Shown in pieces: positions 1 through 64,000 of a DNA stretch of 64,000 nt (the first letter of the stretch is position 1; the number at the start of each line of letters is the position of its first letter). The position numbers and the translations under genes were made by a program. Where the stretch lies: the IMG/VR virus record IMGVR_UViG_3300042879_003514, positions 1-64,000 of that record; one strand, written 5' to 3'. Below the pieces are notes generated by a model. The model was not told where the DNA came from. It was given only the letters and a program-made list of their open reading frames with translations, and made no database searches. Source of the stretch: a virus.

Positions 1-18
1 CACTACTTCAAGATTGAT

Positions 19-318
19 GTGGGCAATCTAAATAATTTTTGGGGATTTAGCGAATGGATCAAAGATGTAATTAGTCAAATAGACAATCTTCCTGTTAGTG
101 TTTCGTTTCCTGTGAATGATTTGATCCCCAATACAGCGGGTGGCTTAAACTCCCCCCTGTATTTGGGGAACAATCATTTTAATGAGGGCGTATGGAAGAT
201 GAAATATTTTGTATATAACCCAATTCAAATGAGTTATATTAAACACTTAGAGAGTCATGCTGTTCATTTTATTAATCAACCATCCTATTATAGAGGATTA
301 TATGATATTCTTAATTAG
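19..318 (+). CDS. hypothetical protein, probably 5'-truncated by window edge
   Basis: ORF track; no recognisable motif. Confidence 0.45.
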   Translation: MGNLNNFWGFSEWIKDVISQIDNLPVSVSFPVNDLIPNTAGGLNSPLYLGNNHFNEGVWKMKYFVYNPIQMSYIKHLESHAVHFINQPSYYRGLYDILN

Positions 319-326
319 GTATTTCA

Positions 327-731
327 ATGGATGAAAGAAATTGGTATAAGATTAAAGATCTAGTTGGATTTATTAATCATGCTAGAGAACTTGTATTCAA
401 ATTATTTGGAGAAGTTAATGAAAAAGCAGATGATGATATAACTTATACTCTATCGGAGTTAGCACCAAAAGATAAAGAAGAACTAGATAGAATTTTAACA
501 TATGATGAATGTGTGGTGATAGCAAGAAATCATATTAAAATTAAAATTAGTAAAAAAACTAAAAGAGAAAGTTATTTTGTTAATGATACTATTCTCAGTG
601 AAATTTTAGAATCATTCAATAGTAGAATGGTTAGCAACATACTTGCTAAATTAGTTAGTGATGGTTTATTGGATAGTGCTTTTGATACAGAAAAAAATGA
701 TTTTATATTTTGGGTAGTTGACAAAAAATAA
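327..731 (+). CDS. hypothetical phage protein
   Basis: ORF tightly packed between neighbours. Confidence 0.7.
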   Translation: MDERNWYKIKDLVGFINHARELVFKLFGEVNEKADDDITYTLSELAPKDKEELDRILTYDECVVIARNHIKIKISKKTKRESYFVNDTILSEILESFNSRMVSNILAKLVSDGLLDSAFDTEKNDFIFWVVDKK

Positions 732-742
732 TTGGAGAAAAT

Positions 743-1648
743 ATGTCTAATAGAGTTGGTAGGCCATCTAAGTTTGATGATATTATTGGTCAGTCAGATG
801 TTATAAATCGTATACGCATCGTGGCTCATGGTTGTTTAAACTCTGACGGTGTGATGCCTCATGTTTTAATTGATGGGCCTCCTGGGCTTGGTAAAACAAC
901 TATAGCGAGTGCAATAGCCAGCGAACTGAATGTGAACCTATACACGGTCAATGCTGCAAATATACGAAGCCCAAAAAATATTGTTCCATATTTGATGGGA
1001 ATTGCACCACGATCAGTTCTATTTATAGATGAAATTCATAGGCTTCCGAAACTTGTTGAGGAATTCTTATATCCTGTAATGGAAGATTTTGTATTAAATA
1101 TAACTGTGGAAGACCAACCAGAGAAAATTGATCTACCATTATTTACTATAGTTGGTGCGACAACCAGTGGCGGTAGTTTAAGTCAGCCTTTTTATGATCG
1201 TTTCACAATTAAAGAACATTTGTCTTTTTATAATGATGTTGAGTTAGCCAAACTAGCAGGATTGAACGCAAATAAACTCGGACTAATGATAAGCGAAAAT
1301 GATCTATTAGAAATTGCAAAACGAAGCAAGGGAACCCCTAGAATTTTAAATGCAAGATTACAGTGGTATAAAAATTATACCTCCTTCTATAAGGATAAGG
1401 CTTTATCTGTAGATGAAGTTTTTGATAGTCAGGGAATAGATAGTAGAGGATTGGATAATTATGATAGAATGTATTTGTTAGTATTGCAAAAGGCTAAGGG
1501 AAATGCTTTGGGTTTAAAGGGTATTTCTTCTATGACAGGGATCGCTATTGATACTATTGAAAATAGTATTGAGCCTTATCTAATAAGAAAAGGATATGTT
1601 ATTAGAACTCCTAAAGGTAGGATTATTAATAGTGCAAAGATTTCCTAA
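743..1648 (+). CDS. ruvB: Holliday junction branch-migration AAA+ ATPase RuvB
   Basis: RP..FDDIIGQ N-terminus, Walker A GPPGLGKTT, Walker B FIDEIHRL, GATT, DRF, GTPR, IEPYL..RTPKGR; GGAG RBS. Confidence 0.95.
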   Translation: MSNRVGRPSKFDDIIGQSDVINRIRIVAHGCLNSDGVMPHVLIDGPPGLGKTTIASAIASELNVNLYTVNAANIRSPKNIVPYLMGIAPRSVLFIDEIHRLPKLVEEFLYPVMEDFVLNITVEDQPEKIDLPLFTIVGATTSGGSLSQPFYDRFTIKEHLSFYNDVELAKLAGLNANKLGLMISENDLLEIAKRSKGTPRILNARLQWYKNYTSFYKDKALSVDEVFDSQGIDSRGLDNYDRMYLLVLQKAKGNALGLKGISSMTGIAIDTIENSIEPYLIRKGYVIRTPKGRIINSAKIS

Positions 1649-1664
1649 ATAAGTAGAGGCTATT

Positions 1665-2042
1665 ATGTATAAACATATTGTTGTAATTTTACTCTTTATT
1701 ACAAATTATTCTGTGTCAACTGATAAAATTTATTCAACTACTTTAGAAGATGCTGTATTATTATCAGAATCACAAAATAAGCCAATATTAGTTATATTTT
1801 CTGCTGAGTGGTGTAAACCATGTAGAAGATTAAAAGATGATATAAATTTTGGAAAATATAATAAAGAACTATCTAATACAATAGTATGCTTTGTTGATAT
1901 AGAAGATAGACAGGATCTAAAAAAAGAATACAAAGTAGATTCTGTGCCTGACAGCAGAATTTTGGTAGATAGGATAGAAAAACATAGAATAAATGGATAT
2001 AATCCAAATAAATATAAACAATGGTTAATGAATAATGACTAA
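1665..2042 (+). CDS. thioredoxin-family protein with hydrophobic N-terminus (possibly exported)
   Basis: FSAEWCKPC CxxC motif, cis-Pro region SVP, N-terminal IVVILLFI. Confidence 0.85.
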   Translation: MYKHIVVILLFITNYSVSTDKIYSTTLEDAVLLSESQNKPILVIFSAEWCKPCRRLKDDINFGKYNKELSNTIVCFVDIEDRQDLKKEYKVDSVPDSRILVDRIEKHRINGYNPNKYKQWLMNND

Positions 2043-2337
2043 TAATAGTTTATTAATTTGTATATTTATTTTTTCTATTATAATAAGTAGTGTAGTTGGT
2101 TATATTCTAGGTAGAATTAATAGTATATCCGGAAATTATGTTTCTCAATCAAAGAAATCTGAAAAAAAACATGTAATTACTAATTCTATCTCTGATATAT
2201 CTATTGATGATAAAAAATTTGTTACTGATATAAAAACAGATAGTTTTGAAAAAAAGTATGATAGTCTAGGAGATACAAAAAAATCTAAAGATAACATAAA
2301 AAATTCTGTTAATAAATTAAAAAATATGAAAGGTTAA
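2035..2337 (+). CDS. single-pass membrane protein, candidate anchor for downstream actin
   Basis: N-terminal TM LLICIFIFSIIISSVVGYILG followed by a charged soluble tail; ends 3 nt before the actin gene. Confidence 0.75.
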   Translation: MTNNSLLICIFIFSIIISSVVGYILGRINSISGNYVSQSKKSEKKHVITNSISDISIDDKKFVTDIKTDSFEKKYDSLGDTKKSKDNIKNSVNKLKNMKG

Positions 2338-2340
2338 ATT

Positions 2341-3342
2341 ATGGCAAAAGGTCTAGATGTTGGTACAAGTTATATTGTATTATCTCAAGAAGATGACAAT
2401 CAAATTGTCTATAAAGATTTTAGAGATGCCTTTTATATTATCAAGCCAACCACGCCAGTTGCAACAAAAATGATAGAAAAAGGATTGGCTGGTAAAATTT
2501 TTATTAAAGATAATGATGGCTCTTTTATTATATTAGGTAGAGATGCCATAGAAAAAGCAGTAGAAAGAAATGATACAGCAAAAAGACCAATGTATAGAGG
2601 CGTCGTTTCTGCTAAAGAAAAGGATGCAAAAAGAATACTTGCTTTTATTCTTAAAGAAGTAGTCGGCATAGCATCAGAGTCAGGTGAAAAACTAGTATTC
2701 TGTATACCAGCACAACCAGTAGATCAAGATGATGAGGACTTTGATGTTGGGTATCATGAAGATGTTGTTAAAAGTGTGTTATCAGAATGTGGATATGATT
2801 CTAGGGCAATCAATGAAGCAGAGGCTCTTTGTTATGCCGAATTAGAATCAGACGATTATACTGGAATAGGAATAAGTTGTGGTGCTGGAATGACTAATGT
2901 TTGTGTTATGTTGAACGGTGAACCAACCGTTATATTTAGCACAACAAAGTCAGGAGATTGGATAGATCGTATGAGTGCCGTAGCAACTGGAGAAACAGAT
3001 AGTGTTGTTCAAGCGGAAAAAGAAGGAGGAGACTTTACGATTGGTCAATTAACAGATAATGCTGTGCTTAGTGCAGTCTCGGCATACTATGAGAGATTAA
3101 TAGACTATACTACAAAACAATTAACAGCAGCGCTAAATGGTCATAAATCATTACCGAAATTTAAAAATCCTTTAAAAATTGTTATTGCCGGTGGCACATC
3201 TCAGGCGAAAGGATATATAGAAATTTTTACAAATAAATTAAAAGACAATAATTTTCCTTTGCCAGTTAAAGAGGTTGTTCACGCAACAGATCCATTACAC
3301 GCTGTTTCAAAGGGATGTTTAATAGCATCTAAAGTATTGTAA
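2341..3342 (+). CDS. actin-fold (ASKHA) ATPase, volactin/MamK-like
   Basis: phosphate-1 GLDVGT, connect-1 INEAEA, phosphate-2 GISCGAGMTNV, adenosine motif IVIAGGTS, C-terminal DPLHAVSKG. Confidence 0.85.
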   Translation: MAKGLDVGTSYIVLSQEDDNQIVYKDFRDAFYIIKPTTPVATKMIEKGLAGKIFIKDNDGSFIILGRDAIEKAVERNDTAKRPMYRGVVSAKEKDAKRILAFILKEVVGIASESGEKLVFCIPAQPVDQDDEDFDVGYHEDVVKSVLSECGYDSRAINEAEALCYAELESDDYTGIGISCGAGMTNVCVMLNGEPTVIFSTTKSGDWIDRMSAVATGETDSVVQAEKEGGDFTIGQLTDNAVLSAVSAYYERLIDYTTKQLTAALNGHKSLPKFKNPLKIVIAGGTSQAKGYIEIFTNKLKDNNFPLPVKEVVHATDPLHAVSKGCLIASKVL

Positions 3343-3653
3343 TGTTTAGCTTTAGGCGAAAGATAAGACACGCCTATAGATCACCAAAATGGCAACAGGT
3401 CAGAAAACAGCATTTAGAAAACAACAATACCTGTGCTGCTTGTGGAAGAAATAAAAAACTTGAAGTTCATCATATTGAACCTGTTCATCTAAATCCCGAC
3501 AGGGAACTGGATCCATCAAATCTTATCACTCTTTGTGATGATCCTTGTCATATAGTATTTGGCCATTTAATGAATTATAAAAGTTGGAATAAATATGTAA
3601 TAAATGATTGTGAAGTGTATTTAGATAGGGTAAAAAATAAGCCTCTTAAATAA
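3342..3653 (+). CDS. HNH endonuclease
   Basis: CAAC...LEVHHIEP...NLITLCDDPCH. Confidence 0.88.
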   Translation: MFSFRRKIRHAYRSPKWQQVRKQHLENNNTCAACGRNKKLEVHHIEPVHLNPDRELDPSNLITLCDDPCHIVFGHLMNYKSWNKYVINDCEVYLDRVKNKPLK

Positions 3654-4403
3654 ATGAGGTGTCTTGTGAAATCTTTATTAGTTCTTCTTATAATGATATG
3701 TTCATTACATGGATTTGCAGGAACTATAGACCCTAATGTGTCAGATCAAAAATATATTAAATATGCAGAAGGATTCAATTATGTTGGTAAATTATGTGGG
3801 ATTTATGATGATGGCAAGAATTTCTGTGCTTCGGCAGTAGTAATAGATGACCATTGGATTGTAACAGCAGCACATGTTGTGAAAAATTCTAATGAATGTT
3901 ATCTAACAGTAGAGGACAGAGTATTTTGTATAAATAGGGTTATTTACCATAAAGAATTTGATAAAGATGAGTTGGGTCGCTGTGATATAGCATTAGGATA
4001 TTCAGAAAAAAAGATAGGGTTAAAATTTTATCCACAACTATATGATAAAGATGATGAAGTTGGTAAATTTTGTTCTATTGCTGGTTATGGAATAACAGGA
4101 ACATTTAAAACTGGTGCAAATAAGTCTGATTTAAGAATTAGGGCTGGGTCAAACAGAATAGATAGCATATTTCGTCAGACCCTTGTGTGTTCAGCATCAA
4201 CCAGAGGCTCTAGGAACGCCACAGAACTTGAATTTTTAATTGCTAGTGGAGACAGTGGGGGTGGTTTATTCATTGATGGAAAACTGGCTGGAATCAACTC
4301 TTTTGTGATGTCAGATGACAAACCAGACTCAACCTATGGCGACGAGTGCTGTCACACACGAATTAGTGTATTTAAAGAATGGATCAGGAGTATTATAGAA
4401 TAA
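3654..4403 (+). CDS. trypsin-like (S1) serine protease with signal peptide
   Basis: TAAHV (His), DIAL (Asp), GDSGG (Ser); hydrophobic N-terminus. Confidence 0.92.
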   Translation: MRCLVKSLLVLLIMICSLHGFAGTIDPNVSDQKYIKYAEGFNYVGKLCGIYDDGKNFCASAVVIDDHWIVTAAHVVKNSNECYLTVEDRVFCINRVIYHKEFDKDELGRCDIALGYSEKKIGLKFYPQLYDKDDEVGKFCSIAGYGITGTFKTGANKSDLRIRAGSNRIDSIFRQTLVCSASTRGSRNATELEFLIASGDSGGGLFIDGKLAGINSFVMSDDKPDSTYGDECCHTRISVFKEWIRSIIE

Positions 4404-4443
4404 TATCAAACCAACTGCATAATAATTATTAGCAGATTGCTAT

Positions 4444-4474
4444 GAAGTCAAGACACAATTTTTTACTTGACTTC
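4444..4474. repeat. 9-bp perfect inverted repeat overlapping a -35 box
   Basis: GAAGTCAAG (4444-4452) ... CTTGACTTC (4466-4474). Confidence 0.75.
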
Positions 4475-4494
4475 CCAAAAAACTATGCTATTGT
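4467..4494 (+). promoter_or_regulatory. sigma70-like promoter
   Basis: TTGACT-N16-TATTGT with TG extended -10; intergenic, upstream of AAGGAG RBS. Confidence 0.6.
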
Positions 4495-4533
4495 AAAGTA
4501 TTCAACAATCATAAGGAGTTAAATTGAAATAAG

Positions 4534-4722
4534 ATGCTAGATGATTTTGATAGAGAAAACAGAAAAAATAGAAAAAAACAAATTGGTAATAAAAACAAAA
4601 ACAACTACGACATAAGCGAGGAACAAAAGTTTATGTCTAAGGCAAAAAAAGCGTTCAAGAATAAAATTAGAGATTTACAAGAAGAAGAACAATGGGAAAA
4701 TTGGGAAGATGAAATATATTGA
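4534..4722 (+). CDS. small charged hypothetical protein
   Basis: AAGGAG upstream; overlaps the next ORF. Confidence 0.7.
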   Translation: MLDDFDRENRKNRKKQIGNKNKNNYDISEEQKFMSKAKKAFKNKIRDLQEEEQWENWEDEIY

Positions 4723-4954
4723 AGAATTAAATAACGGCGATATTTTTGCTGTGGACCAACACGCATTTCTTTTGACTTCAGACTTTAAAAAGAATGGATC
4801 AAAACTTGCATACTCTTTGAAGAATGGTAATCCAAAATGGTTTGAGGCGTCTGATATTGTAGACACTATTCAAATATATACAATGGATGAAAAAAACACT
4901 ATTATCCCAATCAAAGAAACTCAAAAGAATGAATATGCTACAAAAAATATTTAA
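4709..4954 (+). CDS. hypothetical protein
   Basis: ORF in operon-like overlap. Confidence 0.7.
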   Translation: MKYIEELNNGDIFAVDQHAFLLTSDFKKNGSKLAYSLKNGNPKWFEASDIVDTIQIYTMDEKNTIIPIKETQKNEYATKNI

Positions 4955-5168
4955 CTTTCTTAAGTCTCTGTTTAAACACTTACGATCTGGCAGACCTAAG
5001 AGTAGTCAATCATTAATTGATTTTAGATTCGATATTTGTTCAAGCTGTGACAAAATGGATAAGTATAATAATGAATGTATCGTTTGTGGATGTAACATTA
5101 ATAATAAGAAAATTTTTATGAATAAATTAGCATGGGCTGATCAAAAATGCCCAATAGGGAAATGGTAA
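4887..5168 (+). CDS. small Cys-rich (Zn-binding) protein; real start probably ~4929-4935
   Basis: RFDICSSC...CIVCGC...CPIGKW. Confidence 0.7.
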   Translation: MKKTLLSQSKKLKRMNMLQKIFNFLKSLFKHLRSGRPKSSQSLIDFRFDICSSCDKMDKYNNECIVCGCNINNKKIFMNKLAWADQKCPIGKW

Positions 5169-5170
5169 AC

Positions 5171-5836
5171 ATGGCATTTGAGTCTGTCTCTGTTTCTGAT
5201 CAAAATAATACAGAAATAGTTCCAGAAAACTGGGTTGTTCTTCTAACAACAGCGGTTAATCCATTTGGAAAAAATGATACTAATGAAATTCTATACAGAG
5301 AACAATTATACAAAAAACAGATTCATAGATGGTTAAATGATACAGATTATGAGATATTTGTAACAGAAAGCACTGGTGGGACAATACCTAATCTGCTTGA
5401 TAGTCCAAGATTACATCTAATAAATTTTAATTTAATAAAAGAATTTGGAAAATCTACATCTTCATCTTTCTACGAATCCCATAGTTTTATTAAGTTTGTA
5501 AAATTTTTTCAAGAAACAGACTTTTATGATAAAACAACTCATATATTAAAAGTAACAGGAAGATATTTTTTACCTGATATCAATAAACAAATATCTGTAT
5601 TAAGAAATTATGATGTGTATATTCAGAAACACAAATCTAAGAATTGGCAAAATACGGAATATTTTGGTATTAACAAACATCTTTTGTTAGATTTAGCAAA
5701 TAAAAACTTATCAGATAATACTAACTTAGAACACACATTTTATAATTTTATTCAGGATAAAAAACGTATGAAATTTGAGCCTTTTGAGAATAATATCTCT
5801 AGAGGCGGAGATGGAAAGACTCTTAATCCTCTATAG
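5171..5836 (+). CDS. glycan-cluster protein (putative glycosyltransferase-related)
   Basis: ILKVTGRYF motif of a type seen in polysaccharide loci; start taken as the ATG after the previous stop. Confidence 0.5.
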   Translation: MAFESVSVSDQNNTEIVPENWVVLLTTAVNPFGKNDTNEILYREQLYKKQIHRWLNDTDYEIFVTESTGGTIPNLLDSPRLHLINFNLIKEFGKSTSSSFYESHSFIKFVKFFQETDFYDKTTHILKVTGRYFLPDINKQISVLRNYDVYIQKHKSKNWQNTEYFGINKHLLLDLANKNLSDNTNLEHTFYNFIQDKKRMKFEPFENNISRGGDGKTLNPL

Positions 5837-5841
5837 CTTTT

Positions 5842-6528
5842 ATGATACCAAATATTATTATTCAAGCTGGCGATGACATAAAATATAACAAAGTTATAGA
5901 ATATTATAAACTTAAATATTCTAATTATAAATATCAATATTTTATAGATTCCACAATTATTAATTATTTTCAAAATAACTTTGATCCATTTTTTCCTGAT
6001 ATAATAAATAAATTCAATCTATTAAAAGGGCCTCATAAAATTGATCTATTTAGATATTATTTTCTTTATAAAAATGGTGGTATTTATTTTGACACAGATA
6101 TGGAGTTGATATCTGATCTTAAAGAAATTATTGAAGATTTTGATCTCATAACAGTCATAACATCCTATAAGCGACACTTAGCAATGAATGGATTTATAGC
6201 GTGTATACCAAATCATCCTATAATATATAATGCTCTAGTCAATATATATAACTTCAATTATTCTATATCAAAAGACTATTTATATTTTTGTAGAAAATTA
6301 TATGTTTTTATAGATGAGTTTGATGAAAAAAATAAAATTAAATTACTTAATGAAAAATTTATAGGCAAAAAAACTGCGATCTCCGACACACGCCGCACAC
6401 ATATGTATCATCACTATAAAGATAAAAAAACACCATATAATAAATATGAACAATTTTTAAATTCATTATCCAAAGAAATTGAGACAGATGTTTGGGAAAA
6501 TGTATTTAATAATAAAGGAAATTACTAA
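5842..6528 (+). CDS. DXD glycosyltransferase, GT32/Och1-like
   Basis: MIPNIIIQ start, DLFRYYFLYKNGGIYFDTD. Confidence 0.85.
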   Translation: MIPNIIIQAGDDIKYNKVIEYYKLKYSNYKYQYFIDSTIINYFQNNFDPFFPDIINKFNLLKGPHKIDLFRYYFLYKNGGIYFDTDMELISDLKEIIEDFDLITVITSYKRHLAMNGFIACIPNHPIIYNALVNIYNFNYSISKDYLYFCRKLYVFIDEFDEKNKIKLLNEKFIGKKTAISDTRRTHMYHHYKDKKTPYNKYEQFLNSLSKEIETDVWENVFNNKGNY

Positions 6529-6902
6529 TGAATAAAATAGAAAAATATGATAAGTTATGGGGTTATGAGCTTTGGATAGAAAACAATACAGAATATTGTG
6601 GTAAACTTCTACACGTTATACCAGATAAACAATGTTCAGTCCATTATCACAAACTAAAAAAAGAAACTTTCTATGTTATAGACGGCTCTCTTATAATAGA
6701 ATATAGCGATGCTTTAATCAAGGATAAGTGGGAAAAAATGGAAGATATAAAAATATGTCAACTAAATAAAGGAGAAGCGTTTACTATTGATAGAAATATA
6801 GCTCATAGATTCTATACTGCTAATGATTCTTCATGTGATTTTATAGAAATATCTACTCATCACGATGAGAACGACTCATATAGGATAATTCAAAGTAAAT
6901 AA
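6528..6902 (+). CDS. cupin sugar isomerase/epimerase-like protein
   Basis: KLWGYELW, SVHYHKLKKETFYV, HRF, EISTHH. Confidence 0.8.
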   Translation: MNKIEKYDKLWGYELWIENNTEYCGKLLHVIPDKQCSVHYHKLKKETFYVIDGSLIIEYSDALIKDKWEKMEDIKICQLNKGEAFTIDRNIAHRFYTANDSSCDFIEISTHHDENDSYRIIQSK

Positions 6903-6904
6903 TA

Positions 6905-7201
6905 ATGATTTATATAGTTGATATAGATAATACCATATGTCTAACTGTAGATAGCAACTACCAGTACTCTAGCCCTATGTATGAAAGAATAAATAAAATA
7001 AATTCTCTCTACAACTCCGGCCACACTATAATATATTGGACTGCCAGGGGTGCTAATTCTGGTAAAGACTGGAAAGATTTAACAGAGCAACAATTAAACG
7101 ACTGGGGTTGTTTAAGACACTCATTGATTATGAATAAACCTAAATATGATATATGGATAGATGATAAGGCAATAAATTCAAATACATTTTTTTATGATTA
7201 A
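6905..7201 (+). CDS. small HAD-family phosphatase (capsule-biosynthesis type)
   Basis: VDIDNTIC, YWTARG, KPKYDIWIDDKA. Confidence 0.8.
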   Translation: MIYIVDIDNTICLTVDSNYQYSSPMYERINKINSLYNSGHTIIYWTARGANSGKDWKDLTEQQLNDWGCLRHSLIMNKPKYDIWIDDKAINSNTFFYD

Positions 7202-7961
7202 AAATATTGCTGTAATAGGCGAATCGTGTGTTGATGAATATGTTTATGGCACTTGCGATAGAGTGTGTCCAGAAGCAGCGGCCTTGTGCTTCAAACATGA
7301 TTCTATAAAAACAATTAATATGGGCATGGCTGGTAATACGTTTAATAATATAAAAACCTTAAATAAAGAATCCAATATCGACCTAATAACTACTCAATCT
7401 CAAATAATTAAACGTAGATTCGTTGATAAAAGATATAATGCTATTATTTTTAGAGAAGATATCAATGATACTTGCGATAGAATCTCACTTAAAGATTATG
7501 ATTTTAGCAAATATGATTGCATAGTTTTTTCTGATTATTGCAAAGGGTTTTTACATGATGAGGACATTATTGATATTTGTACATTAAAAAATAACAAATG
7601 TATTACTTTTATGGATACTAAAAAGAAATTGAATCAATTTGTTCAGTACATAGATTTTATTAAAATTAACTCTAAAGAGTTTGCGACAAATGTTCTTGAC
7701 TTTAAAATGATTAATTCTCTTTGTTCTTTGATAGTAACAACTGGAGAAAATGGAGCTAACTTTTATCCAAAAGGTAATCCAGTATTCACAAATTATCCAA
7801 CTAAAAAGATTGAACTCAGAGATGTTTGTGGTGCTGGCGATACTTTCTTAGCCGCTCTAGTGACAGAATATATGAAATCTTTTGATATAGTTAAATCAAT
7901 TATATATGCCAATGATTGTTCTAGTAAGGTGGTTAGTCAATTCGGTGTGGTGACCCCTTGA
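7194..7961 (+). CDS. hldA: PfkB-family heptose-7-phosphate kinase (RfaE domain I / HldA-like)
   Basis: IGESCVDEYVYGTCDRVCPEA, GMAGN, SDYCKG, DVCGAGDTF. Confidence 0.8.
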   Translation: MIKNIAVIGESCVDEYVYGTCDRVCPEAAALCFKHDSIKTINMGMAGNTFNNIKTLNKESNIDLITTQSQIIKRRFVDKRYNAIIFREDINDTCDRISLKDYDFSKYDCIVFSDYCKGFLHDEDIIDICTLKNNKCITFMDTKKKLNQFVQYIDFIKINSKEFATNVLDFKMINSLCSLIVTTGENGANFYPKGNPVFTNYPTKKIELRDVCGAGDTFLAALVTEYMKSFDIVKSIIYANDCSSKVVSQFGVVTP

Positions 7962-8344
7962 AAATTATCTGGACTAATGGATGTTATGATATAGTACATA
8001 TTGGTCATATTAAATTATTTGAATATGCCAAATCTTTAGGAGATAAATTAATTGTTGGAATAGATTCAGATAAAAGAATAAAGTCTAGCAAAGGTGAATC
8101 AAGACCAATAAATAATGAACAATACAGGAAATTTATCTTAGAAAGCATCAGATTCATTGATGAGGTTGTTGTATTCGATACTTCTGATCAATTAGCTGAA
8201 CATATAAAAAATTTCAATATTGCAACTATAGTTGTTGGTGATGACTATAAAAACAAATACGTTATAGGCTCAGAATACGCTGACGTTATTTTCTTTCCAA
8301 AATTATCAAATATATCAACATCCAGTATACTAAAAAAAATATAA
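7958..8344 (+). CDS. hldC: heptose-1-phosphate nucleotidyltransferase (RfaE domain II / HldC-like)
   Basis: TNGCYDIVHIGH, GIDSD...KGESRP, GDDY, STS. Confidence 0.85.
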   Translation: MKIIWTNGCYDIVHIGHIKLFEYAKSLGDKLIVGIDSDKRIKSSKGESRPINNEQYRKFILESIRFIDEVVVFDTSDQLAEHIKNFNIATIVVGDDYKNKYVIGSEYADVIFFPKLSNISTSSILKKI

Positions 8345-9210
8345 TGCAAATACTAATTACTGGATCATCTGGTTTTATAGGCTCTTGTTTATTTAATCAA
8401 TTAAAAAATGACAACAAGATATTTACTTCAGATTTTATAAATCTCAATAATAATGAATATCATATAAGTCCAGAAAATCTTGACGCAAATCTTCTTAGAC
8501 AAATGGACATAATTGTTCATCTTGGCGCTATTTCAGAAACAAATGCAGACAAAAAAGAAGAAATTTTTGAAAAAAATATACTATCATCTCTGAATATATT
8601 ACAAAATTCAAAAACTGATTGTAAAATTATTTATGCTTCTTCTGCATCTGTATATGGAACACAGAAGTCTTCCATTAAAGAAGAAGATAATCATGAATTT
8701 GGAACCAGCAGTTATGCACAATCTAAACTAATACTAGATAATATTGTTAGATCTTTTTTTAATCATAGAAATATAATTGGATTAAGATTTTTTAATGTAT
8801 GTTCTTTTAATAATGAGTCTCATAAAAAACAACCGAGTCCCACATACAAATTTTTACAACAACTAAAAACAGAAAAACAAATTAGATTATTTCACAACTC
8901 AAACTCTATATATAGAGACTTTATTTTTATAGATGATGTAATATCAATTATTAATTTTTTTATGTTTAATAACAGAGTCACAGAGGCTAATATTTTCAAT
9001 ATTGGATCTGGTATACCAGTCTCTTTTGAACAAATAGCAGACGAACTGATCAATAAAATAGGTTATGGTAAAAAAATCTATATTGATAAACCAAATAATC
9101 TAACGAATAATTATCAAGAGTATACTTGTGCAAACATAGAGAAACTTAGGAAATATGGCTATAAACAAAATATTCCATCAATTATAGAATATATAAAAAA
9201 TTATGAATGA
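8344..9210 (+). CDS. hldD: ADP-L-glycero-D-manno-heptose 6-epimerase-like extended SDR
   Basis: TGSSGFIG, HLGAISET, YASSASVYG, YAQSK, GLRFFNV, RDFIFIDDV, YQEYTCA. Confidence 0.8.
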   Translation: MQILITGSSGFIGSCLFNQLKNDNKIFTSDFINLNNNEYHISPENLDANLLRQMDIIVHLGAISETNADKKEEIFEKNILSSLNILQNSKTDCKIIYASSASVYGTQKSSIKEEDNHEFGTSSYAQSKLILDNIVRSFFNHRNIIGLRFFNVCSFNNESHKKQPSPTYKFLQQLKTEKQIRLFHNSNSIYRDFIFIDDVISIINFFMFNNRVTEANIFNIGSGIPVSFEQIADELINKIGYGKKIYIDKPNNLTNNYQEYTCANIEKLRKYGYKQNIPSIIEYIKNYE

Positions 9211-9589
9211 CCAAATTAACGAACAATTACAGATAATAGCATCTCAAATAAATTTTAACGATAAAAAAAGACTATTATTTATTGTACCAGAGAGTGCTGG
9301 AGACATATTTTTATGCACAAGCCTATTACCAAATCTTAAAATTATGTATCCTGATTTTGAAATTTATTTTTCGTGTTATCCTAGATATCAGTCAATACTA
9401 AAAAATAATCCAAACATAACCAAAGTTATAAATTATTATCCCGTGATGGACAATCAAATTATAATGGAGGGTACAGGAGAATGGTCAGGATTGTTTGATA
9501 TTAGTATAATGGCTACTACTCTAACACAAAGAATTATTAATTATTTACATAATGGACTTAGTCAAATTATGTTCGATATGAGGAACTAA
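9203..9589 (+). CDS. GT9 (heptosyltransferase)-like N-terminal half
   Basis: ESAGDIFLCTSLLPNLKIMYP; ILKNNPNI. Confidence 0.65.
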   Translation: MNDQINEQLQIIASQINFNDKKRLLFIVPESAGDIFLCTSLLPNLKIMYPDFEIYFSCYPRYQSILKNNPNITKVINYYPVMDNQIIMEGTGEWSGLFDISIMATTLTQRIINYLHNGLSQIMFDMRN

Positions 9590-10144
9590 ATGCACATTCT
9601 AGAAACATACGCTCTGCTGTCTGGATCAAAAATTAATAAATGTTTTATTGAAGAAGAAGTAATAGAGTTACCTAAAAATAAATATGTTACATTTCATCCC
9701 TTTAGTCCTAAAGGAAATAGTAGGCAGTATGATCATTGGAATATAGTTATAAGATCATTAATAAATAATAATTTTGAGTATGAAATAATTCAAGTAGGAG
9801 AATTATCTGATACTAAATATGATCACACCAATACCTCTTATCTTGGTAAAACAAATTATCATTCATTGGCTTATTTAATTAAAAATGCTAGTCTCCATTT
9901 AGGATATGATAGTCTGCCAATTCACTTGGCTTCTTATTATGATATACCAATAGTAGGCATTTACGCATGGTATGCAAAAAATTGTGGCCCATACTTCTCA
10001 TCTTCTAAAAAAGTAAAAATATTGGAACCAGATTTTACAAAGACAAAACCTACATATGGTGATACAGACCCATATAGATTAATAAATAATATTTTACCAG
10101 ATGATATATGTTTAGCTATAAATAGTTTACTAGGAATTAAATAA
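9590..10144 (+). CDS. GT9 (heptosyltransferase)-like C-terminal half
   Basis: IIQVG, LIKNASLHLGYDSLPIHLAS..IPIVGIY. Confidence 0.75.
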   Translation: MHILETYALLSGSKINKCFIEEEVIELPKNKYVTFHPFSPKGNSRQYDHWNIVIRSLINNNFEYEIIQVGELSDTKYDHTNTSYLGKTNYHSLAYLIKNASLHLGYDSLPIHLASYYDIPIVGIYAWYAKNCGPYFSSSKKVKILEPDFTKTKPTYGDTDPYRLINNILPDDICLAINSLLGIK

Positions 10145-10145
10145 T

Positions 10146-11087
10146 ATGAATATAAGTGTCAGACTTGAGGGCGGTCTTGGGGATTGTTTGTTGGGTAATA
10201 GGTTTGTTGCCGCAATTAAAGAAAAATATCCACAAGCATCTATTACAGCATACATTGATAGTGAAGGTAAGACTTTTCAAAAGGAAGCTCTGGAAAGTTT
10301 ATACCCATCTATGTATAAAGAAATAAAGATTATTCAATCAAAAAAATATAAAGAATTTTGGATAGATTGTCAATTTGGTGCAGATAACTATCATGGCGGC
10401 TTGGAGAACGTACCAGACGATATCTTGTCAGAAATGAAATCTTATGACAAATTTTATGATCTGCATATTGATTCTCTTAAATGGTTAGATTATGATTTTG
10501 ATTGGCTTAGATATTTTAAATATTTTCCTAGACCAGAAATTACTAACAATAGTAGTGAGGATTATATAGTATGTCATTTAGCTAGTGCAGCATCGGTTGG
10601 ACATAGACTAGACATATCTTATCTAAAAACATTATTAACAAAATTACATGATACTATAACGCAAAATATTTATTTAATCTCAACTGTAGAAACGAATCAT
10701 TTTTATGATTCTGTATCTCATCTCAGTAGAATGAAAATTTTTAATGGATCAATTAAAGATGTGTCATCTCTTATTTCAAATGCGAAGATGATGATATCAA
10801 CAGATAGCGGCTTTAGATACATTGCATATGGATATAGTATTCCTACAATAACGTATTCTCAGCAATCACCACACCCGTGCTTTGCCTTACCAAGCCATCA
10901 ATTAAGATGGTTAATGTTTCCTGAAACATGTTTTCCTTTAAATTTTGATGCTGATTTTATATGCGATTTAACACATAAGATTATTCACAATAATGGATAT
11001 ATATTATTACCATACTTACAGAATTTTGATTTACAAGCTGTTCGTAGAGTATATACCATAAATAAAGAAAAGACATTATTAAAATGA
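10146..11087 (+). CDS. GT9-like glycosyltransferase
   Basis: GGLGDCLL...IKEKYP and ISTDSGFRYIA..IPTI. Confidence 0.75.
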   Translation: MNISVRLEGGLGDCLLGNRFVAAIKEKYPQASITAYIDSEGKTFQKEALESLYPSMYKEIKIIQSKKYKEFWIDCQFGADNYHGGLENVPDDILSEMKSYDKFYDLHIDSLKWLDYDFDWLRYFKYFPRPEITNNSSEDYIVCHLASAASVGHRLDISYLKTLLTKLHDTITQNIYLISTVETNHFYDSVSHLSRMKIFNGSIKDVSSLISNAKMMISTDSGFRYIAYGYSIPTITYSQQSPHPCFALPSHQLRWLMFPETCFPLNFDADFICDLTHKIIHNNGYILLPYLQNFDLQAVRRVYTINKEKTLLK

Positions 11088-11737
11088 ATGAATTTAATAT
11101 ATATAAAAAATATATAACATCAGATAGTATATGTTATGATATCGGTGCTCATATAGGTGAAATTGCTATACAGATGAAAGAACATTGTGCCGAAGTATAT
11201 GCTTTTGAGCCATCACAAAATAATTTTAATATTTTAAAATCTAATTGTGAAAAACTAGATATTAAATGTTTTGATATAGCGCTAAACGATAAGTCTTATG
11301 ATTGCCTCACTCCGTTCAAAGACTGTAGAACTGATTATATTGACAATAGTGGCAAAAAAATGGATACTATACAGCATATCAAATATGATACCTTAAAAAA
11401 TATAATCACTACATACTCATTACCAAATCCTTCTTTCATAAAAATTGATATAGAAGGAATGGAAAGCATTGTTCTTAAAACACTAGATTTTTTATTTACT
11501 GGATGTAGACCAGTTATATATGTTGAAATTCATGCACAACCTAAAGATCTTGATAATCAAAACTATACAAACAATCCTCATTGGTTATGGGTTGAAGATG
11601 GCGGATTTGATTTTAATATTCTAAAAAAATATTCATATAATATAGTATTTGAGTCAAACATCCTACCAAATGACACAGACTGGAACCCAAGACCAGGAAC
11701 ACACTCCGGATATTTATTACTACCAAACCAAGGCTAA
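11084..11737 (+). CDS. FkbM-family methyltransferase
   Basis: YDIGAHIG, YAFEP, FIKIDIEGME. Confidence 0.9.
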   Translation: MNEFNIYKKYITSDSICYDIGAHIGEIAIQMKEHCAEVYAFEPSQNNFNILKSNCEKLDIKCFDIALNDKSYDCLTPFKDCRTDYIDNSGKKMDTIQHIKYDTLKNIITTYSLPNPSFIKIDIEGMESIVLKTLDFLFTGCRPVIYVEIHAQPKDLDNQNYTNNPHWLWVEDGGFDFNILKKYSYNIVFESNILPNDTDWNPRPGTHSGYLLLPNQG

Positions 11738-11742
11738 TAATA

Positions 11743-12423
11743 ATGATTGACAGAAATAAAATTTGTTTAGCATCAATTCATACGCCAGATATGCAAATAT
11801 TAGCAGATATTACCTGGGATATGAACAAGAAAAAATATTGTGAAACCAAAGGATATGATTATAGATTGAAGATTCAAACTGAACCATATAGTGGTTTTGA
11901 TAAAATTTTATTTTTAGATACAATCATACAAGAAAATAAATTTGAGTGGATTTTATGGTGCGATTGTGATACTTTAATTACTAATTTTAATAAAAATATA
12001 GAAGACATTATAGATACTAATTTTCATTTTTTTCTAACTAAGGATTATAACGATATAAACGGTGGTGTTTTCTTATTTAATACTTCAACTAAAGGTCTTA
12101 AGTATTTTTATCATATTAAAGAAAAAATGTATGAATTTGCATCTCAGAATGTTTATAAATTTGGAGAAGAACAAACAGCGATGATCTATACTCATAATGA
12201 TCCGCAATTTTCTGATACTATTAAAATATTACCACAAAGATCTATGAATAGTTATCCTTATGATAAAGTATATGGTCATCCAAATGGATATCTTGATAAA
12301 CTAGGTTTTAATGGTAATTGGCAAAAGGGAGATTTTATAATCCATATCCCCGGTTTTGGTCCAGACTTATTTCATAAAAGAATGGAACATTTTAATTATT
12401 TTATAAATGAGGTTATTCAATGA
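11743..12423 (+). CDS. GT34 (galactosyl/xylosyltransferase)-like glycosyltransferase
   Basis: WILWCDCDTLITN, INGGVFL, EQTAM, WQKGDFIIH. Confidence 0.8.
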   Translation: MIDRNKICLASIHTPDMQILADITWDMNKKKYCETKGYDYRLKIQTEPYSGFDKILFLDTIIQENKFEWILWCDCDTLITNFNKNIEDIIDTNFHFFLTKDYNDINGGVFLFNTSTKGLKYFYHIKEKMYEFASQNVYKFGEEQTAMIYTHNDPQFSDTIKILPQRSMNSYPYDKVYGHPNGYLDKLGFNGNWQKGDFIIHIPGFGPDLFHKRMEHFNYFINEVIQ

Positions 12424-12980
12424 ATATAAGCTTAATCAAACCTAATGGAGCAGCAGTTGATGTTGCACACGGTATGTTGATATTTGGCTCAATGCTATCT
12501 GCTAAACCTAATAATATATTAGAAATTGGTATAGGTACAGGTTTTATTACCAATCTTTTACTAGATGGTGTCGCACACAACCAATCTGGACATCTAACAT
12601 CTGTGGATAATTTTTATGACTTGGGTGGTAATTTACCTAATCAAGTTTTAGACAAATTAAAGCAAAGAGATAATCTTAGTATCATAGCGCCAATTGAAGA
12701 AAAAGATTTCGTTTTATCGTGTAAAGATAATCAATACGATTTTTTAGTTTCGGATGGCGATCATGTTCATGCCGGGGAGTGGGTAGATGAAATTTTTCGT
12801 ATAATGAAACCAAATTCTTTTATGTTTTTTCATGATATAAATAATACTGGCTTCCCAGGACTATATAACTATAAGATACTATCTGATAAATATAATAAAC
12901 CCAACTATTTATTTACAAAATCTTCTAGGGACGATGAAGAATGTCATAGAGGACTATTAATGGTAATTAATAAAAAATGA
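12420..12980 (+). CDS. class I SAM methyltransferase (Methyltransf_24-like)
   Basis: LEIGIGTG, DGDH, FFHD. Confidence 0.8.
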   Translation: MNISLIKPNGAAVDVAHGMLIFGSMLSAKPNNILEIGIGTGFITNLLLDGVAHNQSGHLTSVDNFYDLGGNLPNQVLDKLKQRDNLSIIAPIEEKDFVLSCKDNQYDFLVSDGDHVHAGEWVDEIFRIMKPNSFMFFHDINNTGFPGLYNYKILSDKYNKPNYLFTKSSRDDEECHRGLLMVINKK

Positions 12981-13636
12981 AATCTTTTTTTAAACGATAC
13001 GAAAATGGTGATAGGCCACTAGGGTCGAGATTGGCCACACTTAAAATAGCACTTAGTCTATTAGACAGAGACAAAAGTAATAATTTTGTAGAAACAGGAA
13101 CAACAAGAAAAACTATTGTTACACACCCAAATATTGAAGATAGGGCTGCTGATGGTGGATCTACATTATTGTTTGCGGATTTTGTTTATAATTATGGTGG
13201 TCATGTCTGGACTTGTGATATAGAAAAATCAAATATAGATAATTGTAAAATAGCTACTGAAGAATATAAAAAACATATTTCTTATCAGACAGAAGATTCA
13301 GTTATCTTTTTACAAAACTTTACAGATAGTATAGATTTTTTATATTTAGATTCGCTAGATAGTCAGAGTCCAAACGCGAACCAGCATCAACTAGAAGAAA
13401 TCAAAGCAGCTTATAGTAAATTAAATTATACATCAATAATAGTGCTTGATGATATGGGTAGTAAAACAACACTATCATCATCTTTTTTAAGAAATAATAA
13501 TTGGTGTCAAATCTTATTAGATATACCATACCCATCCAATTATAATAATTTTATTCAATGTGTTTTTGTTCACGAAAGTTTATTATATATTGATCATTCT
13601 CAGATTCCTCTAGAACTTAGATATAAAAATATATGA
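12977..13636 (+). CDS. class I SAM methyltransferase-like
   Basis: VETGT, DFLYLDS, VLDD. Confidence 0.75.
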   Translation: MKSFFKRYENGDRPLGSRLATLKIALSLLDRDKSNNFVETGTTRKTIVTHPNIEDRAADGGSTLLFADFVYNYGGHVWTCDIEKSNIDNCKIATEEYKKHISYQTEDSVIFLQNFTDSIDFLYLDSLDSQSPNANQHQLEEIKAAYSKLNYTSIIVLDDMGSKTTLSSSFLRNNNWCQILLDIPYPSNYNNFIQCVFVHESLLYIDHSQIPLELRYKNI

Positions 13637-14340
13637 AAATAGCAATGCAGTTGGCGGCAAATCGCAGATCTTTTCATAGATGTTATGATTCTTTTTATAA
13701 AAATATTCTATCTACTCTAAAACCTGACGTATTTATACACACCTGGGAATTACATGGTAACGAAAGACCAGATGTTACCACAGACGGGCCAAATCAAGAA
13801 TATATTGACTTATATAAACCAAATGCTTATTTAATAGAAGATCTAGTTTATGATTATCAACCATTAAATACCATGGTTCATCATTTTACATCCAGATTCA
13901 AAGTAAATCAATTACGTAAAGAATATGAAATAAAAAATAATATTAAATACGATATTATTATTATGGGTAGGCCAGATGTTAGACTAATTAATCCAGATAA
14001 GTCTAATTTGTATTCGTCAGTAAAAGGATCGGAACTTAAACCAGAATACTTGGAAATGGTAACAGAAGATAGTATCTGGATACATCATTTTAAAAATGGT
14101 TTACCGGCAGATTATTTTTTTTATTCTTCACCTAAGTGGATGGATATAGGAATAGAAGGTTGCTTTAATAATCTTGATAAGCTATCTATATACAAGCCAG
14201 GATCAGAAAGACTATGGTGGTATATCTTACAACAAAATGGATTTGATAAAAACTGGTTTAAATATTATGGTAATTCTATCCATGATCAAGAACATATTGA
14301 TAAGTCATATAAATTATTTGATATAGAGTGTGTTAGATGA
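13633..14340 (+). CDS. putative glycosyltransferase
   Basis: DVFIHTW, YDIIIMGRPD, D.F motifs typical of glycan-locus GT-A-like proteins. Confidence 0.55.
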   Translation: MKIAMQLAANRRSFHRCYDSFYKNILSTLKPDVFIHTWELHGNERPDVTTDGPNQEYIDLYKPNAYLIEDLVYDYQPLNTMVHHFTSRFKVNQLRKEYEIKNNIKYDIIIMGRPDVRLINPDKSNLYSSVKGSELKPEYLEMVTEDSIWIHHFKNGLPADYFFYSSPKWMDIGIEGCFNNLDKLSIYKPGSERLWWYILQQNGFDKNWFKYYGNSIHDQEHIDKSYKLFDIECVR

Positions 14341-14969
14341 AATACAGTAAATTCTATGAAACATATGGCCATTCATATGAGGAATATAATAGATCTCATA
14401 AGGATCGTTTAGATTTTTTAGTAGAGGATCTTAGATTAAATAAATTAGAAAATCATTTAATTGCGGATATAGGTTGTGGATTAGGTTTTATATATAATAG
14501 ACTAAATTTAGAAATTCAAAAAAATTATCATGGTTATGACGGAGCAGAAATTAAGGATTGTCCTTTCAATTATATTCAAACAGATCTAGACACCTTTACT
14601 ACAAATGAACAAGATAAGTATGATGTTGTTTTTTGTTTTGAAACAATAGAGCATTTAACAAATCCATATAATTGTTTGTTACAAATTAAAAAGATGCTCA
14701 AGCAGGATCATTATCTTTACTTAACTATACCCAACGTACAAACAACTCATAATACTATTTATCCAGGACTATTGTATCCAGTAGATAATTTTATTGTGTT
14801 TTTAAAACAATTGGCATTTGATATTCAGAGACATATAATCCACGATAAATCCTTTTATCAAGAAGTATTTATATTAAAAAATAAAGATTGGTCTAATAGT
14901 AAAATGCTATGGGAAAAAACAGAAGATAAATTTTATAATATTCCGCCACACATATCTGTTAATTTATAA
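14337..14969 (+). CDS. class I SAM methyltransferase
   Basis: DIGCGLG, YDVVFCFETIEHL, LTIPN. Confidence 0.85.
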   Translation: MKYSKFYETYGHSYEEYNRSHKDRLDFLVEDLRLNKLENHLIADIGCGLGFIYNRLNLEIQKNYHGYDGAEIKDCPFNYIQTDLDTFTTNEQDKYDVVFCFETIEHLTNPYNCLLQIKKMLKQDHYLYLTIPNVQTTHNTIYPGLLYPVDNFIVFLKQLAFDIQRHIIHDKSFYQEVFILKNKDWSNSKMLWEKTEDKFYNIPPHISVNL

Positions 14970-15779
14970 ATGAAAGCAATAGGATTTAATCAAGGTCAAT
15001 ATGGTGATCTTGTAATAAACTTGATAGCCTGCAAAGCATTTAAAGAAAAATTTCCAGGTAGTCAGTTAGTTTTTGGGATTAATCAAAAATACGAATCTAT
15101 TAAAGAAATATTTTTATATAATAAGCTTATTGATGATATACATGTCTGGGAATCCTATAATGATTGGCCATCTATCAATGATAAAAAGTTCATTAATGAG
15201 AACGAATTTAACTATGTATTCAATCCTATGCCGCTCCATAGTAGAGAAGATTGGTATTTATGTTTTCATCAGACGCAAGAAGTCTGTTTGATGCACGGAT
15301 TAGAACCACCACAAATTCTACAGGCAGAATTAAATCAATACTTCAATACCGAAAGACGCAACGGATATGTTGCAGTCAATCTCTTTGCTGAAACACTAGC
15401 GGATTCTCCAAAAATACCAAATTTAGACAAAGCTAAAGATTATTGTATTTTATTAAAAAAACTAGGATATAAGCCAGTACAAATTGGATTACATTCAGAT
15501 CCACAAATTTGTGAAGATAGATTTATAGGGACTTTTTTTGATACTATTAAATTTTCATTAGGTTGTGATTTTGTTTTTACAGTTGATTCTGCTATATCTT
15601 GGATTATGTCTGGATATAAACATAGAGTATTAGGAATCTATAACTATAAGTATTATCGTGGCGCTACGACATCAAAAACTTGGCAACCAATCAATCCTAA
15701 TGCTTTGTATATAGAATCAGATAATATTAATATAGATAATGAAATTATAGCTAGTCAGGTCAAATATTATGATAATTGA
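14970..15779 (+). CDS. GT9-like glycosyltransferase
   Basis: GQYGDLVI...KEKFP; VQIG; FTVDSAISW. Confidence 0.65.
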   Translation: MKAIGFNQGQYGDLVINLIACKAFKEKFPGSQLVFGINQKYESIKEIFLYNKLIDDIHVWESYNDWPSINDKKFINENEFNYVFNPMPLHSREDWYLCFHQTQEVCLMHGLEPPQILQAELNQYFNTERRNGYVAVNLFAETLADSPKIPNLDKAKDYCILLKKLGYKPVQIGLHSDPQICEDRFIGTFFDTIKFSLGCDFVFTVDSAISWIMSGYKHRVLGIYNYKYYRGATTSKTWQPINPNALYIESDNINIDNEIIASQVKYYDN

Positions 15780-16569
15780 TTGTTTTCCATTTTTTAATGA
15801 ACTAGATATTTTAGAAATTAGACTAAATATTCTTAATGATTTTGTAGATAAATTTATTTTAGTAGAAGCATCCAAAACACAATCAAAATTAGATAAGCCA
15901 TTTTATTTTGAAGAAAATAAGAAAAGATTTGATAAATTCTTAGATAAAATAATTCATATTAAAGTTACAGATTATCCAGATCAAAGTGGATGGGAGATGG
16001 AAAATTATCAAAGAAATTGTATTTTAAAAGGTTTAAATAATATTGAATTAAGCACTGATGATATTATTGGAATATCTGATGTGGACGAAATTTGGTCTCC
16101 AAATTGTATGGATTTAGTAAAATCAAATATAAAATATAACAATATTATCTCTATAGACATGAGATATCTCGTATTTTTTCTTAATTTAGAAACAGTTAAT
16201 AAAAGATGGATCGGCTCAGTATTCACTACTGCTAAACTTTTAGAAAAATATTCTCCTCAACATCTAAGAAATATAAAAGACCATGTTTATAATTTAAACG
16301 ATATGGGATGGCATTTTGGTTATCAGGGAGGCAAAGAAAAAGTTTATGAAAAATACTTATCCTGTATTGAGCCTTTAGATAAAAGTAAATTACCTAATAA
16401 AGAAAAATTTTTTCAAGAATTTAATAACAGAATTAAAGATAATGGGTCTTTTATTTTTTCTGATAACTTATCAGATCATAATATAAAATTAAATAAATTT
16501 GATACTAGTCAGCTTCCAGACTTCATTGTGCAAAATTTATCTAGTTATCACCATATGATACTAGAGTAA
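15769..16569 (+). CDS. GT17-like (beta-1,4-GlcNAc transferase family) glycosyltransferase
   Basis: DCFPFFNELDILEIRL, ENYQRN, SDVDEI, GWHF. Confidence 0.85.
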   Translation: MIIDCFPFFNELDILEIRLNILNDFVDKFILVEASKTQSKLDKPFYFEENKKRFDKFLDKIIHIKVTDYPDQSGWEMENYQRNCILKGLNNIELSTDDIIGISDVDEIWSPNCMDLVKSNIKYNNIISIDMRYLVFFLNLETVNKRWIGSVFTTAKLLEKYSPQHLRNIKDHVYNLNDMGWHFGYQGGKEKVYEKYLSCIEPLDKSKLPNKEKFFQEFNNRIKDNGSFIFSDNLSDHNIKLNKFDTSQLPDFIVQNLSSYHHMILE

Positions 16570-16646
16570 ATAAAAAAACGAACATTGATTTTTTCATGGA
16601 TCGCACTATTCATAATTGGTGAAAATACAGCAAGATACTGAATATA

Positions 16647-17900
16647 ATGAATTTCTCAATACCACCATATCTATATAATTTTAAAAAATTTGTCCCAGGC
16701 AAAACACAGATATGTTATTCTGGACCATTTTGGGATAATCTTGAAATTGAAGCAGCAATAGACAGCCTCTTACATGGTAAATGGATTACTGCTGGAGAAA
16801 AGGTAAATAAGTTTGAGTATGAATTTTCTAAAAGATTCAATACTTCTTATTCACACATGGTTAATTCTGGTTCTTCCGCAAATCTTATTCTAATAGCGGC
16901 CTTAAAAAAATATTTTGATTGGCAAGATAATGATGAAATAATTGTATCTCCTGTTGGATTTCCAACATCCATATCTACAATTTGTCAAAATAATCTAAAA
17001 CCTATTTTTATTGATATAGAATGGGATACTTTAAATTTTAATATAGATCTTATTGAACAAAAAATTTCTAAAAAAACAAAAGGTATTTTTGTATCTCCTG
17101 TTCTTGGTAATCCGCCAGATATGGATGCTTTAATAAAGCTATGTAATAATTATAATTTACAATTAATTGGAGATAATTGTGATAGCTTGGGTAGCAAATG
17201 GAAAGATAAATTTTTAAACGAATATTATGTAGCATTTTCAAATTCGTTCTATCCAGCCCATCACATATGCACTGGTGAGGGCGGTATGGTTTGCTCTAAT
17301 ATCGAAGAACTTAAGAAGTTATTTATGAGTCTTAGTTGGTGGGGAAGAGACTGCTACTGTGTTGGTAATGCCAATTTATTAGAGTGTGGAGTTTGTCAAC
17401 ATAGATTTGATAGATGGTTACCAGATTACAATGGAATTGTAGATCATAAATATGTGTTTTCAGAGATGGGCTATAATCTTAAGCCTCTAGATCTGCAAGG
17501 AGCTATAGGATTAGTTCAATTAAAAAAATTAGATACTATTGAGCACAATAGAAGAATTTCTAAGAATACAATTTCAACAATCTTTACTAAATATATTCCA
17601 GGAATATCAATTCCAAAAGTATTAGAACACTCAGACCCATGCTGGTTTGGAACACCGATTATCTGTGAAACTTTAGAACTCAAAAATAAATTAGTTCAAT
17701 TTTTAGAAAAAAATAAAATACAAACAAGAAATTATTTTGCTGGTAATATACTGATCCACCCCGGATACAAGTTTTTAGAAGATTATAAATTATATCCAGA
17801 AGCAAATAAAGTATTAGATAAAGTATTTTTTGTTGGAGCCTCTCCACATTATAATGAAGAAATTTTTCAATATATAGAGGATACTATTAAAAAATTATGA
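16647..17900 (+). CDS. rfbH: RfbH/DdhC-like CDP-4-keto-6-deoxyglucose 3-dehydratase (DegT family, PLP-dependent)
   Basis: VNSGSSANL, DNCDSLG, SFYPAHHICTGEGG (His in place of Lys), WGRDCYC, GYNLK, RNYFAGN. Confidence 0.88.
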   Translation: MNFSIPPYLYNFKKFVPGKTQICYSGPFWDNLEIEAAIDSLLHGKWITAGEKVNKFEYEFSKRFNTSYSHMVNSGSSANLILIAALKKYFDWQDNDEIIVSPVGFPTSISTICQNNLKPIFIDIEWDTLNFNIDLIEQKISKKTKGIFVSPVLGNPPDMDALIKLCNNYNLQLIGDNCDSLGSKWKDKFLNEYYVAFSNSFYPAHHICTGEGGMVCSNIEELKKLFMSLSWWGRDCYCVGNANLLECGVCQHRFDRWLPDYNGIVDHKYVFSEMGYNLKPLDLQGAIGLVQLKKLDTIEHNRRISKNTISTIFTKYIPGISIPKVLEHSDPCWFGTPIICETLELKNKLVQFLEKNKIQTRNYFAGNILIHPGYKFLEDYKLYPEANKVLDKVFFVGASPHYNEEIFQYIEDTIKKL

Positions 17901-18604
17901 ATATAGTAATATTAGGAAATGGTATACTCGCCAAAGAAATAATTTCTCAAACTAATTGGCCTTCAATTTCTAGATCTAAAGATGGTTTTGAACTGATGGA
18001 TAGATCCACATACGCAAAATATTTATTAGAAATTTATCATGGAGTTATAGTTACAAGAAAATATGATGTTATTATAAATTGCATAGCCAATACAGATACT
18101 TATTCAGATAATAGGTCGCTACATTGGGATACAAATTACAGAGGAGTGATATTGTTGTCCGATTTTTGTGAAGAACATGATATTAAACTTGTTCATATTT
18201 CTACCGATTATGTTTATACAAATTCTGTTAATGAGGCTAGCGAAGAAGATATACCTATTCATGGAAATAATTGGTACAGTTATACCAAATTATTAGGAGA
18301 TAGTTATGCGCAATTGAATCCTAAAAATTTAATATTAAGAGGTACTCATAAACCATATCCATTCCCACATAAAGAAGCCTGGGTAGATCAAATTGGAAAC
18401 TTTGATTATATTAATAATATTGCTAATTTGATTGTAAAAGTTATACAAAAAAATGAAACTGGAGTGGTTAATATTGGAACTGAAATAAAAAGTATGTTCA
18501 CCTTGGCCTCAAAAACTAATCATGTTATTCCTAAATTTACTAATAATAATATTCCTAAAAATATTAGTATGAATATTAAAAAACTACAAAAAATATTAAA
18601 TTAA
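17897..18604 (+). CDS. RmlD-like NDP-sugar 4-reductase
   Basis: LGNGILA, INCIANTD, HISTDYV, YSYTK. Confidence 0.8.
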   Translation: MNIVILGNGILAKEIISQTNWPSISRSKDGFELMDRSTYAKYLLEIYHGVIVTRKYDVIINCIANTDTYSDNRSLHWDTNYRGVILLSDFCEEHDIKLVHISTDYVYTNSVNEASEEDIPIHGNNWYSYTKLLGDSYAQLNPKNLILRGTHKPYPFPHKEAWVDQIGNFDYINNIANLIVKVIQKNETGVVNIGTEIKSMFTLASKTNHVIPKFTNNNIPKNISMNIKKLQKILN

Positions 18605-18605
18605 A

Positions 18606-19136
18606 ATGCAAAGATTAAAAAATCAAAGAACATATCTGGCTGGTGCTATGGATAGAGTTGCTGATCGTGGTGCAACTTGGAGGGATGATATAACCCCATA
18701 TCTTGAAAATTTAGGAGTTGTGGTTTTCAATCCTATAAGCAAGCCATCTGAAACCGGTCTAGAAGATCAAGACGCTCATACTATTAAAACTAAACTAAAG
18801 CAGAAATGCCAGTATGATGAACTATCTTTAATGATGAAAAATATAAGAGCAGTTGATCTTAGATTAGTAGATATTAGTGATTTTATGATTGTTAATCTGG
18901 ATCTCAATGTTCATCCTTGTGGAACACTAGAAGAAATTTTTTGGGCTAATCGACAGAAGAAGCCTATTATTATACATATGGTTCAAGGGAAGAATCAGAC
19001 ACCAGATTGGTTATTTGGTACAATACCTCACCAAATGATTTTTTCAACATGGGATGAAATTAAGAGTTATCTAAGTCATATTAATTCTTCCGAAAATATA
19101 GAGTCTCACAAAAGATGGTACTTCTTTTCTGTATAA
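18606..19136 (+). CDS. nucleoside 2-deoxyribosyltransferase / nucleotide N-glycosidase-like protein
   Basis: YLAGAM, VFNP, DL..VD.SD, GTLEEIFWA..KKP. Confidence 0.75.
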   Translation: MQRLKNQRTYLAGAMDRVADRGATWRDDITPYLENLGVVVFNPISKPSETGLEDQDAHTIKTKLKQKCQYDELSLMMKNIRAVDLRLVDISDFMIVNLDLNVHPCGTLEEIFWANRQKKPIIIHMVQGKNQTPDWLFGTIPHQMIFSTWDEIKSYLSHINSSENIESHKRWYFFSV

Positions 19137-19143
19137 GGATAAC

Positions 19144-20292
19144 ATGCAAAAAATAATAAATGAAACTAAACTAGATTTTGACGATGTTCTTATTAGACCC
19201 AAAAGATCAACATTAAAAAGCAGATCTGAGGTTTGTATATCTAGAATTTTTTCTTTTAAATATTCTCCACGAGAATTAATTTGCACACCAATAATGGTGG
19301 CGAATATGGATACTGTTGGCACAATAGAGATGGGTAAAATCTTAGCTAAAAATCAGGCTATTACTTGTCTGCATAAACATTATAGTCCAGTAAACTATAT
19401 TAGTTTATATACTGATCCTAATATTACAAATAAAAATCTTATATTTTATAGCGTTGGAACTGGTCATAAAGATATTGAAAAAATGACTGAAGTATTCAAT
19501 CAGATTCGACAAGTCAATGGAATATTACCAAACATTTGTGTTGATGTGGCAAATGGTTACACAGAGCAGTTTGTAAAAACAGTTAGTCATATTCGCAAAC
19601 TATATGAAGAAGTAATTATAATGGCGGGAAATGTTGTAACTCCAGAAATGACAGAAGAATTGATTATTCATGGTAAAGTTGATATAGTCAAGGTTGGTAT
19701 AGGGTCAGGCAGTGTTTGTACAACGCGTTTAAAAACTGGCGTAGGATACCCACAATTGAGTGCTGTGATGGAATGTGCTGATGCTGCTCATGGTCTTGGT
19801 GGTCATATTTGTTCTGATGGTGGTTGCAAAGTAGTTGGTGATGTTTGCAAAGCATTTGGCGCTAATTCGGATTTTGTAATGCTAGGTAGTATGTTTGCTG
19901 GGTGCGATGAGTGCGAAGGAGAATGGGAATATGAATATAAATGCCAAATTAAACAACAATCAAAAGAAATTGATAAATATAAACAAATAAATTGGTGGCA
20001 ACCAAACGATCCCGGAATCAATACAGAAAAACGTAAAGTTTCATTAAAATATTATGGCATGAGTAGCAAGGACGCTATGGATAAGCACCACAATGGAGTT
20101 GCAAAATATAGAACATCAGAAGGTAAATGCGTTACTGTAGCATATAAAGGTTTAGCTGAAGATACTTTGCAAGATATCTATGGTGGACTAAGAAGCGCCT
20201 GTACGTATGTTGGCGCTAATAAACTAAAAGATTTTGGCAAAAAAACAACATTTATACAGGTTAATAATACTCACAATAGGATTTACGAATAA
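19144..20292 (+). CDS. guaC: GMP reductase
   Basis: LDFDDVLIRPKRSTLKSRSEV, ANMDTVGT, DVANGY, KVGIGSGSVCTTR, YYGMSS, GGLRSACTYVGA. Confidence 0.95.
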   Translation: MQKIINETKLDFDDVLIRPKRSTLKSRSEVCISRIFSFKYSPRELICTPIMVANMDTVGTIEMGKILAKNQAITCLHKHYSPVNYISLYTDPNITNKNLIFYSVGTGHKDIEKMTEVFNQIRQVNGILPNICVDVANGYTEQFVKTVSHIRKLYEEVIIMAGNVVTPEMTEELIIHGKVDIVKVGIGSGSVCTTRLKTGVGYPQLSAVMECADAAHGLGGHICSDGGCKVVGDVCKAFGANSDFVMLGSMFAGCDECEGEWEYEYKCQIKQQSKEIDKYKQINWWQPNDPGINTEKRKVSLKYYGMSSKDAMDKHHNGVAKYRTSEGKCVTVAYKGLAEDTLQDIYGGLRSACTYVGANKLKDFGKKTTFIQVNNTHNRIYE

Positions 20293-21362
20293 TGAATAAA
20301 CTTAATATGTCTTGTCCGATTGGTGTTACTGGTTATGGAATAACTTCATTCAATATATACAAATCTTTATGCAATAATATTGATATAACATTATTTCCAA
20401 TAGGAACCCCAGCCTTAGAAACCATAGAATTTAGAGATAAACTTTCTTTTGACATATCCAAACAAAATAATTATTCAAGAACAAGTCCGTTCTTTAAGAT
20501 ATGGCATCAATTTGAATTAGCTAGTAGGGTAGGTATTGGCAAATATGTAGCGTTAACCTTTTTTGAGGTCGATAAGCTCAGACTCAACGAAATACAAATG
20601 ATTAATCATACCGATACTATAATGGTTGCCTCTGAGTGGGCCAAACAAATCTTAATTGATAATGGAATTAATGTGCCTATCGTTGTTAGTCCATTAGGAA
20701 TAGACCCAACAATATTTAATGAATCTATATTAAATAATGTTACAAAAGATAATGATAAATATGTATTCCTAAATATTGGAAAATGGGAAGTTAGAAAAGG
20801 ACATGATATTTTAATTGATATTTTTAATGATGCTTTTACTATCGATGATAATGTTGAACTATGGATGATAAACTATAATCCTTTTCTTAATTCTCAAGAA
20901 AATAATACTTGGGCAGATCTGTATAAAAAGAGCAAACTAGGATCAAAAGTAAAGATAATATCTAGATTAGAGAAACACTCTGATGTTGCTAATGCCATAG
21001 CAATGAGCGATTGTGGTATTTTTCCAGCAAGAGCAGAGGGCTGGAATAATGAGATTCCAGAATTTTTTGCCCTTAATAAACCAGTAATTTTAACCAACTA
21101 TTCTGCACACACTGAATATGCTAATAAAGATAATTCTTTCTTATTGGAAATTGATGGGTTAACCCAAGCCAAAGATGATAAATTTTTTGACGGTTATGGT
21201 AATTGGGCTAATTTATCGGATAAATTCTATGAACAAGCAGTAGAATCTATGAGATATGTGTATAAAAATAATATTAGAACAAATCCAAATGGATTAATAA
21301 CGGCTAAAAACTTAACTTGGGACAATACAGCCAAAATTATTTATAATACTATTTACGGATAA
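20292..21362 (+). CDS. GT4-family glycosyltransferase
   Basis: TGYG, GKWEVRKGHD, RAEGWNNEIPE, PVILTN, LTWDNTA. Confidence 0.85.
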   Translation: MNKLNMSCPIGVTGYGITSFNIYKSLCNNIDITLFPIGTPALETIEFRDKLSFDISKQNNYSRTSPFFKIWHQFELASRVGIGKYVALTFFEVDKLRLNEIQMINHTDTIMVASEWAKQILIDNGINVPIVVSPLGIDPTIFNESILNNVTKDNDKYVFLNIGKWEVRKGHDILIDIFNDAFTIDDNVELWMINYNPFLNSQENNTWADLYKKSKLGSKVKIISRLEKHSDVANAIAMSDCGIFPARAEGWNNEIPEFFALNKPVILTNYSAHTEYANKDNSFLLEIDGLTQAKDDKFFDGYGNWANLSDKFYEQAVESMRYVYKNNIRTNPNGLITAKNLTWDNTAKIIYNTIYG

Positions 21363-21367
21363 ATCAT

Positions 21368-21883
21368 ATGCCAATACCATCAAGAAAACAAAATGAAGAT
21401 AGACAAAAATTTATTAGTCGTTGTATGAGTAATGAAACGATGAAAAAAGACTATCCTAATACTCAACAAAGAGTTGCTATTTGCTTGGGACAAACAAAAC
21501 AAAAGAGCAAATCATCTTTGATCGAGATGGTTCATGATGAATTATTAGCAAAAAATTGCTCATGGGATGATGAATGGGATGAGTTTACATGGGATATTGT
21601 AGCCAATATTATATATGATGAAGATGATAAGATCATAGCAGCAGAAAAAAATGGTAGAAAAGTTACTTTAAATAAACCTTTTAGAACTCCAGACGGTCCT
21701 AAAAAATTTAGTGTTTATGTTAAAAATGAAAGCGGAAATGTTGTAAAAGTCAATTTTGGTGATCCAAATATGGAAATTAAAAAAGATATTCCCGCTAGAC
21801 GCAAAAGTTTCAGAGCAAGAATGAGATGCGAAACCCCTGGTCCAAAATGGAAGGCAAGATACTGGGCTTGTAAAAGCTGGTAG
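21368..21883 (+). CDS. conserved myovirus-type protein (possible virion/prohead-associated)
   Basis: N-terminal FISRCM..QRVAIC and C-terminal LNKPFRT..FGDPNM..RRKSFRAR..ARYWAC, recalled from large phages. Confidence 0.55.
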   Translation: MPIPSRKQNEDRQKFISRCMSNETMKKDYPNTQQRVAICLGQTKQKSKSSLIEMVHDELLAKNCSWDDEWDEFTWDIVANIIYDEDDKIIAAEKNGRKVTLNKPFRTPDGPKKFSVYVKNESGNVVKVNFGDPNMEIKKDIPARRKSFRARMRCETPGPKWKARYWACKSW

Positions 21884-21986
21884 GATAACTTAATATGAAA
21901 AAAACTATTACCGAACTATTAAAGGCTATCTTAAACTAATTGAGCAAATGGGTGTGGATAATTTCTTAACTTTACAAGTATAATCA

Positions 21987-22649
21987 ATGAATTTATCGCT
22001 AGCTTTTAAATATAAGAAAATAGAATCTTTAACTTATGATTCTGTTTTTTTAGAAAAACCAATAGCAGATATTATTGATTTTGATTATAGAGCCATCCTA
22101 AATCCTCCACCAAAAAATACCGATAATAAAACTTTGAAAGAATTACAAATTCTATCTAGAGAAACATTAAATAGATCAAGCGAGGATATTAATTTTATTT
22201 TACAGATAGATCGTGATATAGATCAATTTTTTGAACACCTTCTATATAAATACAATTTAGATTATCCAAAAAAATATATTGATAGTTTTTATAATTTAAT
22301 TAAACCAATATTAATGAATACAAAAGGATTTTGGAATAGACCAAGACCCTTACAGTTGGCCAAATTATACGATATTAATATAGATACTATAGTTACAGAT
22401 AGTATCGATAGTGCATCGTATCCTTCTGGACATACGGTGTATAGTAGTTTAGCAGCTAATATTATTAAAGACTTTTATCCTCAAATTAATCAGCTAGACT
22501 TAGATAAAATCGTTAACAATACTGCTAAAGCAAGAATTATGCAGGGCGTCCACTATCCAAGTGACAATAAAGCATCTGTGATTTTTACAAAATTTATATT
22601 CAATAAACTTAATTCAACATTAAAGGAAGACTATTATGAACAGATCTAA
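21987..22649 (+). CDS. PAP2 / class A acid phosphatase family protein
   Basis: KxxxxRPRP, SYPSGH, ARIMQGVHYPSD. Confidence 0.88.
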   Translation: MNLSLAFKYKKIESLTYDSVFLEKPIADIIDFDYRAILNPPPKNTDNKTLKELQILSRETLNRSSEDINFILQIDRDIDQFFEHLLYKYNLDYPKKYIDSFYNLIKPILMNTKGFWNRPRPLQLAKLYDINIDTIVTDSIDSASYPSGHTVYSSLAANIIKDFYPQINQLDLDKIVNNTAKARIMQGVHYPSDNKASVIFTKFIFNKLNSTLKEDYYEQI

Positions 22650-23124
22650 TAAAATTTTACAAGGTGTTCAGGAAAGTTTAGCTAGAGAAGCAATAAAGCA
22701 AAAGGCACAAGAAGCCGACTTTACCAAAATTGAAGAAATGGAAGTTGAAAGCCCAGAAATGGAACTCATGGAATACAAGTATGACTTTTATACAATGAGT
22801 CTCGGTTCTATAAAATCAATCGCTATACATGCCCAGGCCATACTAAATGCCTTAGAGAGTGATTCTGTAAAAGAAGGTTTGACAGAAAGTTGGTTGCAGG
22901 GTAAAATCGCCGTGACAGAAGATTATATGCTAACGATCCACAATTTCCTCATGTACGGCGAAACAGAAACCGATACAGAAGGAGCGGAGGCAGCAAAAGA
23001 TCTTGCTAGTTTATGGGAAAATATTCGTAAAAAAAGAGATCGCATGGGGAAAAAATATAAGCCAGCAAAGCCAGGAGACAAAGACAGACCAGATCCCGAT
23101 CAATGGAAAAAATTAACTAAGTAA
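22636..23124 (+). CDS. hypothetical phage protein with basic C-terminus
   Basis: ORF; LWENIRKKR..KPAKPGDKDRP tail. Confidence 0.65.
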   Translation: MNRSNKILQGVQESLAREAIKQKAQEADFTKIEEMEVESPEMELMEYKYDFYTMSLGSIKSIAIHAQAILNALESDSVKEGLTESWLQGKIAVTEDYMLTIHNFLMYGETETDTEGAEAAKDLASLWENIRKKRDRMGKKYKPAKPGDKDRPDPDQWKKLTK

Positions 23125-23131
23125 TATTTAG

Positions 23132-23147
23132 TTAATTAGCTAATTAA
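23132..23147. promoter_or_regulatory. 16-bp perfect palindrome upstream of the sigma-like gene
   Basis: TTAATTAGCTAATTAA; AT-rich, function unproven. Confidence 0.3.
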
Positions 23148-23177
23148 AACTTACTAGGACATTAATAAAGGAAAAAT

Positions 23178-23822
23178 ATGATTATACCATCAGTTGGTAA
23201 GCAGAAGATATCTTATAAAGATCATTCAGAAGTAAATTTTGAGCCACTAGATTTTTATATAAATTTATCTAAAAAAATTATTGCAAAAATGGGTTCCTCT
23301 TTTTTCAATGGTTTATCAAAAGATATGTTGAAGAGCGAGGACTCTATAGCTTTTGTTGCCAACGCTATAATGATGGGCGATTGGAGATGGAAACAAAATA
23401 ATGATGATATCGAAAAACAAAATAAAAGTTTATACTCATATAGGAATCAATGCGCTATCTGGGCAATGAAAACCTATGTTACTAAACAATATAAGAATAA
23501 ATACAATAATAAAAAAATTAAAACAGACTATTCTATTAATCATCAGACCGATAGTTTAAGCTTAGAAAGTATTATTCAAGATAATTCTCAACGAGAACCA
23601 ATAGATATTATTATTGAGAAAGAAAACAACAAAGAGATCAACGATCTACTGTCTAAATTTTTTGAATCCGACATCATTTCTGACAAACAAAAAGAATATA
23701 TAAAACTATATTATTTTGAAAAATTAACACTAGAAAAAATTGGTAAAAAATTTGGAGTAACCAGAGAAGCGATAAGACAAAGCCTTAGATCGGCTATTAA
23801 AAGAATTAGAGAGTTAGTATGA
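23178..23822 (+). CDS. phage sigma-70-like factor (region 4 HTH)
   Basis: ISDKQKEYIKLYYFEKLTLEKIGKKFGVTREAIRQ; upstream SLYSY..CAIWAM resembles region 2. Confidence 0.75.
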   Translation: MIIPSVGKQKISYKDHSEVNFEPLDFYINLSKKIIAKMGSSFFNGLSKDMLKSEDSIAFVANAIMMGDWRWKQNNDDIEKQNKSLYSYRNQCAIWAMKTYVTKQYKNKYNNKKIKTDYSINHQTDSLSLESIIQDNSQREPIDIIIEKENNKEINDLLSKFFESDIISDKQKEYIKLYYFEKLTLEKIGKKFGVTREAIRQSLRSAIKRIRELV

Positions 23823-24247
23823 ATATATACTCTATTTATGCTATCATAGGAGCTAGTCATAAATTTAAAAAAAATTATATTTTATCAGTAAACGATCAAG
23901 GTATTTTTCTTCCTATAGAAAAAATAAATAATATAAAATTTTTACATAATGAAATAAGATATAATATTAAAAATATGTTTTATGATAAAACTAGCGATCT
24001 GGTGCAACATATTAATTTATCATATACTGAAGTTCAACACCCACTAGCTTTGCGTTATATAGATTCTATAAATAATAACAATAATATTTACACGGAGAAT
24101 GACTTATTCATATTAACAGGTTTGGTTTTAGACCAAAATCATGAGTCTAAATTAAGTTGGCAAGAATTTTATTTTAAAAAAGATATTAAAAATATATCAA
24201 TTATAGATAATATTATAGATTTTACAATAGAAAAAACAGTATTATGA
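23819..24247 (+). CDS. hypothetical protein
   Basis: ATGA overlap with neighbours. Confidence 0.6.
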   Translation: MNIYSIYAIIGASHKFKKNYILSVNDQGIFLPIEKINNIKFLHNEIRYNIKNMFYDKTSDLVQHINLSYTEVQHPLALRYIDSINNNNNIYTENDLFILTGLVLDQNHESKLSWQEFYFKKDIKNISIIDNIIDFTIEKTVL

Positions 24248-24627
24248 ATTTATTAAATTTTTTTAAACGTAAAAAATCCGACACCAACAAAAAACACAAT
24301 CAGATAGAGAATACATATTTAGACATTGTTATTTCTTTAAATAAAAATCTAGAAATTGATCTATCAATTTTTTTAGAAGATAAATATCAAAATACCAACT
24401 TAGATAAGTTTACCTATGCAATGGCGTGTGTCGAGTTTATAAATACTGTAGTGTCTGATAAATTAAAACCAGAAGTAACCAATATTATAGACACACAAAT
24501 TCGTTCACCAATTAATGAGCAGCTAATTAGTGCAATACTATTACTATTGAAAAAAACAGAAAATAAATATTTAGATACAAATAATAAAATATATATTAAA
24601 CCATCTCAGGTTTTTTTAAAATATTAA
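24244..24627 (+). CDS. hypothetical protein
   Basis: ATGA overlap. Confidence 0.6.
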   Translation: MNLLNFFKRKKSDTNKKHNQIENTYLDIVISLNKNLEIDLSIFLEDKYQNTNLDKFTYAMACVEFINTVVSDKLKPEVTNIIDTQIRSPINEQLISAILLLLKKTENKYLDTNNKIYIKPSQVFLKY

Positions 24628-24633
24628 AATCAT

Positions 24634-25071
24634 ATGGATACAAATAATAAATATGTTATTTTTTGGGAGAAATGGAAAGATCCTTTTGGTTATGATGAAG
24701 ACAATAAACAATCTAATATTTTAGATAATCCACCAGATTATGACGATGATCCAGACCCCCCAGCCTATGCAGAACAAAGCTATAAGAAAATTAAATGTAA
24801 AATTATCGAAACGCCATTTGGTATAATGCCTTTTAATGAAAATACCGCATCAAGTGAAATTTTTAATTTTTGGACCGGTCACGCTAATTTTCCTGTTACA
24901 TTAGATATTGCCAACATAATTGATAACATAGACGGTGTTGAAACATTAAATATATTTACCAAATATAGATTTAGGATAGCAATTGGTAAAGCTTTTATTG
25001 ATTCTGATATTATGAGAAATATTAATAAATCTGTGTACGCATACCTAGAGAATAAATATGAGTGTGAATAA
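24634..25071 (+). CDS. conserved hypothetical phage protein
   Basis: WEKWKDP, FWTGHANF, GVETL..TKYRFRIAIGKAF. Confidence 0.65.
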   Translation: MDTNNKYVIFWEKWKDPFGYDEDNKQSNILDNPPDYDDDPDPPAYAEQSYKKIKCKIIETPFGIMPFNENTASSEIFNFWTGHANFPVTLDIANIIDNIDGVETLNIFTKYRFRIAIGKAFIDSDIMRNINKSVYAYLENKYECE

Positions 25072-25747
25072 TTCCACTAAAGAACACGAGCTAGACTTAA
25101 ATAATATTCATGTAAATAATATAGATACTAAAAATAGAGAAATTTTTTTACATTCCTATATTTCAGACCTTGAAGACGAACCAGGAATCGACTATAGAGT
25201 TGCAACAGTTTTTCAAAAAAATATAAGATATTTGAATAGCATATCTATAGAACCAATATTAATTCATATGCACCTTCCTGGCGGTTCATGGACTGATTGT
25301 TTAGGAATTTATGACGCTATTAAATTCAGTAAATCTAAAGTTATAATATTGGCCTATGGCAGCGTAGAATCTGCTAGTAGTGTTATCTTACAATCTGCTG
25401 ATTGTAGAATATTAATGCCAAATACAAATGTAATGTTACATTATGGTTCATTTACCATAAATGAAGAGCACAGTAAAGCAGCGGCAAGTAGTATTCAGTG
25501 GAATGAAAAAGAATGTGATAAAATGGTTGATATCTTTACTGATAAATGCTTACAAAGCTCTATAGCTAAAAATAAAAATTGGAAACGACCAATGGCAAAA
25601 AAACACATCATCGCACAACTCGCTAATAAATGTGATTGGATATTAACGGCTAATGAAGCTGTTGAATATAATTTTGCCGACGGTGTATTAGGTTCTAAGA
25701 GATACCCAAACATTGATGAACTAAAAAATACAATAAAAAGAAAATGA
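25058..25747 (+). CDS. clpP: ClpP-like serine protease
   Basis: PGGS...IYDAI, GSVESASSVILQSA, VMLH, DWILTANEAVEYNFAD. Confidence 0.82.
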   Translation: MSVNNSTKEHELDLNNIHVNNIDTKNREIFLHSYISDLEDEPGIDYRVATVFQKNIRYLNSISIEPILIHMHLPGGSWTDCLGIYDAIKFSKSKVIILAYGSVESASSVILQSADCRILMPNTNVMLHYGSFTINEEHSKAAASSIQWNEKECDKMVDIFTDKCLQSSIAKNKNWKRPMAKKHIIAQLANKCDWILTANEAVEYNFADGVLGSKRYPNIDELKNTIKRK

Positions 25748-26406
25748 CATATTTAGAATATGCAATATATGATCTTGATAATACAGAAGCCGAGATCAAA
25801 TCTAACGTAGAACTAGCAATACAACAACAAGTCAATAGTATATCGGTACCATTTGCCTTAACTAAATTTTGTAAATTACTAGTTAAGGGAACAAATATAC
25901 TAGTGTCTAATGCCATAGATTATCCTCTAGGAATTTCAGACACAAAAACTAGAAATAATGCAATATTAAATGCTATAGATAATGGTGCTCAAAAAATTGA
26001 TCTTGTATTACAAAATAGTTATCTAAACTTAAAAAAATACGATAAATTAAAACAAGACATATCTTCAAATTTAGAAATTTGTAAAAAACATAATATAGAA
26101 CTTTGCTTCTATTTAGAGTATAGGATATTTACTCATCAGTCTTTGATAAAAGCATGTAATATGTTATATGAAACAGGCTCTATCAATAATGTTTACGTTT
26201 CCACTGGTCACATGTTAGATAATATTGATGATAATATCATAGCTGTTATTCTATTAAAACAAAAAACAAATATAAATACTATATTTAGCGGAAATATTTG
26301 GACAGAACAGCATGTCAAAACTCTTATAAAAAATAATATTAATCATATTAGATTCAATAATATCTATAGCGCAATTTTATACAATAAGTATTTACTAAGC
26401 AAATAG
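25744..26406 (+). CDS. DeoC (deoxyribose-phosphate aldolase)-fold protein lacking catalytic lysines
   Basis: DYPLG, AIDNGAQKIDLV, LEY, but VYVSTG (normally KTSTG) and IFSGNI (normally KxxGGI). Confidence 0.7.
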   Translation: MTYLEYAIYDLDNTEAEIKSNVELAIQQQVNSISVPFALTKFCKLLVKGTNILVSNAIDYPLGISDTKTRNNAILNAIDNGAQKIDLVLQNSYLNLKKYDKLKQDISSNLEICKKHNIELCFYLEYRIFTHQSLIKACNMLYETGSINNVYVSTGHMLDNIDDNIIAVILLKQKTNINTIFSGNIWTEQHVKTLIKNNINHIRFNNIYSAILYNKYLLSK

Positions 26407-26408
26407 AA

Positions 26409-27698
26409 ATGTCTATAGATAAAATTTTTATTAGTATAGCATCTTATAGAGACGATCAAACAGTTCCTACTGTGATTGATTGTCTTAAAAAAGCTAAATT
26501 TCCAAGCAGATTAGTTTTTGGTATTTGTCTTCAACAAGACAAAAATGAGATAGATACTAGTTACTTAGATAATCATTCACAAATTAAAATAATAAATTAT
26601 CATTGGAAAAATAGTTTGGGAACATGTTGGGCAAGACATCAGATACAGAAACAATTAATCTCTGACGAGACTTATTATTTTCAATTAGATTCACATCATA
26701 GATTTGCTGAAAATTGGGATGAATGGCTAATAGATACTTATGAAGAACTAAAAGAAAAATATAATAAACCAATTATTGGCGGATATTGCCCATCTTATTT
26801 TGCATCAGATGATACTGTACTAGCAGATACTCCGCTGCAAACAAATTGTCATTCTGACTTTACGAATGAAACTGGAGATTTGTTTTTTAGTTCTAGAGAA
26901 ATAAATAATTTTCCTGAATTGAGAGAACAAAAAGTTAAAACTGTCACTGCAAAATTTTTATCTGGTCATTTTATATTTACCGGAATAAATTTTTGTAAAG
27001 AATGTCCATATGATCCTAATTTATACTTTAGGGGCGAAGAATTATCTTTAAGCGTAAGAGCTTATACTCATGGTTATGATTTTTTTCATCCAACATATCC
27101 AATTGTTTGGCATGAGTATATTAGAAAAAACAAACCAAAACACTGGAATGATCATATTCCAAAAAATGGTTTTGTTATTACCGCTGAACAAAGATCAGAT
27201 AAGGCCAAAGAAAAAATTAGATATTTATTAGGTATGGAAAAATCTAACATTAATTTTCAGAAATATGGATTGGGTAATATTAGGAGCATACATGATTATG
27301 AATTATACGCAGGACTAAATTTTAAAACACAACAAGTGCATAAATACGCCTATAATATATTAGGTAGATATCCGCATCCATTTACTATGACAGAAGAAGA
27401 ATGGTTGTCTGGATTAATGAATAAATTTAATATAGCGATGCAATTGCCCGATGTAAAATTAACTGCGTTGCTAAATAGTAAACCTGATAATTTTTATATT
27501 TTATGTTATGATATAGAAAACGATCTAATTTATAGAAAAAAAATTAATAATCTAGATATGTTCAATAATAAAGAAAAAATTTACGCAATGAGTGTATCGA
27601 TGGAAAAAAAACCATCAAAAATTTATATCAAATCTCATCACGAAAATAGTCAAAAATTAGGAGAAAAATTACTAATTAATAATTTTGTCATAAAATGA
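26409..27698 (+). CDS. GT60 / Skp1-type GlcNAc transferase-like protein
   Basis: FISIASYRD, GTCWAR, QLDSHHRF, FLSGHFIF, PYDPNLYFRGEELSLSVRAYTHGYD. Confidence 0.85.
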   Translation: MSIDKIFISIASYRDDQTVPTVIDCLKKAKFPSRLVFGICLQQDKNEIDTSYLDNHSQIKIINYHWKNSLGTCWARHQIQKQLISDETYYFQLDSHHRFAENWDEWLIDTYEELKEKYNKPIIGGYCPSYFASDDTVLADTPLQTNCHSDFTNETGDLFFSSREINNFPELREQKVKTVTAKFLSGHFIFTGINFCKECPYDPNLYFRGEELSLSVRAYTHGYDFFHPTYPIVWHEYIRKNKPKHWNDHIPKNGFVITAEQRSDKAKEKIRYLLGMEKSNINFQKYGLGNIRSIHDYELYAGLNFKTQQVHKYAYNILGRYPHPFTMTEEEWLSGLMNKFNIAMQLPDVKLTALLNSKPDNFYILCYDIENDLIYRKKINNLDMFNNKEKIYAMSVSMEKKPSKIYIKSHHENSQKLGEKLLINNFVIK

Positions 27699-28453
27699 AA
27701 AATCAAATTCTATATATAGCATTGTATGAAAATGATACAAGCCCAACTGTTGGCTTGTCATATCAGCTTATTAATCAAAATACTAGTATAGATAAAATAA
27801 TAAATATCTTTATAAATACTCATGATCTAGAATTAACTCATATATATAAATATTATTTTAATAATGACAAAATAGAATTTATAATAGAAAACAATGACAC
27901 TAAAAAACTGAAAGATGTATTAAATAATAATATCAAAAATTTCTCACACGTTGTCCTAATAAATAATAAATTTCTATATAATAAAAATTTTAATAACGAT
28001 ATTCTTGTAGCGGTTAATTCTGATATTAATACAGTCATTGATATAAACAATAAAGATAAAGGATTATCTATCTTCAGAATATCAGATATTTGTGATATAT
28101 CTTTGAAGGATTTACTATCAAAACAACCAAGGATAGACTCAAATAGTATGATTTCTTCTAATATTAGTTTTATCAAGTATATTCCGGAAAGTATACAATA
28201 TTCAGATAGTTTTTGTTTATTCTGTGAATTATCTCATAGAACACATTCCTTAGCTTATTTAAATTCGTATGTCTATATTAATAAAAAAAATAATAAAGTT
28301 TACAATATTTCTAATGATCTTTTGGGTTATTGCACATATATCGTAGATGATACCTCTTTTTATATAAACTGGCTAATCGACAATACTCAAATCCCAGTCT
28401 TCTATACTAAAGAATATGGATCGCAGAGATTTATTGATAGTATTCCTATGTAA
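27695..28453 (+). CDS. hypothetical protein
   Basis: ATGA overlap; low complexity. Confidence 0.55.
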   Translation: MKNQILYIALYENDTSPTVGLSYQLINQNTSIDKIINIFINTHDLELTHIYKYYFNNDKIEFIIENNDTKKLKDVLNNNIKNFSHVVLINNKFLYNKNFNNDILVAVNSDINTVIDINNKDKGLSIFRISDICDISLKDLLSKQPRIDSNSMISSNISFIKYIPESIQYSDSFCLFCELSHRTHSLAYLNSYVYINKKNNKVYNISNDLLGYCTYIVDDTSFYINWLIDNTQIPVFYTKEYGSQRFIDSIPM

Positions 28454-28475
28454 AATATTATTTTTAACTTTATTT

Positions 28476-28490
28476 GTGTATTACTATTTA
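28476..28490 (+). promoter_or_regulatory. putative late-promoter motif GTGTA + AT-rich tract
   Basis: recurrent motif 30-39 nt upstream of start codons (see findings). Confidence 0.45.
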
Positions 28491-28511
28491 GCCCAAAGGA
28501 GAAAAAAATAT

Positions 28512-29039
28512 ATGGCAACTCAACAAGTTAATGGTAGTGCTGTTACATCAACATCCACAAGAAATAATGGCGGTGCGGTTATCAAGGCTGGCACATCAGC
28601 AACATTAGTTGATAATGTGAATCTAGGCTATAGTAATGTTGGTGTTTTTGGATCATCAGTAGCGGATGGTACAAATACAGATAAAGCTTTATCAGCCGGT
28701 ACTTTTTCATTTAATAATCAGAGCCCAATAGCCAAAAGAGTAACAACAACTCTATCTGGCGTATCAAACACTTATTTACAAAGTGGTGCTGCTAAACCAG
28801 GTATTATTCGTAGTATTCATAAGTTAGAAGTTGTTAGAACACGCAGACTAACAACCGCTATTCGTGCTGGATACTGGAACATTTACAGTGGTTCTTTCAC
28901 AACAACACCAACTGTTGCTATAGATTCTTTTGCTTCAGACGATGCTGCAAGTCCATCAAGAAGTGCTCCTGGCGAGCTTACATACATGACTGGCTCTGTC
29001 GTACCAGTTCAAGATGACTATGCAGAGAAAACCGGCTGA
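28512..29039 (+). CDS. Ser/Thr/Gly-rich putative virion structural protein (start MATQQV)
   Basis: AAGGAG RBS at 28496-28501; composition typical of virion proteins; followed by a hairpin. Confidence 0.65.
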   Translation: MATQQVNGSAVTSTSTRNNGGAVIKAGTSATLVDNVNLGYSNVGVFGSSVADGTNTDKALSAGTFSFNNQSPIAKRVTTTLSGVSNTYLQSGAAKPGIIRSIHKLEVVRTRRLTTAIRAGYWNIYSGSFTTTPTVAIDSFASDDAASPSRSAPGELTYMTGSVVPVQDDYAEKTG

Positions 29040-29064
29040 TTAATGGGTTAATAATTAGACACAT

Positions 29065-29100
29065 AATAAGCCAATGATACTTAGGTGTCGTTGGCTTATT
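29065..29100 (+). terminator. 16-bp RNA hairpin, putative terminator or stabiliser
   Basis: AATAAGCCAATGATAC-ttag-GTGTCGTTGGCTTATT with two G.U pairs. Confidence 0.7.
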
Positions 29101-29117
29101 TACTTTAGGAGCATAAT

Positions 29118-29435
29118 ATGAGCGAAACTATAATTCATTTTTGGGAAAATATAGCCACAACAAGTATTGGTATAATAGTAACTATGGTTGGTTTTTGGGT
29201 TGCTATTGGACGAAATATGGCTACTAAAAGTGAGGTTTCTCACATGATAGAAACTCAAAGTCCGTATAATCAAGATCGTCAATTTATTATGGAAAGATTA
29301 GCTAGTAATAAAGAAACCCAAGCAGCCTTTGCAAATGCTCTACAACGTAATACTGAGGTAATGACAGAACTAAAGATACAGATAGCCACTTTGGGCAAAA
29401 CTTTGGAGGCTCTTGAAGAGCGTATTGAAAGATAA
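29118..29435 (+). CDS. TM + coiled-coil protein (holin-like architecture)
   Basis: IGIIVTMVGFWVAIG TM, C-terminal heptads; AGGAG RBS. Confidence 0.6.
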   Translation: MSETIIHFWENIATTSIGIIVTMVGFWVAIGRNMATKSEVSHMIETQSPYNQDRQFIMERLASNKETQAAFANALQRNTEVMTELKIQIATLGKTLEALEERIER

Positions 29436-29479
29436 GCTTATATTAAATAACACACCACAAAAGTATAAAGGGCTAAGAT

Positions 29480-30058
29480 ATGGGCGTTAAAATTCAACTA
29501 TTACGAGGATCAGCAGTATCATGGAGCGGATCAAATCCGGTACTAGGCGCTGGTCAACCAGGATTTGAAAGTGATACTAATAAACTTAAAATTGGAGATG
29601 GATCTACAGCATGGAATAGTTTAAGTTATTTTGGGGGTGGATCTTCTTATAGCGATGAAACTGTTCAGGATCTTTTAGGTAATAGCTTTTTAATTGCTGG
29701 CACAGGTATTGCTTTATCATATAATGATGCTGGTAATACATTAACTATTAGTACAACAGGGCTACAACCAAGCGGTAGCTATGCTTCTTCCTCGCACACA
29801 CATACTGCTAGTAATATTACAGATTTTAATAGTAGCGTCAGCGGATTATTACCTGTTAAAAATATAATCGGCAGTGGTAATATAATAGTTTCTGGAGTGA
29901 GTGGTACATTCACGATCAGTTCATCAGGATTGGTTAAAAGTGATGTTTCTGGTATCACTGGTGCCACAACTATCACAAACATTGTACAAATTAGTCAAAC
30001 TGGTTATGATAATATCTCAGTACCAAACTCTAATACATTATATATCATTAATGGTTAA
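29480..30058 (+). CDS. tail-fibre-like protein with Mtd-N/hyaluronidase-type N-terminal domain
   Basis: IQLLRG...W...NPVL..G.PGFESDT.KLKIGDG.TAWNSL.Y; HTHTASNITDF knot motif. Confidence 0.75.
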   Translation: MGVKIQLLRGSAVSWSGSNPVLGAGQPGFESDTNKLKIGDGSTAWNSLSYFGGGSSYSDETVQDLLGNSFLIAGTGIALSYNDAGNTLTISTTGLQPSGSYASSSHTHTASNITDFNSSVSGLLPVKNIIGSGNIIVSGVSGTFTISSSGLVKSDVSGITGATTITNIVQISQTGYDNISVPNSNTLYIING

Positions 30059-30067
30059 GGATATTCT

Positions 30068-31060
30068 ATGCCCACTATACCCAATGGATATTTTACTGAT
30101 ATTTATAAATTACGTTTAGGTAATAATAATTTATGGCCACCATATACAAATATAGGATCATCAAAGATTAAAAATTTATATGTTGGTGGAACAAGAATAT
30201 ATCATCCAGAAGCATTAGATTGGGTAAACAGAGCACAAAATAATGGTGGGGATATAATATCATTTGCTACACTAGATGCTGTTAGCGATTTTTGTTATGC
30301 TATAGATGCTGCTGGATTACGAGATAGATTTAGTCGATTAAATCTTTTTGCTGGAGAAAATTGGGCCGGAGGGCCTATCAGTTATTTAATTCCAGTTTTA
30401 ACTCCTTTATATAGAGGATTTTCTTTTAGTGGTACGCAATTAGGAAATACGACGGATACTAATTTTAATTTTGTGGATGATGGCACCGATTATGTGCGTA
30501 ATGTTGGTTTAATTGGAGACGGCAGCACTAAAGCATTATTAACTGGCTTGAGTTCAGAAGCATCCGCAGGCGGAGTTAGTACATTTTATGATAGTCATTT
30601 ATCCACCTATGCTGTAACAGACAATTCAGGTGGTGGTTCACAATATGCTTTAGGCTGTACTGATCAGAATAATTCTATTGGTACATATCTTAATTTTAAT
30701 GATTATGCAGCAAATACACCATTTGGAACATTTAGTGATTGGGGTACATATGCTGGCGGAACTAATCAAACTAATAATCTTGGATTTACACTGTCTACCA
30801 CAAATGGGACCAATAGAAAAATTTATCGTAATAATACTGATATAACAGCAACCTCAGACAATAATGGTAGTGGTGGAGATATAGCAGATATCGGTATTTT
30901 TGGCTTTTATGATGCATCTTATCTGGTACTTGAGCCAGTAGCGTATTACGCTGGATCACTGGGAGCATATTCAATTGGTAAATACTTAACATCTTCTCAG
31001 GTATCGACTTTCTATTCAATTATGCAAAAATTTCAAACCGCTATGGGAAGGAACGTATAA
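30068..31060 (+). CDS. putative tail/receptor-binding protein (lectin-like beta-rich)
   Basis: follows the fibre gene; GLIGDGSTKALLTG and C-terminal FQTAMGRNV pattern. Confidence 0.55.
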   Translation: MPTIPNGYFTDIYKLRLGNNNLWPPYTNIGSSKIKNLYVGGTRIYHPEALDWVNRAQNNGGDIISFATLDAVSDFCYAIDAAGLRDRFSRLNLFAGENWAGGPISYLIPVLTPLYRGFSFSGTQLGNTTDTNFNFVDDGTDYVRNVGLIGDGSTKALLTGLSSEASAGGVSTFYDSHLSTYAVTDNSGGGSQYALGCTDQNNSIGTYLNFNDYAANTPFGTFSDWGTYAGGTNQTNNLGFTLSTTNGTNRKIYRNNTDITATSDNNGSGGDIADIGIFGFYDASYLVLEPVAYYAGSLGAYSIGKYLTSSQVSTFYSIMQKFQTAMGRNV

Positions 31061-31311
31061 TGTATCTGTTAATAAATGATGAACAAAAAACAGTTCTTGA
31101 TAATATTAATAATCTTCATTCTGATCGTAAGATTATGGCCATCAAATCAAATAATAATAATTGGATAGTAAAGGATGATCTTCTAGTGGATTGCGACTAT
31201 ACACATTCCACATGGTACGACTGGAAAGATTGGTTACACTCTTTAGCAAGCACTGATGATACGCCAGCACCAAAACCGCAACGTCCAGCACCAAAACCTA
31301 AAAATCCCTAA
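31060..31311 (+). CDS. small protein, possible fibre chaperone, Pro-rich C-terminus
   Basis: TAATG coupling; PAPKP repeated twice. Confidence 0.55.
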   Translation: MYLLINDEQKTVLDNINNLHSDRKIMAIKSNNNNWIVKDDLLVDCDYTHSTWYDWKDWLHSLASTDDTPAPKPQRPAPKPKNP

Positions 31312-31353
31312 TTGGTGTAATATAAAATATAACCCTTATTAATGGAGCTAATT

Positions 31354-31587
31354 ATGGCCAGACCATTCACAGACATAACCAAATCAATAAGCGCTAATAA
31401 TATTAAAAATGGCACCCTATTAGTAGCTACTGGTGGATTGCGTACTGGATCTTCCAGTAGTTATTTTAATAAGGTTTACGATCAATACGTTCAAACATAT
31501 CCAGTCATTACAGATATTCAAAGTAAATATGGTTATAGATTTTATAATGGTCTATTTATTGATAGTGTTGATAACGGCACCGTTTGA
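31354..31587 (+). CDS. hypothetical protein (start MARPF)
   Basis: GGAG RBS and GGTGTA motif upstream. Confidence 0.65.
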   Translation: MARPFTDITKSISANNIKNGTLLVATGGLRTGSSSSYFNKVYDQYVQTYPVITDIQSKYGYRFYNGLFIDSVDNGTV

Positions 31588-31595
31588 GGTGATTC

Positions 31596-31958
31596 ATGAT
31601 AAAACCCGGATATAGAACTAGTGAATTTTGGTTCACGATGGTTAGTTTTATTTTTAGTGGATTATTTTTAGCTGGTATTATAACAGATAACGCAGATAAG
31701 GAAGATCTAATTAGAGATGTAAGTCATGGTGTTGAATCGTGCATCCTAATAGGAGGTCAATTGTTTATACTGTACAAATATATAAAGGGTAGATCAAATA
31801 TTAAACAATCTTGGTGGAACAGTCAATCAGTACCAATTTCTAAAGAGGTAGACACAAATGAATCTAACAAGCAAAGAACTAATAAAAACAGAAGTAGAAA
31901 AACTAATAGCAACAACAAAAGTAAAAGTACAAGAAGTAAAAAGAATAGCAGTAGATGA
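31596..31958 (+). CDS. two-TM holin-like membrane protein
   Basis: KPGYRTSEFW start, two hydrophobic segments, basic tail; GAGGTG RBS. Confidence 0.6.
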   Translation: MIKPGYRTSEFWFTMVSFIFSGLFLAGIITDNADKEDLIRDVSHGVESCILIGGQLFILYKYIKGRSNIKQSWWNSQSVPISKEVDTNESNKQRTNKNRSRKTNSNNKSKSTRSKKNSSR

Positions 31959-32244
31959 AGCATGGAAAATTTTACAGTTAGCAACAGCAACAATTATTCA
32001 AATTATTGAATCTATTGGTAATGATTTGGCTGGTCCAGATAAAAAAGCATTAGCAATGGAACTTCTTAATAAATTCTATGATAGTGTGTTTACCGTTGTT
32101 GATATTCCAGTTGTGCCAAACTTTTTGGAGCCTATGATACATAAGTATGTGAAAGCTTTTCTCATGGTATTACTAAGTGCCACAATTGATGCTCTTGTCA
32201 CAACTTTTAGAAATGCTGGAGTTTTTATTAAGAAAGTAGGTTAA
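31858..32244 (+). CDS. hypothetical protein
   Basis: GAGG RBS; GPDKKALAM, DIPVVP. Confidence 0.7.
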   Translation: MNLTSKELIKTEVEKLIATTKVKVQEVKRIAVDEAWKILQLATATIIQIIESIGNDLAGPDKKALAMELLNKFYDSVFTVVDIPVVPNFLEPMIHKYVKAFLMVLLSATIDALVTTFRNAGVFIKKVG

Positions 32245-32245
32245 T

Positions 32246-32629
32246 ATGAATTTTACTCAAAGTTTTGAAGAATTTAGTAGAAACGTGAGCACAATGGATT
32301 TGGCTCTGTATGCTGGTGTTGGAATTATTGTCTGGGTTTTATTTAAGGAAAGACTAAGCCCTATACAAAAACTTATACTATCTCTAGTAGACCAAGGCAA
32401 AAATTTATTATCAACAAATAAATCTAAATCTTCTACTACTACTGATGTTGTTATGAATAAAACATCCGTTACTACACATGGTGAGGATGTCTTTTATCAA
32501 TTAATTACATCCTGGAAACAAACTAGAGATCTTGCTGTGAAAAGCAATTGTGAGGAAGCCGTAAGGGTTGCAGATGAAATGTTTCCATTTCTAAGTCCAA
32601 GCGTTTGTAATAAGGATGAAAATCTATGA
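32246..32629 (+). CDS. single-TM membrane protein
   Basis: LALYAGVGIIVWVLF. Confidence 0.7.
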   Translation: MNFTQSFEEFSRNVSTMDLALYAGVGIIVWVLFKERLSPIQKLILSLVDQGKNLLSTNKSKSSTTTDVVMNKTSVTTHGEDVFYQLITSWKQTRDLAVKSNCEEAVRVADEMFPFLSPSVCNKDENL

Positions 32630-33114
32630 ATCAAAAAATTGTGCTTGTTATTGCTGGTCTTTTGGTGTTTATTGGTTTAACTAAACCAGATTTATCAAAA
32701 TTTATCAATCGTAATAACAATCCTGTTGTTGTAGACGAAATAATAGTCGTAACACCACCAGCAGATATAAAACTTAGAGAAGTTTGTCAACCAGTTATTG
32801 AAACTCTAAAGGGTAATCCAAGAGATGCTCGTAGACTTTCAAATACGTTTTTGGATATTGCCAGACTAATCGAATTAGACGGAGAAGAAATGGTCATTAA
32901 AAATACAGAAGAAATTAAACAAGCAAATAGTTTGGTTGGCGCAATGTTGCGTCTTGATATAAAAGGTAAGTATCCTTCATTATCTAAGGATTGTCAAGCA
33001 GTAGTTGTTAGTCAAATAGGAGATGATAACGTAACTCTAACAAAAGAATTACGAAGTTCTGCTGTTGAAGCGTTTAGGGGTCTTGGGTGGGCTTGTTATG
33101 AGGGGAGCAAATAA
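32626..33114 (+). CDS. exported or N-anchored protein
   Basis: IVLVIAGLLVFIGL N-terminus. Confidence 0.7.
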   Translation: MNQKIVLVIAGLLVFIGLTKPDLSKFINRNNNPVVVDEIIVVTPPADIKLREVCQPVIETLKGNPRDARRLSNTFLDIARLIELDGEEMVIKNTEEIKQANSLVGAMLRLDIKGKYPSLSKDCQAVVVSQIGDDNVTLTKELRSSAVEAFRGLGWACYEGSK

Positions 33115-34040
33115 TGCCTCGTTTTTCACCAAAAGAATTATTTGAAAATTATAAAGAAGGTTTTCAAGGATGTCTTTGGGAACAACATATCTTTGATAGG
33201 CTTTTAGAAGAATCTAAATACGCATATTTTGGAGATGGGGCTAAAAGAATCCAAGGTAGCGGAAAAGGAAAACTATCAACACCATATAAGAGTGTGCTTA
33301 AGTTTGACAAAAGCTCTTACAATGAAAGACAAACCACAGGAGATTGTGTTAGTCATGCAACACGAAATGCTGTAGACGTTACTCGTGCTGTAGAAATTGA
33401 TATAGAGGGAGATAAGGAGAGTTGGTTAGCAAGAGGTGCTACAGAAGCGATTTATGGTGCTAGGGGGTGGGCTGGCCAAGGAATGAGTTGCTCAAGAGCA
33501 GCCGAGTTTGTTAGTAAAATAGGCGGGGTATTAGTTAGACAAAATTATAAAGGTGTTATAGATCTATCAAAATATAACGGTAGTCTTGGTGCTGGTTGGG
33601 GAGGCAGAGGTCTTCCAGATAAAGTAATCGACCTAGCCAATGACCACCAAATCAAAACAGTAAGTCTAGTTAGAACTATAGACGAAGCAAGAGACGCCTT
33701 AGCCAATGGTTATGGTTTAGCAGTCTGCTCTAACTATGGATTTAGTAGCAAAAGAGATAGTAAGGGTTTTGCAAAAACTAGTGGCAGTTGGGCACACGCT
33801 ATGGCCTGGATAGCATGTGACGATACTGGAAAAGAGCCATCGTTTTTAGTGCAGAATAGTTGGGGTAAATGGAATGATGGTGGTCATCCAGAATGGGGTC
33901 CAATTCCAGATGGTTCGTTTTTAATTAATGCAGAAACCGCAGAAGGAATGTTATCTCAAAGCGGAGCATATGCTTTTAGTCAGTTTGACGGTTTTCCGGT
34001 GCAAAAACTTCCTTCATACGGATTTGAAGATTATCTATAA
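33114..34040 (+). CDS. papain-like C1 cysteine peptidase
   Basis: QTTGDCVSHA (Gln/Cys), WAHAM (His), QNSWG (Asn). Confidence 0.85.
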   Translation: MPRFSPKELFENYKEGFQGCLWEQHIFDRLLEESKYAYFGDGAKRIQGSGKGKLSTPYKSVLKFDKSSYNERQTTGDCVSHATRNAVDVTRAVEIDIEGDKESWLARGATEAIYGARGWAGQGMSCSRAAEFVSKIGGVLVRQNYKGVIDLSKYNGSLGAGWGGRGLPDKVIDLANDHQIKTVSLVRTIDEARDALANGYGLAVCSNYGFSSKRDSKGFAKTSGSWAHAMAWIACDDTGKEPSFLVQNSWGKWNDGGHPEWGPIPDGSFLINAETAEGMLSQSGAYAFSQFDGFPVQKLPSYGFEDYL

Positions 34041-34079
34041 AATATCGGTGTATTTATATTAATAAGAGAGGTTATTAAT

Positions 34080-34247
34080 ATGAGATTACTTGATAAAATT
34101 GCTCTTAATAGATTAATTAGTTTAATACTAGGTTTTATACTAACTATAGTAAAACTTTGTTTACCAGAAAGTGGTGATCAAAACACTATAGATAAACCAA
34201 AAGAAAAAAAGCTTTTTCCAAACATTAGACGAAAAAAGAAACAGTAA
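34080..34247 (+). CDS. 55-aa membrane protein missing from ORF track
   Basis: MRLLDKIALNRLISLILGFILTIVKLCLP...; GAGG RBS; fills the gap exactly. Confidence 0.7.
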   Translation: MRLLDKIALNRLISLILGFILTIVKLCLPESGDQNTIDKPKEKKLFPNIRRKKKQ

Positions 34248-34248
34248 A

Positions 34249-34563
34249 ATGATTAAATTTACTAGTTGTGTTCTTGTGTGTTCATTAATATTATTTTCTT
34301 CATATGGTTACAACGGTTCCACAACTGCTGTGGTAACTGTTGTTGGTGGAGTTATTAAGGCTAAACACTCAGAAAGTATTAAAAAATATAAAAGAAAAGA
34401 TTGTCCTGTTTGTAAAGGCAAAGGATGGTATATAAGTGGTGATGATATTCAAAAAGTACCCTGTGGATATTGCGAACCAGAAGAAAAACAAGAATCTGAA
34501 ATAACTCATCCGCCAATAATTATTAAAGGTGGTAATTGCAAAACTAAGGTAATGAAAAAATGA
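34249..34563 (+). CDS. exported protein with DnaJ-like Zn-finger
   Basis: signal-like N-terminus; CPVCKGKG...CGYC. Confidence 0.7.
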   Translation: MIKFTSCVLVCSLILFSSYGYNGSTTAVVTVVGGVIKAKHSESIKKYKRKDCPVCKGKGWYISGDDIQKVPCGYCEPEEKQESEITHPPIIIKGGNCKTKVMKK

Positions 34564-34949
34564 ATAATGAAGATTTAAAAGTTATTGCAGAAAAAATTAT
34601 CGCTAAGGTTCCTAATAAAGAACCAGAAAAATTTGGTAGTATTATTATGATACTTATGGTTATAAGTATTATTTTAACATTAATCAGAGTTATTCAGGAG
34701 TGCAATAAAAAGAAAATATCCATCTTCAATAGAAAACAAAAATACGAATATTATGGGCAGCAAGTTAAAGATATTTCTATTAGAAGGTCGTGGTTTACAA
34801 AAATGATTGTAAAGAAATCCATTCGTAAAGAATTAGATAAAGAAGATTATAAATTATATGGCAATGACTTAGCAAAAGCTATTTTAGACACAGGAGAAAA
34901 TCTCAAGGAGGATGAAATTATTACTTTAGTGGAGGCAGCAAATGTTTAG
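34560..34949 (+). CDS. single-TM membrane protein
   Basis: IIMILMVISIILTLIRVI. Confidence 0.7.
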   Translation: MNNEDLKVIAEKIIAKVPNKEPEKFGSIIMILMVISIILTLIRVIQECNKKKISIFNRKQKYEYYGQQVKDISIRRSWFTKMIVKKSIRKELDKEDYKLYGNDLAKAILDTGENLKEDEIITLVEAANV

Positions 34950-35187
34950 TTTATTAGTATGGTGTGTATATGGAATTTTTGTTGGTAGTATAGCAAAAAC
35001 AATAGTTCCAGGAGATGAAAATTTCGGCTTTGTAAAAACAATAGTATTAGGGGTTGCTGGATCATACGCTGGAGGTATAATAACATATCTGCTGGGAATG
35101 ACACCGCTCCAACCAGCAGGATTATTTATGGGTGTTGCCGGAGCAGTGGCATCTTTAGTATTTTATAAAAAATTACTTGAAAAATAA
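34942..35187 (+). CDS. GlsB/YeaQ/YmgE (transglycosylase-associated) membrane protein
   Basis: W..YGIFVGSIAK.IVPG...TIVLGVAGSYAGG...GVAGAV. Confidence 0.85.
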   Translation: MFSLLVWCVYGIFVGSIAKTIVPGDENFGFVKTIVLGVAGSYAGGIITYLLGMTPLQPAGLFMGVAGAVASLVFYKKLLEK

Positions 35188-35226
35188 GTTTAGTGTAATA
35201 TAATATATTCATATTAAGGATATATT

Positions 35227-35259
35227 ATGGCTATTTACTATATAAATGATCCACAATAA
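35227..35259 (+). pseudogene. 10-codon stub duplicating the N-terminus of the next gene
   Basis: MAIYYINDPQ* versus MAIWYIDDPY...; own AAGGA RBS and GTGTA motif. Confidence 0.55.
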
Positions 35260-35296
35260 GGTATTGGGGTATTCTACTAATATAAGGAGTAGAATT

Positions 35297-35752
35297 ATGG
35301 CCATATGGTATATTGATGATCCATATATCGAAGATGATTTTATAGTAAGTCCTGAAATTCAGGAGTATCTTGATGATGGATTTGTATTACCTGAAATTCC
35401 ATTTACTATTACTAATAATCAATCAGTAAATGATTGGGGGTATATTCAGGATCCAATAGCTTATAAACAAACTGTTGGTTCGCCATACAGCATAATTCAT
35501 GTTAAGCCCACTAGTAGTTGGTCAAAAACACTACCTAATGAATTATTACAAAATAGTAAAATCATCTTTACAAATAATATTAATACTAATTATAAAAAAT
35601 ATCAAAACTGTATTGATTTAGCAGATCAATTGCAAGAGACAATTGATGAAAATGGGTATGCATCAGTGATCGATAACTCCGCACCCACGACTGTTAATCA
35701 TTTCGTACCAAACTATATACATATTATTCATGACTGTGATGGAACTAATTGA
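35297..35752 (+). CDS. hypothetical protein (start MAIWY)
   Basis: AAGGAG RBS before ATG 35297. Confidence 0.65.
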   Translation: MAIWYIDDPYIEDDFIVSPEIQEYLDDGFVLPEIPFTITNNQSVNDWGYIQDPIAYKQTVGSPYSIIHVKPTSSWSKTLPNELLQNSKIIFTNNINTNYKKYQNCIDLADQLQETIDENGYASVIDNSAPTTVNHFVPNYIHIIHDCDGTN

Positions 35753-37164
35753 TTATGGCAAAATTAAAACCCAATCAATTTATCAGCGATGAAGTTCAAA
35801 ATATTTATATAAATGGAACATTCTATAATAATTATCAAATTATAAAAGATATATCATCCACGAATAGCGTTGCGGTTATTTTAAATATAAATAATGATGA
35901 TAATGATGCACTATCTTGTTTTAATGATAATAACTAACAACTATGCTATGCTGTTAAAGATCTATTATCATCAAAATTTTTTATAGATTATCCTACTTTA
36001 ATCTCCGGAGGCTCATCTGCCACATCATTGAGTTTTGATTGTGCATTTTTAGGTATTAATAATTATAATGTTAATGTAACAATTGATAGAACTTATATTA
36101 ATAATATTTTAGCTTTAACTATTACATATGAATTATATACTGGCGAAATGGTTGGCGATCCATATTTAACATTAGTGGGTAAGATGGTTTGTAACAATGA
36201 TTTATTAGAAACAACAATTGGCAAGTTACCATCTGTAGATGTTGATGTGTCACTATATGCTTTGCCAATCCAAGTCACATCTATAACATACTCATCCCCA
36301 GAGCATAATCTAATAGAACTAAATAAAGATAAATGCGTTATAATAATTGCTAGAACTTTTGAAAAATTTGTTGACAATACATTATGTGTAGAAATACCAC
36401 CAACCATAGCATTATCATTTAATGATATTCAAATCTCTGATTGCGAAATAGATCAAAGCGTTAAAAATGCTTTCAATATATTTTTTGATACACAAGCTGT
36501 TTATCCTATAAAAAGCTCAAATTATACTATTGATGAATATGGATATCAAACTGGATTAACAGCAGAATATTCTGTATCTATTGATTTATTCTTATTCACC
36601 GTGTTACTAGAATATAATGATGGCGAAATTAATTTAACTATTAAAATGATTCAAAACAATGAAATAATATGCTCTATAGTCTTTGTCAAATCATTACCAA
36701 ATATAGACGATATATTTACTGAAAAATTAGTATTTACTAATCCAACTATTACAGTAATGGATTGTGATAATTTAGATACAGGCATTATTACTTCAACCTC
36801 ATTTTATCCTGGATATACTACCACACCAGATTTATCTGCTAAATTTGATTATATATTCTTTAATACATCAACTGGCGATAGTTTTATTGTGAAAAATGTT
36901 GGCTTAAAGGGTAATAAGCTATCACTACACTCAAGAGTAGATGGTGCTCTTAATAAAATTGATGATTATGTTAGTTTTAGTGGTGATTTACAAATCAATT
37001 GCGCTATAGTTAATCCTATGGTTGATAGTTATCAGTATTGGAATGATGAACAATATGGAAAATTTAGTGAAACTACAATGAATATATTATCTATAAATAA
37101 TTGGCCCGTATATGATCTTGATGTTAATCAAATAAATATCCAACTCGGCTGCATAACTCCATAA
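35749..37164 (+). pseudogene. single long frame interrupted by one in-frame TAA (35935-35937): nonsense allele or readthrough gene
   Basis: 35749..35937 and 36028..37164 share a frame with no other stop between them. Confidence 0.6.
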
Positions 37165-37175
37165 AGGGATCAAAT

Positions 37176-37520
37176 ATGTCTGATATTAATGATGCTTGGT
37201 GTCGAGATAATAGTCAAAATAAATTAATTCTTTTATTTGATTGGCCAGGAATTAATCCGGCACAGCATCAAATAGTACCATCTCCAACAATAAGAGTATC
37301 CCATTTGCCATATTATTATAATTCAGAGAAGTTTGGCTTTGGAGGACCAAAGGCTGCTATAGAAGGTATTAAAAAAAGTTGGGGTTGTCATGATAAAACA
37401 GAAAATGAAAAAAAAGCAGAAATGCCACCGGATCCTAAAAAAACTCGTAATTGTAGTATTGCGTATGCTGGTGGAGTTTGGGGTAGTACTCTTTACGATC
37501 CAACTGTACGTTGCAAATAA
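37176..37520 (+). CDS. hypothetical protein
   Basis: ORF, AAGGGA upstream. Confidence 0.55.
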   Translation: MSDINDAWCRDNSQNKLILLFDWPGINPAQHQIVPSPTIRVSHLPYYYNSEKFGFGGPKAAIEGIKKSWGCHDKTENEKKAEMPPDPKKTRNCSIAYAGGVWGSTLYDPTVRCK

Positions 37521-37541
37521 AAGATCAAGGAATAATTTATT

Positions 37542-37907
37542 ATGTCACATCATTTAATTTTCGTAAATGGACATTGGGCTTTACCTTCCTATACAGATTA
37601 TGGGATCAAAGATGTTGGTCAATGGAAAGGTTGTAGAAATCCTGGAATCTGGCCCCCAATATTAATATGTTCTCCAAGAACATCAGATTCATCAAACAAT
37701 CAACCTAAATCAATACCAATAAATACTGCACAGTCTAAAGATAGGGTGGTATTTATTAATCGTGGTGGTTTATTTGGCTTGGGTTCAGGTGTTGGTCCCG
37801 GAACCAGAATATTTAATCGAAATGGTTTTGTAACAAGAAGCCGTAGAGGAAATCCAGTATATACTGCCAATTATTTTTTTGGCCCACCCATTACACGTTA
37901 TGGATAA
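37542..37907 (+). CDS. hypothetical Gly/Pro-rich protein
   Basis: ORF, AAGGA upstream. Confidence 0.55.
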   Translation: MSHHLIFVNGHWALPSYTDYGIKDVGQWKGCRNPGIWPPILICSPRTSDSSNNQPKSIPINTAQSKDRVVFINRGGLFGLGSGVGPGTRIFNRNGFVTRSRRGNPVYTANYFFGPPITRYG

Positions 37908-38027
37908 TAAATATGCCAGAACCAATAGTTAAAGAATGGATTATTACTGATGCTAGATATCCTGGTTTATTTAGATTGTGTTGAGGCCCAGTTCATATTA
38001 TAAATTTTTAACTTAACAATCGACCTG

Positions 38028-38055
38028 TTGACAAATCCTCAGCGTTTGATACAAT
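38028..38055 (+). promoter_or_regulatory. sigma70-like promoter, likely leaderless transcript
   Basis: TTGACA-N16-TACAAT with TG extension; ATG begins 7 nt after the -10 hexamer. Confidence 0.75.
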
Positions 38056-38061
38056 ACTTAT

Positions 38062-38544
38062 ATGAGCATAAGACCATCGTGGATAGATTATTTTTTAGGT
38101 TTAGCTACTGTTGTATCTCAACGTAGTCATGATATTCAAACCAAACACGGCTGTGTGATTGCCGACAGGAATAATAGAATCTTAGGTGTTGGCTATAATG
38201 GTTTTCCTCGTGGATTACTAGACGAGAATCTACCAAATACTAGACCAGATAAATATCCGTGGATGATTCATGCTGAGAGAAATGCTCTTTCTAATTGTGT
38301 TGTTAGACCAGATAATGGTGTTGCATATGTAACTGGTCAATGTTGTAACGATTGCATAATGGCTTTATGGCAAGAGGGGGTCACAAAAGTAATTATGTCT
38401 GATGATCATGGTACACATTTATTTGATAGTGAAGCTCAAAAAAGATTTGATATATTTATAAAAATGACCGGCATGGATATAGAATATATTAAACCAGATC
38501 TTTCATGGATTACAAAAATGAGAGGTGTATTAAATGATAATTAG
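38062..38544 (+). CDS. dCMP deaminase
   Basis: RPSW..YF, GYNGFP, HAERNAL, CNDC. Confidence 0.92.
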   Translation: MSIRPSWIDYFLGLATVVSQRSHDIQTKHGCVIADRNNRILGVGYNGFPRGLLDENLPNTRPDKYPWMIHAERNALSNCVVRPDNGVAYVTGQCCNDCIMALWQEGVTKVIMSDDHGTHLFDSEAQKRFDIFIKMTGMDIEYIKPDLSWITKMRGVLNDN

Positions 38545-38668
38545 TTTTTATATATGTTTAATGTTTTATTTATATTCTATAATTTTCACCACTGATCACA
38601 ACTCAATAATGAATGCTTTTTCTTTTACTGTTGTGACAGGATTACTTGTTCTAATCAATAGGAGATGA
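38534..38668 (+). CDS. 44-aa two-TM microprotein missing from ORF track
   Basis: MIISFYICLMFYLYSIIF...FSFTVVTGLLVLINRR; GAGGTG RBS; bridges dCMP deaminase and nrdJ. Confidence 0.6.
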   Translation: MIISFYICLMFYLYSIIFTTDHNSIMNAFSFTVVTGLLVLINRR

Positions 38669-38669
38669 G

Positions 38670-40862
38670 ATGTCTGCTCTTCAAGAATTACAAAACTATA
38701 CATTTGTTAGTAAATATGCTCGTTGGCTAGAGGATAAGAACCGTCGTGAAACGTGGAAAGAGGCGGTTGAACGAGTAAAAAATATGATGCATACCAAGTA
38801 TAGTGAATTTGGTATAGCAGATGATATTGATTGGGCTTATGATGTAATGTATAAGAAGCGTGTTCTTGGTAGTCAAAGAGCATTACAGTTTGGTGGCGAA
38901 CCAATATTAAAGCGTCATGCTAAAATTTATAACTGCACAGCAAGTTATTGTGATCGACTAAGATTCTTTCAAGAATGTTTCTGGCTATTACTATGTGGTA
39001 GCGGCACAGGATTTAGTGTGCAAAAGCACCATATATCTAAACTACCATCATTAGAACACGATGTGGAAGATGGTAAAGGACGAGTATATTTAGTTGAAGA
39101 TAGTATTGAGGGTTGGGCTAATAGTCTTGGTGTTCTATTGAGTAGTTATTTTAATAAACCGGTTGAAGAATTCAAAGACTGGAAAAATACTCATGTTATA
39201 TTTGACTTTTCACAAATTCGTCCAAAGGGATCATCGTTAGCCAGTGGTGTTGGCAAAGCCCCAGGATATGAGCCACTAGCAAATGGTTTAGAAAAAATAC
39301 GAGCACTACTTGATCGTTGTATTAATAATGGTCAAAAGAAACTAAGACCCATTGATGCTTATGATATTGTGATGCACAGTAGCGATGCTGTATTAAGTGG
39401 TGGTGTTAGAAGAAGTGCCTCATTAGCGTTGTTTAGTCCTAATGATGAAGAAATGGCCAAAGCCAAAACTGGCAATTGGTATATTGATAATCCACAACGA
39501 GCACGAAGTAATAACTCAGCCCTCTTGCTAAAAAGTGAAACAGAGTTTGAAGAATTTAAGGTTTTAATGGAGAGTGTTAAGGAGTTTGGTGAGCCAGGAT
39601 TTATTTGGAGCGAATCCACAGAAATGATTTTTAATCCTTGTGTGGAAATTGGCATGTGGCCTGTTGATGAAGAAAGCGGTAAAAGTGGGTGGCAAGGCTG
39701 CAATCTATCAACCATCAACTGCTCTAGCGTAACCGATGAAGATGATTTTTATGAAAGATGCAGAGCAGCAGCAATTATTGGCACTCTACAAGCTGGTTTT
39801 ACTAAATTAGAATATCTTGGTGAAATTAGCCAAAAGATTTTTGAAAGAGAAGCCTTGCTTGGCGTTTCTTTAACAGGCACAATGGAAAAGCACGAACTTG
39901 TATTGACCGAAAAGGTTTTAACAAGGGGTGCTAAGATTGCTGTGGAAACAAACAAGGAATTGGCCAAAAAGATTAAAATTAATCAAGCGGCCAGAGTAAC
40001 CTGTTTAAAGCCAGAAGGCACCAGCAGTAGTATGCTTGGAACCAGTTCTGGTATTCATCCTCATCACGCTAAACGCTATATACGCCATGTACAGGCAAAT
40101 GTTTTAGAAGCACCATACCAGCACTTTAAGAAATTAAACCCACAAGCGTGTGAGAAGTCTAGTTGGTCAGCCAACAACACAGACGAAGTGGTAAAGTTCC
40201 CAATTGAGGTTCCAGACGGAGCCAAATTAAAGAACCAATTGCCAGCAGTCGATATGCTTAAAGTGGTCAAAGAAACTCAAAAGAACTGGGTTCATTCTGG
40301 TAAAAATCGATCATTATGCACCCAAGATTATTTGAGTCATAATGTTAGCAATACTGTTACGGTCAAACCAGATGAATGGGAAGATGTTACCAAATTTATT
40401 TATGATAATCGTAAATATTTTGCTGGTATTAGTCTTATTCCCCAAAGTGGAGATAAAGATTATCCTCAAGCACCATTCACAACTGTTTATACAAGCAGAG
40501 AAATTGTTAAAGAATATGGTGATGCGGCATTATGGTGTTCTGGTTTGATCGAATTAGGCTTAAATGCTTTTAATAATAATTTGTGGGCCGCTTGTGATTA
40601 TGTTAGTATGAATCAAGCAAAAGAGAATGATAGTCAGGATAGGTTATTATTTGTGACTAAAATGAAAAATTTTGCTGGTAAATATTTCAATAGTGACCTT
40701 AAACGTCTAACATATTGCATGAAAGATGTTTATAATTGGAAGATCTATTGTGATCTATTTAATAGTTTCAAGAAGGTTGATTATACGCAACTATCAGAGA
40801 CTGAGGACAATACAGTAGGAATTGAAGAAATTAGTTGCGCCGGTGGTGCTTGTCTAATTTAA
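38670..40862 (+). CDS. nrdJ: class II (B12-dependent) ribonucleotide reductase, monomeric RTPR-like
   Basis: YNC, GSGTGFS, GGVRRSA, NPCVEI, CNL, TCLKPEGT, C-terminal CAGGAC; no nrdB-like gene adjacent. Confidence 0.88.
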   Translation: MSALQELQNYTFVSKYARWLEDKNRRETWKEAVERVKNMMHTKYSEFGIADDIDWAYDVMYKKRVLGSQRALQFGGEPILKRHAKIYNCTASYCDRLRFFQECFWLLLCGSGTGFSVQKHHISKLPSLEHDVEDGKGRVYLVEDSIEGWANSLGVLLSSYFNKPVEEFKDWKNTHVIFDFSQIRPKGSSLASGVGKAPGYEPLANGLEKIRALLDRCINNGQKKLRPIDAYDIVMHSSDAVLSGGVRRSASLALFSPNDEEMAKAKTGNWYIDNPQRARSNNSALLLKSETEFEEFKVLMESVKEFGEPGFIWSESTEMIFNPCVEIGMWPVDEESGKSGWQGCNLSTINCSSVTDEDDFYERCRAAAIIGTLQAGFTKLEYLGEISQKIFEREALLGVSLTGTMEKHELVLTEKVLTRGAKIAVETNKELAKKIKINQAARVTCLKPEGTSSSMLGTSSGIHPHHAKRYIRHVQANVLEAPYQHFKKLNPQACEKSSWSANNTDEVVKFPIEVPDGAKLKNQLPAVDMLKVVKETQKNWVHSGKNRSLCTQDYLSHNVSNTVTVKPDEWEDVTKFIYDNRKYFAGISLIPQSGDKDYPQAPFTTVYTSREIVKEYGDAALWCSGLIELGLNAFNNNLWAACDYVSMNQAKENDSQDRLLFVTKMKNFAGKYFNSDLKRLTYCMKDVYNWKIYCDLFNSFKKVDYTQLSETEDNTVGIEEISCAGGACLI

Positions 40863-40887
40863 CAACTCCTATTGTAAAGGGTAAAAC

Positions 40888-41616
40888 TTGAGAAAAAATT
40901 CTAAGAACTCTAAAAATAAATCTAAAATTATTGACGCTACTCAAGAATTGGTTGTACATCAGCTTTATCGTAATAGATTAAAGCCAAGAAGTGAAAACCA
41001 AAAAGAATATATTAGAACTATAGCAGAAAGTACTATTATTTTTTGCCAAGGTTTGGCCGGTAGTGGTAAGACGCATATTGCCATAGGAATGGCTTTAGAA
41101 TACTTATTAGAAAATAAAGTTAATAGAATTATTATTACAAGGCCGGTATTAGAGGCTGGTGAAAAAATTGGTTATTTGCCCGGTACAGCAGAAGAGAAAC
41201 TACATCCTTATTTATTACCTATTATTGATGAAATTAATTATTTTATTTCTCATGCCCAGTACGCTAGTTTGAAATTAAATAATAAGATAGAGGTTGTGCC
41301 ACTAGGATTGATGAGAGGTCGTAATTTTCATAATTGTTTTATTGTGGCAGATGAGTGTCAAAATGCTTCGTATGAGCAGTTAAAAATGCTATTGACAAGA
41401 GTTGGAACACAAAGTAAATTAGTATTGACAGGAGATATCGGCCAATCTGACTTAAGCAGACATTTACAGGGTGGTTTTATAGATTTAATAAATGCTTTAG
41501 ACGGAGTGGAAGGTATTGGTAATTCTAAATTAGAATCATCAGATATTGTAAGAAACCCAATTATTGCTAAAATTTTATCACGACTAGATTCTTACGAAAA
41601 TGGAAACCAAAAATAA
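40888..41616 (+). CDS. phoH: PhoH-family ATPase
   Basis: GLAGSGKT, TRP, GYLPG, MRGRNF, DECQN, LLTR, GDIGQSD, VRNP. Confidence 0.95.
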   Translation: MRKNSKNSKNKSKIIDATQELVVHQLYRNRLKPRSENQKEYIRTIAESTIIFCQGLAGSGKTHIAIGMALEYLLENKVNRIIITRPVLEAGEKIGYLPGTAEEKLHPYLLPIIDEINYFISHAQYASLKLNNKIEVVPLGLMRGRNFHNCFIVADECQNASYEQLKMLLTRVGTQSKLVLTGDIGQSDLSRHLQGGFIDLINALDGVEGIGNSKLESSDIVRNPIIAKILSRLDSYENGNQK

Positions 41617-42184
41617 ACAGTGTTTGTTACTAAATTCAGATTATTCTCCACTTTCTATTATATCATGGAAAAGGTCTTTAATATGGTTGGTTAAATATGA
41701 AGACAACCCAAGATATGGTATAGAAATTATTGATTTCTTTAAAAATGATTTTATCAATGGAACCAATAATAAAAAATATCCTATTCCAGCAGTAGCTAAA
41801 ACTCAAAGATTTTTTAGAATAAATAATCAACCTATAACATTTTCTAGAAAAAATATATACATTAGAGATAATTATACGTGTCAATATTGCGGCAATTCTT
41901 TTGATATTAAAAATTTAACTTATGATCATGTTATTCCTAAAAGTAAATGGAAAAATTCAATATCTTCATTAACATCATGGACTAATATTGTTACAGCCTG
42001 TGTTGATTGCAATAGAAGAAAGGGAAACAAAACCCCAACACAGGCCAATATGCCTTTAAAAACATTTCCTTCTATACCAACCAATAAACATATAAGATAC
42101 TTGCCGGTGATATCTCGCTTATCTACTATAAAAGAGAACATTCCAGAAGAGTGGAAAATTTATTTACCAGAATCATATTTCTAA
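41600..42184 (+). CDS. HNH endonuclease (McrA-like)
   Basis: LLLNSDY.P, RDNYTCQYC, TYDHVIP, WTNIVTACVDCNRRKG. Confidence 0.92.
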   Translation: METKNKQCLLLNSDYSPLSIISWKRSLIWLVKYEDNPRYGIEIIDFFKNDFINGTNNKKYPIPAVAKTQRFFRINNQPITFSRKNIYIRDNYTCQYCGNSFDIKNLTYDHVIPKSKWKNSISSLTSWTNIVTACVDCNRRKGNKTPTQANMPLKTFPSIPTNKHIRYLPVISRLSTIKENIPEEWKIYLPESYF

Positions 42185-42573
42185 TGCCAACTTATTCATA
42201 TTCATGCGATAATTGTAGTTCTAATTTTGAACTATTTTTTTATATCAAAGATTATATCGAACATCCAAAATGTACGGTTTGTAAAAGCAAAAAGACTAAT
42301 AGAGACTATAATAAAGACGCTCTTACGCAGAGTGCTTCTGTAAGGAAATTGGATTGTGAACTTAAAACTATAGGTGATTTGGCTCAAAGAAATTCTGATA
42401 GAATGAGCGATGACGAGAAAGCCAGCTTATATTTAAAACACAACGCATATAAACTAGAGGATAATCAAAAAGAATTACCTTCTGGAATGTCTAGAATGAA
42501 AAAACCCCCAAAACCAAAATGGCCTGGATCTAATAATCAACAAATAAAAAAGAGAAGAAAACCAAATGGATAA
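42184..42573 (+). CDS. FmdB-like zinc-ribbon protein (start MPTYSY)
   Basis: MPTYSYSCDNC...PKCTVCKS. Confidence 0.8.
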   Translation: MPTYSYSCDNCSSNFELFFYIKDYIEHPKCTVCKSKKTNRDYNKDALTQSASVRKLDCELKTIGDLAQRNSDRMSDDEKASLYLKHNAYKLEDNQKELPSGMSRMKKPPKPKWPGSNNQQIKKRRKPNG

Positions 42574-42937
42574 TATATTTAAAATTAATAATAAAACAGA
42601 TGATGTACTAGATTATGTATATTATACAACTCTGGGAGATCATGAAACGATTGATGATGACGGCAATCCCAGAATAGGTAATAAAGAAAACTGTCTTGCT
42701 TATATAAGACAAAACGACAAAGATAAGCAATACTATATCAAAGTTGGTACATATGGCAAAATATATAATCCAATAGGATTGTTCTCTGAAGGTAAGTCGA
42801 AAAAATTCTTATCAAAAATTGGAAAGAACGAGTATACATTTAGTAAGGTTAATCAGAAGGTTTTTGATATGTATGTAAATTTCTTAAGAACAAAAAATAT
42901 AGCATGGCTAAACAATGCAGAAAGGGAACTAGCATGA
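42566..42937 (+). CDS. conserved hypothetical phage protein
   Basis: ORF in coupled operon. Confidence 0.7.
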   Translation: MDNIFKINNKTDDVLDYVYYTTLGDHETIDDDGNPRIGNKENCLAYIRQNDKDKQYYIKVGTYGKIYNPIGLFSEGKSKKFLSKIGKNEYTFSKVNQKVFDMYVNFLRTKNIAWLNNAERELA

Positions 42938-43275
42938 AGAAAAACGAAAAAACGATTAATAACTATGCGGTTTATTATTTATCTGATAAGAATAAATCTA
43001 TAAAAGAAATTTCTGAAGAACTTGGATTGACTTCCAAGATGGTGAGTGATATAATTTCTTCTAGGGAAGTTGAAAAAAATTCTGAGATAAATACCACATC
43101 TTCAAAGGTCACTAGTAAGGATTTAATGATCAGAGAAACATCAAATAAGAAAACCAAATCTGTTGCAATTATGACAAAATCTGCATCAGAAGTTAATGAT
43201 TCTTTTAGACAAAAGATTAATAATACCACATCTAGGACTAGCAGAGATGCTATACATAGACCAAATAACAAATGA
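42934..43275 (+). CDS. HTH-containing protein
   Basis: SIKEISEELGLTSKMVSDII. Confidence 0.6.
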   Translation: MKKNEKTINNYAVYYLSDKNKSIKEISEELGLTSKMVSDIISSREVEKNSEINTTSSKVTSKDLMIRETSNKKTKSVAIMTKSASEVNDSFRQKINNTTSRTSRDAIHRPNNK

Positions 43276-43682
43276 AATATATTTCAAAATACTCCAATGG
43301 TAAACACGTATCATGTGCTCAATATATAACAGAAATTATTTGTGAAAATAAAGCTAAGAAAGAAAAAAAGGACCTACATTATAGATTTTGGACTAATAAA
43401 GAATGGTCTGCATACTACAGGAATCAAATTGCCACTGCTAATCAATTGCTTTTAAAATATGATGAACAAGCGATAATTAGGGCAATAAAAGCTAAAGAAG
43501 CAGAGAAAATTTATTCTTTGCGTGCTCCTCATCTTATTCCTATCATAGAAAAAGAAGAGAAAGCTTTGGCATTAGAAAATAAAAATTTATCTAAAGAATT
43601 TGATCGATCAGAAAATAAAGTTTATAACACAAAAAACTTAAAAAATAAATCCATATTATCCAAATTAAAGGAATTAGAATGA
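43272..43682 (+). CDS. hypothetical protein
   Basis: ATGA coupling on both sides. Confidence 0.7.
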   Translation: MKYISKYSNGKHVSCAQYITEIICENKAKKEKKDLHYRFWTNKEWSAYYRNQIATANQLLLKYDEQAIIRAIKAKEAEKIYSLRAPHLIPIIEKEEKALALENKNLSKEFDRSENKVYNTKNLKNKSILSKLKELE

Positions 43683-44686
43683 GTTTAAAAGAGGATATCA
43701 CTAAGCAATTTGGCTCTGATATTATTTTGAATGGTAATGCGGTGGTTGATAAGACAACATTAACAATTCCAATTAGTCCGTCTTTAGATATTGTTTTAAA
43801 TGGTGGAATTCCGGAGGGTAGTTTTGTTGTGTTGACAGGGCAACCTAAATGTGGTAAAACGACAACATCCTTGGATTTTTCTGCTACAGCACAAAGAGAT
43901 GAGTATGCTCACAGCTCTTTTAAAGATGGTAGAGAAGTGTATTACCTAAATATCGAAGGTAGATTAAAAAAGAGAGATTTAGAAGGAATACCAGGACTAA
44001 AATTAGATAAATTTCATATTATAGGATCTCAAACGGGTAAAATTCTACATGCTGAAGAATATCTTCAAATAGCAGAAAGAATTATAAATGAAATACCAGG
44101 ATCGGTAGTTATAATAGATTCTTATTCTGCTCTGTGTACAGAAGCAGAAATTACAAGCGATATGGATAAAATGCAACGTGCTGACGGAGCAAAACTATTA
44201 GCAAAATTTTGTCGTAAAGTAGCAAATGTAATTCCAGTAAATAAGAATATAGTTATTGGTATTACGCATTTGATGGGTAATCCAACGGGATATGGAGCAG
44301 AGTTTAAAGAGAAGAGCGGTCAAGCTATTGCGTATCAAACAGATATTAAACTCAGAGCTAAAACTTTTAAGCCTTGGGTATTAAGCGCTGACAGTAATCA
44401 AATAGGCCAAGAGATAGAATGGCAAGTTGTTTGTTCTGCTCTTGGTCCTCCTGGTGGGGTAATAACATCTTATATTAGATATGGCGAGGGTATAGATAAA
44501 CATACAGAGTTATTAACTTTTGCTGTTGATATTGGCCTTATCAATAAGGGCGGCGCTTGGTACACTTATGATAAAGAAAAATTTCAAGGTATGGAAAAAC
44601 TTAGACAATATTTTGTTGATAATCCTCAAGAATATAAAAAATTAGAGCTATCTGTTAAAGAAACCATGGGTATTAAATGCAAATAA
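43679..44686 (+). CDS. recA: RecA/UvsX-like recombinase
   Basis: SLDIVLNGGIPEG, GQPKCGKTT, VIIDSYSAL, GID, GLINKGGAWY...KFQG. Confidence 0.88.
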   Translation: MSLKEDITKQFGSDIILNGNAVVDKTTLTIPISPSLDIVLNGGIPEGSFVVLTGQPKCGKTTTSLDFSATAQRDEYAHSSFKDGREVYYLNIEGRLKKRDLEGIPGLKLDKFHIIGSQTGKILHAEEYLQIAERIINEIPGSVVIIDSYSALCTEAEITSDMDKMQRADGAKLLAKFCRKVANVIPVNKNIVIGITHLMGNPTGYGAEFKEKSGQAIAYQTDIKLRAKTFKPWVLSADSNQIGQEIEWQVVCSALGPPGGVITSYIRYGEGIDKHTELLTFAVDIGLINKGGAWYTYDKEKFQGMEKLRQYFVDNPQEYKKLELSVKETMGIKCK

Positions 44687-45093
44687 AATCATTAGATGGT
44701 TTTATTCAAAACTGGCAACTTACTGGACATTATTCTCACGCTAATTTATTACACAAGTCTTCGCTTCATATTGAGGCTAGACAAGTAATAAAAGATAGTT
44801 ACCCTACTTTACAGCTTCTTGAAGAAGTTCCAATACCATTAAGAAAAAATGAAACATTATATCTAGATTTTTACCTACCTTTAAAAAAAATATGCATAGA
44901 AGTTCATGGAGAGCAACATTATAAGTTTGTTCCTTTTTATCACAGCAATCAACTTAATTATTTAAAATCTCAAAAGAGAGACAGAGAAAAAAGGGAATGG
45001 TGCGAAATCAACGGAATCAAATATATAGTATTGCCATATGACCAGAAGATTGAAACTTGGAGGGATATAGTTACAAATGACAATACAAACTAA
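44677..45093 (+). CDS. PD-(D/E)XK Vsr/DUF559-like endonuclease
   Basis: LDFYLP..ICIEVHGEQHY, RD.EK.EWC. Confidence 0.8.
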   Translation: MQIKSLDGFIQNWQLTGHYSHANLLHKSSLHIEARQVIKDSYPTLQLLEEVPIPLRKNETLYLDFYLPLKKICIEVHGEQHYKFVPFYHSNQLNYLKSQKRDREKREWCEINGIKYIVLPYDQKIETWRDIVTNDNTN

Positions 45094-45574
45094 AAACACA
45101 TCGTCTGATCAAGTTAACTATTGGGATAAAGTTCTAGATGAATATGAGTCTTCTTTAGGCTTGCCGGCTTATGCAAACAAGGTATTACCAGAAGAAGAAC
45201 TAAATCAATATTTAACAATGGATAGAAATGTTATAGAAAAATTAACACCAGAAGATTGTGCTCAAATATCCTACAGACTTGCTCAATTTTCTTTTCATAT
45301 TCAAAGAACTATTAATAGAGAATTAGCAAGATATAACTGGGCAGAAGAGACTTTGAAAGAAACTATTGCTGATGAAATTAATAACTATAAAGGCTATGGA
45401 TATATAGAAAAATCTACGCAAGCAATTAAACATAACGAGAAGGCATCATCTTTAAATAAGATTAAAAAATACGCTAAACAGAGATCGGACAGATTAAGCT
45501 ATATATCAGCATCGGTAAAAAATTTATCTGACATTATTCTATCAATTCAAAAAATGAAAGTTAAACATGGATAA
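45077..45574 (+). CDS. helical protein, possible UvsY-like recombination mediator
   Basis: all-helical coiled-coil character and position near recA. Confidence 0.4.
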   Translation: MTIQTKNTSSDQVNYWDKVLDEYESSLGLPAYANKVLPEEELNQYLTMDRNVIEKLTPEDCAQISYRLAQFSFHIQRTINRELARYNWAEETLKETIADEINNYKGYGYIEKSTQAIKHNEKASSLNKIKKYAKQRSDRLSYISASVKNLSDIILSIQKMKVKHG

Positions 45575-45956
45575 TCTAACTAATCCAGAGCAAATTAAAG
45601 CATTGATTCAAGCACTACAATCTCTTTTACCCAAAGAAGAATCCACAACATCTTCAAAAGAAGAATCCGTTGAAAAACCAAATTCTAAGGTAAAAACTAA
45701 AACAAGACAAAAAAAACAAACTAATAATTCTACTAATAAATTTTTAAATATGCCAGAAATTAACATGTTTAAAAGCGATATAGAAATTGATAAAAAGTTA
45801 TCAAGGTATCCGCCAACACCAAGAAATAGACAATATCAGCCAATAGAAGTCAAATGCAGATCTTGTGGTAAGCAAGAAGAAATAAATCCAGCAATCTTGC
45901 CAGACTCTGCTGATAGATATAGATGTAATAAGTGTTCATCAAGCTCAGGAGGTTGA
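45567..45956 (+). CDS. Zn-ribbon protein
   Basis: CRSCG...RCNKC. Confidence 0.65.
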   Translation: MDNLTNPEQIKALIQALQSLLPKEESTTSSKEESVEKPNSKVKTKTRQKKQTNNSTNKFLNMPEINMFKSDIEIDKKLSRYPPTPRNRQYQPIEVKCRSCGKQEEINPAILPDSADRYRCNKCSSSSGG

Positions 45957-45960
45957 TTTA

Positions 45961-47427
45961 ATGATTTTGGCTGACCCGTCGGCAGAAAGAGCCGTATTGT
46001 CTGGTATCTGTAAATTTGGCGAAGAAGTTTATCTTGATATAGCAGATATTCTACAAGAGTCATCGTTTACCGTTGATAGTAATGGTATCATATTTAAGTG
46101 CATCAAAGAGATTTGCGAAAAGAATCAATCTAAATCTATAGATATAGCATCAATTTATTCTGTTGCTCAAGACCTTGGAGTGTCTCATGTATTATCAAGA
46201 AAAGAAGAGGCTCAACATTTAAAGGCTATTATTGATTTTCCTGTTAATATAGAGAACATTCCCAAGTTCGCTGCTAAAATTAGAAAATTACAAATAGCAA
46301 GATTACTGTATGAGCAACTAGATAAAGCTAAAGAAAAATTATTAGATGTAACTGGTAGCGAACCAGTAACAAGTATAATATCAATTGCTGAAGACACAGT
46401 ATTTGATTTTACATCATTAATTAATGATACAGATAATAATCCTGTGTGTATAGGTAATGATTTAGAAGCATATATTCAAAATTTAATTGATAATCCAATT
46501 GATCAAGTTGGTATTCCTACGGGATTTCCTGTTTATGATCAGGCTATTGGTGGTGGTTTAAGAAGAAGCACAGTTAATGTTATTGCCGCCAGACCTAAAA
46601 CCGGAAAAACATTATTGGTTGATAATATGGGATTTTATATTGCAAATAAATTAAAAATACCTGTATTGAATATGGATACAGAAATGACTAAAGACGATCA
46701 TATTAATCGTATTTTAGCAATGATAACGGAAACAGAAATCAATAATATAGAAACTGGTAAATTTGCAAATTCTCAAGACAAGAAAAAGAAGATTGAAAAT
46801 GCTGTAAAAGAACTATTAAATACAAAATTATTTTATAAGTCTATTGCTGGAAAGCCTTTTGAGGAGCAATTGGCTTTAATGCGTAGATGGATTGTGAAAG
46901 AAGTTGGTCTTGAGGATGATGGAACAGCAAAGCCATGTGTTATTTTTTATGATTATTTGAAGCTTATGGATAGTTCTGGAATGAGTCAAGATCTTAAAGA
47001 GTATCAAGTTCTAGGCTTCATGATGACCTCATTACATAATTTTGCAACTAGATATAAAGTACCGGTTGTGGCTTTTGTCCAATTAAATAGAGATGGTATT
47101 ACTAAAGAAAGCACAGATACAGCAAGCGGCTCGGACAGAATTATTTGGCTATGTAGTAATTTTACCATTTTCAAAAGAAAGTCTGATGAAGAAATTGCAG
47201 AAGATGGTCCTAATGAGGGTAATAGAAAATTAATTCCAGTGATAAGCCGTCATGGTGGTGGTCTTGATGATAACGACTATATTAATTGTCACATGAAGGG
47301 CTGGTGTGCAAAAATTACCGAAGGACGAACTAAACTAGAAATTGCTAATAATATTAACCAACAAAACACAAGTAATGGATTTATTTTAGATGACAACTCA
47401 AATGACAAAAACATCCCCTTCGTATAA
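45961..47427 (+). CDS. dnaB: replicative helicase DnaB
   Basis: AERAVL, GIPTGF, AARPKTGKT, DTEM, YDYLKLM, QLNR. Confidence 0.93.
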   Translation: MILADPSAERAVLSGICKFGEEVYLDIADILQESSFTVDSNGIIFKCIKEICEKNQSKSIDIASIYSVAQDLGVSHVLSRKEEAQHLKAIIDFPVNIENIPKFAAKIRKLQIARLLYEQLDKAKEKLLDVTGSEPVTSIISIAEDTVFDFTSLINDTDNNPVCIGNDLEAYIQNLIDNPIDQVGIPTGFPVYDQAIGGGLRRSTVNVIAARPKTGKTLLVDNMGFYIANKLKIPVLNMDTEMTKDDHINRILAMITETEINNIETGKFANSQDKKKKIENAVKELLNTKLFYKSIAGKPFEEQLALMRRWIVKEVGLEDDGTAKPCVIFYDYLKLMDSSGMSQDLKEYQVLGFMMTSLHNFATRYKVPVVAFVQLNRDGITKESTDTASGSDRIIWLCSNFTIFKRKSDEEIAEDGPNEGNRKLIPVISRHGGGLDDNDYINCHMKGWCAKITEGRTKLEIANNINQQNTSNGFILDDNSNDKNIPFV

Positions 47428-48541
47428 TCAACATCAATTAAAAGTTATATGCGATAATTTATGTGATAATATCGATAGGCTGTTAGAAACTTTAGACCTA
47501 ACAGAAATTAATGATAATGGTAAAATGTATGTTGGAGAATGCCCTATACATAATGGAGATAACAAAACAGCGTTCAATCTCTATCCAACAGGAGACTCTT
47601 ATAGAGGCAACTGGAAGTGTAGAACACACCAGTGTGATAAAATATTTAAGGGATCTATTATTGGTTTTATTAGAGGCGTATTATCTACTAAAAAATATAA
47701 TTGGCAAAAAGATGGAGATAAAACGGCTACTTTTAAAGAAACAATAGAATTTATACAAAACTTCTTAGGGGATAATTTATCTAATATAAAAATATCAAAA
47801 ACAGAAATAGAGAAAAAAACATTTTCAAATATTGTTAAAAATATAACTGAGGAATCATCTAATAATATTAAACAAAAAATTAATAGATCTAGTATTAGAC
47901 AATCATTAATTATTCCATCCGATTATTTTATTGACAGAGGTTTCGATAAGGAAATCTTAAATAGATACGATGTTGGGCTATGCAATAAGCAAGATAAAGA
48001 AATGTATAACAGAGCTGTTGCTCCAGTATATGATAATAATCACAAATATTTAGTTGGATGTACAGGTAGAAGTATTTTTGATAAGTGCGAAGTTTGTAAA
48101 CATTATCATGATAAACAGAGGAGTTGTCCAAATAGTGAAGAGTTATGGAAATATCCTAAGTGGAAACATAATAAAGACTTTAAAAGCCAAAATCATTTAT
48201 ATAATTTTTGGTTCGCAAAAGAACATATTCTACAATTGGCAAAAGTTATTCTTGTTGAAAGTCCAGGTAATGTTTGGAAACTAGAAGAAGCTGGAATTCA
48301 TAATTCTGTTGCTCTTTTTGGTTCAAACTTAAGCGATAGACAAAAAATAATGTTAGATGGATCTGGCGCTATGACTATAATAGTATTAATGGATAATGAT
48401 GATGCCGGAAGAAAAGCAGCCACGACAATTAATCATAAGTGTAAAAACACATACAATATTATAAATTTAAATATAGATAAGGCAGATGTTGCTGAGATGT
48501 CCATAGAGGAAATTAATCAACAAATTAAGAAATATATATGA
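47390..48541 (+). CDS. dnaG: DnaG-type primase (CHC2 Zn finger + TOPRIM)
   Basis: CPIH..WKCRTHQC; GCTGR; LVESPGN; DNDDAGRKA. Confidence 0.88.
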   Translation: MTTQMTKTSPSYNQHQLKVICDNLCDNIDRLLETLDLTEINDNGKMYVGECPIHNGDNKTAFNLYPTGDSYRGNWKCRTHQCDKIFKGSIIGFIRGVLSTKKYNWQKDGDKTATFKETIEFIQNFLGDNLSNIKISKTEIEKKTFSNIVKNITEESSNNIKQKINRSSIRQSLIIPSDYFIDRGFDKEILNRYDVGLCNKQDKEMYNRAVAPVYDNNHKYLVGCTGRSIFDKCEVCKHYHDKQRSCPNSEELWKYPKWKHNKDFKSQNHLYNFWFAKEHILQLAKVILVESPGNVWKLEEAGIHNSVALFGSNLSDRQKIMLDGSGAMTIIVLMDNDDAGRKAATTINHKCKNTYNIINLNIDKADVAEMSIEEINQQIKKYI

Positions 48542-49134
48542 CAAAAATTATAGCTTTTGCTGGGACCAAACAATCTGGCAAAACCACATGCTCCGAGGCT
48601 GTTGCTGCTTATTTTAATGGATCTTTTGAACCATTCAATTCCTCAAAAATATATAATTTTGCAGATCCCCTAAAAAAAGATGTTTGCATGAATATTCTTG
48701 GATTAACATATGAACAGTGCTATGGATCAGACGAGGATAAAAACCAATTAACAAATAATTATTGGCAAGGTGTTCAACTAACCGCTAGAGAAGTCATGCA
48801 ATTTGTTGGCACAGATATATTTAGGAAAATGCAACAGGACGTTTGGGCTGGTGCAACAATACTAAAAATTAATAAAGAAAAACCACCATTAGCAATAATC
48901 GCAGATTGTAGATTCCCAAATGAAGTTGATGCTGTTAAGAAAGCCGGTGGTATTGTTATTAGATTAACACGCAAACCATTTAATTCTGATCATCCTAGCG
49001 AAAATGCTTTGGAACCCATGGTCTATGATTGGAAAAATTTTGATTTTATATTACATAATGCAACAATGACTATAGATGAACAAAAATCGTTTATTATAGG
49101 CTATCTCCAAAGTAAAGGAATTTTACCATTATAA
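48538..49134 (+). CDS. deoxynucleoside monophosphate kinase
   Basis: GTKQSGKTT, FADPLK, REVMQFVGTDIFR, DCRFPNE, HPSE. Confidence 0.9.
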   Translation: MTKIIAFAGTKQSGKTTCSEAVAAYFNGSFEPFNSSKIYNFADPLKKDVCMNILGLTYEQCYGSDEDKNQLTNNYWQGVQLTAREVMQFVGTDIFRKMQQDVWAGATILKINKEKPPLAIIADCRFPNEVDAVKKAGGIVIRLTRKPFNSDHPSENALEPMVYDWKNFDFILHNATMTIDEQKSFIIGYLQSKGILPL

Positions 49135-50171
49135 TTACTTATTTTCGCAGTAGTTCTTTTAATACTCATAATATGTGCGAGCAGCAATATTTTTTTGAGT
49201 ATGTGCTAGGATGGAGAGGTCCGTCAAATCAAAAGGCCGACAAAGGGACTATTTGTCATAAAGTATTAGAAATTTTAGCAATTATAAAAAAGAATATTCA
49301 AGATGGTATACCAGAGTTTGAAGATGATTTAATTGGTAAAGTTAGTACAAATAACTATAATTTAGACAATATCATTGAATTAACATATAAATTTTATACA
49401 ACTAATTTTAATCATCATAAGTGGTCCGATAAAGATTTTAAAGATTGTAAATCATGGGTTTACAAAGCTATAGAATATAATAATCGAATGTTTGATCCAA
49501 GAAATAGAGACATATTATGTCCAGAACAACACTTCGATATACTAATCGAAAAACCTTGGGCAAAGTATAGTTATGATTCACCAGATGGTCTGCTAGAAGG
49601 ATACCTTGGTCTTAAAGGCACTATTGACCTTGTTACTAAAATAGATAACAATACTATAGAAGTGATAGATTGGAAAACCGGAAAAAGATTAGATTGGGCC
49701 ACAGGACAAGAAAAAACACCAGAGAAGTTACAAAACGATCCTCAGTTAATGATTTATTATTATGCTATAAGTCGTTTATTTCCAGAATACGAACATATCA
49801 TACTAACCATATATTTTATTAACGATGGTGGTGCGTTCTCAATATTATTTGATAAGAGCGACTTGCTAAGAACAGAAGAAATGCTAAGAAAGAAATTTGA
49901 AATAATAAAACAAACTAAAAAACCAAGGTTGCATCAAACATGGATGTGTAGTAAACTATGTCACTTCGGAAAAACAAGTTTCGCTGACACCCACATCACA
50001 CCAACTATTGAATATAGAGACAATCAACATTGTAAAAAAGATTCAATCATGACAAAGTGTGAACAAGTTAAGCATGATATAGAACTAAAAGGAATGAACG
50101 AAGTTATTAAAGAATATAGATATCATAACCACTCATTTGGAAAATATAAGGCACCCGGTAGCACAGAATGA
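49128..50171 (+). CDS. PD-(D/E)XK (RecB/Cas4-like) exonuclease; probable ATT/ATA start upstream of ATG 49173
   Basis: RSSSFN...CEQQY, GTICH.VLE, KGTIDL, IDWKTG, QL.IY, CSKLCHF; AAGGA RBS at 49114-49118. Confidence 0.85.
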   Translation: MIITYFRSSSFNTHNMCEQQYFFEYVLGWRGPSNQKADKGTICHKVLEILAIIKKNIQDGIPEFEDDLIGKVSTNNYNLDNIIELTYKFYTTNFNHHKWSDKDFKDCKSWVYKAIEYNNRMFDPRNRDILCPEQHFDILIEKPWAKYSYDSPDGLLEGYLGLKGTIDLVTKIDNNTIEVIDWKTGKRLDWATGQEKTPEKLQNDPQLMIYYYAISRLFPEYEHIILTIYFINDGGAFSILFDKSDLLRTEEMLRKKFEIIKQTKKPRLHQTWMCSKLCHFGKTSFADTHITPTIEYRDNQHCKKDSIMTKCEQVKHDIELKGMNEVIKEYRYHNHSFGKYKAPGSTE

Positions 50172-52051
50172 AAAATTATAATCCTTTACATTGTCACTCA
50201 ATGTATTCTTTGCTAGATGGCTTATCTAAGCCGTCTCAAATAGCAGATCGTTGTCAAGAAATTGGAGCAACTGCATGTGCGTTAACAGATCACGGTTCAA
50301 TAGCCGGAGCTATTAAATTTCACAAAGAGATGACTAAGGTTGGAATTAAGCCAATTTTAGGTTGTGAGATTTATCTCTGTAAAGATAGTCCAAATATTCA
50401 AAGTAAAGAAAATAGACATTTAACACATTTTTTGGTATTGGCCAAAAACCTTGAAGGATGGAGAAAACTCATTGGTTTAGTTTCAGAGTCTAACCGTCCA
50501 GATTTTTATTATCACAAGCCCAGACTTGATCTGGAAAATCTAGGGAGGTTCTGCGACGGCAATTTGATTGGAATTTGTGGACATCTAGGATCGTTAATTG
50601 CAGATAATATAATAGATAATGGACAAATAATCTCAGACTGGAAAAACCAAGGAGAAAAAATTATTGGTCAATTAAGAGATATTTTTGGTAAAAATAATAT
50701 TTTTCTAGAATCCCAAATGATGGATCATATAAACACACCCATACAAAAAGAATTGACTGGTTGTATCAGAGAGCTTGGTAGAATAACAGACACTAAAATT
50801 ATTTGTACTCCAGATGCTCATTATGTTAGAAAAGAAGATGCCTCTGATCAAAGAATACTTTTGTGTAATAATCTAAAAACAACCATGCCTGAAATTAGTC
50901 GCAAGATCAATATGAACCAGCCGGTGCCAATGGACTGTTTTTTCTTATCAGATAATTTTCATATACTATCACAAGAAGAGATTAACAATCTTCACACAGA
51001 AGAAGAAATTGAAAATACACAGTTGGTTTCTAATATGTGCGAGTCTTACGATATAAATAGTAGACCAAGATTACCGCCATTTGATTGTAAACCAAACCCA
51101 GATGAGTTCTTAAGACAATTATGTAGAGATGGCTGGAGAGATAAGATAGCCAATAATATAGATAAGCAAAATCAACAAGAATATATAGATCGTATTAAAT
51201 ATGAATTAGATATTTTACAGGGGGCTGGTCTTAGTAGTTATTTCTTGATTGTGCAAGATATCGTGAACCATGTTAAAATGAACGACTGGCTACCCGGACC
51301 AGGAAGAGGATCTGCTGCTGGTTGTTTAGTTTCATATCTAATAGGTATAACTAATATTGATCCTATAAAATACAGTTTATTGTTTGATAGATTTTATAAT
51401 TCTGGTCGTAATACAAAAGATAGAGTTAGTATGCCAGATATTGATGTTGATGTACCAATAGAAAAAAGAGAAGACATTATTACGTATATTAAAAATAAGT
51501 ATGGTAATAATCAGGTTTCTCAGATGGTTACTTTTAATACGATTAAGGGTCGTGGTGCTATAAAGGATGTTCTCAGAGTTTATGGTAACATATCTTTTGA
51601 GGAAATGAATAGAATTACCAAAAATATACCAGACGAAGCTAAAATAGCAGACGAGTTGCAAGAAATGAAGGACGAATACGGCGAAGCCTCTATCATAAGA
51701 TGGGCTTTAGAAAACCAAGGAGAAAAACTCAAAGATTGGTGTCATATTGACGAAAATAATGAATTACAAGGACCACTTGCAAAAAGATTTGAGCAGGCTA
51801 TAAGATTAGAGGGTACTAAAGTTAACCAATCTAAACATGCCGCTGGGGTAGTTATAGCAGATACAGATTTGTCAACAATTTGCCCAACTATTTATGACAC
51901 AAAAACAAAAACAAAAATTGCTGGTATGGAAATGGAAGACTTAGAAAGTATTGGAATTGTTAAATTTGATATTCTAGGTGTTGCGATGCTGGATAAAATT
52001 ATGTATATTTCTAAATATCTTAAAGAAGGAGTTACAGATGAAATTTCATGA
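50168..52051 (+). CDS. dnaE: DNA polymerase III alpha, N-terminal part (PHP + palm/thumb)
   Basis: HCHSMYSLLDG, TDHG, DAHY, GRGSAAG, PDIDVD, HAAGVVI, KFDILG, then stop. Confidence 0.93.
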   Translation: MKNYNPLHCHSMYSLLDGLSKPSQIADRCQEIGATACALTDHGSIAGAIKFHKEMTKVGIKPILGCEIYLCKDSPNIQSKENRHLTHFLVLAKNLEGWRKLIGLVSESNRPDFYYHKPRLDLENLGRFCDGNLIGICGHLGSLIADNIIDNGQIISDWKNQGEKIIGQLRDIFGKNNIFLESQMMDHINTPIQKELTGCIRELGRITDTKIICTPDAHYVRKEDASDQRILLCNNLKTTMPEISRKINMNQPVPMDCFFLSDNFHILSQEEINNLHTEEEIENTQLVSNMCESYDINSRPRLPPFDCKPNPDEFLRQLCRDGWRDKIANNIDKQNQQEYIDRIKYELDILQGAGLSSYFLIVQDIVNHVKMNDWLPGPGRGSAAGCLVSYLIGITNIDPIKYSLLFDRFYNSGRNTKDRVSMPDIDVDVPIEKREDIITYIKNKYGNNQVSQMVTFNTIKGRGAIKDVLRVYGNISFEEMNRITKNIPDEAKIADELQEMKDEYGEASIIRWALENQGEKLKDWCHIDENNELQGPLAKRFEQAIRLEGTKVNQSKHAAGVVIADTDLSTICPTIYDTKTKTKIAGMEMEDLESIGIVKFDILGVAMLDKIMYISKYLKEGVTDEIS

Positions 52052-52214
52052 ATTGCAGATAAATGCTAAGTTCAAACATAATGGCACTATTTATGTTAAA
52101 ATCCCAGCAGAAAAAGCAAACTGCTGTAAGACAACTGCTAATTGTCAAAATTGGGAAACAAAACAAAAGGCAAAAATATCACCAGAAGATGAAGTTGAAG
52201 AGGTACAATCCTAA
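52038..52214 (+). CDS. small Cys-containing protein between the dnaE halves
   Basis: AAGGAG RBS before ATG 52038; ANCCK..ANC. Confidence 0.7.
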   Translation: MKFHELQINAKFKHNGTIYVKIPAEKANCCKTTANCQNWETKQKAKISPEDEVEEVQS

Positions 52215-52220
52215 TTATTT

Positions 52221-52916
52221 ATGTTAACTAAAAAAATTTGTGTTTTTGATTTTGAAACTGATGGCTCTGATCCAGAATCATGTAGTCCTGTTCAATTAGC
52301 CGCAATCATGATTGATCCTGTCAAGTTAGAAATAATTGATGGATCAGAATTTAATGTTCATTGTAAGCCAGAAGTAATAGAAAAAAATCCCGACTATATT
52401 TATGAAACTGATATTATAGATTTTCATTCTAGAGTGAAAGGATGTAGTCAAGAAGATATTTATAAAGAGTGGAGACAATATCCTTCTCAACAAATAGCAT
52501 GGAATTCTTTTATTTCATATTTAGACAAGTATCATTGCTTTGGTAGAAAGAAAAAAAATATATTTACAGCACCTATAGCTGCTGGATATAATATTAATAG
52601 ATTTGATTTAAAAATTATCAATAGACTAAGCCAGAAATACAAGACTATTGAACCAAAAGAAAAAACATCATCTCTGTTTTATCCAAGAGATGTTCTTGAT
52701 ATTATGAATTTAGTTTTTTATTGGTTTGAAAGTTCGGATCTAAAAAGTTATTCTTTGGATACTGTTAGAGAATATCTTGGTATTTCAAAAGATGGTGCTC
52801 ACGATGCCTTGAAAGACGTTAAAGACTGTGCTATGATACTAACTAGGTTTATGAGATTGCACAGGAAATTATGTCCAAAAATTTCATTTAAAGGATCTTT
52901 TTTGAATGACGATTAA
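52221..52916 (+). CDS. DnaQ-like DEDDh 3'-5' exonuclease
   Basis: FDFETDG, GYNINRFD, HDALKD. Confidence 0.9.
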   Translation: MLTKKICVFDFETDGSDPESCSPVQLAAIMIDPVKLEIIDGSEFNVHCKPEVIEKNPDYIYETDIIDFHSRVKGCSQEDIYKEWRQYPSQQIAWNSFISYLDKYHCFGRKKKNIFTAPIAAGYNINRFDLKIINRLSQKYKTIEPKEKTSSLFYPRDVLDIMNLVFYWFESSDLKSYSLDTVREYLGISKDGAHDALKDVKDCAMILTRFMRLHRKLCPKISFKGSFLNDD

Positions 52917-54504
52917 GTTTAATTGCGGTTGTGAATTCAATAGTAATAGTGATAGTAAATTACATATTGATTATGATATAAATAAAATAAAGTTTGATTG
53001 CCCAAAAACTTGGGATATGATTTCTGAAGGAAACACTAAAGGTGTTTTTCAATTAGAGTCTAGGTTAGGGCAGAGTATGGCTAAAAAACTTAAGCCCGAA
53101 AATATTGAGCAATTAGCCGCGCTAATTAGTATCATGAGACCGGGTTCTCTAGAAGCTTTTAGAGAAGGTAAAAGTGTTAGTAATCATTATATAGACAAAA
53201 AGAATGGTCAAGAAAGTCTTGATTATTTTCATCCTACATTAGAGCCATGTTTAAAGGCTACTTATGGAGAAATGATTTATCAAGAACAGGCTATGGAAAT
53301 TGCCAAAGTGGTTGCTGGATTTGATCTACAAGAAGCTGATATGTTAAGAAAAGCTATTGGTAAGAAAAAACCAGAAGAAATGGCCAAAATCAAAAATAAA
53401 TTCATTAGCGGATGCAATAATCTTGGCAAGGTTACTAATAATGAAGCGGAGCAGTTGTTTGGTTGGATAGAAAAAAGTCAAAGGTATTCATTTAATAAAA
53501 GCCATGCTGTTAGTTATGCTGTAAATGCCTTTATGTCCGCTCATGCTAAGGCTCATTTTCCTACTATCTTTTTCTTATCATATCTTAGACTAGCCAAAGA
53601 TAAAATAGATCCTCAAGAAGAAATTCTTGAATTGATCATTAATGCTAAGTCTATGGATATAGATATTTTTTGTCCCACTATGGTGCTTAAAAATAAAGAT
53701 TTTAAAATTCAAAATAAAAAGATATATTTTGGATTAACTAATATCAAGGGTGTTGGTCAATCTGTGTTTGATAAATTATATGGAATTATTGCCGATATAG
53801 ATTTAATTAAATACACTTGGAGCGAAACATTATTTTATATATTATTAAATATTAATTCGACAGCAGCCAAAGCATTGATTCAGTCTGGTGCGTTAGATTA
53901 CTTAAAAGTCTCAAGAAATCAAATGCTATATGAGTTTAATCTGGTCTGCGAACTGACAAAAAAAGAAACTGAAAATACAATTAAATTAATCAAAGATAAT
54001 CCAAAATTACAAATCATTGAGTTAATAAGGCAGTTAATCGCTAATACCAAAATTTCTAAGAATAGACAGCAAAAAGTCCTAAGTATAGTTAATCAACTAT
54101 CAGAACCACCATATTCTCTTGTAGATAGTCCAGAATGGATATCTGATAACGAAAGAGAATTACTGGGTGCTCCAATAACCTGTACTAAAACAGATTCTTA
54201 TGATTCATCATACGCAAATACTGATTGTAAAGATATTCGTAATTTTCCAGATACTAAACAGTTTTTTATTATAGCAGAAATTCAATCTGTTAATATTATT
54301 GTAACTAAGCGTGGAAGATCTCCTGGAAAAGAAATGTGTTTTATACAAATATCAGACTCTTATGGCAGTCTAGATTGTGTATTATTTCCAGAAGAATTTG
54401 CCGAGAATAAAGCATTATTACAGGCTGGTAGAGTATTGATGTTTAATGGACAGAAGTCAAAAAAGGATAGTTCTGTGATCATAAAAAAAATCTTTGTTGT
54501 ATAG
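52906..54504 (+). CDS. dnaE: DNA polymerase III alpha, C-terminal part (fingers, HhH, OB)
   Basis: GVFQLES, RPG, YQEQAM, ADMLRKAIGKKK, YSFNKSHA, GLTNIKGVG, LIQSGALD, OB-fold M.F..ISD. Confidence 0.93.
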   Translation: MTIKFNCGCEFNSNSDSKLHIDYDINKIKFDCPKTWDMISEGNTKGVFQLESRLGQSMAKKLKPENIEQLAALISIMRPGSLEAFREGKSVSNHYIDKKNGQESLDYFHPTLEPCLKATYGEMIYQEQAMEIAKVVAGFDLQEADMLRKAIGKKKPEEMAKIKNKFISGCNNLGKVTNNEAEQLFGWIEKSQRYSFNKSHAVSYAVNAFMSAHAKAHFPTIFFLSYLRLAKDKIDPQEEILELIINAKSMDIDIFCPTMVLKNKDFKIQNKKIYFGLTNIKGVGQSVFDKLYGIIADIDLIKYTWSETLFYILLNINSTAAKALIQSGALDYLKVSRNQMLYEFNLVCELTKKETENTIKLIKDNPKLQIIELIRQLIANTKISKNRQQKVLSIVNQLSEPPYSLVDSPEWISDNERELLGAPITCTKTDSYDSSYANTDCKDIRNFPDTKQFFIIAEIQSVNIIVTKRGRSPGKEMCFIQISDSYGSLDCVLFPEEFAENKALLQAGRVLMFNGQKSKKDSSVIIKKIFVV

Positions 54505-54505
54505 C

Positions 54506-54533
54506 TTGACACTCAGACCACAATCTGTATAAT
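54506..54533 (+). promoter_or_regulatory. consensus sigma70-like promoter for ssb
   Basis: TTGACA-N16-TATAAT. Confidence 0.85.
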
Positions 54534-54578
54534 AAAGTAGAATGTGTTTCTTCTTTTAGCAACTTAAGGAGTTTTGAA

Positions 54579-54944
54579 ATGAATATTGTTTTACTACGAG
54601 GAAATTTGACAAGAGACCCAGAGCTAAGAACAGTTAATAGTGGAGAAAAGCAAACATCTGTTGTTTCTTTTACTGTTGCTGTTTCTAGAGATTTTACCAG
54701 AGCTAATGGAACCAAGGATAAAATCGTATCTTATCTTCTATGTGAAGCATGGGATAGTGGAGCAGAGATAATCGGAGAATCCTTTAGGAAGGGTGATTTG
54801 GTTATGGTTGAAGGAAGTCTTCGTAATGATTCTTGGGAAAAGGATGGTGTCAAACATTCCACACTAAAGGTAAGAGTTAATAATTTTTCTAAGATCACAA
54901 AGCTTAAGAAAAAGGAAGTTTCAGAAGAAAGCGTTTCTTTCTAA
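54579..54944 (+). CDS. ssb: single-stranded DNA-binding protein
   Basis: MN.V.L.GNLTRDPELR, F.VAVSR, AW, KG..V.VEG.L...W; acidic/Phe C-terminus. Confidence 0.93.
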   Translation: MNIVLLRGNLTRDPELRTVNSGEKQTSVVSFTVAVSRDFTRANGTKDKIVSYLLCEAWDSGAEIIGESFRKGDLVMVEGSLRNDSWEKDGVKHSTLKVRVNNFSKITKLKKKEVSEESVSF

Positions 54945-54976
54945 GATAATTAATCACACAACCATTAACACAAACT

Positions 54977-54999
54977 AGGGGCGACAACGCCCCTTTTTT
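54977..54999 (+). terminator. intrinsic terminator
   Basis: AGGGGCG-acaa-CGCCCCT followed by a T-tract. Confidence 0.88.
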
Positions 55000-55009
55000 G
55001 TAAAATTAT

Positions 55010-56602
55010 ATGAAAAAAAAACGAATATTAATGTGTGCAGAAGCACATGATATAAATTCTGGATTTGGTAGATATACCAAGGAAATACTACAAAGATTAT
55101 ATAATAATCCTAATTATGAGATCGCAGAATTTGCTTCTTATTTTAACTATGGTAAAACAAAAACAGTACCGTGGAAAGTTTATGCAAATGCTGTAGATGA
55201 CTCTCATCCGGAAGCCGAGAACTACAAAAAAAATCCACTTAATCAATTTGGTTTATGGCGTTTCGATAAAGTGGTATCTCATTTCAAGCCAGATATTGTT
55301 TTTGATATTAGAGATTATTGGATGTTTGCTTATCAAGAGATGTCTGCGTTTAGAAAATATTTTCATTGGGTAATTGCTCCTACTGTAGACTCTATACCTC
55401 AAAGAACAGAGTGGTTGAAAACTTTTGAAAACGCAGATGTTGTTCTTACTCATACAGACTGGGCTGGCGATTATTTGAGATCATTAAATAGAAAAATAAA
55501 TGTTGGCGGTTGTGTGTCTGATTCTGTTGATCCAGACACTTTTAAGCCCGTAAATTGGACAAAAAACTTTCATAAGACTAGGTATAATATACCATCAAAT
55601 TCTGTTGTTATTGGTTCTGTTATGAGAAATCAGAAACGCAAATTAATAGCAGAATTATTCTCAAGTCTTAAAAAATTATTATCCATATCTAGTAATAAAA
55701 ATATATATTTGTATCTACATACGTCTTTTCCAGAACCTGCTGGATGGGACATACCGCAATTACTACAAGAATATGGGGTATATAACAATGTTTTATTTAC
55801 CTATTATAATCCACAATCTAAGAATATTCTAGTTTCTCCATTCAAAGGAGCAATTTTTGCAAACGACAAGAACGAAACTTATATATTTCCTAATGTGGTA
55901 AATGGCGTAAACAACGACCAACTATGTGAAATTTATAATTTATTTGATATTTATGTTCAGTATGCAATTTGCGAAGGTTTGGGCATACCACAGTTAGAGG
56001 CAGCGGCTTGTGGAATACCATTATTTTCTGTTAATTATAGTGGAATGGAAGAAATTACCTCTAAAGTAGATGGAGTAAAACTCCGCTATTTATTAAGTAA
56101 AGAATTGGAGACGGGTTCTGATAGAGCAACACCAGACAATGATCATCTAATTGCAGAAATTTTAAAATGGATGGATAAATCAACTCTAGAAAAGAAAAAA
56201 ATATCTAAAAGAACAAGAGAATTATTAGTTGATAATTATAGCTGGGATATAACTGCTAATAATTTAATGAAAGTATTTGATAGTTTGGAACCAAAAAACA
56301 TATGGCATGAGCCTTTACAATTTAACACTTCCTTAAGTGCTCCTATTTCACTACCAAATCGTAGTTTTATTAATTTTGTTATTGATAATATTCTTATGGA
56401 ACCAAAGTTAAAAAATACACATTTTGCACAATCTATAATAAAAAATTTAGACGAATCGTGTTTTGGTCTTAGTCAAGACTTGGTAATTAAAAAAAGACAA
56501 GAAGCACTAAAGCCACTAGAAATGTATATGAATAGTAAAATGTCATGTGAACAAATTAGGTCGGGGCAAACTATTCTTTCTGATGACTTTTTATCTCAAT
56601 GA
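55010..56602 (+). CDS. GT4-family glycosyltransferase
   Basis: SGFGRY, RNQKRK, EGLGIPQLEAAACGIP, YSWD. Confidence 0.85.
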   Translation: MKKKRILMCAEAHDINSGFGRYTKEILQRLYNNPNYEIAEFASYFNYGKTKTVPWKVYANAVDDSHPEAENYKKNPLNQFGLWRFDKVVSHFKPDIVFDIRDYWMFAYQEMSAFRKYFHWVIAPTVDSIPQRTEWLKTFENADVVLTHTDWAGDYLRSLNRKINVGGCVSDSVDPDTFKPVNWTKNFHKTRYNIPSNSVVIGSVMRNQKRKLIAELFSSLKKLLSISSNKNIYLYLHTSFPEPAGWDIPQLLQEYGVYNNVLFTYYNPQSKNILVSPFKGAIFANDKNETYIFPNVVNGVNNDQLCEIYNLFDIYVQYAICEGLGIPQLEAAACGIPLFSVNYSGMEEITSKVDGVKLRYLLSKELETGSDRATPDNDHLIAEILKWMDKSTLEKKKISKRTRELLVDNYSWDITANNLMKVFDSLEPKNIWHEPLQFNTSLSAPISLPNRSFINFVIDNILMEPKLKNTHFAQSIIKNLDESCFGLSQDLVIKKRQEALKPLEMYMNSKMSCEQIRSGQTILSDDFLSQ

Positions 56603-57699
56603 GTAATATTCTATATATAGGTCCGTATCGTGAATTTACAGGAATGGGTAATGCTGCCAGACAGTATATCAAAGCATTGTTAGTTGCTGGACACAATATT
56701 GGTATTCGTCCAATATACAATATATTTAAGGCATATCCAGAAAAAGATATTGATTATGAAATACTAGAACTAGAATCTAATATTTCTAAGCCATATGATA
56801 TTCTAATTCAACACTGCTATCCACACCAACTGTATTACGATAATCGTTTTCAAAAAAATATTGGTATTATACATTTAGAATCTAATAATTATTATTCTAA
56901 TCTTAGTAATTATATCAATATGATGGATGAAATTATTGTGGGGAGTAATTTCGTACATAAAACTTTGTCTTCTATTAATTTTGACAAACCAATTAAGGTT
57001 GTGCCAGAGCCTATAGATTTAGAATTTATTAAAAAATATAGAGATAATAATGCTAGATCTATTAAAAATAACTATTCTTTTTATGCTATTGGGGATCTAT
57101 CAGAAAGAAAAAATCTATATGAGATTGTAAAAGCTTTTGTTGTAGCATACGATACCGATGATAATGTTGATTTAGTTTTAAAAATTATTAGCAATCAGGA
57201 AAGAGTAGCTACTGATCAAGAAATTGAGTATGAATTAAATAAAATATATTCACGAATCAAGAAAAACTATGAGAAGCGCCCCCGCATAGTATTTGGAGAT
57301 ATAGACTACCATTCAATGCTTTATCTACACAATAATAATGACTGTTTTATAAATGTATCTAGCGGCGAAAGTTTTGGTTATTCTACTTTAGAAGCTATGG
57401 CTTTTAATAATCAACTTATCGTAAACGATCATATTGGCAGCTCTGAGATTATTGATGAAGATTGTGGCTTATTTAATAATGTCTACAAAAGAAGTTGCGA
57501 AGATTCATCAAGACTATACCATATATATAATTCTTATCATCAGTCTTGGCACAAGCCAGAAATTGATAGTTTAATTGTAAATATGAACACGGCAAGAAAT
57601 GAATCTAAAGAAAATCGTGAAAAAAGAGTAGAAAAACAAAATGATAGACTAAATAATTTTTCTATAGAATCAATATCTAAAACATTAATTAATATATGA
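56599..57699 (+). CDS. GT4-family glycosyltransferase
   Basis: TGMGNAAR, ERKNL, GESFGYSTLEAMA. Confidence 0.85.
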   Translation: MSNILYIGPYREFTGMGNAARQYIKALLVAGHNIGIRPIYNIFKAYPEKDIDYEILELESNISKPYDILIQHCYPHQLYYDNRFQKNIGIIHLESNNYYSNLSNYINMMDEIIVGSNFVHKTLSSINFDKPIKVVPEPIDLEFIKKYRDNNARSIKNNYSFYAIGDLSERKNLYEIVKAFVVAYDTDDNVDLVLKIISNQERVATDQEIEYELNKIYSRIKKNYEKRPRIVFGDIDYHSMLYLHNNNDCFINVSSGESFGYSTLEAMAFNNQLIVNDHIGSSEIIDEDCGLFNNVYKRSCEDSSRLYHIYNSYHQSWHKPEIDSLIVNMNTARNESKENREKRVEKQNDRLNNFSIESISKTLINI

Positions 57700-58163
57700 T
57701 ATCATCAATAGTACATAGAGAGTTTACTGATATTGGAGATACTATTAATATAGCATGGACTCCTTGTGATAATATATTGTTTAAAAAATTTATTCAAGAC
57801 ACTTGTTCTCCTTGCAACTTATTAGACCTAAATGAAACATACTATGGAATTAATGATATTACTTTGATTTTATGCAATAATCGGCTTACTCATTTAGAAA
57901 GATCCCTAGAACTTGCAAAATTTCTATGTTGTCCTATATTAATAGTAGATCATGAAATCAAATCTAGTCATATCAAGGATGAAATTAATACTTCTTTTTT
58001 AATTAAACAAGTTTATTCTGTTGCTTTGTCAGAGCAAATTGCGGCATCTTGGGGCTCAATTCATGATAATATCATATCTTTTAATGATTTAGATATAAGC
58101 AATAAAGAAATATGGAGAAATCTAATTTTCCAACTATCTAAAACTAATATAACAATAACATAA
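57696..58163 (+). CDS. hypothetical protein (possible degenerate GT-B domain)
   Basis: ATGA coupling in GT operon. Confidence 0.5.
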   Translation: MISSIVHREFTDIGDTINIAWTPCDNILFKKFIQDTCSPCNLLDLNETYYGINDITLILCNNRLTHLERSLELAKFLCCPILIVDHEIKSSHIKDEINTSFLIKQVYSVALSEQIAASWGSIHDNIISFNDLDISNKEIWRNLIFQLSKTNITIT

Positions 58164-58164
58164 A

Positions 58165-58608
58165 ATGAAAAATAAAACAAAATATAAAAAATATTATATT
58201 CATATAAATAAGCCTCAAATTGAGGTTAATGATTTTGAATTTTATGAAATAAGCAAGTTAAATAAATTAAAAGATAATTCAATCTCTGAGGTATTAATAT
58301 ACGATTTGCTTGAATATATCAATTATGTTGATATTTATGAAATTTTTAAAACAATAACCGAGAAAGTTGTGGTTGATGGAAAAATACATATTCAAGGTAC
58401 AGATCTAAAGTCTTTGTGTTTGGCTGTTTTAGATAGTCAAATAGATTCTAATATTTTTCGCTCAATTCTGTTTGGGTTAAATAAAAAAAATATAATGTCG
58501 TTAAACGACACTCGCAAACTTATTGATTCATTTAGTAACATAACTGTTAATAAAATTAAGTTTTTAAATGGAGTACAATACTATATAGAATGCTTAAAAA
58601 ATGAATAA
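58165..58608 (+). CDS. degenerate methyltransferase-like protein
   Basis: DNSISEV..YDLLEY...DGKIHIQGTD resembles the class I MTase C-half; no GxG motif. Confidence 0.45.
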   Translation: MKNKTKYKKYYIHINKPQIEVNDFEFYEISKLNKLKDNSISEVLIYDLLEYINYVDIYEIFKTITEKVVVDGKIHIQGTDLKSLCLAVLDSQIDSNIFRSILFGLNKKNIMSLNDTRKLIDSFSNITVNKIKFLNGVQYYIECLKNE

Positions 58609-59278
58609 TATCACTTATATAATATTAGCATGTAATCCAGATAAAGGGATGAAATCTTACGGCTCAAAGGGTTTATTGGAGTTTAATAAAAAAAAATTAT
58701 TCCAACACCAATTTGAATGGATACGATCAAACAGCAAAAATAAAAACTATGAAATCTTACTAATATGTAATTTTGATCTATGTAGAATTCAAAAAATTAT
58801 AGATCCAGATATAAAGATATTCTCTTCTGTAGGATCTAATCCAATATATGTGGCTTGTTCAAAGGCAAAATATAATAAGTTAATCTTTATGGATTATGGA
58901 TGTTTGTTTAAACCAAAAATATTAAATAATATATCTTCTAGTGTAGAATCATCAGTTTTATATGTTAACGATAAGAAAAATCAACAATTAAAAATAGGAT
59001 GCATCATAAAGGATAATTATGTGGAGCATATATTTTTAGATTTACCAGACAATAAATTCTGTAATATCTTTTCTATATCGTCAATAGACAAACAAAAAAT
59101 ACTAGATAATATAGAGTATCGGCGCTTTAATTTGTTATATTTCGAAATTTTGAACATGCTTATTAGTAGTGGATCGTTAGTTAAGTCTAGTTCTATAAAT
59201 AGTAAAGATTTTTTATATTTTACACAAATGAGACAAAAAAATGACATCAACACTTTCATCAAAAAAATTACCAATTAA
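58601..59278 (+). CDS. degenerate sugar-phosphate nucleotidyltransferase-like protein
   Basis: IILACNPDKGMKSYGSKGLL resembles ILAAGxGxRM...PKxLL. Confidence 0.55.
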   Translation: MNNITYIILACNPDKGMKSYGSKGLLEFNKKKLFQHQFEWIRSNSKNKNYEILLICNFDLCRIQKIIDPDIKIFSSVGSNPIYVACSKAKYNKLIFMDYGCLFKPKILNNISSSVESSVLYVNDKKNQQLKIGCIIKDNYVEHIFLDLPDNKFCNIFSISSIDKQKILDNIEYRRFNLLYFEILNMLISSGSLVKSSSINSKDFLYFTQMRQKNDINTFIKKITN

Positions 59279-59636
59279 TATTTCCATATATTCAAACTTA
59301 CTAAACGATGATATTTTAAAGGATCCTAGAGTTATTCAATTGTTGAATATTGTTCATAGTCAGGATTCGCTACATAAGTATCAGTATGCTTTTTATTCAG
59401 ATAGCAATGAGTTAAAATCAAATATTTTTATACCTGTATTTCATACTATGTACTTGGCCTGCTCATCTAATAATGTGATAATAAAAGGTCAAGAAGATTT
59501 TTGGTTACTTGAAGCATTTTCAAATAATAGATATTTTATACTAAAAGAAAACACAGAACCCACCACAGACTATGCTGCTAAAAATATACAAATTATAGAT
59601 TCAATAACAGATATGGAAAAAATATATGCACTATGA
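59241..59636 (+). CDS. hypothetical protein
   Basis: overlapping operon ORF. Confidence 0.55.
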   Translation: MTSTLSSKKLPINISIYSNLLNDDILKDPRVIQLLNIVHSQDSLHKYQYAFYSDSNELKSNIFIPVFHTMYLACSSNNVIIKGQEDFWLLEAFSNNRYFILKENTEPTTDYAAKNIQIIDSITDMEKIYAL

Positions 59637-60420
59637 TAAAATGAAAGATTCTGAAAAAGAAAATATTATAAATAAATTATATACAATAAATAGAAAGTCT
59701 TTTCAGCAAATAGCCGACGAATTAAATACATATGCGAATAAAATTCGTAGAGATGCTAAAAAGTTTAATATTCCTATTAGAGATAAGAGCGAAGCACAAA
59801 AAAATGCTTTATCAAACGGTTCGTGTAAACATCCAACAAAAGGCACAAAAAGAGACTCTGAGACTAAACAAAAAATTGGCACTGGAGTAATGAATAGCTG
59901 GGACTCATTAACAGACAAAGAATTATCTAATAGAAAAAAGAAAGCTAAACAGCAATGGGATAGTATGTCTCAGGACCAGAAGGATTTAATGATTAGCAAT
60001 GCTAATAAAGCAGTAAGGCAGACTAGTAAGACAGGATCAAAATTGGAGAAGTTTATTTTAAACCATTTACTAAAGGATGGATACAAAGTAGACTTTCATA
60101 AAGAGCAAATTTTATCTAATACGAAACTACAAATTGATTTATTCATACCGACCTTAAATACCGCTATAGAGATTGATGGGCCATCACATTTTTTACCAGT
60201 GTGGGGAGAAGATGTGCTGAATAGAAATATCAAATACGACAACAAGAAAACAGGACTAATTCTTGGCAAAGGTAGCGTTCTGATTAGAATTAAGCAGACA
60301 AGGGACTTTTCTGTTGCTCGTGCAGCGGTAATTTATTCTGAACTTATTGAAGAATTATCAAAGATAAAATCTAAATTTCCGGATATAAATAATAGGATAA
60401 TAGAAATAGGAGATAGATAA
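59626..60420 (+). CDS. HTH/NUMOD-like + Vsr/DUF559-type endonuclease
   Basis: SFQQIADELNT HTH, KGTKRDSETKQKI NUMOD3-like, IDLFIP..AIEIDGPSH. Confidence 0.75.
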   Translation: MHYDKMKDSEKENIINKLYTINRKSFQQIADELNTYANKIRRDAKKFNIPIRDKSEAQKNALSNGSCKHPTKGTKRDSETKQKIGTGVMNSWDSLTDKELSNRKKKAKQQWDSMSQDQKDLMISNANKAVRQTSKTGSKLEKFILNHLLKDGYKVDFHKEQILSNTKLQIDLFIPTLNTAIEIDGPSHFLPVWGEDVLNRNIKYDNKKTGLILGKGSVLIRIKQTRDFSVARAAVIYSELIEELSKIKSKFPDINNRIIEIGDR

Positions 60421-60421
60421 T

Positions 60422-61165
60422 ATGATGGCTAGACCCAAAAAAGATGTTGGAAACACAGAAACCATTAATGAAACAGTGTCTGTTGAGGTAACTAATAAAT
60501 CTGTTACTCCCAATGATATAGAGTGGACAGACTACGTATTAAGCTTATTATCCGATGATGAAAAAATAAGTGGAAATCCAACTACAGATGGATTAAGAAG
60601 AATTTTTGAAGTAGCATTAGATTGTGTTGTAATTGATTCGTTGTCAGAGGTTGTTCAGTCTCCTAGTCCAGATAATGAAAAAAGAGCAACGGTTATTCAT
60701 AGATTATCTTATGTTTTAAATGGACCCGTATCGCCTGAGCAAAACTTAAATTACAGGTCTGTGAGTGGCGCAGCAGACGTTTATTGGGGTAATTGCGACA
60801 AGATCTATAGAAATCATCCTGTGGCTGTGGCTGAAACACGAGCCGAAGGTAGGGCTCTTAGAAGAGCATTAAAATTACGCAAGGTGGTGGCTGCTGAGGA
60901 ATTGGCCAAAGATATTGATGACCATCCTGATGCTAATAGTGTTAATAAAATAAGCAGTAATCAGATTAATTTTATCGATCTAATTAGTAAAAGATTAGAT
61001 ATAAATGTTAATAATATGTTAGAAAGTTTTGGCTATACCGAAAAAAATGTTTATAATATAGAGCATAGTGATGCTATTAATATTATTAAATCATTGTCGT
61101 CATATCAACAGGATATTTCCACAATCTCAGAAAATATCAAGGGGTATGACGCTAACTGGAAATAG
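60422..61165 (+). CDS. Rad52/Sak-like single-strand annealing protein
   Basis: AVAETRAEGRALRRAL motif, C-terminal S.NQINFI helix. Confidence 0.55.
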   Translation: MMARPKKDVGNTETINETVSVEVTNKSVTPNDIEWTDYVLSLLSDDEKISGNPTTDGLRRIFEVALDCVVIDSLSEVVQSPSPDNEKRATVIHRLSYVLNGPVSPEQNLNYRSVSGAADVYWGNCDKIYRNHPVAVAETRAEGRALRRALKLRKVVAAEELAKDIDDHPDANSVNKISSNQINFIDLISKRLDINVNNMLESFGYTEKNVYNIEHSDAINIIKSLSSYQQDISTISENIKGYDANWK

Positions 61166-61174
61166 GAGTCGATT

Positions 61175-61498
61175 ATGAAAGTCAAATATAAGGTTGGTGA
61201 TAAATTAGAGTTTGAATTAGAGGGTGCTGGCCAAAAAGAAATTTTCAAAGAATTAGCGTTAATTCAAGAAATTTTTGCTGAAGACAAGTGCGGTTTGTGC
61301 GGTAGTACCAATCTTAGATTTGTTGTTCGTAATGTTGAAGGCAATGACTATTATGAATTGCGTTGTGCTGACTGTGGAGCTATATTAGCATTTGGTCAAC
61401 ATAAAAAAGGCGGTACTCTGTTTCCCAAGCGTAAAGATGATGATGGAAACTATTTACCAAACAAAGGATGGCACAAGTGGAATAAAGACGCTAAATAA
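61175..61498 (+). CDS. Zn-ribbon protein
   Basis: CGLCG...RCADCG; AGGAG RBS. Confidence 0.75.
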   Translation: MKVKYKVGDKLEFELEGAGQKEIFKELALIQEIFAEDKCGLCGSTNLRFVVRNVEGNDYYELRCADCGAILAFGQHKKGGTLFPKRKDDDGNYLPNKGWHKWNKDAK

Positions 61499-61500
61499 AT

Positions 61501-61953
61501 ATGGTAAATGTTTATTCTCAAGGTGGTAAAATTGTATTGAGGGATGGCAAAATAGCAACAAGTAATTCATGTTGTTGTGGTACTGCTCCTAATTGCACTG
61601 GATTTTGTTATGGGTGGAGTATATTTGATAATTATATATTAACAATAACAAGCACCATGGGAAACTATACTCTTCAAGGAAATGGTGATGTTTGGTATAA
61701 TCCAGAGTTAGGGATATATGCTTCTCTTGTTTGTGCAACATATATACCTTGTGGTGAAGTATTAGAGGTTGATGTTGGCGCATATGTAGATATATACTTT
61801 GGCTTTTATCCAAATCTGACACTAGCTAGAGCCATATTGGGGCGAGCAAAAGAACCAAATTGTAATACTGGTGGTAATTTAAATAATAAAACATTTAACA
61901 TCTTTAGCTGTGATGATAGTGTTACAGGAACGCTGGGGTTTACTGTTCCTTAA
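61501..61953 (+). CDS. Cys-rich hypothetical protein
   Basis: SCCCG motif near N-terminus. Confidence 0.6.
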   Translation: MVNVYSQGGKIVLRDGKIATSNSCCCGTAPNCTGFCYGWSIFDNYILTITSTMGNYTLQGNGDVWYNPELGIYASLVCATYIPCGEVLEVDVGAYVDIYFGFYPNLTLARAILGRAKEPNCNTGGNLNNKTFNIFSCDDSVTGTLGFTVP

Positions 61954-61962
61954 GGAGAATTC

Positions 61963-62556
61963 ATGATAAACGCATATATTGGTACTCATAATAGTAAAAT
62001 ATTATCTGTAGGGGCCGCAAAATATTTAAGAAAAAATATAGTAGAAGATATAAATATTACATTAATATGTGATGAAAATAAAAAATCAGAATTAGTCGAT
62101 CCTATTTTTGATAATTATATTGAAAGTAATCTTATGCGTAAAGGCATGAGATCTGCTGGTTTTAATATTGCTTTGGGTGTTTCAGATAGGTTAGACAATG
62201 CTTTAAATCTTTATATAGACGATGATTTAAGATTAATGGAAAAAATATCTTTAAATGAAAAATATAGTAGTAATGTTTATGTACCACTTTATTGTAAAAT
62301 GATATTTATATGGAGAGGATGCTTTTCAAAAGATCTATCTAATAGGATAATAATGCCAATTATTAAGGTAGAAAATATCTATCAGTGTTATGAAAAATGG
62401 GATGAAAAAATCAAAGAATTAGCAGTGGCTAATACTTGTGAAAAAATCGATGATATATGGTTGCATATAGACAAAGGCTCTTTGTTACCATGGCCATCAG
62501 TAAAAACTGAACTGGTAAATTATTTAGATAGTTATATTGATGTGGAAAATATATAA
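61963..62556 (+). CDS. putative GT-A-like protein
   Basis: LYIDDDL DxD-like motif, WLHID; AAGGAG RBS. Confidence 0.45.
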   Translation: MINAYIGTHNSKILSVGAAKYLRKNIVEDINITLICDENKKSELVDPIFDNYIESNLMRKGMRSAGFNIALGVSDRLDNALNLYIDDDLRLMEKISLNEKYSSNVYVPLYCKMIFIWRGCFSKDLSNRIIMPIIKVENIYQCYEKWDEKIKELAVANTCEKIDDIWLHIDKGSLLPWPSVKTELVNYLDSYIDVENI

Positions 62557-62561
62557 CTATA

Positions 62562-64000
62562 TTACGGACTGCCGCCGTCTGTGCCACCACCACCACACTC
62601 GTCGATCTTTGCGCAAAAATCTGATTCTGATGTTTCTTCACATTCAGTAAACGGATACAATGTTAAGCAATTACTTTCATTTAGACCAATTAATCCTGGT
62701 GCTGTACCCAGAGATGTAAAACAACTAGATAATCCGCAATCATCGTTTGGGCATTCAGATTCTGATTCTGAAGAGGAAGATTCTGATGAGGAGGATTCTG
62801 ATGAGCAACAACTGTTATCTGATGACGAACCTATATTAGACTCAAGCACGATATATCTCTTATCTTCATAATAAGCATAAACTCTTGAACCTTTACAGAT
62901 ACTGCGCCCCAAATAATCATATATAGTAATTTGTACAGATTTAAGGGATGTACCCAAATTTTCTCCATTATCCCCGTAGATTGGATAATCATCATAATAT
63001 AGTTTACTATCTGCTGAAGGATTTAACAAAATAGCTTTCGCAGATTTATAAGGCGATAATTCTTCTATTAATTGTGCGACAAGAATTCTTTCAGAGGGAG
63101 GAGATACCCATACGCCCCTATCTCTATCCCATCTTAAATCTATTGGGCCAACAGGCCATGTTTTAGGATTAGACAACCAATTTGACATAAACTTATTTTT
63201 TGTTCCGTGTCTTTTAAATTTGCCACTCTCTGTGTCTGAAGGAGAGTCTACAGCATTAGGAATAGGTTTACCTTCTGTGTCATAGCCCCATGATTGTAAT
63301 ACAAGTGGTCCTCTTAGACCCAAAAAGCCAAAGTCTGTTTCAGCCTGTCTTTTTTCATCTGTTCCAAAAATTTCTTGAATTTTATCTCCGTAAGTAAGAA
63401 ATAAAATATTAAAACCTTTTGTTGATGATCCTTTTCTATCGTCCCATTTGCTTAATAAGGCATAGGATGTTATTGGATTTATATACTCTTGATGAATATT
63501 TAATTTATTTGTAGTAATTGGTGGCATTACTGGTCGTGATCTATGTATTGGTGTTTTATTAGTGACCGAAGATATCGTGTTCTTTGCTGTATATTCTGAA
63601 AATCTACTAAGCCTATCATGTCTTCCATCAATAGATACTGGACTAAATAAACCATCTATAGAAATTGATCCTATGTTCCAAAAAGCCTCATTAGAAAATG
63701 ACATATCAACTTCGTTCTGAGGATATAGTCCAACACTAATTGTTCTTTTAATTGTACCTGATCCTGTTACAGGCTCTGTGCCAGTCGAACCAGAAGATTG
63801 TGTATATGATTTTAATTCTTCACAAGTTAATGACTCTACTGCCGTTGCAACAGATTCTGACTGACCTGAGCCTGATGAAGAATTATTTTTAGATACGGTA
63901 TCGAAAAAGCCACCAATTAATAATACTGATGGACTGTTTTTGTTATCTGCTGCTTCATTAGGATCTTTTTTGAAAGGATTTCTTTCATATTTCCTTTTTT
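62562..64000 (-). CDS. C-terminal part of a large putative tail/structural protein (frame open to window edge)
   Basis: no stop in frame from 63704 to the right edge; GLRGPLVLQSWGYD..GKP, WPVGPIDLRWDR; Ser/Glu/Cys-rich tail. Confidence 0.7.
   Translation of the reverse strand, partial: KRKYERNPFKKDPNEAADNKNSPSVLLIGGFFDTVSKNNSSSGSGQSESVATAVESLTCEELKSYTQSSGSTGTEPVTGSGTIKRTISVGLYPQNEVDMSFSNEAFWNIGSISIDGLFSPVSIDGRHDRLSRFSEYTAKNTISSVTNKTPIHRSRPVMPPITTNKLNIHQEYINPITSYALLSKWDDRKGSSTKGFNILFLTYGDKIQEIFGTDEKRQAETDFGFLGLRGPLVLQSWGYDTEGKPIPNAVDSPSDTESGKFKRHGTKNKFMSNWLSNPKTWPVGPIDLRWDRDRGVWVSPPSERILVAQLIEELSPYKSAKAILLNPSADSKLYYDDYPIYGDNGENLGTSLKSVQITIYDYLGRSICKGSRVYAYYEDKRYIVLESNIGSSSDNSCCSSESSSSESSSSESESECPNDDCGLSSCFTSLGTAPGLIGLNESNCLTLYPFTECEETSESDFCAKIDECGGGGTDGGSP
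62764..62808. repeat. 3 x 15-bp imperfect tandem repeat encoding a Ser/Glu linker
   Basis: GATTCTGAAGAGGAA / GATTCTGATGAGGAG / GATTCTGATGAGCAA. Confidence 0.75.

Follow-up and report, generated by a model that had tools for sequence, protein, structure and literature searches.

A large, putatively tailed phage from lake metagenomes encodes an actin that is classed by sequence in the volactin family and, directly upstream of it, a predicted membrane protein of 100 aa (TM100). By analogy with the haloarchaeal volactin systems, the tail of TM100 may tie filaments of the phage actin to the inner membrane, a reading to which we assign a probability of roughly 60%. The present analysis establishes the family membership and fold of the actin, the synteny and topology of the pair, the sharing of a tail motif with other volactin partners, and the protease fusions. 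A conserved volactin stands beside a TM protein with a common tail, and the phage therefore probably builds membrane-tethered filaments in its host.

The locus and the family of the phage actin

The DNA analysed (the window; 64,000 nt, positions 1 to 64,000 of IMG/VR record IMGVR_UViG_3300042879_003514) is part of a 95.3 kb virus contig carrying phage-type replication genes. Complete genomes of relatives span 138-224 kb and carry a terminase-like ORF; two of them have direct terminal repeats. These features uphold the claim that the actin is phage-encoded. The contig is a large, putatively tailed phage that recurs in lake metagenomes. An ORF of 2954 aa forms part of the basis for the label 'tailed'. 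Ten large ORFs outside the window had no match in PHROGs, and the Pfam family Phage_capsid had none in five related records, so virion genes are not recognisable by profile. The polymerase search returned no cultured relative above 35% identity, and we therefore make no host call. Promoter and terminator sites were found at background level (34 compared with 29.8 expected).

The two ORFs of the predicted pair lie 3 nt apart on the same strand and in the same frame (Table 1), and the actin-fold motifs quoted in the original prediction were all located exactly.

Table 1. Features of the actin locus, with positions in the window
Feature	Position	Strand	Basis
RuvB-like AAA+ ATPase	743..1648	+	Pfam RuvB_N, AAA_lid_4, RuvB_C
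Signal-anchored thioredoxin (CKPC)	1665..2042	+	Pfam Thioredoxin
TM100, single-pass membrane adaptor candidate, 100 aa	2035..2337	+	Synteny, topology
TM100 TM helix, residues 6-26, conserved IGY..G	2050..2112	+	Hydropathy; predicted N-out/C-in
TM100 conserved tail module, residues 55-100	2197..2334	+	Alignment of 50 unique homologues
TM100 core peptide NIKNSVNKLKNMKG, residues 87-100	2293-2334	+	Alignment, profile comparison
Volactin-family actin-like ATPase, 333 aa	2341..3342	+	PF25216, AF2, Foldseek
Phosphate-1 GLDVGT, residues 4-9	2350..2367	+	D6, G8 invariant (80-sequence alignment)
Connect-1 INEAEA, residues 157-162	2809..2826	+	E159 nearly invariant (80-sequence alignment)
Phosphate-2 GISCGAGMTNV, residues 177-187	2869..2901	+	G181, G183 invariant; S179 nearly
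Family signature SGDWID, residues 204-209	2950..2967	+	Intein site in some relatives
Adenosine motif AGGTS, residues 283-287	3187..3201	+	G284, G285 invariant
HNH endonuclease	3342..3653	+	Pfam HNH
Secreted trypsin-like serine protease, intact H/D/S triad	3654..4403	+	Pfam Trypsin

By profile search, the phage actin is a member of the volactin family and not of MreB, FtsA or ParM. The Pfam model Volactin (PF25216) matched it with 216.3 bits (E 9.6e-64; cut-off 35), residues 1-329 aligning with profile positions 1-320 of 321, and a six-frame genome search gave the same result. In contrast, MreB_Mbl (PF06723) reached 17.8 bits with partial coverage, below its cut-off of 27, and the NCBIfam models for MamK and BeeR gave 23.5 bits (cut-off 400) and 23 bits (cut-off 530); all models for MreB, MamK, salactin and BeeR scored <27 bits. 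Pfam gave no match to Hsp70, FtsA, PilM or sugar-kinase families, and no ParM, ParR or Alp family was matched at the locus in Pfam, PHROGs or NCBIfam. PHROGs contained no family for the actin or TM100, PADLOC matched neither protein to a defence system, and a PDB sequence search found no relative. When 72,556 plasmids were searched, the only matches were haloarchaeal volactins (34-36% identity, 99% coverage), and these plasmid copies scored 436-447 bits on PF25216. In agreement, an MreB-rooted tree placed the phage actin inside the volactin family, as a separate clade. The fit of the motif string to volactin, put forward in the original prediction, is borne out by Pfam, and the placement outside MreB, FtsA and ParM is supported by the Pfam and NCBIfam scores together with the structural ranking.

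The AF2 model of the phage actin (pLDDT 96.9, pTM 0.93) shows an actin (ASKHA) fold with four subdomains and matched MreB, MamK, BeeR and actin in Foldseek with a probability of 1.00, the best matches being MamK (TM-score 0.71-0.73), BeeR (0.72) and MreB (0.65-0.68). The protein might instead be an ASKHA ATPase that does not polymerise, akin to chaperones, kinases or EutJ/PilM, with an incidental membrane-protein neighbour, as the volactin family carries Ser in phosphate-2 where other actins carry Asp. We consider this very improbable. The match to the Volactin model is full-length, and the founding volactin of H. volcanii forms filaments with phosphate-2 in the same S.GAGM form, which is also that of haloarchaeal volactins. 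The structural neighbours are also filament formers, with EutJ far lower in the Foldseek list (rank 28, TM-score 0.54), and the absence of Pfam matches to Hsp70, FtsA, PilM and sugar kinases points the same way; the grouping with EutJ, PilM or Hsp70 that had been raised as the alternative was not seen.

In relatives, the actin gene is an intein target, and in one of them (P0122) the intein is inserted at SGDWID.

TM100 and its pairing with the actin gene

TM100 has one hydrophobic helix followed by a Lys-rich tail, and no Pfam, PHROGs or NCBIfam model recognised it above cut-off. Pfam matches to Saf_2TM and YfjL_N (E 0.02-0.05) were rejected as noise, as were those in NCBIfam. Positively charged residues (K/R) are more numerous after the helix than before it in 46 of the 50 family members and fewer in none, and natural fusions (see below) put a secreted protease N-terminal to the helix. 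From these features, TM100 is predicted to be an N-out/C-in single-pass membrane protein. An AF2 model of a TM100-actin read-through, in which the 2-residue tether is artificial and contacts cannot be shown, has a helix at TM100 residues 3-31 and a tail of strand and helix with a pLDDT of 78-84.

The Shine-Dalgarno sequence of the actin ATG is formed by the last TM100 codons (AAA GGT), and the arrangement indicates coupled translation of TM100 and the actin. At its other end, the TM100 gene shares 8 nt with the thioredoxin gene. The embedded ribosome-binding site may explain part of the conservation of the terminal K-G in TM100.

Conservation of the TM gene upstream of the actin in other phages had been proposed as a check, and of 80 loci from related phages (most from one phage lineage), 76 indeed have TM100 there, with gaps of 1-6 nt, while other neighbours move; in three loci the pair is separated or TM100 is absent. 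The pairing survives insertion of a homing endonuclease (locus L042) and holds down to 53% actin identity, and the TM helix is retained in nearly all members of the TM100 phage clade. Among the genes of its neighbourhood, the actin shows the strongest conservation across the 80 loci (81-88% identity, median 83.8%), compared with 68-83% (median 73%) for the RuvB-like neighbour, present in 79 loci, and 37-60% (median 47%) for TM100. The thioredoxin (31/80 loci) is a variable neighbour outside the constant pair, and the HNH endonuclease (33/80 loci, at varying positions) is a mobile insert outside the actin-TM100 system. The trypsin-like protease, near the actin gene in 61/80 loci with a median identity of 51%, is probably an associated component of the system.

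Large uncultured phage contigs that carry the system number in the hundreds to thousands and fall into at least three clades. Single-sequence IMG/VR scans gave one locus for the family member P0127 and three for P0124. Distant representatives of the family come from Planctomycetota, Minisyncoccales and others.

A short C-terminal motif in three families of upstream partners

The check proposed for the TM gene also covered archaea. In Halobacteria, 73 of 80 volactin loci have a co-oriented gene directly upstream for a CdpA-like four-TM protein of the DUF7139 type; the genome-contig profile search used a haloarchaeal volactin alignment as query. PF23600 (DUF7139) did not match TM100, which has one TM helix instead of an N-terminal domain of ~150 aa with four and should not be filed as DUF7139. 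Both proteins have the same architecture of a disordered cytoplasmic linker and a small C-terminal module, and a short motif suggests that the modules may be related in sequence. The adjacency of HVO_2016 and volactin is already noted in one paper; the shared tail and the phage pairing are new.

The last ~45 residues of TM100 are conserved in 50 unique homologues and end in I..SVNKLKNMKG. A third partner family, which is TM-less and ends in LDDA..ALKALRKKK, occurs in clade-A6 phages. When the tails were compared with hhalign, TM100 and DUF7139 scored 16.2 (shuffle maximum 15.3; P 0.017-0.018), TM100 and A6 scored 16.6 (14.6; P 0.0054) and A6 and DUF7139 scored 29.0 (18.3; P 3.6e-5), the real score being reached by 0/200 shuffles in each comparison. 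The two comparisons with A6 lend indirect support to a relation between the TM100 and DUF7139 tails. With a motif expression composed after the sequences were seen, the motif was present in 72% of TM100-type upstream partners compared with 0.18% of other ORFs; over the sets of upstream partners the figures were 72%, 49% and 29%, compared with 0.2-0.5% of other ORFs. TM100 carries one copy, at its C-terminus, and DUF7139 two, followed by ~50 more residues. At 12-28 columns, the common motif is short; it is amphipathic and rich in Lys and Leu.

Such a likeness could have arisen by chance among Lys/Leu-rich amphipathic helices, with the adjacency reflecting common descent only: the 80 loci come largely from one lineage, the motif spans few columns and TM100 and DUF7139 give a modest P value. 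This account is scarcely credible to us, because the adjacency outlasts rearrangement of every other neighbour, the L042 insertion and divergence to 53% actin identity. Furthermore, the motif occurs on three unrelated N-terminal architectures, each encoded immediately before a volactin gene. In every one of the three profile comparisons the real score beat 200/200 shuffles, and the motif background is 0.2-0.5%.

In clade A5 phages, the partner has no TM helix and a different C-terminal peptide (W.IPDF..K[IL].FGK), and membrane tethering is therefore not universal in the family. Since TM-less partners occur in other phage clades, it is the C-terminal peptide that stays constant, not the anchor in the membrane. 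The predicted anchor-plus-filament system thus stands in part: it is favoured by the haloarchaeal gene pair, by the tail motif held in common and by the fusions of protease, TM helix and tail, whereas the TM helix is not family-wide.

The TM-less A5 and A6 partners also show that the partner's core role does not depend on a link to the membrane, as would be expected if the partner regulated assembly (as a nucleator, capper or sequestering factor at the membrane) and were no structural tether, its tail setting where and when filaments form. The gene coupling and motif conservation fit such a regulator equally well, and Schiller et al. expected volactin-binding regulators (PMC10869688). We nevertheless judge it unlikely, given that almost every member of the TM100 clade keeps the TM helix, that CdpA-type proteins act as anchors (PMC12126565) and that volactin filament tips touch the membrane (PMC10869688). 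Regulation would in any case overlap with tethering rather than exclude it.

The trypsin-like protease of the locus matched Pfam Trypsin with an E value of 5e-16 and has the triad motifs TAAHV, DIALG and GDSGG. In two phage lineages, only 47% identical, a secreted trypsin-like protease is fused to the TM helix and tail. The same helix and tail thus carry a periplasmic protease, and the filament system would therefore be physically linked to an envelope-acting enzyme. This fusion provides the sole functional hint found, and it points to the cell envelope.

A different function, a ParMRC-like machine that partitions or positions phage DNA or a plasmid-like prophage in the manner of ParM/ParR, AlpC/AlpA or PhuZ, might be proposed from the RuvB-like DNA motor, which is constant at the locus, and from a weak N-terminal HTH_ParB match in some family members (21.1 bits in P0137, from a Planctomycetota MAG). 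Related systems offer precedents, as the related haloarchaeal actin salactin helps to partition DNA (PMC10869688) and the prophage actin AlpC supports viral replication (PMC4446434). However, TM100 is predicted to be a membrane protein and has no DNA-binding domain in Pfam, PHROGs or NCBIfam, and the locus lacks ParM, ParR and Alp family matches. Within 5 kb there is no array of centromere-like repeats (positions 1-5200 of the window contain only chance two-copy repeats), and the fusion partner is a periplasmic protease rather than a DNA binder. Together, these points make partition distinctly unlikely.

We therefore favour membrane tethering. By analogy with H. volcanii volactin, the phage actin would polymerise into cytoplasmic filaments. 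TM100 would be a bitopic inner-membrane protein with its N-terminus outside and its tail inside, and its C-terminal peptide (..I..SVNKLKNMKG) would bind the actin directly, so that the bound tail would tether filaments to the membrane, probably by their ends. The tail peptide would be the constant part, with an N-terminal part that varies between a single TM helix, a 4-TM CdpA-like domain and a soluble domain. Our guess is that, in infection, the system serves for spatial organisation at the cell envelope or across it, rather than for the partition of DNA. More tentatively, and with considerable doubt on our side, the peptide [LIV]-[DSN]-x-[AS]-x-x-x-L-[KR]-x-[LM]-[KR] might be a universal volactin docking handle by which abundant freshwater phages couple their actin across the inner membrane to periplasmic enzymes such as a trypsin-like protease. 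If true, this handle would be common to archaeal CdpA-like anchors and at least two unrelated phage adaptor families, and the phage would build a transmembrane cytoskeletal linkage with MreB-RodZ-like logic, remodelling or patterning the host envelope during infection.

Comparison with known cytoskeletal systems

To our knowledge, hardly any phage cytoskeleton has been described apart from tubulins (PhuZ/TubZ) and one DNA-holding prophage actin, AlpC. The phage actin belongs to a family so far studied in one archaeon only, and the searchable literature yielded no paper on a phage system of volactin and membrane partner. In H. volcanii, volactin forms dynamic filaments whose tips contact the membrane (PMC10869688). 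This protein (VolA, HVO_2015; PMC10869688, PMC12126565) and the phage actin share the Pfam family, S.GAGM.N and GDWID, and the HVO_2016-type partner resembles TM100 in being a membrane protein whose gene comes immediately before the actin gene in the same orientation; it also has a linker and an apparently related conserved tail motif. Unlike VolA, the phage actin is bacteriophage-encoded with a low-GC freshwater host, and its putative role is in infection instead of cell-shape switching; TM100 has one TM helix in 100 aa, whereas the haloarchaeal DUF7139 partner has four in ~300 aa. If the tail is a volactin-binding handle, it would answer what anchors volactin tips to the membrane and would point to HVO_2016.

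CdpA (HVO_0739) is the experimentally shown membrane anchor of the haloarchaeal FtsZ ring, and volactin is enriched in CdpA pull-downs (PMC12126565). By architecture alone, it resembles TM100 in having a membrane domain, a disordered linker and a small C-terminal domain that organises a polymer, but CdpA, with its four TM helices, acts together with FtsZ, SepF and CdpB (PMC12126565).

Adaptors of the ParM and AlpC type hold their filament by a short C-terminal helix. In ParM/ParR/parC, and in AlpC/AlpA of prophage CGP3 (PMC4446434), an actin-like filament likewise has an adjoining small adaptor gene, and AlpC is a precedent for a (pro)phage-encoded actin (PMC4446434). However, ParR and AlpA are DNA binders that depend on centromere or viral DNA sites, whereas TM100 is a predicted membrane protein at a locus without such repeats, and its gene is upstream of the actin rather than downstream. 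PhuZ/TubZ are also cytoskeletal polymers encoded by large phages, but have the tubulin fold and no described membrane adaptor, and position the phage nucleus (PMC4244570). MamK and BeeR are the closest solved folds, although they are other families by NCBIfam; with MamJ, MamK provides an example of an adaptor that links a filament to a membrane organelle.

The Foldseek matches to MreB include 2wus, the MreB-RodZ complex. RodZ binds MreB via an N-terminal HTH domain, whereas TM100 presumably binds via its C-terminal peptide, and the phage locus, unlike MreB-RodZ, has no link to the cell-wall synthesis genes mreC or mreD. The protease fusions suggest a viral link of a cytoplasmic filament to a periplasmic enzyme, an undescribed mode of envelope manipulation, and here MreB-RodZ offers a likeness that fits them: a bitopic protein that binds an actin-like filament through its cytoplasmic part and faces the periplasm with its other side.

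Layout and conservation of the gene pair

The pair described in the original prediction, a 100-aa single-pass (TM) protein followed by a 333-aa actin, was found as claimed, with both ORFs on one strand, in frame with each other and with only a stop codon and one further codon between them. All of the actin motifs claimed were located in the 333-aa protein, at residues 4-9, 157-162, 177-187, 204-209 and 283-287. The final two codons of the TM gene (AAA GGT) double as the Shine-Dalgarno sequence for the actin. At its 5′ end the TM gene shares 8 nt with the thioredoxin gene before it, and the stop codon of the actin overlaps the start of the following gene. A promoter/terminator scan of the module gave promoter signals at background level only and no terminator-like site between its genes. 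Since gene spacing is so tight, we infer that the RuvB-like, thioredoxin, TM, actin, HNH and trypsin-like protease genes form one tightly coupled transcription unit.

Across 80 related loci (actin identity 81-88%), the actin is the best-conserved protein of the neighbourhood, with a median identity of 83.8% compared with 73% for the RuvB-like protein, 51% for the trypsin-like protease and 47% for the TM protein. The TM gene lies directly 5′ of the actin gene in 76/80 loci, 1-6 nt away, and this pairing is kept while the thioredoxin (31/80), HNH (33/80) and protease (61/80) genes vary in presence or place. Among the exceptions, locus L042 carries a 202-aa ORF between the two genes, the N-terminus of which resembles a GIY-YIG endonuclease; a ∼4.4-kb insertion separates them in L074 and L078; and L067, a rearranged contig, lacks TM, RuvB-like and protease homologues over the 5 kb before the actin. 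Both the HNH gene and the L042 insert suggest that homing endonucleases come and go around this highly conserved gene. No RuvA was recognisable beside the RuvB-like gene, and PADLOC returned no defence-system match for the actin or TM protein.

In an alignment of 50 unique TM homologues, the TM helix carries IGY..G, the linker after it varies, and the final ∼45 residues (sID..K.V.dIkT.glEKKYd.LG..K.s.enIs.SiNKLKN.K), hereafter the tail, are strongly conserved. K/R counts were higher after the helix in 46/50 homologues and lower in 0/50, and by the positive-inside rule the predicted topology is therefore N-out/C-in. The pair is also kept in distant phages (actin identity 53-75%), where partners end in ..SVSKLAQLKGK, ..SRAKLAGILKKK or ..ASLAKLKKHK, and a few have no clear TM helix.

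Features of the actin module, partner variants and associated genes (positions in the window unless a locus handle precedes them)
Feature	Position	Remarks
RuvB-like ATPase	743-1648	RuvB_N, lid and RuvB_C; 79/80 loci, 68-83% identity, always just upstream of actin module
Thioredoxin	1665-2042	CKPC active site; N-terminal hydrophobic signal or anchor
TM protein	2035-2337	100 aa
Actin	2341-3342	333 aa
HNH endonuclease	3342-3653	between actin and protease genes; position varies
Separate homologous protease	3654-4403	
Protease-TM-tail fusion	L032:3848-4996	382 aa
Protease-TM-tail fusion	L037:3848-4996	382 aa
Protease-TM-tail fusion	L192:1285-2433	382 aa
Protease-TM-tail fusion	L193:1841-2989	382 aa
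A5-type partner	L082:3762-3992	
Thirteen large ORFs of the phage record	G000:62562-95297	minus strand; one of 2954 aa; at and beyond window end; ten searched against PHROGs

Family, fold and spread of the phage actin

The Pfam Volactin model (PF25216) covers the 333-aa protein end to end (216 bits, E 9.6e-64). MreB_Mbl scored 17.8 bits, under its cut-off, and the NCBIfam salactin, MamK and BeeR models scored 23-27 bits against cut-offs of 400-530; PHROGs held no family for the protein and a PDB sequence search no relative. An AlphaFold2 model built with 80 diverse relatives (pLDDT 96.9, pTM 0.93) matched MamK (TM 0.71/0.73), BeeR (0.72) and MreB (0.65-0.68) best in Foldseek, followed by eukaryotic actin, with EutJ at rank 28 (TM 0.54). 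MamK, BeeR and MreB are polymerising prokaryotic actins, so the protein does not group with the non-polymerising ASKHA members that would have spoken against a cytoskeletal role. The only matches among 72,556 plasmids were haloarchaeal megaplasmid genes (34-36% identity, 99% coverage), themselves true volactins (436-447 bits on PF25216). Phage and haloarchaeal volactins alike carry Ser in phosphate-2 (S.GAGM), which marks it as a family trait.

The family is large. We found 1903 relatives at E <1e-3 (90% clusters), of which the best 120 clusters share 84-100% identity with the 333-aa protein and are all unnamed or labelled 'hypothetical protein' at source; an exhaustive search of 50% representatives gave 940 clusters, 276 of them at E <1e-30. 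Four pattern sets, which may overlap, retrieved 238, >510, >474 and 432 IMG/VR viral contigs with the actin, some exceeding 500 kb, and unannotated copies occur in two published 'huge phage' genomes. We built a maximum-likelihood tree with E. coli MreB as the root. Haloarchaeal volactins group in it as a single tight and shallow clade (SH-aLRT 99), the window's phage lineage makes up a separate one (SH-aLRT 97), and the two huge-phage copies fall in still other clades. Named members are present in Planctomycetota and Minisyncoccales MAGs. Inteins (Intein_splicing plus LAGLIDADG, Hint) interrupt the gene in family representatives P0122 and P0131, in the former at the conserved STTK|SGDW site (equivalent to window 2947-2952), and ∼17 of the 150 best representatives (∼680-770 aa, two matched stretches) may be interrupted likewise. 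Other architectures (P0126, P0137 and P0162) comprise a tandem double volactin (729 aa) and N-terminal extensions.

The IMG/VR virus record is 95.3 kb long (CheckV completeness 67%; the window is its first 64 kb), with a GC content of ∼30%. It encodes phage-type replication genes (split Pol III alpha, DnaB-like helicase, primase and ribonucleotide reductase), and four related records, all complete (138-224 kb; direct terminal repeats in two), each contain a ∼678-aa ORF that matches Terminase_6N. Ten large ORFs of the record had no PHROGs match at 1e-5, and the HK97 capsid Pfam model matched neither the record nor four related genomes; the virion module is very divergent, beyond the reach of both. 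A polymerase search found no match above 35% identity in cultured phages. As DnaE-, DnaB- and LPS-type genes are present, the host is probably bacterial. Near-identical DNA was detected in 19 further metagenome runs from lake, drinking-water or freshwater sources (∼18 studies, dated 2019-2025).

Upstream partners in haloarchaea and other phage clades

Volactin turned up in 399 haloarchaeal genomes when species-representative genomes were scanned. Eighty loci were retrieved with upstream DNA, and in 73 of them, including seven Haloferax species, a ∼300-aa DUF7139 (PF23600) membrane protein is encoded directly 5′ on the same strand, a parallel to the upstream membrane-protein gene of the phages. 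DUF7139 was absent within ∼3-4 kb upstream in five Halorubrum species (L109, L120, L122, L163 and L166), separated from volactin by one gene in L093, and downstream in L102. A single sentence in Liao et al. 2025 notes that the CdpA-like four-TM protein HVO_2016 adjoins volactin HVO_2015 (VolA) of Haloferax volcanii; the authors show that CdpA itself, made up of a TM domain, a disordered linker and a small C-terminal domain, acts as the anchor of the FtsZ ring and that its pull-down enriches volactin (log2FC 2.5, p 0.06) (PMC12126565). Schiller et al. 2024 observed that the tips of volactin filaments bind membrane and expected unknown binding factors (PMC10869688).

DUF7139 tails (L084-L166) contain two conserved elements, tttRs.gVD.aV.gL..l.GG and st.DDQtaaL.ElRe.q, which carry an L..L[KR]-type motif as two tandem copies (VD.aV.gL..l.GG and DDQtaaL.ElRe.q), followed by a conserved extreme C-terminus (gl..R.r.lf). 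A third kind of partner, of 190-270 aa and without a TM helix, precedes the actin in phage clade A6 (including huge phage LR745208) and ends in ..p.FIP..IV......LDDA..ALKALRKKK. The tails alone were compared profile to profile, each against 200 column shuffles. A6 and DUF7139 tails scored 29.0 (shuffle maximum 18.3, P 3.6e-5), tails of the 100-aa TM family and A6 16.6 (maximum 14.6, P 0.0054), and tails of the TM family and DUF7139 16.2 (shuffle mean 8.8, maximum 15.3, P 0.018; reversed controls 8.8 and 10.6). A motif regex matched 72% of upstream partners in the window clade, 49% in A6 and 29% in Halobacteria, compared with 0.18-0.51% of the remaining ORFs ≥60 aa at these loci, the background rate being the informative number because the regex was composed after the fact.

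Clade A5 (L255-L334, including LR756511) has a ∼70-90-aa partner, also without a TM helix, with a different conserved end (W.IPDF..K[IL].FGK after an I.IDLNINLN-type stretch); an A5-type partner was also seen at L082. Since A5 and A6 partners are TM-less, the original claim of a membrane-anchored pair holds in part: the general feature is a small partner encoded upstream whose C-terminal peptide is conserved, and only certain clades add a membrane anchor.

Protease fusions and a model for the pair

Two lineages (L032/L034/L037 and L192/L193) encode, upstream of the actin, a 382-aa ORF that runs from a signal peptide and trypsin-like protease (Pfam Trypsin match, catalytic motifs intact) through a linker to a TM helix and the conserved tail. 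The two versions are only 47% identical, so the fusion is maintained rather than an assembly error. Its order of parts settles the topology: the protease must lie outside and the tail inside. The fusion also makes the putative filament partner and an envelope-acting enzyme parts of one chain.

We also folded the TM protein and actin as one read-through chain, the genes being in frame, with the stop read as Gly and 29 paired rows. The model placed the TM helix at 3-31, followed by a linker (32-65, pLDDT <50) and the tail (∼70-97, pLDDT 78-84), which contains a strand (80-84) and a helix (89-95); the tether is artificial and contacts are not part of the output. A strand needs a pairing partner, and the model, tail strand included, is suggestive only.

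We propose that the phage actin would polymerise as VolA does and that the C-terminal peptide of its partner would bind it; in the window clade, this binding would tie filaments to the inner membrane. By analogy with ParR-ParM and other actin binders, the likeliest mode would be docking of an amphipathic helix in a cleft at the filament end, which would fit VolA tip anchoring. A weak ParB-type HTH (21.1 bits) in one N-terminal extension, from a Planctomycetota MAG, hints at DNA-linked roles for some family members. For the system studied here, DNA partition is the lesser guess, as neither a DNA-binding adaptor nor a centromere-like repeat array was found near the genes. Organisation of envelope-acting functions is the better guess, because of the protease fusion and the envelope-directed neighbours: a signal-anchored, probably periplasmic thioredoxin, a secreted protease and a large LPS-type glycan cluster (the last read from sequence alone).

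The volactin protein family, the HVO_2016 adjacency, and phage cytoskeletons and actin-adaptor pairs as kinds were already known. The searchable literature contains no mention of DUF7139 or of volactin in phages. New relative to it are the wide occurrence and strong conservation of volactin in large phages together with a dedicated partner gene, the tail peptide that archaeal and phage partners appear to share, and the fusions of protease, TM helix and tail.
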